From: Squalus acanthias
Taxonomy: Eukaryota
DNA length: 64,000 nucleotides
Assembly: GCA_030390025.1 (NCBI GenBank)
Contig: CM059432.1
Span: 88,104,001 to 88,168,000 of the forward strand
Direction of reading: 5' to 3'
Numbering within the stretch: position 1 is the first letter of the stretch; each line of letters starts with the position of its first letter. Of this stretch, positions 1-64,000 are shown in pieces. Both the position numbers and the translations under genes were made by a program. Under the pieces are notes generated by a model. That model was not told where the DNA came from and did not search any database. It was given only the letters and a program-made list of their open reading frames with translations.

Positions 1-1383
1 CCCCAGTCATCCGGGATTGTTGAACGCATGAACCGGACCCTGAAGGAGAAATTGAGGAAAGAGACTAGGAACTCGCCCCAAAAATGGGCGGAAGTTCTGC
101 CTTTAGTCCTCATGGGGGTCCGGGCCAGTCAGTCAAAAAGTACGGGGTACTCCCCGCACGAGGTGATGACTGGGAGGCTCATGCGAACCCCCACCCATGT
201 GCTAGCGCCGGTGCTCACTGAGGGTCAGCTCCAAGAGATAAGCAGGGACAAGTTCGCCCAGACTCTCTTGGAGCGCCTGAAGCAGGTTTATGAGCAGGCG
301 GCTGGGAACATGGGAAGGCAGCATCAGGGCAATCGCCTGCTGCTGGAACCCCGCAAAACGCGGGAGTGGGAAGTAGGAGACCAGGTCATGGTCAGAAACT
401 ACGCCAGAGTAGGGAGTCTGGAACCACTGTATATGGGACCCTACAACATTGTAGACAAGGCGAGTCCCATGGTATACGCCGTAAAAGTACCTCGGCGCAC
501 TAAGTGGTTCCACGTAAACCAATGCAAACTGTACAAGCCAGGTGCGCAAGGGAAAACCACAGCGGTAAACCCTGCCAGTGGGGAAGCACAGCCCCAGGTA
601 GGACCACAAGGCACACAGGCAGGCATAGCAGCTTGCATCAGGGGAGGGGACATCCTGGAAGATCATGAAGCCTTTTTGTGGAGTTGGGAGTCAGATGAGG
701 GAGAATTCCGGGAACTCGAGTCAGATGAGGATAGTGATGAAGACGAGTGGTTTTTGGGGAACGGTCCCATTTTAGGTATAGGGAGGATACGGGCTGCAGA
801 TAGAGATCCACACAGGGTGGACACACAAGCTGCAGGTCCCGAAGACAGGAGGGAGGAGCTAGGGGAGGCGGGGCCAGCCGCTGTGGGAGCACAGGGAGTG
901 ACGGTGAGGACCCCAGAGACAGAGCCGCCCGCTTTGAACGTCCCGCCCTCGGGGGAGGCAGAGATCGCGAGTGAAGGGCCGCCTGCTGGGCCGAGCAGGG
1001 TGGAGCCACAAACTGCGAGCCCCGAGGTTAGGGAGGCGGAGTCAGCGGAGGCGGAGCCAGCGACTGTGGTGGAACCCCAGGTCGTCCCGATGGAAGTCTC
1101 GGAACCCGGTCCGTCAGTCACGGAACCCCCGCCCATGGCAACTCCCCGTAGGTCAAGTAGAGAACCCCAGCCCAGGAGGATGTGGTCATGTCCCCAGACT
1201 GCCCCAAGGCGTAGACTTAAGGTTAAGGCAACCCAGATACAGCCCGGCCCCATCGCAGCAGCAACAGGCTGCGGCAGATCAGAGGAAGGAATCAGTGCAG
1301 CAACAGGCTGCGGCAGATCAAAGGGAAGGGTCAGTGCCCTCCCACCGTCGGGAAGAGCTCGCAGCAGCCTTCTCAGAATTTAA
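1..1383 (+). CDS. pol: pol 3' end: integrase core/C-terminal domain plus long low-complexity extension (5'-partial)
   Basis: Frame open from base 1: PQSSGIVERMNRTLK (catalytic E), W.EVLPLVL, TGYSPHEVMTGR, VGDQVMVR, GPY motif (LEPLYMGPY), WFHVNQCK. Confidence 0.92.
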   Translation, partial: PQSSGIVERMNRTLKEKLRKETRNSPQKWAEVLPLVLMGVRASQSKSTGYSPHEVMTGRLMRTPTHVLAPVLTEGQLQEISRDKFAQTLLERLKQVYEQAAGNMGRQHQGNRLLLEPRKTREWEVGDQVMVRNYARVGSLEPLYMGPYNIVDKASPMVYAVKVPRRTKWFHVNQCKLYKPGAQGKTTAVNPASGEAQPQVGPQGTQAGIAACIRGGDILEDHEAFLWSWESDEGEFRELESDEDSDEDEWFLGNGPILGIGRIRAADRDPHRVDTQAAGPEDRREELGEAGPAAVGAQGVTVRTPETEPPALNVPPSGEAEIASEGPPAGPSRVEPQTASPEVREAESAEAEPATVVEPQVVPMEVSEPGPSVTEPPPMATPRRSSREPQPRRMWSCPQTAPRRRLKVKATQIQPGPIAAATGCGRSEEGISAATGCGRSKGRVSALPPSGRARSSLLRI

Positions 1384-1632
1384 AGGGGCCGCCCTGAGAA
1401 CGGGCGGCACTGTATAGTAATAAGTTTTAAGTTTTAAGTTCATAGTTCAAGGTTAAGTTTATAGTTTTAATAAGGTTAAGATTGTAGTGTTTTTAACAGA
1501 AAACGATAAAATGATGGGAGCTTTAAAGATAGGTTTAGTTAAAGTTTATTCAGCGAACGTTGAAGTTTACGTGAGGCGAGGTCAGGGGACCCGCTCACCC
1601 TTCACAAAAGCCAGAGACTCTTGCGAGGCTGG

Positions 1633-1656
1633 CTACCTCATTCTATCTGATCACAG
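1633..1656 (+). promoter_or_regulatory. putative env splice acceptor
   Basis: CTACCTCATTCTATCTGATCACAG|G: branch-like CTCAT, pyrimidine-rich tract and CAG, 13 nt upstream of the env ATG. Confidence 0.55.
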
Positions 1657-1669
1657 GAACCAAGGAAGG

Positions 1670-4021
1670 ATGGAACGAATTCTAGTATTGCTCGCGGCAA
1701 TCGGATGTGGATTGGCCTATCGAGGCCGCACCAAGGATGTCGTGGTGTTTGGATGTTCCGGGGACACGGCCCCCATCGCGGTGGATGGGACCGGAAGACG
1801 GGAGGCAGAGGAGACCAGCACCTATTTCCACAAGGGAAGGTGGCCAGGATGGCTGGGAACGAACTCAACGGAGTATTCTAGCACATCGGGGTTTGCCTAC
1901 AAAGAGACTTCTTTAATGTGCCCCAAAGTAAGGATCATCGCACCCAGGATCAGCGTCACCGTCGGCAAACGGATTTGTTTGACTTGTAGTGGGAATGTCC
2001 CATTGAGCCGATGGTGGTGGCTGCGAAAGCTGAGCAAAACTATGAGGAACTCTTCGGTCGAGTGGGAACGACTGGGTAATAATACCCATCGGACAATTAC
2101 GGGGACAAACGGACAAGTGAAAGTCTGTTGGGACAAATGGTGGGAACCGGACGAGGGAATTTATGTATGCATGTGGGGGTCAAAATACCCTTGCCCCAAA
2201 GGCATATCCATATTTTTCATTAATCAGTGGCAGGATAACGGACAGGGGATGAGGTGGGATGCGAGCACCAGGGGGTGCGGAGCCCCATACTCTTCGATCC
2301 CGGTAAATGCCACTGAGCTCATTACACGCCCACGCAAAGCCCCGCCCACGATTCCGGTGGTTCTAGCTGAGGAAGAAGGGTGCCCTAAAACTAGTAAGGG
2401 ACCCGGGAATGGTTTGGTACTGGTCCCCACAGACCAGATACTATTTCAGGGAGTACATTACGCGGTGGCCTCGGTGATTTTAAATCTCACCGAGGTGCGG
2501 TTACCAGAGTGGTGCCCCAAAAAGACGGAACAGTTGTATCAGGTCCTGTTGACCAAGATGTTCAGACAATTTTACGAATTCGATTTCGCGGAAATTGATA
2601 AAACAAGTTTGTACACCGCACCACAGGAAGTTTTGGATCAAGTAGGGAGGCAAAGAAGGGGTTTGGTGAACGATGCGTTCACTGCTTTTAACACGGGTAC
2701 ATCTGTGGTCAACGCTCTAGACAGTGTGGAGCTGCAGACCCAGATTAATGGTTTAAAGACACAATTAAAAGACATTCTAACAGATGAGAATAAAGTGGTA
2801 GGGTCGGGTCTACACGAGGACCAAGCCATGACTCTCCATTTAAAGGAAATTATAGCAGAGTTGGAGAAACATGCAAAGACGGTAAATGCCCTGATTAGGG
2901 AAGATCGGAATGCATCCGATCAAGCTGCGCAGAACGAGGTGTGCGTGCTTTACGGGGCGTGGTTACTGGGCGAAGGCCGCAGTAATTTGGAGGATTTAAA
3001 ACAAGGTTTGGTCCCGTCCTGGATAAGTAACAAACACCTGCGGGCGCTCCACCCTTTTCAGAACGCACTGAGCCCGTGCCAGCTCAGGCTAGCTTCAGAA
3101 GCATACCCAGTCCCCGTGGACTGCGGACGATCAAACCATACCATTATGGGTATAGTTTTACGCATGCCGGTTTTGGGCGACACAGCAAAGCCCGCCCCGG
3201 TGTATCGGGTAGAGAACATTGGTGTCATTCAGGGGGGAGCCCACATTCGTTATGCAGCGGTTCCACCTTACATCATCCGCTGGGAGCAAACGATGACAGG
3301 TACAGATCTCTCTGGTTGTCGTGGCAGGGGAGCACACATAATACTGTGTCCCCAGCACTTGAATGCCTTTTTAACACCACAGTGCGGGTTCAGAACGGCT
3401 GGCGCCAAGTCCATGAATTGCACCATGGAGGCAATGGCACAAGATCATGTGCCTCCGCAGGTAGCATACATCGGGGGTGGAACATATTGTGTTACCACTG
3501 CAGCGCAACACTACCAGCATGGAAACCGTAGCCGGTGTCCGGTGAGTGACAGCAGTTTCTGTTTTAAACCCAGGGCGGAAGTTCAAGTAGCACAACAGCG
3601 AATTATCCCAATCCCTGAACCATCCACTGTTCATCTCACAGTAAAAGAGAATTTCACCGACTTGCAACGATTCGTCGCGCATTTCGGATACCTCATTCCC
3701 CCTCTCCCTGAACACCTCACCAAGCTTTTAAAAGCCGTCGCGGTGTCACAGAAACATTTTTACACATTAGAACAGAAAACTGTCGAAATAGGAACAGACA
3801 TTCTGGATATAGTAGTTCCACCGTGGTGGAATCTGTTCACCAATATTGAAGTGCCTTCATGGATCAGAATAGCCTCCCACATTTTAGTCGTATGTCAAGT
3901 GTTTATTGTAGTGTACCTATTGGTCGTACATTGTAAAAGAGACAAACGCCTCACCAAGCATGAAAACACGGGAGAGTGGCGAGAACGTTACGTGCGCGTG
4001 CACGATGAAAGCACCGTGTAA
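1670..4021 (+). CDS. env: envelope glycoprotein, 783 aa, F-like class I fusion protein with N-terminal Ig-like domain
   Basis: Strong-Kozak ATG (AGGATGG); signal peptide MERILVLLAAIGCGLA; furin site RQRR (2648-2659) followed by fusion-peptide-like GLVNDAFTAFNTGTSVVNAL and heptad repeat; Cys-rich region; about ten N-glycosylation sequons; TM helix about 3869-3930; no stops. Confidence 0.9.
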   Translation: MERILVLLAAIGCGLAYRGRTKDVVVFGCSGDTAPIAVDGTGRREAEETSTYFHKGRWPGWLGTNSTEYSSTSGFAYKETSLMCPKVRIIAPRISVTVGKRICLTCSGNVPLSRWWWLRKLSKTMRNSSVEWERLGNNTHRTITGTNGQVKVCWDKWWEPDEGIYVCMWGSKYPCPKGISIFFINQWQDNGQGMRWDASTRGCGAPYSSIPVNATELITRPRKAPPTIPVVLAEEEGCPKTSKGPGNGLVLVPTDQILFQGVHYAVASVILNLTEVRLPEWCPKKTEQLYQVLLTKMFRQFYEFDFAEIDKTSLYTAPQEVLDQVGRQRRGLVNDAFTAFNTGTSVVNALDSVELQTQINGLKTQLKDILTDENKVVGSGLHEDQAMTLHLKEIIAELEKHAKTVNALIREDRNASDQAAQNEVCVLYGAWLLGEGRSNLEDLKQGLVPSWISNKHLRALHPFQNALSPCQLRLASEAYPVPVDCGRSNHTIMGIVLRMPVLGDTAKPAPVYRVENIGVIQGGAHIRYAAVPPYIIRWEQTMTGTDLSGCRGRGAHIILCPQHLNAFLTPQCGFRTAGAKSMNCTMEAMAQDHVPPQVAYIGGGTYCVTTAAQHYQHGNRSRCPVSDSSFCFKPRAEVQVAQQRIIPIPEPSTVHLTVKENFTDLQRFVAHFGYLIPPLPEHLTKLLKAVAVSQKHFYTLEQKTVEIGTDILDIVVPPWWNLFTNIEVPSWIRIASHILVVCQVFIVVYLLVVHCKRDKRLTKHENTGEWRERYVRVHDESTV

Positions 4022-4463
4022 TCGGAAAATGGCGTCACTCCCGCTCGCCACGTGCGCCGCGGAAGTTTGTACTCGATCATGATTTTCAAAGATTGTAAAT
4101 ACGTTTGGGAACTCGACATGTTTTAAGAGTTGGTGTTGATTATTTTGGTGATGGTGTTGTTGTTAAATATGATCGTTTGATTTTGTTTTGTTTTTCTTTT
4201 CACGGAATAAAAAAAATGTGAATATACAGGTGATACGAGAGGCATCGGCCTGGTTACGCCGGGAAGGAAAACAAGTGGTGTAAGTTTAAGGGCAAATAAA
4301 GGCCCACGGTGATATAAAATGTAATTTTCTTGGGAAATAAGGACGACACAGAGACCCTAATTAGGTTAAAGTTATGGGATTAATTTGCTGGATTCGGAGA
4401 GAAATCGAGATAATATTGCTCACCACTATGATTTTTGATACGATAAGCGGAGTTATTCGCATC

Positions 4464-4475
4464 AACAGGAGGGAC
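4464..4475 (+). other. polypurine tract
   Basis: AACAGGAGGGAC immediately before the LTR-initial TGTAG. Confidence 0.75.
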
Positions 4476-6113
4476 TGTAGAATTCGCAATATATTATTAA
4501 TAAGGAGAAAACACAGAGTCTCGTTCAAACAGCTTTTATTTCAGCAGAATGCTGTCAGGTTTCTCAAAGTGGACACAAGCAGCCTGTAAAATGGCCGCCG
4601 CACCTCGTGACAGAACATTCTAGACTTTTCGACAGGCAGACAAGATGGCGTTCCAATAAACATTTGTGCAAGATCGATTAAGATTCAGCACAGTGAAGAT
4701 AATACACGAGACATTATGGGTTTGCAGTATACACATAAATACTGAAATCGGTCTCCCAGGTACGAATAAAAGCTATTGTACCGAGTAATCAAGGGCCCAT
4801 CCAAAAGACATTAATATGTAAAATCCCAACGACTCTACGATGAGAGAGCCGTTAGCAGGTAGTTATACAAAACACTTGGAGGCCCCAAAACCCCTCCAGG
4901 GAGAACACCGACTGATTTAACAATGGGAGAAATATTAACAGGTACTCAGACAGTTACGAGTAGCCCCGAAACCCATTAAGAACGGAGATCACCCATACAA
5001 GACATTTGAGCGCCAAACTCAAACAAAAGAAAGGACATTAAGGTTGGGCGGGAAACGGAAGATTTTGTACTATAATTACAAGCTCCAACTGTCCATCTTT
5101 CTCTTATTCTCTTATCCGATCGACTCGTAACCTCGTGGCTGCTCCTGTGTTTTTGACTCGTAGTCTTGTTCCTGCTTGCCTGGTGCCTCTTTGAAAAAGA
5201 CTGTTGAACTTTCTGATCCGTTCGGATCTACCTCGTGTCGCGTAACGAAGACCTATGTTGGTAACTGGCATCGGAACCAAAGGCCCGAGATGAGATGAGA
5301 TGAGATGAGATGAGATGAGATGAGAAGAGAGGAAGACCATACTCATCGCCACGGTCAGTAAATCCCGACCGTGCCTGTAGGTCGAACAGCCAAGTTTTCC
5401 TTGCCAGGAAGACTTCTTTGAACTTGCAAGAACGGATCGTCAAAGATGATATTGACTGGGCTGTATTCGGAAAGTACCTGTTAAACCAACCAACACAGAT
5501 CTTCATCACAGCAGACGGTCCAGCCTGCTAGCCGGAGCAGAAGCAAGTAAACAAGTGGGACCAGGAGACCTCCTGATCGACACGTGGGTGCTGCGGTGAA
5601 AAACATCCGATCAGCTATTCGGAATTTCTCCGAGTTATCACGAGTGGTGAGCATGAGTCTCGAAATCCTACGAATCTAGCTAGGACAGATATTGATAGGG
5701 GAGGGTTTAAGTATTAAGGATACTTGTAATGTGTGCCCCTATTTACGGTGTGTCGTTCGTTCCTCGTTTCCCTAGGATCAGCTATATAACTGCTTGTAAG
5801 ATTGTACTGTCATTAATCTGTGCTTATGACATGTATTTCGTAATCTTAAATATCATGCAATAAAGATTTTCCATTTCGTACCATTCAACCGAGTCTACAT
5901 GAGTTTCATCTCCATTACTGCTCTCGCATCTAAGTCCAGTGTCTAGAACCATAAGGGCAAGTGATTCGAACCACTCACAGGTGTGTCTAGTGCTCCCAGA
6001 CTGGCTGGAGACCAGAACAGGCAACAAGGCCTAAACCCGCACTGACATACAGGCTGCACAGAGCCGCGTGAATCTCACAGGCTGCGAGACACGCAGGGTC
6101 AGAATCCCTTACA
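4476..6113 (+). repeat. 3' LTR (about 1.64 kb) of the env-bearing element
   Basis: Starts TGTAG, ends CTTACA; colinear with 17722-19352; TATA-like TATAAT at 5071, AATAAA at 5859. Confidence 0.88.
5287..5325 (+). repeat. (GAGAT)n microsatellite inside the LTR
   Basis: Direct reading; the equivalent solo-LTR site (about 18575-18616) is a degenerate GAGAC/GAA repeat. Confidence 0.95.
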
Positions 6114-7753
6114 TTTTAGATTTACAGCATCTGCCCGCAGAGGGAAAAGGAATATACAGAAGATGAAGAAATAGAAGAGGAGGAAGCCGAAGAAACAGAA
6201 GAGGAGGAAGCAGAAAAGGAGGAAGCAGAAGAGGAGGAAGCAGAAGGAAGGATGCAACCCAGACAGCCCCTTTCTAGCCGGGAGATGGAATCATCCGCCT
6301 GTGGTACCAGTGACACAACCCCAATTCCCCTTTCAACATTAGTCCCACACCTTACCTTCCCTCTGTTACTGACCATCACAGCATCCTCTTGGCCATGATG
6401 CTAAAATAAAAGCCACTACAAAGCAAAGTTTCCGATCCAAATTTCTACAGCTACTATACATCTAATATGACATCAAGAAATCAACTCATCTCCCTTATGC
6501 ATTCTCTTCATGTCTGTCTTGTGTGTGCCTTTGCCAGTCCTAGTGCTCCTATGAAGTGCTCCCCCATGGCTGCAGCATGGCTGGTGGAAGGCTGCTGACT
6601 TTCAGTGGGGGAGACTGCAAATGGCCTTGTTGGTTGACCTTGAGGAGCTGGTGGAAGGGAGTGACGGTGTTTCTTCTTCTTCTTCTTCTTCTTCTTCTTC
6701 TTTTTCTTCTTTTCCTTCTTCTCCTCCTTCTTCTTGTTCTTTTTCTGCACAAGGGTGAAGTTGTGGTGAGGGGAGGGCTGGAAAGCATGAGGTGCATGCC
6801 AGAGGGAGGATAACGTATGAGGATACCAGCATCTTGTATCCTTTCTGTCCCGCCGCTGGCCAAGGGCTCAGCCATGCACCTGCTAAGAATGGCCATCACC
6901 GTCTCCTCCAAGGGGGAGAGGTAAAGCTAGGAATGGGAGGTGTGCCTCGTGATTGGTACAGATTGTTGGTAGGTGAGTGATGGGGGGAGGGTGGCGGTGG
7001 GTGGGGAGTCGTGCATTCAGCAGTGTGCGAGGCTAGTGGTGCAGTTGGTAGGAGACGGCTTTTGAAGATATATTCACTGACCTTGACCAGTGGTCTGAGG
7101 TCATGAAGCTTCTTTGGGGACTGAAGCCAGGTGGTGGGGGCGACACTGCTGGCAGTGACCGCCTCGGTGATGTGATCCCACATCGTTCTTTCTGGAGGGC
7201 CGCCTGGCCCCTGTGTGTAGAGGACCTCTCTTGCAGTGTTGACCCCCTGCACAAAGCTGAAGTGTTATGTGCGAGATCCTGGGTGACTCTCGCTGGCTTG
7301 CTGAGCCATTTGTGTTAGTGCTGAAGCACTTTTCCCATATTTTGAGCTTCAGAAGGGAATTCAGCTTTAAGTGCTGAAGACTCCCATTTGGACTTCTTTT
7401 CAGTGTTAATTTTTTTTTAAAGGCAGGAAGGGCTGAAAACTGCATTTTTTCACTTCATTTTAATTTTTATTAGTTCTGAATGCATTGCCCTTTCAATGCA
7501 ATGCCCTTTTAATTTCCCACAATTCCTTGCAAACTCCATAGCCCCCAGAGACTGATAGAAGCTGGAACATCACTTCAGGATGGGAACTTCGACTGCCATG
7601 CCTGCACTGACGCTACCAGGAGGCCGTTACACGGTAAGTTAGCGCTGGGCTACACATCTTTAGCCCCCAGAATGAATTTTTTCCTGGTAGCGCTTCGTCC
7701 ATTTTCAGCAGCCGTTAACCCGAGTTGCCAGTGACACCGGCAACTCTCGTGAC
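6114..7753 (-). mobile_element. non-autonomous Harbinger-derived element (Myb/SANT gene remnant)
   Basis: Minus-strand QGVNTAREVLY...WDHITEAVTA...KKLHDL Myb-like remnant; inverted copy of 16436-19675; GAA/CTT low-complexity tracts. Confidence 0.75.
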
Positions 7754-7759
7754 GGCCCA

Positions 7760-8195
7760 GATCACTTGATACCCTTATCTAACAAAAATCTACTGATCTC
7801 AGTCTTGAAAATTTCAATTGACCCAGCATTCACAGCCTTTTGGGGAGCGATTCCAGATTTCCATTACCCTTTGTGTGAAAACGTGTTTCCTGATTTTACT
7901 CCTAAATAGTCTAGCTCCAATTTTAAGATTATGCCCCCCTTGTTTCTCTGTATCTACCCTATTGAATCCCTTAATCATTTTAAATACCTCAATTAGATCA
8001 CCCCTCAACCTTCTAAACTCAAGGGAATACAAGTCAGGTTTATGCAACCTGTCCTTATAAGTTAACCGTTTAAGCCCTGGTATCATTCTGGTGAATCTGC
8101 ACTGTACCCATTCTGAGGCCATTATATCTTCCTGAGGTTTGGTGCCCAAAACTGAGCGCAGTGCTCCAGATGGGGTCTGACCAAGGCTTTGTGTC
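7760..8195 (-). mobile_element. CR1 LINE 3' fragment
   Basis: LYSLEFRRLRGDLIEVFK, FTQRV CR1 ORF2 C-terminal motifs. Confidence 0.85.
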
Positions 8196-9096
8196 ATTCA
8201 GCAAGTATTCAAAACAAGTCAGGTCATAAATAATTCAAGGAGTCAAATTTGAGACTGAAATGTCCTTGGATTAAAACATGGAAACACTGTGATTTATTTG
8301 GCACTGTTTCGATCTGCTCCATGTCAGTGAAACAACAGAACGCAAAAAGTGGTTTCCCAACAGAGACCCTACAGACAGTATAGCCATTTAAAAACTATGA
8401 TTTTTAGTTAAATAAATACATTGATGATGTTAAGTATATTCAGCTGGCATCTGTTGTAGATTCATTGCATTACCTTCTGCCGCAGGTGTTTTTATTGAGC
8501 TAATTCACAAGATTTTATTTCCCTCTACTTCGGCTTTGCTGTACTGTCACTTCAAAACAGCACTGTGCAAAAATCACCAGCAATAAGATCCTAATACCCA
8601 ATCTGATTATCCAAAATTCTGATGTCTTGGCACAACAATAAAGTTGAAGATGTTGTGAGATTTTCCAAAGTGAATTATTTGGCTGGAATCACTGGTGTAT
8701 TCTTCAACTTTGGTGGGAAATGAAACGGGCGGTAGAGGATCATCTACCCATGATACCTCCCCCCTGACTTTCCTTTCCATTGACATCACGGGCGGCTATG
8801 CTGCTACTGCACATTTTGCACCCCAATATAATTGAATTTTACCCCCATTACATCTGTAGCGATTGTACCACCCAGTAACCATGTACAGTGGAATGGTTAT
8901 ATTAGCTGAGACCTCACTTTAGCTGTAATTACCATAATTATTCAATTAATTAAACAGAACCAAAATGATTAATGCAAAATTACTAAAACAGCCACTAAAA
9001 CAATTATTTGTGGTCCTGGTTAAACTAAATGACCTGGCTTTTTTCACATTTTTTAGAGAGCTAATCATGTGCACTATTATTATTTGAAGTAGATTT

Positions 9097-10520
9097 CATA
9101 GAATCATAGAATGATACAACACAGAAGGAGGTCATTTGGCCCATCGTGTCTGTGCTGGCTCTTTGGAAGAGCTAACAATTAGTCCCACTCCCTGCTCTTT
9201 CCCCAAGGGACTGCAATTTTTTACCCTTCTTGTATTTATCCAATTCCCTTTTGAAAGTTACTACTGAATTTACTTCCATCACACTTTCAGGCAGAGCATT
9301 CAAGATCATAACAATTTACTGAGTAAAAAATATTTTTACACAAGTCGCCTCTGGTTCTTTTGCCAATTACTTTAAATCTGTGTCCTCTGCGACCCTTCTG
9401 CCACTGGAAACATATTCTCCTTATTTACCCTTCATGGTGTTGAGCACCTCTATCAAATCTCCCCTTAACCTTCTCCAAGAAGAACAACCCCTGTTTCTCC
9501 ACGTAACTGAAGTCTTTCATCCCTGGTACCATTCCAGTAAATCTCCTCTCTAAGGCCTTGACATCCTTTCTAAAGTGTGGTGCCCAGAATTGGACACACT
9601 ACTCCAGCTGGGGCCTAACCAGTGTATTGTAAAGGTTTAGCATAACTTCCTTGCTTTTGTACTCTATGGGCTGGATTTTCAATGACCTGTGGAGTCGGGT
9701 TTGGAGGCGTGTGGGGGGTTAAAGTTGCGGGGTCGGGGGTCCCGACTCCATCCCGCCTCCATGCAATTTTGACAAAATCAGTCACGGAGTTCCCGACTCC
9801 GTCCCGCCTCCAAGAGGCGGGAGAGGCCATTAAAGCCCTTAACAACTCCTAAATTGGCTCTGTAATGCCATTTTGAAACGTTTTAGCTAGTTTAACCCTT
9901 TTCAGACGTGAAGTACACCTGATGTGAAACACTCCAGTGAAACCTGGCGGAAGCACAAGTGGATAGTTGAATATCAGCTGCAGGTCCACTATTACAACGG
10001 AGAGGTAATGAAGGTAGTAGTAGTATTGTGATGGGTAGTAGTATTAGGTCTGAAAGTCGCCTCTGATGCTGCTGCATTGTCTTCAGAGACTGCCTGGCCT
10101 TGCTGTGAGAGGCCCTCGATGAAAAAAACTCTCTCTCTCTGTCCACTCACAGCAAAGGCCAGGCAATCTCTGAGACCAGGCAGCCTGCAATGATGACATC
10201 ATCAGAGGCGACTTTCCCACTGAAACCACTAATTGGTTCATGGGTTCCCACTTGCTGGAACTCAATTGCCCAATTAAGTGAAAATTGCATCATTCATCCA
10301 CATTATTCTGGATTCGGGGGGACAACACGAAATGCGGGTAACACGACCCCAACCCGACCCCAAGACAAAATCCAGCCTATGCCTCTATTTATAAAGCCAA
10401 GGATCTCATATGCCTTTTTAACAGCCTTCTCAACTTGTCCAGCCATCTTCAAAGACTTGTGTACACCCCAGGTCTCTGTTCCTGCACCCCCTTTAAAATT
10501 GTACCATTTAGTTTATATTA
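9097..10520 (-). mobile_element. CR1 LINE 3' fragment split by a MITE
   Basis: CATAGAAT tail repeats at 9097; CR1 sequence resumes after 10377. Confidence 0.8.
9668..10377. mobile_element. Harbinger-like MITE
   Basis: Ends GGGCTGGATTTT / AAAATCCAGCC, flanked by TAT duplication inside a CR1. Confidence 0.75.
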
Positions 10521-10773
10521 GTTTCAATAACTCCTACAATACAAATTCTTAGTCGGGTGGTGTGACTGTTTCAGCTGAGATAGTGATCTGGCAAGTGGGA
10601 AATGCTAGCGAGAGAGCCCTTGTACAGTTTTATCCACTGCTGTTGGACAATGCAAGGCCATTTGTCCAAAGGGCACAAATGGGCAATGTGATGTAATGCA
10701 TGAGACCGCATCAAAAAGAAGGCTCAGGAGGTGTTTGATACAGGTGTGGCACATCTTTTGGCCGGGATGCCAT

Positions 10774-11644
10774 GGGCTGGATTTTACTTTTCGATGCGGC
10801 TTGGGGGCGGGACAGCTGCCTTCCGGGTTCCGATCCCGCCCCCAACGACGTCTGACGCACAGACGCTATTTTGCGTCAATTGGCCTTGTTAAGCCCGCCC
10901 TGCGGGCTTGCCGGCCAATTAAGAGAAAGCCAGTGTCAGATGACGTCAGTTGATGAAGTGTCATCTGCCGGTTTTCTTAAAGGGGCCACACACAATTTTT
11001 TTTGACAGGTGATTTTTCAGTGTTTGACAGCATTGAGGTGCTGCAAACACTGACAATCACTGTACAAAGGTGAGCTCTTGCACCCAGGCTCTCCAGTGAC
11101 TCTCTCCTTAGGCTAGAACAGATGGCAGCTGCAGGTGAGGTTACAGAAGCGATCTGTCACTGGTGAGAGAGGTTCTCCCAATGAGGTGGGACTACACAAA
11201 CACTTCAAAACTTGTTACGTACAGAAAAGTCTAAATACGTTAAAAATGATTTTCCCAACATTTTCTTACCTCTGAAACTCACCAGTGTACCATTGGATCC
11301 TTCACAGCAGTTCTGCAGCTGTCATCAATGAAGAGACATTACAGTAGACCCACAGCACGCCACACTTACCCTGGCGTGGTGTCCGGATGTCGGGAAGCCC
11401 GCAGTAGACCTGTCAAAAAAAGCCTCTTAACTGCCTGTTAACAACCTGTTAACAAGCAGTTAAGTGGCTATAATCCTCTTCCCGCCGTTATGTGTCGGGT
11501 CCATGCGCAAATCGGGGACCCGACACTCGGAAAGATTGTTTGGAGGCGGCTTGACAGCGGGTTCGGGACCTGCTGTCAATCTTTGCAATTTTGCCACCGG
11601 TCCCGCCTCCAAACCTGCCCCCTGAGCGCCGACAAAATTCCCCC
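10774..11644. mobile_element. Harbinger-like MITE
   Basis: GGGCTGGATTTT ... AAAATTCCCCC imperfect TIRs, CAT duplication. Confidence 0.65.
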
Positions 11645-12184
11645 CATATATCTGTGGATGCAATGAGGTGGGACACAAAGCAATTGATTATGCCCCAGTC
11701 CCTCTATCAGACCAACAATCAGGGAGACTGAGTGACTTGTAAAATGTGAGACTGCTGATTATGCAGTGATCCCAGATAAAGGGAAACTGCTGCCTCGTGA
11801 ACAAGTGGCCAATGAAGGCTTGACGCTAGTATAACCACAGCTGGGACTCATTGATGGATATATAATGGCAGAATTGCCTGCATTCGTGTTTTTTTTTGAG
11901 GAATGTAGATATACCCCTGGACGAGGGGTGGCTACGTGGATGGGTGTGACAGAAATAGGATTTTCAGCATTGGTGCCACTTGAACGTTTGATTGAAAATG
12001 TCTTGGGTGCTGAGGGAGTTAGGCCAAACTTTCTGAACGGGGCGAAGAGTAGGTGCTGGGAAAAGGAGCGAATCCTGTGCAGCCAGCCAGTGCAGCCAGC
12101 CGGTGCAGATGCTAATGACATTCTGTGGGTGTATCACCTGAAGACTTTGTGATATTTAGCACAACACTCCAAGTGCAGATGTGC

Positions 12185-13085
12185 TAGAGACTTCTATGGT
12201 ACTGTTCAATGGTCCTAGCAATGCAATCTAAATCCCTGTTTGCTTTCTCTACAGCCACCTGATATTGCTTGGGTATCTTTAACAAATGATCAACTACTAC
12301 GCTAAGTCTCTTGCTTAATCTGTTACCTTTAACAAGTATCCCTGCACAGAGTTTCATAAGCAAGTGCAATACACTGCGATTATCCACATGAAATGTCAAC
12401 TGCTGTTCAGCTAACCTATCTAAATTGGCCTGCAGCTTATTAATTTGGTCTGAATTAGTAACACAATGCACAATTTTGGAGCATCTAATTTAAGAATGGT
12501 TCTATTTAAGCCCTCTTCTAGATGATACAGAGCCCTGTCATACTCCACTTATAACTGGGCACCATTCAAATCCACTCCCATTTAATAATCCTCTGCTTAC
12601 ATGATACTTATCCAGCATAATAGATGTCTTATGAGAACTACCTTTCCTAATAGCCAATGGTCTGTGTTGTATTTCATCAAACATTTTTGGACGTCGAGGA
12701 ATATATAATTAACCGAACCATCTTCATCCACCATTCTTGTCACTTCTGCAAAGAACACAATCAAGTCAGTGAGGCATGACCCTTATTTCCTAAAGCTATG
12801 TTATGTATTTGTAATAAACCCTAAACTCTCCCATTGATTATATATCACACCCAGCATCATGCTTTCCTACAGCTTCTCTATGACCGAAGTCAAACTCGCA
12901 AACCTATCATTTTCAAATCTGATTTCTTCACTTTGTTAAATAAAGGGACCACATGAGATTCCCCCAATTTATGGGAACCAACCTAGACCCCAATGAGCTG
13001 TTGAATATATGAGCTAGTGGCTCGTTAATGACCTCACCCATTTCCCTGAGCATTGAGGAGTAAATGGTATCGGTCCTGCAGCACT
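12185..13085 (-). mobile_element. old degraded CR1-like LINE RT fragment
   Basis: Remnant peptides LQANLDRL, AVEKANRDLDCIARTI. Confidence 0.6.
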
Positions 13086-13090
13086 ATCAA

Positions 13091-14000
13091 TTTTTTTTAT
13101 TCATTCCTGGGATGTGGGCATCGCTGCCAAGGCCAGCATTTATTGCCCATCCCTAATTGCCCTTGAGAAGGTGGTGGTGAGCCGCCTTCTTGAACCGCTG
13201 CAGTCTATGTGGTGAAGGTACTCCCACAGTGCTGTTAGGTTGGGAGTTCCAGGATTTTGACCCAGCAACGATAAAGGAATGACGATATATTTCCAAGTCA
13301 GGATGGTGTGTGACTTGGAGGGGAACTTGGAGGTGGTGGTGTTCCCATGCACCTGCTGCCCTTGTCCTTCTAGGTGGTAGAAGTCATGGGTTTGGGAGGT
13401 ACTGCCGAAGAAGCCTTGGCGAGTTGCTGCAGTGCATCTTGTAGATGGTACACACTGCAGCCACGGTGCGCCAGTGGTGGAGGTAGTGAATGTTTAAGGT
13501 GGTGTATTGGGTGCCAATCAAGTGGGCTGCTTTGTCCTGGATGGTGTCGAACGTCTTGAGTGTTGTTGGAGCTGCACTCATCCAGGCTAGTGGAGAGTAT
13601 TCCATCACACTCCTGACTTGTGCCTTGTAGATGGTAGAGAGACTTTGGGGCGTCAGGAGGTGAGACACTCGCCGCAGAATACCCAGCCTCTGAACTGCTC
13701 TTGTAACCACAGCATTTATGTGGCTGATCCAATTAAGTTTCTGATCAATGGTGACCCCCCCAGGATGTTGATGATAGGGGATTCGGCGATGGTAGTGGCT
13801 TTGAATGTCAAGCAACGGTGGTTAAACTCCCCCTTGTTGGAGATAGTCATTGTCTGGCATTTGTGTGGCGTGAATGTTACTTGCCACTTATCAGCCCAAG
13901 CCTGAATGTTGTCCAGGTCTTGCTGTATGCGGGCACGGAATGTTTCATTATCTGAGGAGTTGCGAATAGAACTGAACATTGTGCAATCGTCAGTGAACAT
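13091..14000 (-). mobile_element. LINE family B 3' fragment (CR1-group RT)
   Basis: FTDDCT, GVTIDQKLNW, YKAQVRSVMEYS; tail CAAGGGCAATTAGGGATGGGCAATAAATG plus A-rich end. Confidence 0.88.
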
Positions 14001-14775
14001 TTGAAATGCATTGATCTTGGCGAAAACTAGTTCTGCAGTTAGAGCTATTGAAGAAATGTTGCTATGCACCTATCCTCTACTGCCGGGACTGTGTAATCTT
14101 CCTCAGATGTAGCGCCGATGATGTCATTGGACTGTAACTTTTCAATGTAAAGAAGGCCCCCATTTATAGGGGCAGGCAGCTTTCCCATGCTGAGCTGCCT
14201 GAATTCAGGTAAGTAAAGGTGTTGTGGCCAGGACTGCGGTGCGACTCCTCCCCCAACATCTTAACTCCTCCCCTGCACCATTCCTGCTGGGCGGGGTTAT
14301 TAAAATCTACCCCATTATTTCTGCTTGGTATCTTTCCTCCTTCTACTTCTTCCTTATTCTTTCCTTCACTATTCTCATTCTTAGCTCCTCCCCCATTGTG
14401 CTATCCTACCTCCATTACTGTACCACAGCTTTATTTATTCTTGGTGTCATGATATTGGTGCCAGGTCAGCTCAGCTGGAGTCTGTCCATCTGGTGCAGCA
14501 TCCCTTGTTTCAAAACTGTGCCCAATACCTCGCAAATTTTAAACCCTCCCTTCATACAAATCACTTGCAACCACATGTTCAGCTGACGAATTTTCACGTC
14601 TGCCTGCCTTAGCTTATGGCACTGATAGTACTCCTGAGAACACTAGCCTTTAGGTTTTGCTCCTCAGCTTTTTTATGAGCTTCTCATATTCTCATGGAAC
14701 TTTAGCCCCTTTATTGGTAAAAAGCTTCCTTTATTTTCTCTTGCCCCCGCTATACACATAGGTTGAAGAAATGTG

Positions 14776-15591
14776 AGCCTAGAAATTCGGCCCATTTAAG
14801 TAGGAAGAGCATGCTCATCATCATCCAGAAGTGCGCAGACTGCCATATTGGTAAAGGTGAAAAATTGGCGTGCGGTGCCCACGCCTAAAATAGACATTTA
14901 CCTTTTGCATATTCAAATAAGGGGCCTAATTCCTGTTTGAGGTCCCCACTGCAAGATTGGTTTGCTCTGAGGCAGCTGGCGCCGGCGACAGCTACAATTA
15001 GGAAAACCAGGCCTATACCCGGCCTAGCAGGCGGTCCTTAAAGGGACTGCCTGTCAGGCCGCAACCAATAAGGTAAGTTTTTAAACTATACTTACCTGAA
15101 TTTGGAGCCCAGAGGAGCAGGAATGTCCCTCCCAACCTCATATAAAAGGAACACGGGTTGCTGTTGCTCCGGCTATCGATCTCCCACCTCCACCATGGCT
15201 ATCGATTCCCTTCATCTCACTTACCGATGCCCCCCCAGCTATTAATTCCCCCCCAGCTATAAATTTCTCCCCCAAACACCTCTACATCCCCCTGACCTGG
15301 CTACCGATCCTTCCCCGGCCACCAATTGCCCCCCTCGGCTACCGATCCCCTTGGCCAACAATTGCCCCAACCAGCCACCGATTGCCATCCACGGGTAGCC
15401 CCTCTTCCTACTAACCTGAGGGCACCTGCAATGCTGGCAACAGCCGTATCTTCAAACACGCTTTGCCTCTTACTCTCCGCAGCTCGCCCACTTCATGGAA
15501 ATGACCCCAAGGTCCAATATTGAGAGCGTCTCGGGCCTCACCATTCAGGCATAGGGATTGTACCCTGCATGCTTAAACGCCCAAATTTCTA
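14776..15591. mobile_element. Harbinger-like MITE with internal GGCTA(T/C)CGAT minisatellite
   Basis: TAGAAATTCGG ... CCAAATTTCTA ends; degenerate tandem units about 15170-15390. Confidence 0.55.
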
Positions 15592-15935
15592 ATACAATAT
15601 GGATGGGTTGCACTTCAACAGGGCTGGGACCAATGTCCTTGCAGGGAGGTTAACGAGTGATGCGGGGGAGAGTTTAAACTAATTTGGCAGGGGGAGGGGC
15701 ACAACAACAGGGGGAGAGAAAAACAACATTCGAATAAAGAGTAGTTTTGAAATAGGAGGGAATAGACAGTGGAGAAATGAGAGGCGGACTAAGGTGGGTT
15801 TGGAGTGCATGTCTGTAAATGCACGGAGGGTGGTAGATAAGGTCAGTGAGCTGCAGACACAAGTAGCCGCATGAGATTATGATATATTGGCAATAACGGA
15901 GAACTGGCTCAAACAAGGGGAGGATTGGGAACTGA
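15592..15935 (+). mobile_element. CR1 ORF1 end / endonuclease start fragment
   Basis: DGLHFN, VNARRV.DKVSEL, DILAITENW motifs. Confidence 0.7.
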
Positions 15936-17721
15936 GGGCTAGAAATTCAGTTGTGTAGTGCCTGTTGTTTGGGTGCTACAGGTGCCAAATTGTGACCAAA
16001 TAGGTATCCAAGCAGCACGCACACTTCTGGTGTGGACCGTGCCGGACGCCCTCTTGATGAGGGCTGTAGGGCGGCTCTTAGATGTGTGCGCTGGAAGTAT
16101 TGTTAGTAGGCAGAGCGTGACGTCAATCAGCGTGCAACGCTGATTTGATGCCAGCGCTGCCATTTTCGTTGTCATCGATGGAGCTAACAGCCTCTCTTAA
16201 CCTTGCACAGCTGAACATGCATTTAGCAACAGGAAGGACCCACTACCAGCGATATTTAAAGGGATCATCAACAACTTTCAGGTAACTTGCTTTTTGATTT
16301 TTACTGGCTCTGGGCAAGTTTGTGGAAGTGTTTGCAGCTTTCTAAAGTTATTTAAAGTTGGTGAGGTGACAGGGAATAGTGTTGCAAGTGGAGAAGGCCT
16401 TGGTACTGACTTCAAGGGTGAGAAATTTGTTTTAGTCAGCAAAGTTGCCGGTATCACTGGCAACTGGAGTTAACGGCCACTGAAAATGATCGTAATGCTA
16501 ACGGAGCAAAATAGATCTGAGTGAATGGAGATTGTTGGCGCAGCACTTGCCTGCCATGCACGCCGTCCTGGTGGTGTTACTGGAGGCATCCGAGGCGATG
16601 TTTGTGTGCAGGAGCGACGTGCAGCTTACCACAGCCTCTGGGAGCGAGGCTGTGGAGCTCGCCAGGAATTGTGGGTAATGAAGAGGTCTGAGAATTAAAG
16701 GGGCCATGCACACTGAAGAAATACAATTTAAAATGAAGTGATCAATGCAGTTTTCAGCCCTTTCTGCCTTTTAAAAAATATTTATCACTGAAAAGAAGTC
16801 CCAAATGTGAATATACAGCTCTTAAAGCTGAATTCCCGTCCTAACCTCAACAAATGGGAAAAATGCCTCAGCACTGACACAAATGGTTCAGCAAGCCAGG
16901 GAAGGGGCACCCAGGGTCTCACGCAGCACTCCAGCTTTGTGCAGGGGGTCAACACTGCAAGAGAGGTTCTCTACCCACAGGGGCCAGGCGGCCCTACAGA
17001 AAGAATGATGTGGGACCAGATCTCCGAGGCTGTCACTGCCAGCAGTGTCACCCCCACCACCTGGCTCCAGTGCCCAAAGAAGCTTCATGACCTCAGATCA
17101 CTGGTCAAGGTCAGTGAATGCATCTTCAAAAGCCGTCTCCTACCAACTGCACCACTAGCCTCACACACTGCTGAATGCATGACTCCCACCCCAATCACTC
17201 ACCGACCAAAAATCTGCTCCAATCACGAGGCACATCTCCCATTCCTAGCCTCACCTCACCCCTTGGAAGGGACAGTATTCCTGACAGGGGCATGGCTGAG
17301 CCCTTGGCCAGTGGCGGGGCTGAAAGGATAAAACATGCTGGTATCCTCCTCATGCTTTCCTGCCCTCCCCTCACCAAAACTCCACACTTGTGCCTTCCTC
17401 ATTTCAAATACCCGAGAAATGCAGCCTGCCCAGCTAGTGGGTTAAAAGAAGAGGCAGAGGAGAGTGAAAGAGAACAAGAAGAAGAAGATTGATTTGACAC
17501 TCCCAGCCACCAGCTCCTCAAGGTTGACCAGCAAAGCCATTTGCAGTGTCCCCACTGAAAGTCAGCAGCCTTCCACCAGCCATGCTGCAGCCAGTGGGGT
17601 AGCACTGCATGACCTCAGTAGGGTAGGCAAAGACTCACACAAGACAGTCACTAAGAGAATGTATAAGGGTGATGAGTTCATTTCTTGACGTCATATTAGA
17701 TGGATAGACGTATATAAGTGG

Positions 17722-19352
17722 TGTAGAGTTTCGCAATTATCGCGATTCAAAATAACATGAGAGAAGCAGATTCATTTGATCAGTTTTATTAAACGAAATG
17801 CTGTCCTGATAATAAAGGACACAGAAGCCTGTAAAATGGCCGCCACGCATCGTGGCAGAAGCTTCCAGAAACACAGTGGGCAGACAAGATGGCGTCGAAT
17901 ATACATTCAGTATGAGATTGGATCATACTCGGTAAACATTGATAAAGACAGGATGCAACCCGTTTGCATTGTGAACAATAGCAATGATATAAGTGCTGGA
18001 ATCGTTTTCCTATGCACAGTAAGGATCATTGAACTGGGCAATCGAAGGCCCATCCAGACACATCAATACACAAATACCCCCCCGGCTCTACAATGAGAGA
18101 GACATTGACGGGTGATTAAGCAAGTATTCGGGGGGCCCCAAAACCAGTCGAGGAGACGATTCATACACATCCTGGCTGGCTCTACAATGGGGAAAACATT
18201 AACGGATAGTTGGCCAGTTTCAGGTGCTACCGAAACCCGTTAAGAAGAGAATCGCCCCATGCTGGGAGTTTTGAGCGCCAATATTACACAAAGGATAAAC
18301 ATTAAGATTTGAGCGGGAGATAAAGCGGACACATCACTATAACTATAGAGAACAAATGTCCATCGCTCTCTTATTCGCTTGCCTCTTGCTGAACTCACTT
18401 GACTTGTGGGCTCTTGAGTTTCTCTGGACTTTGTTGACTCTTGACTCTTAGCCGTACTGGTCGGTTATTCGAGTGTTGGGTGGAGCTCAATCGGTACGAG
18501 CCGCCCCGACAAGGGCAAGTAACAGGGTACACCATCCCGAGTGTCGGTAAACGGTGTCTGGACCCGGAGGCCCGAGGAGACGAGACGAGAAGAAGACGAG
18601 AAGAAGACGAGAAGAAATTCCACGTGCCGCCACGGTCAGTAAACCCTGACTGCACCCGAAAATATAAGTACAGAACTCTTCTTTGAGTTCTACAGACTTC
18701 TACCTGTACCGCAACACAGGAAGACTCTTCTTTGAATTTTACAACATTTTGAGTTCCATCGATTTCTTCATGACAACAGAGAGTCTGGCCTGCTTTTTGC
18801 AGCAGCGAAAGTAAACAAGTGGGGTGCAGAAACCCTTCCAAACACGTGACAGTCAGACGCTGCAGCGAAACGAGCTGAGTGCCTCACTTTAAAAATCTCC
18901 GAAGTAACACGAGTGGTGAGCATGTTTTCCGATCCTACAAATCCAGACGTAGTTTAGGTATTGTTAAGGGAGGGTGGTTTTAATAAGGTTAAGGTATAAT
19001 GTGTTCCCCTTTTTACGATGTGCCGTGTGTTCTCCATTTCCATAGACCAAGCTTTATGAATGTATGTATACTTGTACTCTCTTTGATTTGCGCCTATGAC
19101 ATGTATTTCATGATTTTAGACGCCATGCAATAAAGATTTTCATTTCGTGCTATTCACCGGGTCTATTTGAGTTTTTCTCTGCATTACTGCTCCTTGCATC
19201 TAAGTCCAGGTGTCAGAACCGTAAGAGCGAGTGGGTCGAACCACTCACAGGTGCTTATTGCAAAAGGCTGGCTGGAGACCAGAGCAAGCAATAGTATAGG
19301 CAATGAAGGCCTAACCTCGCACCAGCACCGTCTGAGACACGTCCCCCTTACA
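17722..19352 (+). repeat. solo LTR related to the env-element LTR
   Basis: TGTAG...CTTACA, 4-bp TSD GTGG (17718-17721 / 19353-19356), colinear with 4476-6113. Confidence 0.93.
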
Positions 19353-19674
19353 GTGGATTGGAAAGTTTGCTTTGTGGTGGCTTTTATTTCAGTATCATGG
19401 CCAAGAGGATGTTGTGATGGTCAGTAACAGATGGAAGGTAAGGTGTGGGACTAATGTTGAAAGGGGAATTGGGGTTGTGGTCACTGGGACCGCAGGTGGA
19501 TGATTCCATCCCGGATATCCCGACCAGAAAGGGGCTGTCTGGAATGCATCCTTCAGTCTGCTTCCTCTTCTTCTGCTTCCTCCTCTTCTGCTTCCTCCTC
19601 TTCCTTCCCTGCGGCTTCCTCCTCTTCTGTGTCTTTCTCTTCACTCTGCAAGTGGATGCTGTAAATGTGAAATG

Positions 19675-19793
19675 ACAGCATAAAATGCTGGAAATACTCA
19701 GCTGGTCAGGCAGCATCTCAATCTGAAATGTGAAATCTGTTTTTCTCTCCACAGATGTTGCCTGACCTGCTGAGTATTTGCAGCATGTTCTGT
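19675..19793. repeat. short inverted-repeat element (Penelope-like remnant)
   Basis: TGCTGGAAATACTCAGCTGGTCAGGCAGCATCT ... AGATGTTGCCTGACCTGCTGAGTATTTGCAGCA imperfect arms. Confidence 0.55.
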
Positions 19794-20079
19794 CTTCTCA
19801 AAGGCCTTCATTTACCATCCAAGCCCTTGCAAGCATCCAGCAGCACTCCCTACACACTTAAAAACTTTTCACATCTATTGCAGCAAGCCACCAGGTTCAA
19901 TAAAATCATAATAACCCAGTACAAAACCGTAAATCCAAACTTGCCTGAACGATGTGTCTGTCCCTTTTAACCTGGCATGCTTAGGACCCAGCGCTGAAGC
20001 GCTAGGGTCGAAGTTCATGCCATTTAATGGTGCTACGGAATGATGCTAAGGCCATGAATTTCTAGCCCCAAGGGTTCTG

Positions 20080-23000
20080 GTCAGATCACTTGCTCCTGGT
20101 CATGGATGCTCGAGTTTTCATCTCCCTTGGCCTGCAGCATGACATGGAGATGGAGCAAAGGCAGCAAAAAGAGGACAAGCTGCTCGCAGTGGGAGGAGGA
20201 GGAGAAGGGCTTCCAGCAGGAGACCTTACCCACCTAGGGTCTTCCAAGAGCAATTCTCTTACCTCAGCCTGAGCCTGGAGCAGTGTGTGAGATGTCTGTG
20301 CTTTACGAAGGAGGTACTCACAGAACTCTGCCACATTTTACAACCAGACCTGCAGCCTCATTCCAGGGCAAGGACAGCACTGCCAGTGGCTGTGAAGGAG
20401 ACTGTGGCCCTGAAATTCTTCTTGTTGGGATCCTTTCAGGTTGGAGCAGGCAACATCAGTAACATCTCCCAGTTCACCGTCCACTGCTGCATAAGAGAGT
20501 TGACAGAAGCTCTATATGTCAGGAGAGAGAAGCAGGCGGAGCATGCACGTGGCTTTGCCTTGATAGCGGTATTCCCCATGGTGCAGGACACCATTGGTTC
20601 CACGCAAGTGGCTTTGCAGGCACCACATCTAAATGCTGAGATGTACCACACTCGCTGAATGTGCAGTTGGCGTGCGAGCATGCTCAGCACATCATGATGG
20701 TGAATGCTCAGCATCCTGGCAGCAGTCATGATGCTTTTATTCGACACCAGTCCACTGTTCCCACCGTGAGCCACCATGACAAACCAAAGTTTGCCTACTG
20801 GGCAACAAGGGCTATCCTTTGACCACCTGGCTTGTGATTCCGCTCTGCAACCCAACCACAAGTGGCCAGCATGCATACAACAAGAGCCATGCTGCCACAT
20901 GAAACATCATAAAGCAAACCATTTGGCTGCTGAAGCAACGGTTCCGCTGCCTGGACCGCTCTGGAGGAGCCCTACATTACTCACCGGAGCGTGTGTCCTG
21001 ATTCGTGGTGGTCTGCTGTATCCTCCAAAGCCTGGCCATCATGAGGGCACAGCCCTTGTCAACAGGGTTATGGCCACCAGTTCAGAAGTAGGAGGAGGAG
21101 CAAGAGGAAGAGAAGAGCAGAAGAGGAGGAGGAAGCGGAAGGATGATTGCAACCCAGACAACTCCTTTCTGGCCAGAATATCTGGGATTAAATCATCTGC
21201 CTGCGGTACCAGTGAACGTAATGCCAATTCCCCATTCAACATTAGTTCCACACCTTCCCTTCCTCTGTTACTGACCATCACATCGTCCTCTTGGCAGCAA
21301 TGCTAAAATAAAAGCCACCACAAAGCAAACATTCCAATCAAACTTTATCCATCTATCCAGCCAATATTACATCAAAAAATCAACTGATCACGGTTGTGCA
21401 TTCCCTTAGTGATTGTGTTGCGTGTGCCTTTGGCTATCCTAGTGCTCCTACGTGGTGCTACCCCAGTGGCTGCAGCATAGCTGGTGGAAGGCTGCTGACT
21501 TTCAGTGGGGGAGACTGCAGATGGCCTTGCAGGACGACCTCGGGCAGCTCTGGGCCTAGTAGGCCCGGCTTTGGACTGCACCACCTCGGCATGGGCGGCA
21601 GCAGTCTGGGTTAGCTGGCTGACAGGCAACAGCAAGGGCACTGGCAGAGTGATAGTAGTGGGAGTAGGAATGCTGTCATCCTGAGAGAGGACAGCAGGTT
21701 CTTCCTCCACAGATAAATTGCCACTCCCGCAGGGTAGAGCCTCAGAAATCCTAGTAATCTGCTGGAGTACAGACTGATGGACTGTTGTGACATCCTGCAA
21801 CATTCTGCAAGCCCCTTTCCACACTGGTAAACCTAGCCATGATGGCAGCAGTCTGTGCTTGCATGACTTCAGTTTGAGCTTCGATTGCAGCACTCAGACA
21901 CAGGGTGGCTTGTGCTTGTGCTGCAATGGAAGCTGAGACTTCGGCCATCAGACACGGCACGATGGTTGGGTCCACAAGTGCGTTAATGGATCTGCCCACA
22001 CCTTCCACATTGGAAACAATGGGCTCCAAGCTCTGCCCAAAGCCCTGTGCAATGTTGGAGTTGGTCTCCTCCATGCTCCTTGACATGGCATGCAGGCTTT
22101 CTGGCAGGCCTGCCAATAAACCAAGCATTTAATTGTGCATACCCATCAGCGATCTTCTGTAGGTCGCCCCATTGAAGTATTCACCTGCGTCCTGTGCAGC
22201 AGAACTCGTGTGTGAGACCTCACCTTCTGAGGAGCTAGCACCTGAGCTACCCTTTTCTCCTGCCCTGGCTGCAGGCCACTCATGCCCGGTGTCTCACCAC
22301 GTACAGATCTCATGTCAAACTTATCCTCTAAAGTCCATGCAGTGAGTCAGTATCTGAGCTGGTGGCTGGGAGTATGAAATCAAGTGACATTGTTTCTTCT
22401 TCTTCTTCACTCTCCTCTCCCTCATCTTGTTCAACCACTGGCTGGGAAGGCTGGATTTCTTGGTTGTCTGAAATGAGAAAGGCACAAGGGTAGGGTTGTT
22501 GTGAGGAGTGGGGTGGGGGGGGAGGGGAAGCAAGAGGTGCATGCTTACACCATGTGCAGCTTGTAAATCAGAAGAGATTGTGAGATGAGCCGGAAGTAGG
22601 ATGTGAGAAGAAGGATAACATATGAGGATACCGGCATCTTGTATTCTTTCAGCCCCTCCGCTGTCCACAGGCTCAGCCATGCCCCTGCCAAGAATGCCCA
22701 GCACCGTCTCCTCCATGGGGGTGAGGTCATGCAGATGAGCCTGTGCCCTGCTGGTTAAGGTCTGCTGGCCACCTTTTCCTGAAAGAGAAAGGGAAGTGTG
22801 TCAGTGAGTGTGGTGTAATGTGTTTGGGTGATATGGTTGTCATGTTTGAATAGCTGACAGTGTGTTCAAGCTGTGAGATGTGGGTGTGAGGCTTGCAGCA
22901 GTGGTAATGTAAGGTTTCCAAAATTTACAGATCCCCAAAACCTAAGGAAAAAGGACTTTGGAACTAGCACAGAGTGATAATATAGTATTTGAGCCTAACC

Positions 23001-24974
23001 TCAGACCAAAAAGCAAGTTTTGGCATTTTAAAACTATGTCTAGGCCTGTAAAGGAACAAGAGGTGGGTTCAACCTCTGTAAAAGCAGTTTTGGTTATTGC
23101 AGTTAATTGCACTGTCTGGGGAACTGGGATGACCCTACTCAAGCCCCAGCAAGCATTAACATTTTGACAATAGACCCTAGGAGAAGACAGTCCCACCCAA
23201 AACAACAGGTCCCATCAAACCAATTACAGGGCCCATCAGGAAACAAGCATAATACAAATCACCCAGGACCAGTCTAAAGAAAAGACTGAGTCCAGCCTAG
23301 AACCCAAAACACGAAACCAATCACCAGCAATCAGCCAAGGAGATCGACAGGATGCAAACCATCCCAAAACCCATTTGACACTCACAGAGCAGTTACTGGT
23401 GACAGGCCCGCCAAATTCAGACAATGAACTGAGCAGATTTGGCGGGTAGATAAGGCCATGTTCAATGGGTGAGATTGAAGGCCTGTTTAAAAAAAACAGT
23501 TAACACGCTAGTAAAGTCGTTACTGTTAACGAGGTCTTACAATGACCGGGATTCGATTTGGGGTAGATAAGGCCACTTCAATTTAGTATAATTGAAGGCC
23601 CATCAAGCAGTTCAGCAGTAACAACAGTTCAAGTTCAACAGAAGGCAGTTCTGCAGTTGAGAGTTCAATTGAAAGCCTGTTTTCAGCAGTAGTCAGTGCT
23701 GGAGTTACAGAGTTCAGGAGAAGCAAGTTGGGCAGTTAAAGAAGACAGTTCAGTAAGAAGGGAGTTCTCCAGTTCTCCAGCACAACAGTTACAGTTCTGC
23801 AAGAAGGCAGTTCCACAGCTTGGAAGAAGACAGTTTAAACAGAGGCAGAGTTCAACAGAAAGAAGTTCAACAAAGAAGGCCAACAGCTCCAGAAGCAGGC
23901 CGACACGCAAGAAGAAACCAGAGCAACAGTTCCAGTGACCATCAGACACCTCGCGGCAACAAGGGCCTTACGAAACCTTTTACTCAAAAGACTCTAAACC
24001 CTAACTCTCAACTGTCAAGGATTCTGGTGAGCATTATCCCTGGTTCTCCAGAGTCCAACCTAGCTAGTGAAGTGGGATTGGGAGGGGTGAAGTATTCTTC
24101 TAATGTTATTTCCCTCGCTTGTACCGAAGTGTTCCCCACTTTTAGAGTGTTAAGAGTGTTTGTGTTGTGTTTTACTTTCTTGAATAAAGATTGAAGTTCT
24201 TTCATCAAACTCAGTTGTCTGCTGCACCTTTTCATCACAACCCCCAAATAAGTCCAAGGTCTAGAACCAAGGCAGTGGGAGCGATTCGAACCGCTCAGAA
24301 GTCAGAGGCGAAGCTGACACAAAACACCACCACCCCCTACAGTAAGTGTGTGCGGGTGAGGTGAAGTTATGAATGTGAGGTGTGAGTCGTGTTTGGTAGA
24401 GATTGTTGGTAGGTGAGTGATGGGGGTGTGGTGGATTGAGCATTGTGTGAGGCTAGTGGTGCAGATGGTGGGATATGGCATTTGAAGATGAATTCACTGA
24501 CCATAACCACTCATGTGAGGTCATTAAACTTCTTCCAGGTCCTCAGGGCTACACAGCTGGCATTTACCACAGTGGCTATCTGCTCACACTGCAATCTGGT
24601 CTGTTGCCTGGAGGGCATCCTGGCCCCCTGTGGAAAGAGGATCTCTGTCCTGGAGTTGACTTCCTGGACCAGGGCCTCCAGTGCTGCATTGAAGAACCTA
24701 GGTGCACGCTCTCTCCCCTGTTGTGCCATCACAACAACTTTGTCCACTCTCTTCCCAGCCACTTCAATCATCTGTTGCAGGCAGAAGGCACCTCCCCTTC
24801 AAGAGGTGCAGACTGCTTTTAATTAGTGCAGTCTAGCTTTAATTGAACGTAGCCTCGCACAAACTTGCTGAGCGTTCAGCCACTCAGTAGCATGTTCAGC
24901 ACTGGTCTGAATGCTACAATCATGTAAATTAGCAGGCAGCACAAATTTTATCCCTCCAATCAGGTTTCCACCCC
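20080..24974. mobile_element. degraded autonomous-type Harbinger: transposase (+) and Myb/SANT gene (-), convergent
   Basis: Plus strand about 20280-21050: TALPVAVK.TVALKFF..GSFQ, GF..IAVFPMVQ (Harbi1-like). Minus strand 24511-24771: RERAPRF.NAALEALVQEV...WKKFNDL. Confidence 0.85.
22908..24341 (+). repeat. solo LTR (second, related family)
   Basis: TGTAAG...CCTACA, 4-bp TSD GTAA; empty site visible in the paralogous Harbinger near 41541; AATAAA at 24183. Confidence 0.9.
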
Positions 24975-25384
24975 TTCCACAGTACCGAAATGGCTCTTAT
25001 CAAAGCACATATGACATTCTATGTGGCTGTGACAATGGTAAACTATCCCTCCTTATCCTTCTCGAATTGTCTGTAGTCTTTGACACGGTTGACTACTCCA
25101 TCCTCCTCCAACGCCTCTCCACCGTCATCCAGCTGGGTGGGACTGCACTCGCCTGGTTCCATTCTTATCTATCTAATCGTAGCCAGAGAATCACTTGCAA
25201 TGGCTTCTCTTCCCACTCCTGCAACTTTACTTCTGGTGTCCTCCAAGGATCTATCCTTGGCCCCCTCCTATTTCTCATCTTCATGCTGCCCCTCGGCGAC
25301 ATCATTCAAAAACACTGCGTCAGTTTCCACATGTACACTGACAACACCCAGCTCTACCTCAACACCACCTCACGAATAACAATA

Positions 25385-28300
25385 GCATAGTGGTTATCTT
25401 ACTGGACTAGTAATCCAGAAGTCTTAGAATAATCATCCAGAGACGTGGGAACTTTAAATTCAGTTAATTAAATAAACCTGGAATTTAAAAAAAGCTAGTA
25501 TCAGTAATGGTAACAGTGAAACTATCAGATTGTCGTAAAAAACCCATCTGGTTCACTAATGTCCTTTAGGGAAGGAAATCTGGCATCCTTACCTGGTCTG
25601 GCCAATACATGTCTCCAGACCTACAGCAATGCGGTTGACTCTTAGCTGCCCTCTGAAATGGCCTAGCAAGCCACTCAGTTGTAAAAAAACCACTATGAAA
25701 AACAATAATAAGAATAAAACGGGACAGACCACCCAGCATCGACCTAGGCACTGGCTTCAGACATGACAATGGCACACCCAGCCCAATCGAACCTGCAAAA
25801 TCCTCCTCACTAACATCTGGGGACTTGTGCCAAAATTGTGCCAGACTAGTGAAGCAACAGCCTAACATAGTCATACTCACAGAATCATACCTTTCAGCCA
25901 ATGTCCCAGACTCCTCCATCACCATCCCTCTATACAGTCGGGAGGGAGTGGTAATGGAGGAGTCCTCAACATTGACTCCAGCGCCCATGAAGTCTCATGG
26001 TTTCAGGTAATGCATGGGCAAGGAAATTATCACCTACCGCCCTCCCTCAGCTGATGAATCAGTACTCCTCCATGTTGAACACCACTTGGAAGAAGCACTG
26101 AGAGTAGCAAGGGCACAGAATGTACTCTGGGTGGGGGACTTCAATGTCCATCACAAAGAATGGTTCGGTAGCACAACTACTGACCGAGCTGGCCGAGTCC
26201 TGAAGGACATAGCTGCCAGACTGGGCCTGCGACAGGTGGTGAGAGAACCAACACGAGGGAAAATCCTACTTGATCTCGTCCTCACCAACCTACCTGTCGC
26301 AGATGCCTCTGTCCATGACAGCATTGGTAGCAGTGACCACAGCCCGTGTGGAGACGAAGTCCCGTCTTCACACTGATGACTCCCTTCATTGTGTTGTGTG
26401 GCACTACCACCGTTCTAAATGGGATAGATTCAGAACAGCTCTAGCAGCTCAAAACTAGGCATCCATGAGGCGCAGTGGGCCATCAGCAGCAGCAGCAGCA
26501 GAATTGTATTCCACCACAATCTGTAACCTCGTGTCCCGACATATCTCTCACTCTACTATTACCAGCAAGCTAGGGACCAACCCTGGTTCAATAAGGAGTG
26601 TAGAAGAGCATGCCAGGAGCAGCAGCAGGCGTACTTAAAAATGAGGTGCCAACCTGGGGAAGCTGCAACACAGGACTACATGCATGCTAAACAGCGGAAG
26701 CAGCATGCTATAGAAAGAACTAGGCGATCCCACAATCAATGGATCAGATCAAAGCTCTGCAGTCCTGCCACATCAAGCCGTGAATGGTGGTGGACCATTC
26801 AACAATTAACGGGTGGAGGAGGCTCCATGAATATTCCCATCTTCAATGATGGTGGAGCCCAGCATGCAAGTGCAAAAGACAAGGCTGAAGCGTTTGCAAC
26901 CATCTTCAGCCAGAAGTGCCGAGTGGATGATCTATATCGGCCTCCTCCTGAGGTCCCCACCATCACAGCAGCCAGTCTTCAGCCAATTCGATTCCGTCCA
27001 CTTGATATCAAGAAAAGGCTGCGTGCACTGGATACAGCAATGGCTATGGGCCCCGACAACATTGTGAAAAATTGCCCAGGTATGTCCTGTCAACAAAAAG
27101 CATGACAAATCTAATCCAGCCAATTACTGTCCCATCAGTCTACTCTCAATCATCGGCAATATGATGGAAGGTGTCGTCGACAATGCTATCAAGCAGTACT
27201 TACTCACCAATAACCTGCTCACCGATGCTCAATTTGGGTTCCTCCAGCACCACTCGGCTCCAGACCTCATTACAGCCTTGGTCCAAATATGGACAAAAGA
27301 GCTGAATTCCAGAGGTGAGGTGAGAGTGACTGCCCTTAACACAGCATTTCACCTGAGTGTGGCATCAAGGAGCCCTCATAAAATTGAAGTCAATGGGAAT
27401 CGGGGGGAAAACTCTCCACTGGCTGGAGTCATACCTACCACAAAGGAAGATGGTTGTGGTTGTTGGAGGCCTATCATCTCAGCCCCAGGACATCGCTGAG
27501 GAGTTCCTCAGGGCAGTGTCTTAGGCCCAACCATCTTCAGCTGCTTCGTCAATGACCTTCCCCCCATCATAAGATCAGATGTGGGGATGTTCGCTGATGA
27601 TTGCACAGTGTTCAATTCCATTTGCAACTCCTCAGATAATGAAGCAGTCCATGCTTTCATGCAACAAGACCTGGACGACATTCAGCTTGGGCTGATAAAT
27701 GGCAAGTAACATTTGCGCCACACAAGTGCCAGGCAATGACTATCTCCAACAAGCCAGAGTCTAACCACTGTCCCTTGACATTCAACAGAATTACCATCGC
27801 CGAATCTCCCACCATCAACATCCTGCGGGTCACCATTGACCAGAAGCTTAACTGGACCAGCCACCTAAATCATATGGCAACAAGAGCAGGTCAGAGGCTG
27901 GGTATTCTGCGGTGAGTGTCTCACCTGACTCCCCAAAGCCTTTCCAGCATCTACAAGGCACAAGTAAGGAGTGTGATGGAATACTCTCCACTTGCCTGGA
28001 TGAGTGCAGCTCCAACAACACTCAAGAAGCTCGACATCATCCAGGACAAAACAGCCTGCTTGATTGGCACCCCATCCACCACCTTAAACATTCACTCCCT
28101 CCACCACCGGCGCACCGTGGCTGCAGTGTATACCATCTACAAGATGCACTGCAGCAACTCACCAGGGCTTGTTCGACAGCACCTCCCAAACCCATGACTT
28201 CTACCACCTAGATGGACAAGGGCAGTAGATGCATGGAAATGCCACCACCTGCAAGTTCCCGTCCATCGTTGCTGGGTCAAAATCCTGGAACTCCCTCCCT

Positions 28301-28406
28301 AACAGCACTGTGGGAGTACCTTCACAACACGGACTGCAGCGGTTCAAGAAGGCTGCTCACCAGCACCTTCTCAAGGGCAATTAGGGATGGGCAATAAATG
28401 CTGGCC
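25385..28406 (+). mobile_element. near-full-length LINE family B with tRNA-like head, EN and RT (degenerate)
   Basis: tRNA-like 5' segment; EN motifs ILTESY, YRPPS, GDFNVHH, SDH; RT QFGF, FADD; 3' tail matches other family-B copies. Confidence 0.85.
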
Positions 28407-28409
28407 ATT

Positions 28410-29122
28410 GGGGGAGAAATTCGGTATTGCCCCGCTTGGGGCGCTAACTTTTAAAAGTAAAAAAAAATTAACGCTAGGAATTAAAAAAATTCGGGGTTTG
28501 CACTAAATCAAGCGCTCCACTTCCTTCCTGGAGCACAACAGGCAGCAGGCGGGGCGGTAGGTGAGCAGTGCTGCCCACTGGGCCATGCAGTGCTGCTGCG
28601 TTGGAAGGCTCCTTCCCTCCCTTAAAGGGAAGGGCCATCGCTGCAGGCTCTGCAAGGGGAAAACTTACCTCGTCCCCGATGACAGCTGCGATCCGGCCCG
28701 ATCAGCTCGATGCACTGCAGCAGAGTGCCGGGCTGATCGATCGCTGGCGAAGCCAAATGAAAAAAAATGAGGAAGTGTATTTCAGAATTTTTTTTACTTA
28801 CCTCGGCCACCTCGCCTTTAAGTATCGTCCCCGACATGCCCGGCGTCCCAATGAATGCCTCCTGCAGCTGCCGGTGTTTTCGCCCGGCAATGCTGCAGGG
28901 GGCGGAACCAAAGTTCGGATCCGGGGCGCTACTGGGGCGATGTGCATGGCGATGATGTCACGATCTCCGGGTGAAGGAGATTGAGGCGCAACGCCATACC
29001 ACCGCCGCAAACCTCTCACCGAATATAACGGGAGTCGATCTTCTCGCCGCGCCCGGTCTGTAAGTGCTTAGCGCCCCGTTATCGCCCTCTGGACGCAATA
29101 ACGGGAGGCCAATTTCTAGGCC
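28410..29122. mobile_element. GC-rich Harbinger-like MITE
   Basis: GGGGGAGAAATT ... AATTTCTAGGCC, ATT duplication. Confidence 0.65.
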
Positions 29123-29889
29123 ATTATCTTTGGTCCGTGCCACAAACTCCGTTCCCTAGCCACCGACTCCACCCCTCTCCCTAGCATCTGCCTGAGGCTA
29201 AACCAGACTGTTTGCAACCCTGGTGTCATATTTGACCCTGAAACGAGCTTCCAACCACGTATCCATGCCATTACTAAGACTGCCTATTTCCACCTCCGTA
29301 ACATCGCCCGATTCTGCCCCTGCCTCAGCTCATCTGCTGCCGAAACTCTTATCCATGCCTTTGTTCCTCCAAGACTTGACGATTGCAATACACTCCTGGC
29401 TGGCTCCCATGTTCACCCCTATGTAAACTTGATGTTATCTAAATCTAGGCTGCCCGTGTCCTAACTCGCACCAAGTCCTGTTCACCCATCACTCATGTGC
29501 TCGCTGACCTACATTGGCTCCCAGTTAAGCTACGCCTCAATTTTAAAATTCTCAATCTTGTCTTCAAATCCCTCCCTGGCCTCGCCCCTCCCTATCTCTG
29601 TAATCTCCTCCAGCCCCACCCCACCCTCCCGAGATATCTGCGCTCCTCTAATTCTGGCCTCTTGAGCATGCCTGATTTTAATCGCTCAACCATTGGTGGC
29701 CGTGCCTTCAGCTGCTAAGGCCCTAAGCTCTGGAAATCCCTCCCTAAACCTCTCTGCCTCCCTACCTCTCTTTCCTCCTTTAAATCTACCTCATCCGCCT
29801 AATTTCTCCTTATGTGACTCGGTGTCAAATTTTGTTTTAAAGCATTTTACTCTATAAATACAAGTTGTTGTAGTTGTTGTTGTTGCTGG

Positions 29890-30460
29890 GTGTATACTAT
29901 AGGCCACCAAATAGTGGGAATGAGATAGAGGAGCAAATTTGAAGGCAAATTGCAGAAAGATGCAAGAACTTTAGAGCAGTGATAATGTGAGAATTCAATT
30001 TTCCTAATATAGACTGGGAAAATAACAGTGTAAAGGGAAAAGAGGGGGAGGAATTCCTGAAATATGTACAAGACAACTTTTTATTCAGTATTTTGCCAGC
30101 CCAATGAGGAAGGAAGCAGTGCTGGAACTAGTTCTGGAGAATGAAGTGGGACAAGTGGAGCATGTTTCAGTGGGAGAGCAGTTGGAAATGGTGGTTACAG
30201 TATCATTAGGTTTAGAGTAGTTATGGAAAAGGACAAGGAAAAATCAAACTTGAAAATACTCAACTGGAGGAGGGCTAACTTCAATGAGTTGAACATGGAT
30301 CTGGCTCAGATGGATTGCAAACATAGATTGGCTGGTTAAACAGTAAATGAGCAATGGGAGGCCTTCAAAGAAGAGATACTTCATGTACAGACTAGACACA
30401 TTCCCACGATGGGGAAAGAAAAGGCATCCAAAGCTAGAGCTCCCTGGATGTCTAAAGATA
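29890..30460 (+). mobile_element. CR1 endonuclease-region fragment
   Basis: VYYRPPN, LELVLENEVGQV, RAPWM motifs. Confidence 0.75.
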
Positions 30461-30462
30461 TA

Positions 30463-31192
30463 GGGGAAGAAATTGGCTAACCCCCGAAAACGGGCATGCA
30501 GATCGCATTAGGCGATTATTCCACGCCTGTTCATTGTGTTGCAGGCAGCACAGTCAATTCATGCTGTCCGGTTTTACATGATTGCTGTGTGCAGCCAGCG
30601 CTACCCGCGCTGTTCATTGACTGCACGCATCAGCAGGGGGCCTGATATCACGAGTGACTAGCACTACATAAAGGCAGCCTGCAAGTCTTAAAGGAGAGGT
30701 CATCTGGGTTGTGATACTTTGAGCAATAGCTGAACTTGCAAGAGAGCAAGCACCAAGGTTTTCAGACAATGCACTAGAGGTTTTGGTGGAAGAGGTGAAA
30801 AGAAGGAGAAACATCCTGTATCCGCAGGGTGCAGGAGGCCCTCCAGTGGGAACAAGTAGCGGGGAGGTCAATGCCACAAGTGTTGCAAACTTACCTGAAA
30901 GCTGTGTGTGTCCCATTAAGAAGTGCTGACAACGTCTCTGTCATCTGCTGAACGCTTGCGCTAAGGTCAAAGTTTACAGAGTGTGATGTTAAGTCGGCGT
31001 TGCATGCTGACTGATGTCACGCTCTCCTCATTTGCATCTCCAGGGCCAGCACTGCTATCAGCAGTGCTAAAGCCCTCACCAAAATGGCGGCCGCCGGGTC
31101 CCACGCCAGAGAAGGGCGTTAAAGTGACGGCCACCATTTTTTGCAAGGATAACGCGCAAACAGGTGGCGATAGCTAGGGAATTTCTCCCCCC
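30463..31192. mobile_element. Harbinger-derived MITE with Myb remnant
   Basis: GGGGAAGAAATT ... AATTTCTCCCC; internal APRFSDNALEVLVEEV. Confidence 0.7.
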
Positions 31193-31204
31193 AAAAATTT
31201 CCCC

Positions 31205-31525
31205 ACCACCGACATTATGCTGACTGGCCTATCATTGTCAGGTTTATCCCTCTCCCCTTTTTTGAACAAGGGCGTAATGTTTGCAATCCTCCAGTCACCT
31301 GACACCACTTCCATATCCAAGGAGGATTGGAAGATTGTGGCCAGAGCCTACGCAATTTCCACCCTTACTTACCTCAGCAACCTAGGATGCATCCTATCTG
31401 GACCGGGTTTCTTTTCCACTTTGAGCGCTGCCAACTTTTAACTACCTCCTTTTTTCATTTTCAATTTCTCTACTACCTCGTCCTTTACTGTGACATTGGC
31501 AGCAGCCTCTTCTTTAGTGAAGACT
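31205..31525 (-). mobile_element. CR1 RT fragment
   Basis: Minus strand encodes GPDRMHPR and ANITPLFKKG-type motifs. Confidence 0.75.
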
Positions 31526-31559
31526 AATTGCATGGGTTTTTGGAGCTTTTCTATAATTG

Positions 31560-32030
31560 CCTAAAATTTGAATTGTCTACAGGGAGTGGTCTGGCTGGTG
31601 CTGAAGTACTTTTCTGTTGATTTAAAAGCTTGTGCTGAAACAAGTTGCTTCCAGACATGGGTTGTCTTGTAGGCCTTCCTCTTGGAATTGAGCATGACTG
31701 GGGAATGAAGAGAGGCTACATAGAGCAGGACAAGCTACTAGAAGAGGGAGGAGGAGGAGGGGGAGAAGGGGTCTCAGCAGAAGGCCATATCTGCTGAGGG
31801 TCTTTATGGAGCAGTTCTCTTACCACAACTTCAGCGAGGACCAATGCTTCAGACATCTTCACTTCACAAAAGAGGTCGTGACTGAAATCTGCCGACTGCT
31901 GCAGCCTCAAAGAAGGGCAAGGACTGCATTACCAGTGATCGTGGCTCTATAGCTTTTATATGTTTGGCTCCTTCCAGGCTACTGCTGGAGATATAAGCAA
32001 CATCTCGCTGTTTGCAGTACACTGCTGCAT
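31560..32030 (+). mobile_element. Harbinger transposase 5' remnant
   Basis: Similar to 20100-20490. Confidence 0.55.
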
Positions 32031-32119
32031 AACAACAACAACAACTTGTATTTATATAACACTTTTAATGTAGTATAACATCCCAAGGTGCTTCATAGGA
32101 GCATTATCAAACAAAATGT

Positions 32120-32567
32120 TGCTTATATCTTCAGTTATGTGGAGAGACTAGAGAAGCTGAGATTGTTCTCCTTAGAGCAGAGAAGGTTAAGGGGAGATTT
32201 GATAGAGGTGTTCAAAATCATGAAGGGTTTTGAAGAGTAAATAAGGAGAAACTGTTTCCAGTGGCAGAAGGATCAGTAACCAGAGGACACAGATTTAAGA
32301 TAATTGGCAAAAGAACCAGAAGTGACATGAGGAGAAAGATTTTTACACAGCGAGTTGTTATGATCTGGAATGCACTGCCTGAAGGAATGTTGGCAGCAGA
32401 TTCGATAATAACTTTCAAAGGGAATTGGATAAGTACTGAAGAAGAAAAATTTGCAGGGCTCTGAGGAACGTGCAAGGGAATGGGACTAATTGTTAGCTCT
32501 TTCAAAGAGCCGGCAGAGGCATGATGGGCCGAGTGGCCTCCTTCTGTATCATTCTATGATTCTATGA
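32120..32567 (+). mobile_element. CR1 LINE 3' end
   Basis: TRGHRFK, FTQRVV; ATTCTATG tail repeats. Confidence 0.85.
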
Positions 32568-33697
32568 TGCGCTGACACTATCAGCTGACACTTATTGCAT
32601 TATGTGTAACAAAATAATTGAAAAGAACAGATTTTCTTGCACGTAGCGCACAGAAGATTTCCTCCAGGTGGTTTGATTGAGCAGCGTAGAGATTCCTCTT
32701 TAGGAAATACAAAACAAACATAAGATCCAATGTCAGATCTCCTGTCACTCTATGAAAACGTTTTCTATCACAAGCACTATTATTTCTCCAAATAACTCAT
32801 GTGTAAAACAGCAAGCATCAGGAATCATGCTGTATATTTTTGCTTTGTCTGTGTAACCTGTAGAGTCAGTATGCTTGTCCTTACACCACAAGGCAAATGG
32901 TTTCTACTTATTATTATACAACTTCTGTGTGGATGGCTTCCAAGAGGCCACAATAGAAACCATTGTCTGCTGTACCAGTCTGTATCAGGAACCAAGCCAT
33001 TAACTTCAAACTAGTTGCAGTAGATGCCAAACCTTCTCTCTTTCTGTGAAAGCAAGTCCTTCTGTTGAATAGATGCCAATGATTGGCCTTTCAAAAACAA
33101 GATCAGAAAATAATGGTTCTCATTATCAGTGCAATACAATAAGGATATGTCCATTCCTCTTTGAAATTAAAACTTGACGGATGCTCAGAGGAACCCGCTA
33201 TGAATTTAAGGTCAGTCAGAGGTAGATCGCTGTGAAAGAAAGAGCTGATATTTACATAGCATTTTATCATGCCCTCAGGAAGTCCCAAAATTTTTTTACA
33301 ATCAATTAATTACTTTTGAAACACAGTCACTGTTGTTGTGTAGGCAATTATGGCAGGCAATTGGCAAGTGATGACTAACCAGAAATTTTTGGACTTTGCT
33401 TACGGCTCCATGTCATAACTTCTTTCCCCCAACTTGGCGAGCACTTTTTTTCCTGCTCTTTTAAAGAACTTTGAGACATCTCCTGTATGTGAGGAATGGC
33501 GCAGAAATGTAAGTCATTGAAGAGAAAAGGTCTGTAAATGGGACTACACCCTAATTTGTCAAAATCTAGAAATGGCACATGTGGCAGGACCATATTTCTG
33601 CTGAGGATATCCTCTAACATGCGTATTAGATGCTTTGCAGCTAAGGATATGCTGCATCCGGTAACAGTGCCCTTTCACTAGTGTCTACAGACACCAA

Positions 33698-34299
33698 GGG
33701 GTAGAAATTTGCCTGTTTTGTGGATCTGAAATGGGCGCCATGTAGTCCAATTTTGCAGTGTGATGTCCTGTGCTGAAAGTGCGCACGGTGCTATGCTGGT
33801 TGGAGTGTTTGTTAGGTCCTTGGAGGCCATCTGAAACAAATGCAAGCTTCATTAAAATATGTTAATATGGGTCTTGCAGCTGAATTAGGACCTTTTTCAG
33901 AAATTGGTGGCCACTTGGTGGAAAGAAGATGCCCATCCTCCTGCTGACTTCCTCCACCAATACCTCCAATGCAGCGCCAAAGAAACAGTGGGTCCTTGCA
34001 ACTTTTGCTCTGCCTGCCATTGTGAGAAACTTTCAGCCACAGTTGCCTGCAGCCAAAGTGCACCCCCCCCTTTAAGAGGTGCAGGCTCTTAAATGGCATC
34101 ATCACTGTGCAATATTGATGCCCCTTCCATTAGCCAAGCTGCCAATGAACAGTGCAAATAGTGCTGGCAGCCTGCCTGCTCTATTTAAATGAAGCACGGA
34201 CCAATTTGGGGCCTTAGTTGTGTCCATTTGATCAGGTACATGCTCCAAGCGTGGCACCCATTCTGCACTCGAAAATGGGATTAAATCAATTTCTACTAC
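33698..34299. mobile_element. Harbinger-like MITE
   Basis: GGGGTAGAAATT ... AATTTCTACTAC, CAA duplication. Confidence 0.65.
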
Positions 34300-34814
34300 C
34301 AAATTTTGTATACTAGCATTCTATGTTTGCTGAAATATTCATAAATGTCTGTAGAAAAATAACATGGCACTGCAGAAAAGAAAGAAACTCCTGGTCCCTA
34401 AATTAGAGCCTGTTGATGTACTAGTATTATTGATACACCCATTTCCTGTAGATATGGGCTTCCCAATTGGTCAATGGGTTTGAGTTAAAATGAGTATGGA
34501 TGGTGGAGGGACGACATAGAGATCCCAATCAGAACATGGTCCTTGATAATCCACCAAAAGGGGATTTCTGCTGATGAAGAATTTGGTACCACCAATATAG
34601 GAGTGAATGTTTCGGTGACCATTGTGACATGTAGGTTCCATTGAAACGCTCTCACGAAGAGCATACTGGAGGAATAGAAATTTATTGTGAGATGCTTTGT
34701 GAAAATAGTGCATCCTGTAATATCTCACCTGTCTGATGGTAGAGTAACTAGCATGAATATTTCCTGATTAACCTGTTTGATTATCACATGTCTCAGATGA
34801 GCCAAGAACACTCT

Positions 34815-35544
34815 GGGGGTGAAATTCGCCACCTTTGCGCCCGCTGTTAGTGCCTCCGGGGGGGGGGTTATCGCTCACGCGGGGGCGCTAAAAGCATGCC
34901 GAGAAATTAGGCGGGGCGCTACAGAGGTGCTAGCCGATAGTGCCGCGTCGGTGCCGGTAGCGCCCCGGGCTGCTGCGCCGCCGGCGATGACGTCATCGCT
35001 GAGCGACGTGGCCCCTTAGTGCCCCACGGTCGAAATTCGGTTGCACCCCGCAAAGCTGCCGCGTGTGATGTCAGCGACAACCTTGCGGGTCGCGAGCCGG
35101 GCCACACACCGTTGGCGGGGCGCCAATTAAAGGGGCAGTCCAGCTGCGCCCCACATTGACATTTTTTATTTTAGCCGACCTCCAGGTTGGCCCCTCTTTA
35201 TGGCCCTTGGGCTGCGGCCACGGCACCACGCTGCCCTGGTGGGCTAGTGGAGGCTGTCAAACGGCCTGCAGGGTGCGCAGCGGCCCTCCCCTTTAACAGA
35301 AGGGGAGGAGCGCTGAAACACGTCAGCGCTAAGAGGAGCAGCCGTGTAGCGCTCCGGCGCTAACGCACCTTGTGCCCCACACACCGCCCCAAGAGGAAGT
35401 GGCGCGCCCGAGACAGCACTCTGCTTCCTTGCCGGGGTGATAAGCCCAATTTAGCCGCCGGTGCAGTACTCCTGCCCCGGGCGCTAAATGTGAGGCGCTA
35501 ATTCGGTTCCCGCCCCAAAAGGGGCATAACTGAATTCTGCCCCC
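34815..35544. mobile_element. GC/CpG-rich Harbinger-like MITE
   Basis: GGGGGTGAAATTC ... GAATTCTGCCCCC, TCT duplication. Confidence 0.7.
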
Positions 35545-35611
35545 TCTGTGTTTTGGAAATAAACAACAGCTGTTGTAAAACATACTTCTTTTCTGCTTTA
35601 AGGCACTTACT

Positions 35612-36260
35612 CACATGGTGGGTGATACAGAGACTTTAGAAAGGGTGCAGAAGAAGACCACTAGACTAATTCTCACTTTAAAGCATCTTAGTTATCAAGA
35701 TAGGCTAAAAGAGTTGGGACTCTACACTTTAGAGAAGCGTAGACTTAGAGGTGATCTGATTGAAGTTTATAAGATAATGAAGGGAATAGATTGTGTTCCA
35801 GCTGACAGTTTATTCCAATAGGTTAGGGAGGACCAGGGATCACAAATTTAAGTTATATAAGGCCAGATCTAGGTTAGATATCAGGAGGTTCTTTTCCCAG
35901 AGAATAGTGGAACTCTGGAACAGGCTGCCATCTCGTGCGATGGATGCTGATTCGCTGGACCTGTTTCTGGCTGGGGCGGAGATCACCTCTTACAGAAGGT
36001 AGGTACTGCAAGGAATTCAGGGCCAGAGTGATTTCCTGAACTAGTTTTGATTGCCTAGATGGATCGGAGAGAAATTTCCCAGATTTTTTTTCTCCAAATT
36101 GTCCTGGGTTTTTTAATCTGGATTTTCGCCTCTCCCAGGAGATCACATGGTTTCGGGTGGGGTGGAGAGTATATATTGTGATACACAAGGTATCGCAATT
36201 GTATGGGACAGGCTTGATGGATCAGAGGGTCTTTACCGGTCCGTCATTGTTCGTATGTTC
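35612..36260 (+). mobile_element. CR1 LINE 3' end
   Basis: LERVQKKTTR, LYTLEKRRLRGDLIEVYK. Confidence 0.8.
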
Positions 36261-37604
36261 ATAATAGCATGGGAATATGAACAACGACTTTGAATATGTG
36301 AGGACAGCCTTGAAACCTTAACTATTCACCTATAGATTAGAGCTTATAGCTTTAAACTTCCTCGTTAATCAACCCCATAGAGAGCCGCGACTGTCTGTTA
36401 ACGGAGAGAGAGAAAATTGAGGCTGTGACCTAGTTGGAATGAGAGACAGTAAATGGAAATAAGTGGGGTTTTTTGCGAGCTTGGAGCACAAGCCTCAGAT
36501 TTTATGGTTTATTGTTTGGCATCTCTTCTAAATTTGCTGCCATGGTTTTTGTTTGCAACAGAGAAGGGGGCAGCTATCACTCTCTGGAAGTCGCTTGGTA
36601 TCCCCAATTCAATAGTCAGGTATGTCTACAATGAACAATTGGACTGATCAAATTCCTATGTCAGATGAGATACAGGGGCTTATACCTGAAACCTGGCATA
36701 GCCATGACCTTTGACAATGCCAGAAGATCTGGAACACCAATATCCAACCCTGCAAACTCCTCATAGGTATGGTTAGCATCTCGTGACACAGGGTTCTAGA
36801 CATTTTGAAATAATGTTTTACTCTGAGTAATGGGGACTTCATAAAATAGTACTGACAATAATAGGTTAAAATATCTTCTTCACAAATGGAATAAACTGGG
36901 TTTTTGTTTTCATTCACCAATTGCATCAAATTAAGTTATTTATATTGCGCCTATGGCAAGATTCCCAAGACATCCTGTTATTATGGTAATTAAGTGGCGG
37001 AAGAATGAGAAAAACTACAAAAAAAGCTTCAGCAACTACCAATAATCTTTTAAACTAAAACTTTGGTTTCCTCCAAATGATCCAGTGGTTGAGAATAAAT
37101 GTCAGAAAATTAAAGCATTTATCTTCAGAGGCAAAGAGAACAGTGTTTCATAGAAATATTACTTTGAAAACTCTGTTGTAATTAAAACTAATTATGGACT
37201 CTAGACATTTGGAGCTTCACTTACAAATTGGTTGGTTATCCTATTTCCTTTGAACAAGAAAGCAGACTTTATGATTGTACTGCCTCCTTGACTCATTTAC
37301 TGAAATTACAGTGGTGGAATCCAAAGGACGTGCATCTGGTTTTGTACAAACTAAACCCTATTTATTGTTAATAAGCTGTCAGCAAATTTCAGCCAGCCCT
37401 ACTCCAGCTCTTTCAAGAAAGAAAGGTCACCAGCAAACATAGCTTCATCACCTTTTAAACAATGTGCTATTTAAAGGTCAATTCAATTTCGTAAAAATGC
37501 GTCAGTAGTACTTTCATAAGACTAAAAACTGTTATTTTTAGGAAAATGGCAATGACTGATTGAAACCTGTACGTTAGTGTACACTGCACTCTTTTTCTTT
37601 GAAA

Positions 37605-38155
37605 GAACATAAGGGCATAAGGACATAAGAAATAGGAGCAGGAGTAGGCCATTTGGCCCTTCGACCCTGCTCCGTCATTCAATAAGATCATGGCTGATCT
37701 TCTACCTCATCTCCACTTTCCTGCACTATCCCTATATCCCTTGATTCCCTTAATATCCAAAAATCTATCGATCTCTGTCTTGAATATACTCAACAACTGA
37801 GCATCCACAGCCCTCTAGGGTGTAAAATTTTAAAAAAAATCACCACTCTCTAAGTGAAGAAATTTCTCCTCATCTCAGTCCTAAATGGCTGACCCCTTAT
37901 TCTGAGACTGTGACCCCTGGTTCTAGACTCCCCAGCCAGGGGAAACATCCTCCCTGCATCTACCCTGTCAAGCCCTGTAAGAATTTTGTATGTTTCAATG
38001 AGATTATCTCCCATTCTTCTAAACTCTAGAGAATATAGGCCTAGTCTACTCAATCTCTCCTCATAGGACAATGCCCCCATCCCAGGAACCAGTCTAGTGA
38101 ACCTTCGTTGCACTCCCTCTATGGCAAGTATATCCTTCCTTAGGTAAGGAGACCA
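37605..38155 (-). mobile_element. CR1 LINE 3' end
   Basis: QRRFTRL, LYSLEFRRM; CATAAGAA tail repeats. Confidence 0.85.
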
Positions 38156-41100
38156 TGGTGACCATGGCCTTGAACTTCTTCGCGTTGGGCACCTTCCAGG
38201 CTGGAGCAGGCGACATCTGTAACATCTCCCAGTTCACCGCCAATTCCTCAATAAGGGAGATGCGCGAGGCTCTGCATGCAAGGAGAGCCGAATCTATTTC
38301 ATTCTTTCTTGCCAGAGAGAAGCAGGTGGAGCGAGCAAGAGGCTTCGCGAGGATAGAAGGCTTCCCCATGATGCAGGGTGCCATTGACTGCACACACGTC
38401 GCTTTGTGAGCGCCGCATCTCAATACGGAAATGTACCGCAGCTGGAAGAGATTCCACTCCCTCAATGTCCAGCTGGGGTGCAACCATACACAGCGCATCA
38501 TGAAAGTTAATGCTCGGTATCCTGGCAGCAGCCACATACTCCTCAGATAATGAAGCAGTCCATGCCCACATGCAACAAGACCTGGATGACGTTCAGGCTT
38601 GGGTTGATGTGTGGCGCGAATGTTACCTGCCACTTAAGTGCCAGGCAATGACTATCTCCAACAAGCGAGAGTCTAACCACTGCCCCTTGACATTCAACGG
38701 CATTGTCATCGCCGAATCTCCCACCATCAACATTCTGGGGGTCACCATTGACCAGAAACTTAACTGGATCAGCCACATAAATACTGTGGCAACAAGAGCA
38801 GTTCAGAGGCTAGGTATTCTGCGGCGAGTGTCTCACCTCCTGACTCCCCAAAGCCTTTCCACCATCTACAAGGCACAATTAAGGAGTGTGATGGAATACT
38901 CTCCACTTGCCTGGATGAGTGCAGCTCCAACAACACTCAAGAAGCTCGACACCATCCAGGACAAAGCAGCCCGCTTAATTGGCACCCCATCCACCACCTT
39001 AAACATTCACTCCCTCCACCACCGGCGTACCGTGGCTGCAGTGTGTACCATCTACAAGATGCACTGGAGCAACTCGCCAAGGCTTCTTCAACAGCACCTC
39101 CCAAACCCATGACCTCTACCACCTAGAAGGACAAGGGCAGCAGGCGCATGGGAACACCACCACCTCCAAGTTCCCCTCCAAGTCGCACACCATCCTGACT
39201 TGGAAGTATATTGCCGATCCTTCATCGTCGCTGGGTCAAAATCCTGGAACTCCCCCCCTAACAGCACTGTGGGAGTACCTTCACCACACGGACTGCAGCA
39301 GTTCAAGAAGGCGGCTCACCACTACCTTCTCAAGGGCAATTAGGGATGGGCAATAAATGCTGGTCTTGCCAGTGATGCCCACATCCCAGGAAAGAATTAA
39401 AAAAAAACCATGATGCCTTCGTTCTGTGGCTGTCTGTACCATCAGTATTTGAGCCACCACAACAAACCAGAGGCTGGCTACTGGGTGACAAGATCTATCC
39501 GCTGACCACCTAGCTCTTGACTCCTCTGCGCAACCCAACCAGACATGGACAGCAGCATATAACGAAAGCCATGCTGCCACACGGAATCTGACAGAGCAGA
39601 CTATTGGCTTCCTTAAACAACGGTTCCGCTGCCTAGACCGCTCTGGAGGAGTCCTGCAGTACTCACCAGAGTGCATCTCAAGATTCGTCGTGGTCTGTTG
39701 CATCCTCCACAACCTCGCCATCATGAGGGCACAGCCCTTGCCACTAGGCAAACGGTGACCAACTGATGATGAGGAGGAAGAAGAAGCCGAGGAGGAGGAA
39801 GTGGAAGGGAGGAGGCAACCTAGACAGCCCCTTTCTGCCATGCTGTCGGTGATCGAATCTTCCGACTGTGGTACCAGTGAACGCATTCCCAATTCCACAT
39901 TCAACAATAATCCCAAACCTTACTTTCCCTCTGTTAATGACAATCACAGCGCCTCTTGGCCACAATGCAGAAATAAAAGCCCCACAAAACAAACATTCCA
40001 AACCAATTAATGAATCAAACCATTACAATATTTCATTCAAAAGTCAGCTAATCACGCTTGTGCATTCCCTTAGTACCTGTCTTCAGTGTGCCTTTGCCTG
40101 TCCTGGTGCTCCTATGTAGTGCTACCCCAGTGGCTGCAGCATGGGTGGTGGAAGGCTGCTGACTTTCAATGGGGTGGGGGGAGACTGCAGATGGCCTTGC
40201 AGGGTGACCTTGAGCAGCTCTGGGCCTAGAAGGCCCTGCTTCATACTGCACTGGCATAGGCAGCAGCAGTCTGGGCTGGCTGGCTGACAGGCAACAGCAA
40301 GGACACTGGTGGAAAGGCAGTGGTGGGAGGACAAATGTTGTCATCCTGAGAGATGACAGCAGGTTCGTCTACCATGGAGCCACAGCCACTCTCCTAAGGC
40401 AGTGCTTCAGCAATCCTAGTAATCTGCTGGAGAACAGATTGCTTGAACGTTGTGACAACCTGCAAACCCCTTTCATGATGGCAGCAAGCTGAGCCTGCAT
40501 GACTTCAGTCTGAGCTTCCATTACAGCCCTCAGATGTTGGGTGGCTTCTGCTTGTGCTGCAATGGAAACTGAGACATCGGCCATCAGATGCTACATGATG
40601 GTTGGGTACACAAATACGTTACTAGATCTGCCCACCCCTTCCACACTAGAAATGATGGGCTCCACGCATTGCGCAAAGCCCTGTTAAAGGCTGGAGTTGG
40701 ACTCCTCCATGTTCCTTGACATTGCATTCAGGCTTTCTGGCAGGCCTGCCAATACACCAAGCATTTTGTTGTGCATACCCATCAGCTTTCTTCTGTAGGC
40801 CGTCCCATCAAAGTTCTCATCTGAGTCTTGTGCAGCAAAACTTGTGTGCAACCTTGCCCTCCAGGGAGCTGGCATCTGTGCTACCTTTCCCCCCTGCCCT
40901 GGCTGCAGGCCACTGCTGCCCGGTAACTCACCACATACAGATCCCGCCTCTAAGCTACCCTCTAAAGTCCGCGCAGTGCCAATATCTGAGCTGGTGGCTG
41001 CGAGTGTCAGATCCAGTGACGCTGTTTCTTCTTCATCATCACTCTCCTCTCCCTCTTTCTCTTGCACTACTGGCTGGCCAGGTTGGATTTATTGGGTCCC

Positions 41101-42255
41101 TGAAATGAGAAAGGCAGAAGGGTAGGGTGGTGGTAAGGGGAAGGAGTGGGGGGAAAAGCAAGAGCTGCATACTTACATCATCTGCAGCTTGTAAGTCAGA
41201 AGAGATTCTGGGATGAGGGTGAAGTGGGATGTGAGAAGGAGGAATAAGTATGAGCTTGCTGTCATCTTCAATGGTTTCAACGCTGCCACTGGCCACGGCC
41301 TTAGTCACAGCCACTCCAATTACAGCGAGCACCAACCATCTGGAGCAGGGTCAGGATATGGAGGCGCGCCTGTTCCCCTCCAGTTAGCTGCAGCTGCTTA
41401 TGATGGTGCCACCTTGTCCTGCAAGAGAGAGGGAAGTGTGTAAGTGAGTGTGGTTCACTGTGTTTGGGTGCTGTGGCTGCCATGGTTCAATATCTGGCAG
41501 TGTGTGCAAGTTGTGAGATGTGGGTGTGAGGCTTGCAGCAGTGGTAAATGTGTGAGGGTGAGATGGAGCATATGAATGTGAGGTATGAAATGTGATTGAT
41601 ATAGATTGTTGGTAGGTGAGTAATGGGGGTGTGGTAAATTGAGCAGTGTGTGAGGCTAGTGTTGCAGTTTGTGGGATATGGCGTTTGAAGATGAATTTAC
41701 TAACCTTGACCGCTCATGTGAGGTCATTTAGCTTCTTCCTGTACTACATCCAGGTCCTCGGGGCTACATTGCTTGCATTGACAGTGACAGCCATCTGCTC
41801 CCATTCCCTTCTCAGCGTCTGTCTGGAGGGCCTCCTGGCCCCCTGTGGATACAGGACATCTCTCCTCCTGTCCACCTTGAATGCTGCATCAGAAAATCTG
41901 GGAGCCCTCTCTCTGCCATGTTGTGGCATCTTTACTCTTCCTGTAGGTCACACACTTCTCCACAACGACTTCCAGTACCTGCTGCAGCCAGAATGCACCT
42001 CCCCTTTAAGATGTGCAGGCTGGCTTTAAGAAATGCAGTCTAGCTTTAATTGGTGCTAGCCTCGCACAAACTTGGGCCCCCTGCTGAGCATGCAACCACT
42101 CAGCAGTGTGTTTAGTGCTGAGCTACACGGCACTGTCATTATAATTAGCAGGCAGCACGAAGTCTGCATGCTGCCTACATCGGAAAGAACAGGCGCAGGT
42201 TAATTGCGCATCAAGATCCCGCGTCCATTTTTGGGGGCTATCCAATTTTTAGCCC
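38155..42255. mobile_element. second degraded Harbinger copy (transposase +, Myb -)
   Basis: ALNFFALGTFQ, GFPMMQGAIDCTHVAL, LHNLAI; Myb RERAPRFSDAA at 41929; TIR CCAATTTTTAGCCC ending 42255. Confidence 0.85.
38538..39410 (+). mobile_element. LINE family B 3' fragment inserted in the Harbinger transposase
   Basis: ORF 38510-39112 LGVTIDQKLNW...; family-B tail and poly(A). Confidence 0.88.
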
Positions 42256-44699
42256 AAAATATCTTATGATCTTGCCTCTCTTTGACTGCTTTGTCTTGGA
42301 GTTGCTTTGTAAATCTTTTTCTCTTCCTTTTCCTGTAGAGTCTTCCTAAGATCAGGAGACTGAGGAGGTGGAACAACAGAGCAGATTGTGTCAAGCATTC
42401 CTTTGCTTCCCCCCACCCCCCTACAGATACTAGAACCTTTGAGAATGTAGTTAGTCAGTTAAACGAAGGTGCATAGGGTGATTCATTACTCACAATGAGG
42501 AAGATTAATGAAGGTGGAGGGAAAGTCACAAGAATGATCTCGCCAGACTGCAAGCCCATGATGTATCTTTACTGTATGGACAAGAGATTGTTATTGTACT
42601 GGGCCAACCTTCAGATGGGAGTTGATGCAAGAGCAAAAAGGATTTTCTGTATCCTTTGAGTCCATCTTGAGCAGCCTGCAGCAGCTGGCAGACAATGTGC
42701 AGCAGTGCACATCCAACATCGCTGCAGTCCTACATGATGCAGATTAACATTGAGTGAGTGGCATCTTCATGGCCATTTGCAGGGGGATCTCAAAGCACAG
42801 AGGGAGCAAACGCATAACAACTCCCTCCCAAAAATGTTGCGATCAGTGCCATTGAGAATTTGCGCTCCTACTTACTGGAGTCTTTCTCTGCTGGAAAGAG
42901 CAGTAATAGCCATATCGGAGTCACCTTACAGACTGCTCTCATGCATATTGCTGGTCATCCAGCTGGCATGCTCAACACCAGAGGCATAGCAGGAGAACAG
43001 TCTGATAAGGTGCCTTCCTCTCATGGTATCTACACAGCCTCCCACTCCAGCAAGAATTGATGAAGTGCCAGAGAACAGTCAGCTGTAAGATGTGGCTCCA
43101 GCTGTTGCAGGGACATCTCATCACCTTGCGCCCAGAGGTTAAGGGCCATGACTATCCAATGGCAATGCACCACCACAGTTGGCCCTTCAACTCAGTAAGC
43201 ATTTACAACAGCTTGAGGTGAGGTAAGAGGACTACCACTAGTTATAATCACTGGAGGTCATTTTAACTTTCAGCGATGGTGTAAAACGGGCGATATTGGA
43301 TCAGTTGTCTGTTATACACCCTGCACGATTTTCCTTTCCATTGACTTCAAATAACAGGCTGGGGCTGGGGTCTCCCCAAGCCAGGATTTCACACTTCTGG
43401 ACCTAGAAAGCATTGCAGCTATACTCAGTGAGATGAGGTGTACTCACCTCCATTGGGTGTATGTAGGCCCCACTGGTGATTTCCAGTTTAGACAGGTAGC
43501 CTGGACCCGCAGATCAGCCCCCTTATTCTGGGTGCTGATTGGACCAGTGCCAGTCCTTGAGGCCTTGGCAACCCTCACCCCCTGGGTGGAAAGAGGCCAG
43601 AGATTCATGCATCCTGAAGTGCATTTGCACCTGCCTGTCCCATGCCAATGAGGTACCTTCCTACTGATCCTGCAAACTCCAGCAGGGTCAGCAGGGTCAG
43701 CACTGGAGGGCACCATTGGGTGTGATCCCAACATAACCAGCAGGATCACAACCCGAACAACTTTGAGGCCAGTGACATAAAAAGAATGACATAATGGGAA
43801 AGAAGTAGATGGCCAGTTACAGGAGGAGAGATTGTTTTTGTCTATAAGCAATACAATAGAAGATTAACTATATTATAATACAATGAAGAGAATTTCCTCA
43901 GGAGTTCTCCCGATTGGCTGCCATGACTTTAGCAGAAGATTGGTGGAAATGCCAGTTAGACATGTAATCGGGGTTTCTGCTGGAGTTACGGCAGCCGATC
44001 GGGAGAACCCAGTGGAAATTCCCAGGGATTATACATTACATGGTATAACACTCCTGTCATTATAAAATAGTGCAACTCACCATCAGCAATGTCATGCCAG
44101 AGCCACTGAGTAAATAGAAATATTGCTGGAAATTGTCATCCACTGATCTTAAAATGTAAAAAACGAGGTTAACATGAAATGCTGCTTCTGTTTTTGTAGT
44201 TGCATTATGGGTTTATTGCTTTGTGGAGCAGTACAGATCATACTGTGATCGTGTATCCTTTTAGCTGTGTAAGCTGGTTTACTTTGGTACAGTCTTTTGC
44301 AGCTGTATTAATTGGCTGGCAGTCAACATCACAGAGATGAAATGTTATGCTACAAAAATGAAACAATATTTACCTTTAAACCACCTAACAAATGAAACTA
44401 AAGTTCCCCATACCAACTAATGGGCAGTGTATAATTACAACATGCATGAAGTCTTTTCTCGTGGTTGATGTCAAAAGGAAGCGCATGAAGACTTATTTCA
44501 AAGTAAACATTAACTGAAACCAGTAATAACATTTTGGCACCTTGTTTTTCCAAATTCGTCTAACATTTCCAATTTAAATAATGCTGACTCCAACACCTCC
44601 AGCTTTCACTATTCAGCAGTGAAAAACTCAAATAATTAGCAGTAACCTCTGGTTGATCTGTGTTGGATCCAGATCTAGCACCTTTAAAAAGTAAACACT

Positions 44700-44884
44700 G
44701 GGGTGAAATTCAACTTTGGCGGTGGTGCAAAATGGGTGGTAGCGGACTGGCTGCCTGTGATACTCCCTGCCCCATTTTCTGTTCCATTGACTTTAATGGA
44801 AAGGAATATCGGGCGAGTTATATAACGGGCAGCTGATCTGTGACTGTCCGTTTCCCACCCCCGCCAATGTTGAATTTTACCTCC
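44700..44884. mobile_element. short MITE
   Basis: GGGGTGAAATTCAAC ... GTTGAATTTTACCTCC; related partial copies near 8700-8826 and 43254-43350. Confidence 0.6.
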
Positions 44885-47016
44885 GATATAATCATTAAAT
44901 CAGTTGCTAAGGGAATTAAGTTTTGAATGTTTGTACATATGTATATTTTAAGCTATAAGGAAATGAAAATATTCACCTTCAGGAATTTGTTTTCAAATTC
45001 TTCACATCTGTTATCAAAAGGTCAAATAAATCTTCTCTCAGCCCTTTTCACAATCACTGTTAACTGTTCCCCAACCATCATATTATGGTATCGTCCAACA
45101 GTCTCATTAATTTATTACAGTTAAGCAAGTTTGTAGGTACAGTTTTTTGGTTGGTGTGTGGTGGTTGCATCCGTCTCTGGCTGTAAACGTTAGCAAATCA
45201 ATTTCCTCTAATTCGTCCACTTTTTGAGACAAATAATCAGACTCTTCCTTTAGATGAAGCATTTCTGGGGGGTTTCTAATGATTTAATATGTATTTTTCC
45301 AACTAGACTGAGACTGCACCAATAGAAATGTGAAAACAATGAAATGGTTGTTTTAGTAAATGGCACAGACTCAATTCAGGGAGCCACGGGCGATCTGTGA
45401 AATATCATTCAGGCAGCAGTACGGACAAGCATTCATCAGGCTATTCATGCACTTTGCAGGAGAGCAGGAAAATTCATCATCGTTAGCATCACAGCAAGGA
45501 AGCAGTGAGATGGGACCATTCACTTTTGTGGGCTTTCTGACTTCCCCAAGGCGAAGGGTGTAATCAATCGTAGGCTAATGGGTCTCATTAAGACCCTGAA
45601 AATATTAAAGCAGATTGGCTGTTGGCACCCAATATTCTGACTCCAACCCGCAGCACTTCCAGTGCAAGAGTGACGTATAAAGACAGCAGGAAAATGTTCA
45701 ACTGAGCTGACCATGCAGTATTGGGTGCGATCATCTCATTCTTGGACAGGCATTCAGAGTACCTGAACAGTGCTTGCATCGGTAGTGCTGTACAGGGAAT
45801 GGCACTGTGTTGAGATTTGGGAGGAATCTTCAGTGGAGATCCCCTTCACATGGTTGCTACTAGTTTGAGATGAGATACCAATATTGGAACTGATATAATA
45901 TCCCAATATTACTTTCAAGATATCCTTTTGGTTATTATGTGGAAGCCTGAAACATAACATTCAAGTACCAAGTAGAGAATGATTGGTGGAATCTCACTAG
46001 GTTTGCATTAAATCAACCAGACACTGGGCATGCTGTGACCAATGGGCTCTGTAATATTATGTTGGCTTACACAATCTACAGACTTTTAAATCCAAACTTT
46101 GGCATTGCTTAACCATTACTTCTTGATTTATCTTGTTAGCTCTGCTATTCTATTCAACCTTCGTGGTGCCTTGTAATACCCATGTTTCTCATTTTAAGTG
46201 AATGTACATGGTTGTTGAATTTACAATCTACACTCTTCACAAATATGTATAGCCTGTGTTGCAAGGGGCTGTATTGCCCTATTAAGTGTTCTGGTATTGT
46301 GGTTAAGGAGATGAAGGAATAGCACCCGAACACTATGGATGATGCGGCCCTATCGAGGATACTGTCATATCCCATCACCCAATGTTTCCCTCAAAGATTT
46401 GCCCCTGGATTGTACTTAGGTGCATGTCGTCTACCTCCACCCTTTCCTCAGCCACACTAGGTTCCTTGTGCTGGGCAGATAATTCCTCCTTTGACAGAAT
46501 GAGGATTTGCTATTGTTCTTATACTGATGACACAAAGATATAGAGAATATAAGGTTCAGAAGTTGTGTAATTCGTGTTTATAAAATGAATGACTATATAA
46601 TAGTACTTTGCAAGAAAAAGGATTGATGAAGACTATTTTGAACTTCTAACAAAAAAGCAACAAGTTATAAAACAGCATGGGATGAGAAAAGACCATCTCA
46701 GGCCTTCAGAGTTGCTTTCTCCATTCATCAAACACACACTACCCCATCATAAGCTCTACATAAATACTCCTTGTTCTCACAAAGGCAATCAAGCAAAGTT
46801 CCAGGACATCCATCCAGGACAAACAGCAGGGGCAACAGAGGGCACCAGTGCCAAGTGCCCTGTACAAATCTTTCAAATTTGTCAGCAGTGCAAGGAGTAC
46901 CTTGAGTGCTACATTTAGAATCTTAGGTTTCCGTTGTGTATTTGCATTTAACAGTGTTTCTCCTCTTTCTACCTGAGTGGGTGGAAAAACACAGACATCT
47001 ACATAAATCAACCGGT

Positions 47017-49230
47017 ACACCATTGACCAGAAACTTAATTGGATCAGCCATGTAAATACTATGGCTACAAGAGCAGGTCAGAGGCTGTGTATTCTGCGGC
47101 GAGTGACTCATCTCCTGACTCCCCAAAGCCTCTCCACCATCTACAAGGCACAAGTCAAGAGTGTGATGAAATACTTGCCTGGATGAGTGAAGTTCCAACA
47201 ACACTCAAGAAGCTTGACACCATCCAGGACAAAGCAGCTCGCTTGATTGGCACCCCATCCACCACCTTAAACATTCACTCCCTCCACCACCGGCATACCA
47301 TGGCTGCAGTGTATACCATCTACAAGATGCACTGCAGCAACTTGCCAAGTCTTCTTCGACAACACCTCCCAAACCTGCGACCTCTACCAGCTAGAAGGAC
47401 AAGGGCAGCAGGTGCATGGGAACACCAACGACTGACTAAAAGTTCCCCTCCAAGTCACATACCATCCTAACTTGGGAATATATCACCGTTCCTTCATCAC
47501 CACTGGGTCAAAATCCTGGTACTCCCTACCTAATGCAAAAATTGGCCGTGTGGTCGATAGTGAGGAAGAAAGCTGTAGACTGCAGGAAGATATCAATGGA
47601 CTGGTCAGGTGGGCAGAAAAGTGGCAAATAGAATTCAATCCGGGGAAGTGTAAGGTAATGCATTTGGGGAGGGCAACAAGGCAAAGGAATACACAATAAA
47701 TGGTGGGATACTGAGAAGTGTAGAGGAACAGAGGGACCTTGGAGTGCATGTCCACAAATCCCTGAAAGTAGCAGGACAGGTAGATAAGCTGGTTAAGAAG
47801 GCATACGGGATGCTTTCCTTTATTAGCTGAGGCATAGAATATAAGAGCAGGGAGGTTATGCTAGAACTGTATAAAACATTAGTTAGGCCACTGCTAGAGT
47901 ACTGCATACAGTTCTGGTCACCACATTACAGGAAAGATGTGATCGCACTAGAGAGGCTACAGAGGAGATTTGTGAGGATGTTGCCAGGACTGGAGAATTT
48001 TAGCTAAGAGGAAAGATTGGATAGGCTGGAGTTGTTTTCTCTGGAACAGAGGATGCTGAAGGGAGATGAGGTGTATACAATTATGAGGGGCCTAGATAGA
48101 GTGGATAGGAAGGACCTCTTTCCCTTAGCAGAGAGGTCAATAACCAGAGGGGATAGATATAAAGTAATTCTTTTTAATTCGTTCCTGGGGTGTGGGCATT
48201 GCTGGCAAGGCCAGCATTTATTGCCCATCCCTAATTGCCCTTGAGAAGGTGGTGGTGAGCTGTCTTCTTGAACTGCTGCAGTCTGCGTAGTGAAGGAACT
48301 CCCACAGTGTTGTTAGGTAGGGAGTTCCAGGATTTTGACCCAGCGACGATGAAGGAACAGTGAGATATTTCCAAGTCAGGATGGTGTGTGACTTGGAGGG
48401 GAACTTGGAGGTGATGGTGTTCCCATGCACCTGCTGCCCTTGTCCTTCTAGGTGGTAGAGGTGACAGGTTTGGGAGGTGTGTTTCTGCAGTGCATCTTGT
48501 AGACACTGCAGCCATGGTGCATTGTTGGTGGAGGGAGTGAATGTTTAAGGTAGTGGATGGGGTGCTAATCAAGCGGGCTGCTTTTTCCTGGATGGTGTTG
48601 AGCTTCTTGAGTGTTGTTGGAGCTGCACTCATCCAGGCAAGTGGAGAGTATTCCATCGCACTCATTACTTGTGCCTTGTAGATGGTGGAAAGGCTTTGGG
48701 GAGTCAGGAGGTGAGACACTTGCCTCAGAATGTCCAGCCTCTGACCTGTTCTTGTAGCCGCAGTATTTATGTGGCTGGTCCAATTAGGTTTCTGGTCAAT
48801 GGTGACCCCCCAGGATGTTGATAGTGGGGGATTCGGCGATGGTTATGCCATTGAATGTCAAGTGGCAGTGGTTAGATGCTCTCTTGTTGGAGATAGTCAT
48901 TGCCTGGCACTTGTGTGAACATAAGAACATAAGAAATAGGAGCAGGAGTAGGCCATTTGGCCCTTCGAGCCTGCTCCGCCATTCAATAAGATCATGGCCG
49001 ATCTTTTACCTCATCTTCACTTTCCTGCACTATCCCCATATCCCTTGATTCCTTTAATATTCAAAAATCTATCAATCTCTGTCTTGAATATACTCAACAA
49101 CTGAGCCTTTGCAGCCCTCTGGGGTAGAGAATTCCAAAGATTCACCACCGTCTGAGTGGAGAAATTCCTCCTCATCTCAGTCCTAAATGGCGAACCCCTT
49201 ATTCTGAGACTGTGTCCCCTGGTTCTAGAC
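47017..49230. mobile_element. cluster of LINE fragments: family B + 47017-47530, CR1 + 47530-48165, family B - 48170-48916, CR1 - 48917-49230
   Basis: ORF-track peptides and tails match the two LINE families. Confidence 0.8.
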
Positions 49231-50910
49231 TGACGGGGAACCAAGGGTCGAATGAGGGTGAGGAACTTAACGTAATTAATATGAGTAGAGAAAAAATACT
49301 AGCGAAAATAATGGGACTAAAAGCCAACAAATCCCCTGGCCCTGACGGCCTACATCCTAGGGTTCTAAAAGAGGTGGCTGAAGAGATAGTGGATGCATTG
49401 GTTTTGATTTTACAAAATTCCCTAGATTCTAGCATGGTCCCAGCAGATTGGAAGGTCGCAAATGTAACACCACTATTCAAGAAAGGAGGGAGAGAAAAAA
49501 CAGGAAACTACAGGCCAGTTAGCCTGACATCAGTCGTCGGGAAAATGCTGGAATCCATTGTTAAGGAAGTGGTATCAAGTCACTCAGAAAATCATAACAT
49601 GTTTAGGCAGAGTCAACATGGTTTTATGAAAGGGAAATTGTGTTTGACAATTTTATTAGAGTTTTTTGAGGATGTAACTAACAGGGTAGATAAAGGGGAA
49701 CCAGTGGATGTAGTATATTTGGATTTCCAAAAGGCATTTGATAAGGTGCCACATAAAAGGTTATTACACAAGATTAGGGCTCATGGGGTTGGGGGTAATA
49801 TAATAGCATGGATAGGGATTGGTTAACGGACAGAAAACAGAGAGTGGGGTGAAACAGATCTTTTTCAGGTTGGCAAGCTGTAACTAGTGGGGTGCCGCAA
49901 GGATCAGTGTTGGGGCATCAGCTATTTACAATCTATATTAATGACCTGGATGAAGGGACCGAGTGTAATGTATCCAAGTTTGCTGATGATACAAAGCTAG
50001 GTGGGACAGTAAGCTGTGAGGAGAACACAAAGGGTCTGCAAAGGGATATAGATAGACTAAGTGAGTGGGCAGTAAGGTGGCAAGTGGAGTATAATGTAGG
50101 GAAATGTGAGGTTATTTACTTTGGTAGGAAGAATAGAAAAACAGAATATTTTTTAAATGGTGAGAAACTTTCAAATGTTAGTGTTCAGAGAGATTTGGGT
50201 GTCCTCGTGCAAGAAACACAGAAAACTAGCATGCAGGTACAGCAAGCAATAAGGAAGGCAAATGGCACGTTAGCATTTATTGCAAGGGGGTTGAAGTATA
50301 AGAGTAAGGAAGTCTTGCTACAATTGTACAGGGCCTTGGTGAGGCCACACCTGGAGTACTGTGCACAGTTTTGGTCTCCTTATCTAAGGAAGGATATACT
50401 TGTCTTGGAGGCGGTGCAACGAAGGTTCACTAGATTGATTCCTGGATTGAGAGGGCTGTCCTTTGATGAGAGATTGTGTAGAATGGGCCTATACTCTCTG
50501 GAGTTTAGAAGAATGAGAGGTGATCTCATTGAAACATACAAGATTCTAAAGGGGATTGACAGGGTAGATGCTGAGAGGTTGTTTCCCCTGGCTGGAGTGT
50601 TTAGAACTAGGGGGCATAGTCTCAGGATAAGGGGTCAGCCATTTAAAACTGAGATGAGGAGAAATTTCTTCACTCAGAGGGTTGTGAATCTTTGGAATTC
50701 TCTGCCCCAGAGGGCTGTGAATGCTGACTCTTTGAGTATATTCAAGGCTGAGATAGATAGATTTTTGGATTCTAGGGGAATCCAGGGATATGGAGATCGG
50801 GCGGGAAAGTGGAGTTGAGGTCGATGATCAGCCATGATCTTATTGAATGGCGGAGCAGGCTTGAGGGGCCGTATGGCCTACTCCTGCTCTTATTTGTTAT
50901 GTTCTTATGT
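49231..50910 (+). mobile_element. CR1 LINE, RT to 3' end, one frameshift
   Basis: SPGPDGLHPR, NYRPVSL, YLDFQKAFD, PQGSVLG, FADD; TTATG tail repeats. Confidence 0.92.
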
Positions 50911-52025
50911 TCCCCAGCCAGGGGAAACATCCTCCCTGCATCTACCCTGTCAGGTCCTGTAAGAATTTTGTAAGTTTCAATGAGATCACCTCTCATTCTT
51001 CTGAATATAGGCCCAGTCTACTCAATCTCTCCTCATAGGACAATCCTCCCATCCCAAGAACCAGTCTGGTGAACCTTCGTTGCACTTCCACTATGTCAAG
51101 TATATCCTTCCTTAGGTAAGGAGACCAAAACTGTATACAATACTCCAGGTGTGATCTCACCAGGGCCCTATATAATTGCAGTAAGATGTCTTTACTCTTA
51201 CACTCAAATCCTCTTGTAATCAGGCCAACATACCATTTGCTTTCCTAATTGCTTGCTTTACCTGCATGTTAACTTTCAGTGATTCGTGTACAAGGACATC
51301 CAGGTCCCTCTGAACACCAACATTTCCCAATCTCTCACCATTTAAAAAACACTCTATTTTCTATTTTTCCTACCAAAGTGGATAACTTCACATTTCTCCA
51401 CATTATATTCCATTTGCCATGTTCTTGCCCTCTCACTTAGCCTGTCTATATCCCCTTGAAGTCTTCTTGCATCCTCCTCATAACTTACATTCCCACCCAG
51501 CTTTGTATCATCAGCAAATTTGGATATATTACATTTGGTCCCCTCATCCAAATCATTGATGTAGATTGGGAATAGCTGAGGCCCAAGCATTGATCCTTGC
51601 GGTACCCCACTAGTTACAGCCTGCCAACCCGAAAATGACCCGTTTATTCCTACTCTCTGTTTTCTGTCCGTTAACCAATCCTCAATCCATGCATGTATAT
51701 TACCCCCAATCCCATGAGCCCTAATTTTGTTCAATAACCTCTTGTGTGGCACCTTATTGAATGCCTTCTGAAAATCCAAATACACCACATCCACTGGTTC
51801 ACCCTTATCTATTCTGCTAGTTACAACCTCAAAGAACTCTAACAGATTCGTCAAACATGATTTCCCTTTCATAAATCCATGTTGAGTCTGCCCATTCATA
51901 TTATTATTTTCTAAGTGACCTGTTACCACGTCCTTAATAATAGATTCTAGCATTTTCCCTACTACTGATGGCAGGCTAACTGGTCTGTAGTTCCCTGTTC
52001 TCTCTCTCCCTCCTTTCTTAAATAG
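50911..52025 (-). mobile_element. CR1 LINE RT fragment
   Basis: NYRPVSL, YLDFQKAF, FADDTKL. Confidence 0.9.
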
Positions 52026-52179
52026 TGTGGTGTGAATGTTAATTGCCACTTATCAGACCAAGCCTGAATGTTGTCCAGGTCTTGCTGCATGCAGGCATAG
52101 TCTGCTTCATTATCTGAGGAGTTGCGAATGGATTTGAATACTGTGCAATCATCAGCGAACATCCCCACTTCTGACCTTA

Positions 52180-53406
52180 TGTAAGGGGTTTTTGACTCGG
52201 GCTTATTTGTAGGTCAGCCAGTTATGTTTTCCTGGACTGTACTGCCCGCTGTGCGGTTGCGAATCGCTATCCCCTTTATTAGTTCTGAGCCCAGAACTTA
52301 TCGAGCGGCGATAAGGACAAACGAACAGACCCGTGGATTGGTGAAAGGAAAACCAATGTTTATTTAACAGAGATGAAACCTAACATGTCAATCTTAACTT
52401 CGGTATAAACGAGGGAAATGACAGTAGAACAATACCTCACCCCTCCCAACCCCACTTTACTAGCTAAGTTAGACTCTTGAGGACCAGGGATAATGCTCAC
52501 CAAACGAATCCTTTGACAGTTGAGATATGGTTTAAAGTCCTCTTAAGTAAAAAGTTTCATAAGGCCCTTGTGCCTCGAGGTGTTTGATGGTCACTGGAAC
52601 TGTTGCTCTGGTTTCTTGCGTGTCGGTCTGTTTCTGGAGCTGCTGGCCTTCTTTGTTGAACGGTCTTGTTTCTGTTGAACTGTGTACTGGAGAACTCCTG
52701 TGCTTCAGCTGTTCTGCTTGTGGCCTCTCTGTGTAGAACTCCTGCTTGTTCCAGCACAGGTCTCTGTAGCCCTCGGCTTGTAGAACTCGTCTCTCTCCCC
52801 CTCCAGCTTGTTCCAGTCTAAAGTTATACTGTTCGATTGTTCCTTATTTGCCCGCCAAATCTTCCCAGTGCTTTGTTTAATTCTGGTGGGCTCGTTAAGG
52901 TAGTTAACTTTAATGGCAGGAGATGGCCTTTAACGATATTAAATATTTGTTAAGTGGAGGATGATTGCTGGTCTGATGGTTGTTCATTTGTGTTGCCTTT
53001 ACTTCTTTGTATAAATGCTAAACAGTTTGATGGGGCTGGAGACAGGCCGATCACCTGTAATATACAACATTGTCTGTAGAGGCCAGCCCCGCCTCCTTTG
53101 GCAGCCTGTACTGAGGTCTGTTTAAAAATGTTTTAAAATGTCCCTGGTCCAATATACTCAATTGGTTTTAAAATGTCCAAAGCCCCTTTTTCTTAGGGTC
53201 TCTCTCTTTTCCTCTGAGTCTTTTGGGGGTCTGGGAATTTCGCAACTCTCTTACAGACCCAGGCATGCCACCTGGCCTGCTGTTTTTGCAGGGCCCTGGT
53301 TTCTGTTCAATGTCGCAGGCATCTGTCACGAGGTCTAGAAGCCACTTTGTCGAGGGTACCCCTTATTAATAACTCTGGGGAATGTGGGAATTTTGAGAAC
53401 CCTACA
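52180..53406 (-). repeat. solo LTR related to 22908-24341
   Basis: TGTAAG...CCTACA, 5-bp TSD CCTTA; the R-like block is the reverse complement of 23870-24120. Confidence 0.88.
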
Positions 53407-55185
53407 CCTTATGATGGAGGGATGGTCATTGATGAAACAGCTGAAGATGGTTGGGCCTAGGACACTGCCCTGAGGAACTCCTGCAGCGATGTCCTGGGGC
53501 TGAGATGATTGGCCTCCAGCAACCACAACCATTTACCTTTGTGCTAGGTATGACTCCATCCAATGGAGAGTTTTCCCCCTGATTCCCATTGACTTCAATT
53601 TTACTAGGGCTCCTTGATGCCACACTCGGTCAAATGCTGCCTTGACGTCAAGGGCAGTCACTATCATCTCACCTCTGGAATTGAGCTCTTTTGTCCATAT
53701 TTGGACCAAGGCTGTAATGAGGTCTGGAGCCAAGTGTCCTGGCGGAACCTAAACTTAGCATCGGTGAGCAGGTTAGAATCATAGAATCATCGAATGGTTA
53801 TAGCACGGAAGAAGGCCATTCGGCCCATCGAGCCCATGCCGGCTCTCTGCAAGAGCATTTCAGCTAGTCCCACTCCCCTGCCCTTTCCCTGTAGCCCTGC
53901 AACTTTCTTTCCTTCAGATACTTATCCAACTCCCTTTTGAAAGCCGTGATTGAGTCTGCCTCCACCACCCTTTCAGGCAGTGCATTCCAGATCTTAACCA
54001 CTCAATACGTAAAAAAGTTTTTTCTTACATCACCTTTGGTTCTTTTGCCAATCATTTTAAATCTGTGTCCTCTGGTTCTCGACCCTTCTGCCAATGGGAA
54101 CAGTTTCCCTCTATCTACTCTGTCCAGACCCCTCATGATTTTGAACTCCTTTATCAAATCTCCTCTCAATCTTCTCTGCTCCAAGGAGAACAACTCCAGC
54201 TTTTCCAGTCTATCAACGTAACTGAAGTCCCTCATTCCTGGAATCAATCTTGTAAATCTTTTCTGCACTGTCTCTAAGGCTTTCACATCCTTCCTAAAGT
54301 GTGATGCCCAGAATTGGACACAGTACTCCAGTTGGTGTGAACCAGTGTTTTATACAGGTTCATCATAATTTCCACACTTTTGTACTCTATACCTCTATTT
54401 ATGAAGCCCAGGGTCCCATAAGCCTTTTTAACTGCTTTCTCAACCTGCCTGTCACCTTCAACGATTTGTGCACACATACCCCCAGGTCCCTCTGTTCGTG
54501 CACCCCATTCAGGATTGTACCCTTTCATTTATATGTCCGCTCCTCATTCTTTCTACCAAAATGTATCACTTCACACTTTTCTGCGTTAAACTTCATCTAC
54601 CACATGTCCGCCCATATTATCAGCCTGTCTATGTCTTCCTGAAGTCTATCACTATCCTCCTCACTGTTCACTATACTTCCAAGTTTTGTATCATCTACAA
54701 ATTTTGAAATTGTGCCCTGTACACCCACGTCCAAGTCATTATATCAAGAAAAGCAGTGGTCCTAATACCGACCCCTGGGGAACACCACTGTGCACCTTCC
54801 TCCAGTCCGAAAAGCAACCGTTCACTACTACTCTCTGTTTCCTGTCACTTAGCCAATTCCGTATCCATGCTGCCACTGTCCCTTTTATTCCATGGGCTTC
54901 AACTTTGCTGGCAAGCCTGTTATGTGGCACTTTGTCGAACGCCTTTTGGAAATCCATATACACTATGTCAACCGCATTACCCTCATCAACCCTTTCTGTT
55001 ACCTCATCAAAGAACTCAATCAAGTTAGTTAAACACAATTTGCCTTTAACAAATCCGTGCTGGCTTTCCTTAATTAATCCACGCCTGTCCAAGTAACTGT
55101 TAATTTTGTCCCTGATTACTGTTTCTAAAAGCTTCCTCACTACCGAGGTCAAACTGACTGACCTGTAGTTGCTGGGTTTACACCC

Positions 55186-55379
55186 TGTGGTAACACAATA
55201 CAGCTTCCTGTGACTCGAACTTTATTACATCACTTCCTGTGATTAGTCCAGGATAAATACTGGGCTGATCAGTTGGATCCTGGAGAGGCATAGAGTAAGA
55301 CCTCTTTTGTATGTAGCACCTTTTTAGTTGATTAAAGCTTACTTTAAGTTCACCACGCGTAAGGCTCATTCTTACGACA
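55186..55379 (+). repeat. 194-bp 5' LTR
   Basis: TGTGGTAA ... TTACGACA (7/8 inverted match); ATTAAA at 55331. Confidence 0.8.
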
Positions 55380-55457
55380 ATTTAATCAACTTTGAAAAAC
55401 TTCGCACTCAAACTTTTTGGACGAACTCGGAACTAAGGATCCAGGGAATCACCCATC

Positions 55458-58400
55458 ATGGAAAACATCCTTAAACCATCGCGTCTTGACTTGGACCCAA
55501 ACACCCCAGCAGCCGGTAAGGTGTGGAAACACTGGTATCGCACGTTTGACAATTTTCTTGAATATTGCAAGGCTGATGATGACTCAAAATTGCGGATACT
55601 CATCAACTGTGTCACCCCGAATGTATTTCAGTATGTCGAGGAATGGGGCAGTTACGAGGAGGCAATTCGGACGCTTAAAAGACTATATACTAAGACACCG
55701 AATGAGGTCTATGCCAGACATCTACTAGCTACAGCCCAACAAGGGCCGGAGGAATCCATTGATAAATTCCTCCAAGAGCTTCGCAGACTTAGTATGGACT
55801 GTAACTTTCAGGCGGCCTCAGCTGAGCTGTACCGTGAAGAAATGATCCGTGATGCTTTCATCTGCGGGCTTGCCTCCCCATTTATACGCCAGCGTCTACT
55901 GGAAAGTAAGACACTTGAGCTTCAGAGAGCTTATGACATGGCTTGCTCTCTAGATCTGGCAAAAAGAAATGCAGACCTTTATACAGTGCCCAGACCTCGG
56001 TCTGCTGCCTTAACTACAGTCAGGCAATTTAAGAGGCCACAGGTGAACTCTATTAGGGAGGACTTTATCCCTGACGATCAATCTGATGACTTCACTGATG
56101 AAGAGGATGATGACCCCACTGTGGCAGCCTCTTGGCAATCTAAGAAATGCTTCTTTTGTGGTGATGAGTTTCACCCTCGGAAATTCTGCCCTGCTAGCAA
56201 TGCGTTTTTCAGTCATTGCAACAAAAAGGGTCATTTTGCAAAGGTTTGCCTATCAAGAGCCTCTACGAGGGCTTATCAAGCTAAGTCCTACCGAACTGCC
56301 CCGGTAAGGGCCTATCAAGATGTTCCGGCTAAAATCTATCGTGCTTCCTCTCGGGTTTTCTCTCGAAGAAACACACCTAGAGTTTTAGCCACTCTTTGTG
56401 CAACGACACCAATTACAGCTGCTTGTCCTCAGAACCTATTCCATGCAGCTACAAAAGCATCAATTAATGGACATACTTTAGATGCCTTAATTGACTCAGG
56501 TAGCACTGATAGTTTCATTAGGGAACAGATTGTTGCAGAGTTAAAGCTACATGTTTTCCCATCGGACCAGGCAATTGCGATGGCTCAGTCATCACTTAAT
56601 ACCAGAATTTCTGGCTTTTGTATGGTTGAAATAACACTTAATGGTCACAGGTATCCCTCCACCCGGCTTTCGGTGCTCAAGGACTTATGTAGTGATCTTA
56701 TCTTAGGGCTAGATTTTCAAAAGCAGCATAAGAAGCTCACCATTGAGTTCGGCGGATCCAAACCTGAACTCACTATTTCTAATATACGACCTCGATTACC
56801 GTTCTGTGCATTGTCAGCAGCTTCACTGGATGAACCCTCACTGTTTACCAGTATCCCTCCTCGATGCAAACCGATTATAACAAAGTCACGACGTTTCAGT
56901 CAGGAAGACCAGTCTTTTATTGCGGCTGAGATTTCTCGGCTTTTAGCAGAGGATATCATCGAGCCTTGTTCGTCGCCATGGCGCGCCCAGGTCGTTATTG
57001 TTAAGAACCCTCTACAACCTCACAAGAAACGGCTGTGCATTGACTATTCACAGACCATCAATCAATATACGGACTTGGACGCATACCCATTGCCGCGCAT
57101 CGATGATATGGTTAATAAACTGGCTGAGTACACGGTGTTCTCAACATATGATCTGAAAAGTGCCTATCATCAGGTACCCTTGAAGGTCTCAGACAAGCAG
57201 TATACGGCCTTTGAAGCCAATGGACGGCTGTATCAATTTCGTCGCCTCCCCTTTGGGGTCACTAATGGAGTGGCTGTCTTCCAGCGAGCAATGGATGACC
57301 TGGTCAAACAGGAAGACTTAAAGGATACGTTTCCTTATCTGGACAATATTACTGTCGCAGGGCGCAATCAGCGGGAACATGACGCCAATCTCCAACGATT
57401 TTGGGATGCACTCCAGCACCGTAATTTGACATTAAATGCGGCTAAATCCATTGAGTCACAACCAACCATCAACATCCTTGGCTATTGTGTGGGCAATGGC
57501 ATCATTAAACCTGACCCTGAAAGGCTTCGCCCACTCCAAGAACTCCCGCCACCTAAGAATCCGGCCTCCTTGCGCCGGGCCCTCGGCCTGTTTGCATACT
57601 ATGCTAAATGGATTCCTAACTTCTCGGACTGAATCCAACCTCTACTGAAGGCCAGCACATTCCCACTAGACACAGCGGCTGTTGCAGCCTTTAACCTCCT
57701 GAAAAAACAGTTGGAGAAAGCGGCTCTTCACTCCATCGATGAGAGTCTTCCTTTTGTTGTTGAGTGTGATGCCTCGGAGGTGGCGATCTCAGCCACTCTG
57801 AATCAGGATGGTCGTCCGGTGGCATTTTTGTCCAGGACTTTTCAAGGGGCTAAGCTACATTATCCTCCAGTCGAGAAAGAAGCTACAGCCATCATAGAGG
57901 CAGTACGGAAGTGGAGTCATCTCCTAGCTCGCCAGCACTTTACCTTAATCACGGACCAGCGATCGGTCGCCTTCATGCTCGATAATCGAAAATGGACCAA
58001 AATTAAAAATAATAAAATCCAGCTTCGGCGGCTGGAATTGGCCTCTTTTGGTTACACCATCCACTATCGACCTGGCAAGGAGAATGTGGCTCCGGATACC
58101 CTCACACGAGCATTCTGCTCCGCCATGGCACCCTCTACGCTCGTAGACATCCATGATGGGTTGTGTCATCCGGGCGTTACTCGCATGCTACACTTCGTGC
58201 GGTCCCGAAATCTCCCATTCTCTACCGGGGATGTAAAGAAGATGTGCTCGGACTGCAGAGTCTGTGCGGAATTGAAACCTCAGTTTTTCCGCCCCTCGGG
58301 TGGTATACTCATACATGCGACCCAGCCAATGCAACGGCTTAGCATCGATTTTAAGGGGCCGTTGCCCTCTTCAACTCGCAACACTTATCTATTGACCATG

Positions 58401-59220
58401 GTTGATGAGTATTCCCGTTTTCCGTTTGCCTTTCCCTGCCCCAATATGCTGACGACCACGGTTATCAGCTGCCTTGAGCAGGTATTTGCTTTCTGTGGCA
58501 TGGCATCCTATGTTCATTCGGATCGGGGACCTTCTTTTATGTCAGGAGAACTCAAGGCCTATCTCTCGGAACGGGGTATTGCTGCCAGCAGAACGACGCC
58601 TTATCATCCGGTCGGGAATGGGCAAGTCGAGCGTTTTAACGCTATCATCTGGAATGCGGTACGTCTGGCTTTGAGATCTCGGGGCCTACCCAACCAGCAA
58701 TAGGAAGCAGTACTTCCAGACGCATTACACTCCACACGGTCCCTCCTTTCGACCGCCACAAATACGACGCCTCATGAACGGTTCTTCCGATTTCAGCGTC
58801 GCTCATCCTATGGGATATCTCTCCCATCGTGGCTGACTGCACCGGGACCAGTGCTACTCCGAAGATATGTTCGGGCGTCTAAGAATGACCCCCTGGTAGA
58901 TGAGGTTGAGCTCACTGACGTCAACCCTACCTACGCCTATATTCGGTATCCTGATGGTCGGGAATCTACCGTGTCATTGCGGGATCTGGCTCCCTGCCCG
59001 CCGAAACATAGAGGGATACCAGGGGATGATATTGTACCAGGCACATCTCTGGGCTCGCCAGGTGCCTCTCATCACGATCTGGATCTGACGCCGGCTGGTA
59101 CCTCACTCCAGCGTGCCGACCTGGGGCAAACTGACTATGAGCCCGTCGGGGCTCGCACGCGCAGCCACGATCCACCCCGTACCATATGCTCGGAAACGGA
59201 TCTGCCACAGCCCTGCCCGA
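55458..59220 (+). pseudogene. gag-pol: single-frame gag-pol with two nonsense codons (TGA 57630, TAG 58701)
   Basis: ORFs at 55458, 57711 and 58851 share one frame; CCHC knuckles, LIDSGS, LPFG, YLDN, CDAS/EKEA/TDQ RNase H, HHCC and D-D-E integrase. Confidence 0.92.
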
Positions 59221-61137
59221 CACCCGTTTTTTGAACATTGGTGTAACATTTGCAATTCTCCAGTCCTCTGGCACCACCCCCATATCTAAGAAGGATTGGA
59301 ATATTATGGCTAGTACCTCTGCGATTTCCTCCCTCAATTCCCTCAGCATCCTAGGATGCATCCCATCCACTCCTGGTGATTTATCTACTTTAAGTACAGC
59401 CAGCCTTTCTAATACCTCCTTTTTTATCAATTTTTATCCTATGAAGTATCTTCACTACCTCCTCCTTCATTATGTCTATGGCAGCATCCTCTTCCTTGGT
59501 GAAGACAGATGCAAAGTGCTCGTTTAGTACCTCAGCCATACCCTCTGCCTCCATGCAAATGTCTCCTTTTTGGTCCCTAATTGGCCCCCACCCTTACTAC
59601 CCTTTTACTATTTATATGCTTATAGAAGACATTTGGATTACCTTTTATGTTGGCTGACATTCTATTCTCAAACCCTCTTTTAGCCCCTCTTATTTTTTTT
59701 CACTTCTCCTCTGACCTTTCTATATTTAGCCTGATTCTCAGATGTATTTGCAACCTGACATCTTTCATACGCGCTCTTTTTCTGCTTAATCATATTCTCT
59801 ATCTCTTTCGTCATCCAGGGAGCCCGGACATTAATTGTCCTGTCTTTCCCCCTCGTGAGAATGTACCTCAACTGTACCTGAACTATTTCCTCTTTAAATG
59901 CAGCCCATTGTTCCATTATAGTTTTGCCTGCCAATCTTTGATTCCAGTTTACCCGGGCCAGATCCGTTCTCATCCCACTCAAATTGACCTTCCCCCAGTT
60001 AAACATTTTTACGCCAGATTGCTCCCTGTCCTTTTCCATAGCTAATCTAAACCTTATGATACTATGATCACTGTTCCCTAAATGTTCACCTACTGGCAGT
60101 TGCTCCACTTGACCTACCTCATTCCCCAGAACCAGGTCCAGCAATGTCTCCTCCCTCGTCGGGCTGGAAACACACTGATCAAGAAAGATCTCCTGAACAC
60201 ACTTCAGAAATTCTTCCCCTTCTCCGCTCTTAACACTATTACGATCCCAGTCTAGATTAGATTATTGGTGAGTAAGTGCCGCACTGTCGACGACACCTTC
60301 CATAATTTTGCTGATGATTGAGAGTAGACTGATAGGGCGGTAATTGGCCAGGTTGGATTTGTCCTGAATTTTGTGGACAGGACATACCTGGGCAGTTTTC
60401 TACATTGTCAGGTAGATGTCAGTTTTGTAGCTGTACTGGAACAGCTTGACCAGAGGTGCGGCTAGTTCTGGAGCACAAGTCTTCAGCTCAACAGCCGGAA
60501 TATTGTCGGGGCCCATAGCCTTTGCTGTATTCAGTGCGCTCAGCCGTTTCTTGATATCACGTGGAGTGAATCGAATTGGCTGAAGACTGGCTTCTGTGAT
60601 GGTGGGGACCCCAGGAGGAGGCTAAGATGGATCATCCACTCGGCACTTCTGGCTGAAGATAGTTGCAAATGCTTCAGCCTTGTCTTTTGCACTCAGGTGC
60701 TAGGCTCCACCATCATTGAGGATGGGGATGTTCATGGAGCCTCCGCCTCCCGTTAGTTGTTTAATTGTCCACGATCATTCATGACTGGATGAGGCAGGAC
60801 TGCAGAGCTTTGATCTGACCCATTAGTTGTGAGATCGCTTAGCTCTGTCTGCAGCATGCTGTTTCCGCTTTTTTGCATGCATGTAGTCCTGTGTTGCAGT
60901 TTCCCCAGGTTGGCACCTCATTTTTAGGTACACCTGGTGCTGCTCCTGACATGCTCTTCAACACTCTTTATTGAACCAGGGTTGGTCCCCTGGCTTGATG
61001 GTAATGGTAGAGTGTGGAATATGCTGGGCCATGAGGTTACAGATTGTGGAATACAATACTGCTGCTGCTGATGGCCCACAGCGCCTCTTGGATGCCCAGT
61101 TTTGAGCTGCTAGATCTGTTCTGAATCTATCCCATTT

Positions 61138-61276
61138 TGGTCATGATGTGGAGATGCCGGCGTTGGACTGGGGTGGACAAAAATGAGAAGTCGCACAACA
61201 CCAGGTTATAGTCCAACAGATTTATTTAAAATAAATCTGTTGGACTATAACCTGGTGTTGTGCGACTTCTCATTTT
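61138..61276. mobile_element. short Penelope-like insertion containing a perfect palindrome
   Basis: 49-bp arms 61179-61227 / 61229-61277; 10-bp duplication TATCCCATTT (61128-61137 / 61277-61286). Confidence 0.7.
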
Positions 61277-61387
61277 TATCCCATTTAGCACAGTGACGGT
61301 GCCACACAAATTGATGGAGGGTGTCCTCAGTGTGAAGACGGGACTTCGTCTCCACAAGGACTGTGCGGTGGTCACTGCTACCAATAC

Positions 61388-61703
61388 TCACAGAATCACA
61401 GAATCCCCACAGTGCAGATAGAGGCCATTTCGGCCCATCGAGCCTGCACCGACACATATCCCACCCTATCCCCGTAACCCCACGTATTTAATCCCCCCTA
61501 ACACTAAGGGTCAATTTATCATAGCCAAATCAACCTAACCCACACATCTTTGGACTGTGGGAGGAAACCGGAGCACCCGGAGGAAACCCACGCAGACACG
61601 GGGAGAATATGCAAACTCCACACAGACAGTCACCCGAGGCCGGATTCGAACCCGGGTCCCTGGCGCTGTGAGGCAACAGTGCTAACCACTATGCCACCGT
61701 GTT
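61388..61703 (-). mobile_element. tRNA-derived V-SINE (HE1-like)
   Basis: Minus-strand A box TGGCATAGTGG and B box GGTTCGAATCC; V-domain GTGGGTTTCCTCCGGGTGCTCCGGTTTCCTCCCAC; CR1-like tail. Confidence 0.85.
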
Positions 61704-62520
61704 GTCAGGGACAGATGCATCTGCAACAGGTAGATTGGTGAGGACGAGGTCAAGTAGGTTTTTCCCTTGTATTGGTTCTCTCACCACCTGCTGCAGGCCC
61801 AGTCTGGCAGTTATGTCCTTCAGGACTCGGCCAGCTCGGTCAGTAGTGGTGCTACCGAGCCATTCTTGGTGATGGACATTGAAGTCCCCCACCCAAAGTA
61901 CATTCTGTGTCCTTGGCACCCTCAGTGCTTCTTCCAAGTGGTGTTCAACATGGAGGAGTGCTGATTCATCAGCTGAGGGAGGGCAGTAGGTGGTAATCAA
62001 CAAGAGGTTTCTTTGCCCATGTTTGACCTGAAGCCATGAGACTTTATGGGGTCCGGAGTCAATGTTGAGGACTCCCAGGGCCACTCACTCCCAACTGTAT
62101 ACCACTGTGTCTCCACCTCTGGTGGGTCTGTCCTGCCGGTGGGACAGGACATACCCAGGGATGGTGATGGAGGAGTCTGGGACATTGACTGAAAGGTATG
62201 ATTCTGTGAGTATCTGGCTGTTGCTTGACTAGTCTGTGGGACAGCTCTCCCAATTTTGGCACAATTTCCCAGATGTTAGTGAGGAGGACCTTGCAGGGTC
62301 GATTGGGCTGGGTGTGCCACTGTCGTGTCCGGAGCCAGTGCCCAGTTCGTTGCTGGGTGGTCCGTCCGGTTTTCTTATTATTATTTCTTGTAGCGGTTTG
62401 TTACAACTGAATGGCTTGCTAGGCCATTTCAGAGGGCAGTTAATAGTCAACAAAATTGCTGTGGGTCTGGACTCACATGTAGGCCAGACCAGGTAACGAC
62501 GGCAGATTTCCTTCCCTAAA

Positions 62521-62690
62521 GTTGGACATCAGAGGTTGGGGAGGTGAGTTGGACATCGAAGATCGGGCGGGGGGGCGCGGAGTCAGTCAATGGAGGTCAG
62601 TCGGGGAATTGGACATTGAAGGTCGGTAGGGGAATTGGACATTAGAGGTCGGGGGAAGTTGGACTTTTGAGGTCGGACATTGGGCATTGA
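62521..62690 (+). repeat. degenerate minisatellite (TTGGACAT..AGGTCGG units)
   Basis: Direct reading of about six imperfect units. Confidence 0.6.
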
Positions 62691-63019
62691 ACCTTAAGGG
62701 TCTGATCGTGGAAGAGAGGTCAGATCAGGAGTGGTTTACAGAGTAGCTTACTGGCCCTGAAGCAGTGCTGGAAAGGCACAGCTGTATTTTACCTGCTACA
62801 TCTAACCGTTCTCCTCTCCCTTCAGCTGCTGGGTCTCCCGTGGCCCAGAAAACCTGGCCTCAGGAGTTAAATGTGAAATAGAGGTTAAATTGAGGCAAGC
62901 AGCCTCAACAAAATATTTTAATGATGGACCCGCTTCCAGAGAGCATGTTAGCCACCTGCCCCCCAACCCGTCTCCGTTAAAACAGGAAGTGGATGGGTTG
63001 GAGATGGGTTTACCATTTT

Positions 63020-63820
63020 TAACAGACTTCAGGAGGACATAGACAGACTAGTGAAATGGGCAGACACATGCAGATGAAATTTAATGCAGAGAAGTGTGAA
63101 GTGATTCATTTGGTACGCAGAATGAAGAGAGGCAATATGAACTAAATGGAACAATTTTAAAGGGGGTGCAGGAATAGAGAGAGCTAGGGGTGCACATACA
63201 CAAGTCTTTGAAGGTGGTAAGACAAGTTGAGAAGGCTATTAAAAAGGCATACAGAATCCATGGCATAAAGTACAAAAACAAGGAAGTTATGGTCAGCCTT
63301 TATAAAACACTGGTTAGGGCCCAGCTGGAATATTGTGTCCAATTCTGGGCACAAGAATGTTACAAGGGCTTCAAGGGTTAAATTATGAGAAAAGATTCCA
63401 TATATTAGGCTCGTAATCCCTGAAATATAGAAGATTACAGGGGTGATTTGATTGAGGTTTTCGGATTTTGAAAGGAATTGATAGGGTAGATAGAGAGAAA
63501 CATTTTCTGCTGGTGTGGGTGTCTAGAACAAGGGGACTTAACCTTAATATCAGAGCCAGGCCATTCAGGAGAGAAGTTAGGAAACACTTCTTCACACAAT
63601 GGGTGGTAGAATTAAGGAACTGTCTCCTACAAAAAGCAGTAGACGATAGCTCAATTCATAATTTTAAATCTGAGATCGATAGACTTTTGCTAGCCAAGGG
63701 TATTAAGGGATATGGAGACAAGGTGGATGGAGTTAGGTCGCAGATCAGCCATGATCTCATTGAATGGCAGAACAGGCTCGAAGGGCTGAATGGCCTACTT
63801 CTGTTCCTATGTTCCTATGT
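63020..63820 (+). mobile_element. CR1 LINE 3' fragment
   Basis: LYKTLVRAQLEYCVQFW, HFFTQ; TTCCTATG tail repeats. Confidence 0.85.
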
Positions 63821-64000
63821 TCACACTTTAGGATGGATGTCGCAGCCTTAGAGAGGGTGCAGAGGAGATTTACTAGAATGGGGTGAAAGACTTAAGTTAC
63901 TTGTCCCGTTCACCCATCATCCCTGTGCTCGCTGACCTACATTGTGTCCCGATTATGCAATGCCTCAATTTTAAAATTCGCATCCTTGTTTTCAAATCCC

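Follow-up and report, generated by a model that had tools for sequence, protein, structure and literature searches.

The env gene of an endogenous retrovirus (ERV) in the window, the 64,000 nucleotides of Squalus acanthias DNA analysed here, encodes an F-like fusogen core that is preceded by a segment of its own, Env residues 81-186, which on the basis of profile searches and structural modelling almost certainly has an immunoglobulin (Ig) fold. The features of the element that fall in the window are as follows.

1..1383, + strand: 3' end of pol (end of the integrase core, SH3-like C-terminal domain, long acidic/Pro-rich tail)
1670..4021, + strand: env open reading frame, 783 aa (P0001), intact by translation
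1670..1720, + strand: probable signal peptide (by eye, from the sequence)
1721..1909, + strand: N-terminal segment, about 63-65 aa, kept in the window clade at 49-54% identity (alignment)
about 1910..2227, + strand: predicted Ig-superfamily (IgSF; V/I-like) domain, aa 81-186, 106 aa (motifs, profile, model)
2228..2380, + strand: linker of 51 aa (6 Pro, one sequon), among the quickest-evolving Env regions
2381..2659, + strand: beginning of the fusogen core, F2-like and closing with a furin-type RQRR (2648-2659)
2660..3868, + strand: F1-like ectodomain with putative fusion peptide, heptad region, Cys-rich domains I/II and HRB region (atlas, profile)
3869..3937, + strand: transmembrane helix, then a short cytoplasmic tail (hydropathy peak at aa 734)
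4464..4475, + strand: polypurine-tract-like stretch
4476..6113, + strand: 3' LTR, about 1.64 kb, pairing with a 5' LTR upstream of the window

The two LTRs are 99.57% identical over 1630 nt and are accompanied by a 4-bp target duplication, and the DNA upstream of the window holds gag, protease, RT, tether, RNase H and integrase. This complete provirus order, LTR-gag-pro-RT-tether-RNaseH-IN-env-LTR with a target duplication, is that of an ERV. Full-length env copies in this genome were all 99-100% identical (57 scored of 12,916 candidates, 54 of the 57 without a stop) and matches to the Ig domain were all 98-100% identical (150 scored of 5,456 candidates); the family is very young and abundant in this genome. 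The element is a recently amplified ERV, probably of the snakehead-retrovirus (SnRV) clade, a provisional assignment made by eye from RT motifs. Several of its RT motifs recur in the SnRV row of the alignment in the accessible part of PMC7947760, the row that gave the best fit by eye. When ranked against the PDB, the N-terminal half of the RT matched foamy virus (8e-32) ahead of MLV (5e-19) and Ty3 (4e-13), and the C-terminal half together with RNase H matched MLV-type proteins first. A lokiretrovirus identity was considered and dropped because of the RT motif comparison, also made by eye, which gave SnRV-like motifs and LPQG here versus PFG in 18/18 lokiretrovirus RTs (PMC7947760, accessible part).

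The Ig signature consists of the B-strand Cys C106 (nt 1985), the C-strand Trp within W115-117 (WWW, 2012-2020) and the F-strand DxGxYxC motif at aa 161-167 (nt 2150-2170), whose Cys is C167 (nt 2168); the B Cys, C Trp, F Cys and D-x-G-x-Y-x-C of V/I-set Ig domains are thus all present at canonical spacing. The initial annotation, which first pointed to these residues, had the peptide in the correct (env) frame, and its Cys codons at 1985 and 2168 were verified, its WWW lying at 2012-2020. Its 61 residues between the two Cys hold as a spacing of 61 positions, the residues in between numbering 60; its span of 1922..2220 locates the domain properly, the fuller extent being about 1910-2227; and its placement between signal peptide and F core gives the right order, although the domain abuts neither neighbour, being set off by about 65 aa from the signal peptide and by the 51-aa Pro-containing linker from the F core. 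Four further Cys lie in the domain (C84, C103, C153 and C175, at nt 1919, 1976, 2126 and 2192) and, because C103, C153 and C175 are invariant in 8/8 close homologs, additional Cys pairs are plausible. When the Env was shuffled, the full C-W-[DE]xGxYxC pattern, picked after the sequence had been seen, arose in 7/10,000 shuffles and DxGxYxC alone in 19/10,000. One unrelated DxGxYxC occurs on the minus strand of the window, in a stop-riddled frame.

Searched with the window sequence alone, Pfam returned Ig_3 at E=0.021, its 15.8 bits falling short of the cut-off (30). The curated Ig HMM cut-off was not reached by any single module (top homolog, 19.7 bits), an Ig-family match at E<=2 being found in 7/11 modules and none in 4/11. 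The whole Env gave 8 PDB matches at E<=1, all 8 of them IgSF chains lying on the Ig segment (E 0.37-0.72), and the top matches in the ESM atlas were Ig-type clusters (0.90). A structural model from the single sequence was uninformative and was set aside (pLDDT 47, best Z 6.0, non-Ig sandwiches first). Because this single-sequence evidence was no more than suggestive, same-position segments were gathered from related Envs into an alignment of 12 rows (A3), which contains no host sequence and draws on older families of the same genome, skate, sawshark, bamboo shark, two frogs and one further record. The module boundaries in A3 were drawn visually with the Ig motifs as a guide, and the fold model depends on this alignment. 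The first Cys and two Gly, the motif Gly included, are invariant in 12/12 rows, and the second Cys is present in 11/12.

Against the PDB, the A3 profile retrieved 280 sequences at E<=1, the best 60 of the 280 being all IgSF, with matches to JAM-A (1.3e-8, two domains summed), DIP-alpha (1.4e-5) and a single domain of CRTAM (2.1e-4); a profile of 8 close homologs was far weaker (IgSF in 3/7 PDB matches, best E=0.03). The A3-based model shows seven strands, A'-B-C-D-E-F-G, and a short E-F helix (pLDDT 69). With this model every match listed by Foldseek is an Ig chain (E from 3.7e-5, TM about 0.6), and the best 50 matches in VIA are all Ig domains (Z 8.5-9.2, rmsd 1.8-2.9, for example 2.6 over 80 aligned residues), TREM-1, NCAM2, FGFR2, scFv and others lying within 1 Z unit so that no single set or family is ahead. 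Identity to the structural matches is at most 20%. A profile made without the window clade gave 17.7 bits to the window domain and at most 10.9 bits to its shuffles (2000 made, 1880 scored), and the three Ig sub-types taken on their own barely recognise each other in profile comparison. The A3 profile, the pLDDT 69 model and the Foldseek and VIA matches therefore agree on the Ig fold that had been proposed for this segment; the suggested check against IgSF HMMs came out mixed, the window sequence falling below the Pfam Ig_3 cut-off whereas the multi-sequence profile retrieves IgSF proteins.

The F-like nature of the ectodomain, also claimed at the outset, was supported by two results. In the atlas, Env residues 236-755 had matches to clusters named Fusion glycoprotein F0 (0.93, 207 shared features), and a 25-row family profile searched against the PDB had foamy virus Env as its sole fusogen match (E=0.0047), foamy Env being itself F-like (PMC11468914). 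The F protein was absent from whole-Env single-sequence matches in Pfam (including Fusion_gly), PDB and NCBIfam. The furin site (RQRR, Env residues 327-330) is followed by the putative fusion peptide, only mildly hydrophobic (0.51), then by heptads and one transmembrane helix, which is the order expected of a class Ib fusogen. Judged from these sequence features, the Env core is an F-like, class Ib (F-type) fusogen.

The Ig module recurs in divergent Envs of shark, skate and frog, and the same slot in related Envs is in some cases empty and in others occupied by a V-set domain without Cys or by a Cys-rich domain that is not Ig. In P0037 and P0047 there is no module and the core directly follows the signal peptide, and the published lokiretrovirus Envs are also without a module in 22/22 informative cases, the 23rd being truncated (accessible part of PMC7947760); since module-free Envs exist, the scaffold can do without one. 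Neither the Cys-rich module of the P0012 group nor the V-set domain of P0034 is picked up by the Env-Ig profile. Searched against the PDB, the Cys-rich P0012 group had no useful match and the P0034 domain had weak ones to CEACAM/SLAM (E 0.23-0.6), its top match being non-Ig. The UniRef entry of another relative, P0013, is automatically named "Ig-like domain-containing protein". Among viral_contigs, 0/117 pattern matches were confirmed as relatives.

The distribution of slot contents was set on an unrooted tree of 22 F cores, in which the N-termini of six rows are not known and from which P0002, P0003, P0031 and P0041 were omitted (chimeric, short, or without motif). Envs with the Ig domain occur on either side of the midpoint, and Envs of the Cys-rich, Cys-less V-set and module-free types are scattered among them. 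The AU test rejected a grouping of all 11 Ig-bearing rows in a single clade (p=5e-63), and the slot must have changed state at least 4 times. One old gain with later swaps or losses, or several gains, would both fit this unrooted tree.

Comparison of the Ig domain with four older copies gave pN of 0.22-0.26 and pS of 0.72-0.79 (saturated), and 8 synonymous and 3 non-synonymous variants were counted in it among 29 young copies. The six key Ig residues are kept in 29/29 of these, which settles favourably the conservation in sister copies that the initial annotation had named as a check. The Ig domain is under purifying selection. It nevertheless evolves about 2.3-2.6 times quicker than F1, with a dN of 0.26 compared with 0.10-0.12 in the F1 regions and 0.37 in the linker. 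Because the family is very young and env has a synonymous excess, spread by infection, and not by intracellular copying, is suggested. In one RNA run from another organism, 19 reads were placed, all less than 90% alike and 0 of them on env.

We propose that the Env precursor would trimerise and be cut at RQRR, as extrapolated from F-protein and foamy Env biology. The Ig domain would remain on the outer (F2/SU-like) subunit after furin cleavage and would bind a cell-surface molecule, thereby supplying the attachment that paramyxoviruses place on a separate protein, and the F core would refold, fusing the membranes. With moderate confidence, and by analogy, we assign the Ig domain a role in attachment because of its position, its exchangeability, its quicker evolution and precedent. 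The dN of the Ig domain above that of the F1 regions and the exchangeable slot contents form an attachment-like pattern; receptor-binding modules are known on the F scaffold both as inserts and at the N-terminus (PMC11468914); and gamma-type Envs have N-terminal IgV receptor-binding domains (RBDs) before a Pro-rich region (bioRxiv 10.1101/2024.03.17.585361). Heparan-sulfate binding was rejected as a family trait, the window domain being basic (16 K/R vs 6 D/E), its relatives near neutral and the frog modules acidic.

A structural or accessory role draws some probability from the frog Envs and from the relatives without a module. In frog Envs only about 3 residues separate module and core, a spacing that suggests a lateral or basal position on the head and not an apical one, and the frog modules have up to 5 sequons. 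Together with the eight Trp and up to six Cys kept in the Ig domain of the window clade, and with a scaffold whose N-terminus is at domain II (PMC11468914), this would suit an Ig domain that packs on domains I/II and stabilises or shields the pre-fusion trimer, or helps folding, receptor binding being located elsewhere. However, the slot is empty or holds unrelated domains in close relatives, and in the window clade the module is followed by a quick-evolving linker of 51 aa, so that we find a purely structural function unlikely and retain attachment as the preferred role.

As for its origin, the module likely derives from the host, that is, from an animal IgSF gene. Such a gene would have been captured long ago and would by now be too diverged to name, and the slot would later have been exchanged or emptied in some lineages. 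A profile search for longer proteins with the module retrieved 7 proteins, all Envs, and 0 host IgSF proteins; the donor search depends on shared 5-mers, which makes this negative result weak evidence. It is quite unlikely that the module came from another virus and not directly from the host, either as a gamma-type IgV-like RBD-C acquired through env recombination or as an Ig gene of a large DNA virus. RBD transfer between Env groups is documented, and the model fits viral Ig proteins as well as host ones (E 3.9e-5), but RBD-C is without the B-F disulfide (bioRxiv 10.1101/2024.03.17.585361 for both points on RBDs) whereas both Cys are present in 11/12 modules here. The fold matches listed include no retroviral RBD, which points neither way.

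An immune decoy or modulator, displayed on virions or expressing cells and mimicking a host IgSF ligand, would agree with the nearest predicted viral folds, which include Ig proteins of poxviruses, herpesviruses and adenoviruses, some of them CD200-like or cytokine-receptor-like. Many such proteins are immunomodulators. Viral mimics generally retain a recognisable likeness to their template, however, and since the Ig domain is unlike any host protein found (no host protein retrieved, and identity to any IgSF structure within the 20% given above), we regard this role as improbable. That the segment is not IgSF at all, being a convergent beta-sandwich or part of the Ig-like domain II of F itself, is highly improbable: single-sequence scores are under threshold and F-type proteins do have an IgSF fold in domain II (PMC11468914), but profile, structure and language-model evidence concur on Ig, the entire F core is recognised without the Ig segment, and the start of the relatives without the module corresponds to aa 238. 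Because P0037, P0047 and the lokiretrovirus Envs start their core after the signal peptide, the Ig segment of the window is, from such alignments, best described as additional to the F-type domain II.

We tentatively suggest, as a possibility that we would not yet call probable, that in a little-studied clade of shark and amphibian retroviruses the N-terminus of the F-type Env is a swappable attachment cassette. Host IgSF genes would have filled it repeatedly, most lineages having an Ig domain with a disulfide bond and one lineage an independent CEACAM/SLAM-like V domain without Cys, and in yet another lineage it would hold an unrelated Cys-rich domain. If this were true, a class Ib fusogen would here be combined with a receptor-binding head of IgSF type, and retroviruses would offer a counterpart to the gain of S1 by the coronavirus spike.

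The initial annotation knew of no described retroviral Env with this architecture, which as a claim of novelty goes too far. A literature search, with subscription journals and bioRxiv supplements outside it, found no report of an IgSF domain on an F-type Env and no account of the structure of SnRV-clade Envs. The word "immunoglobulin" is absent from the accessible portions of PMC7947760 (text and part of the supplement), PMC9040795, PMC12440569, PMC13709493, PMC10699275, PMC12583693, PMC12193657, PMC4422223 and bioRxiv 2023.10.26.564294, 2021.11.23.469661 and 2023.10.17.562709, and occurs a single time, in an unrelated sense, in that of PMC11521997. N-terminal IgV RBDs are however known in gamma-type Envs, and foamy Env is F-type with its own RBD; the new part is the Ig domain on an F-type scaffold.

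Several known systems can be compared with this Env. Among gamma-type Envs, MLV, FeLV and Env-Pb1 have RBDs that are modified forms of the IgV domain; alpha-like mammalian Envs are reported to have an IgV of SIRP origin that keeps the canonical disulfide (bioRxiv 10.1101/2024.03.17.585361). The gamma-type group (MLV/FeLV RBD-C, Env-Pb1, SIRP-like RBD) resembles the present family in its Ig-type N-terminus, its Pro-rich linker and the exchange between lineages, and host capture has been shown there for the SIRP-like class, with the canonical B-F disulfide. Those domains sit on gamma-type SU/TM proteins, whereas the present family has an F-type scaffold, occurs in sharks, skates and frogs, and has no recognisable donor. 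Foamy virus Env gp130 (PDB 8RM0/8RM1; PMC11468914) shares the retroviral F scaffold and also has its receptor-binding module built in; according to the accessible text, this RBD, about 330 aa long and with a fold of its own, forms an insert ahead of the furin site, whereas here a 106-aa Ig domain is at the N-terminus.

Lokiretrovirus Env (PMC7947760, accessible part) is likewise F-like, with a furin site, a first core motif similar by eye, and a tether and RNase H in Pol. It differs in having no module, its signal peptide leading straight into the core in 22/22 informative sequences, and no lokiretrovirus is reported there from cartilaginous fish, though the genome table of the supplement lists shark genomes. 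The likeness to the SnRV clade, which covers ERVs of fish, amphibians, reptiles and birds and the elephant-shark CmiERV lineage I (PMC12193657, PMC4422223, in their accessible parts), is one of RT motifs judged by eye. CrocERV31 (PMC4299795, accessible part) is another ERV with host Ig domains under purifying selection; in this crocodilian element, unlike here, a whole nectin3 ORF, about 76% identical to the host gene, replaces env, and there is no fusion to a fusogen. Finally, the coronavirus spike also has S1 modules N-terminal to a class Ib core (PMC11468914, PMC12583693, accessible parts), although they are much larger and the virus is unrelated, the likeness being taken from published descriptions.

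The Env described here would provide a third route for attachment on an F scaffold, the other two being the insert of foamy Env and the S1 modules of coronaviruses, and it would extend F-type Envs to the apparent snakehead-retrovirus clade. The family supplies natural versions with and without the module for comparison, and the isolated 106-aa domain could serve as a simple probe for a receptor in cartilaginous fish.

The N-terminal position that precedes the F-type core of the window Env carries, in some related Env proteins, domains other than the Ig module. The related Env P0034, which comes from a Logan record, contains in this slot a V-set domain devoid of cysteines (Pfam V-set E=0.0015), which gave weak CEACAM/SLAM matches and was not recognised by the profile built from the N-terminal Ig modules of the window Env and its relatives. 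We consider this domain to be a candidate for a second capture. By eye, no clear furin site was found in P0034 or in its tree neighbour P0037. A clade of shark Envs (P0012, P0023, P0031 and P0032) has, in the same slot, a Cys-rich module which is unrelated to Ig. The family also includes two coelacanth genes, P0047 (which is without N-terminal module) and P0042, both of which may correspond to domesticated copies.

Within the provirus, gag and env are open in the same copy, unlike pol, which is broken by a frameshift in the RT into two overlapping ORFs (L031:5862-9300, L031 being the DNA upstream of the window). The gag ends with a TGA followed by CTAG (L031:5859-5865) in the frame shared with pro-pol, presumably a stop-readthrough context, seen in one copy only. 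The following features were recorded in the provirus and elsewhere in the window:

L031:4049-4075, primer-binding-like site starting with TGG, 6 nt past the 5' LTR
window 540-1383, acidic, Pro/Glu-rich integrase tail, extending for ~280 aa past the SH3-like domain in the same frame
window 49128-52049 and 55437-58700, fragments of LINE-like RT, together with a distinct gag-pol that is Gypsy-like (translations judged by eye)

The primer-binding-like site shares nucleotides with the first ATG of gag that follows the 5' LTR. The integrase tail encloses a short duplicated repeat close to its end. The LTR at window 4476-6113 is unusually long (~1.64 kb) and includes a run of GATGA pentamers near window 5288-5325.

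Finally, P0019 and P0069, one of which is a frog Env and the other placed in the frog clade, present by eye a hydrophobic N-terminal segment and a second furin-type site, both located ahead of the Ig domain, an arrangement that recalls the leader peptide of foamy Env.
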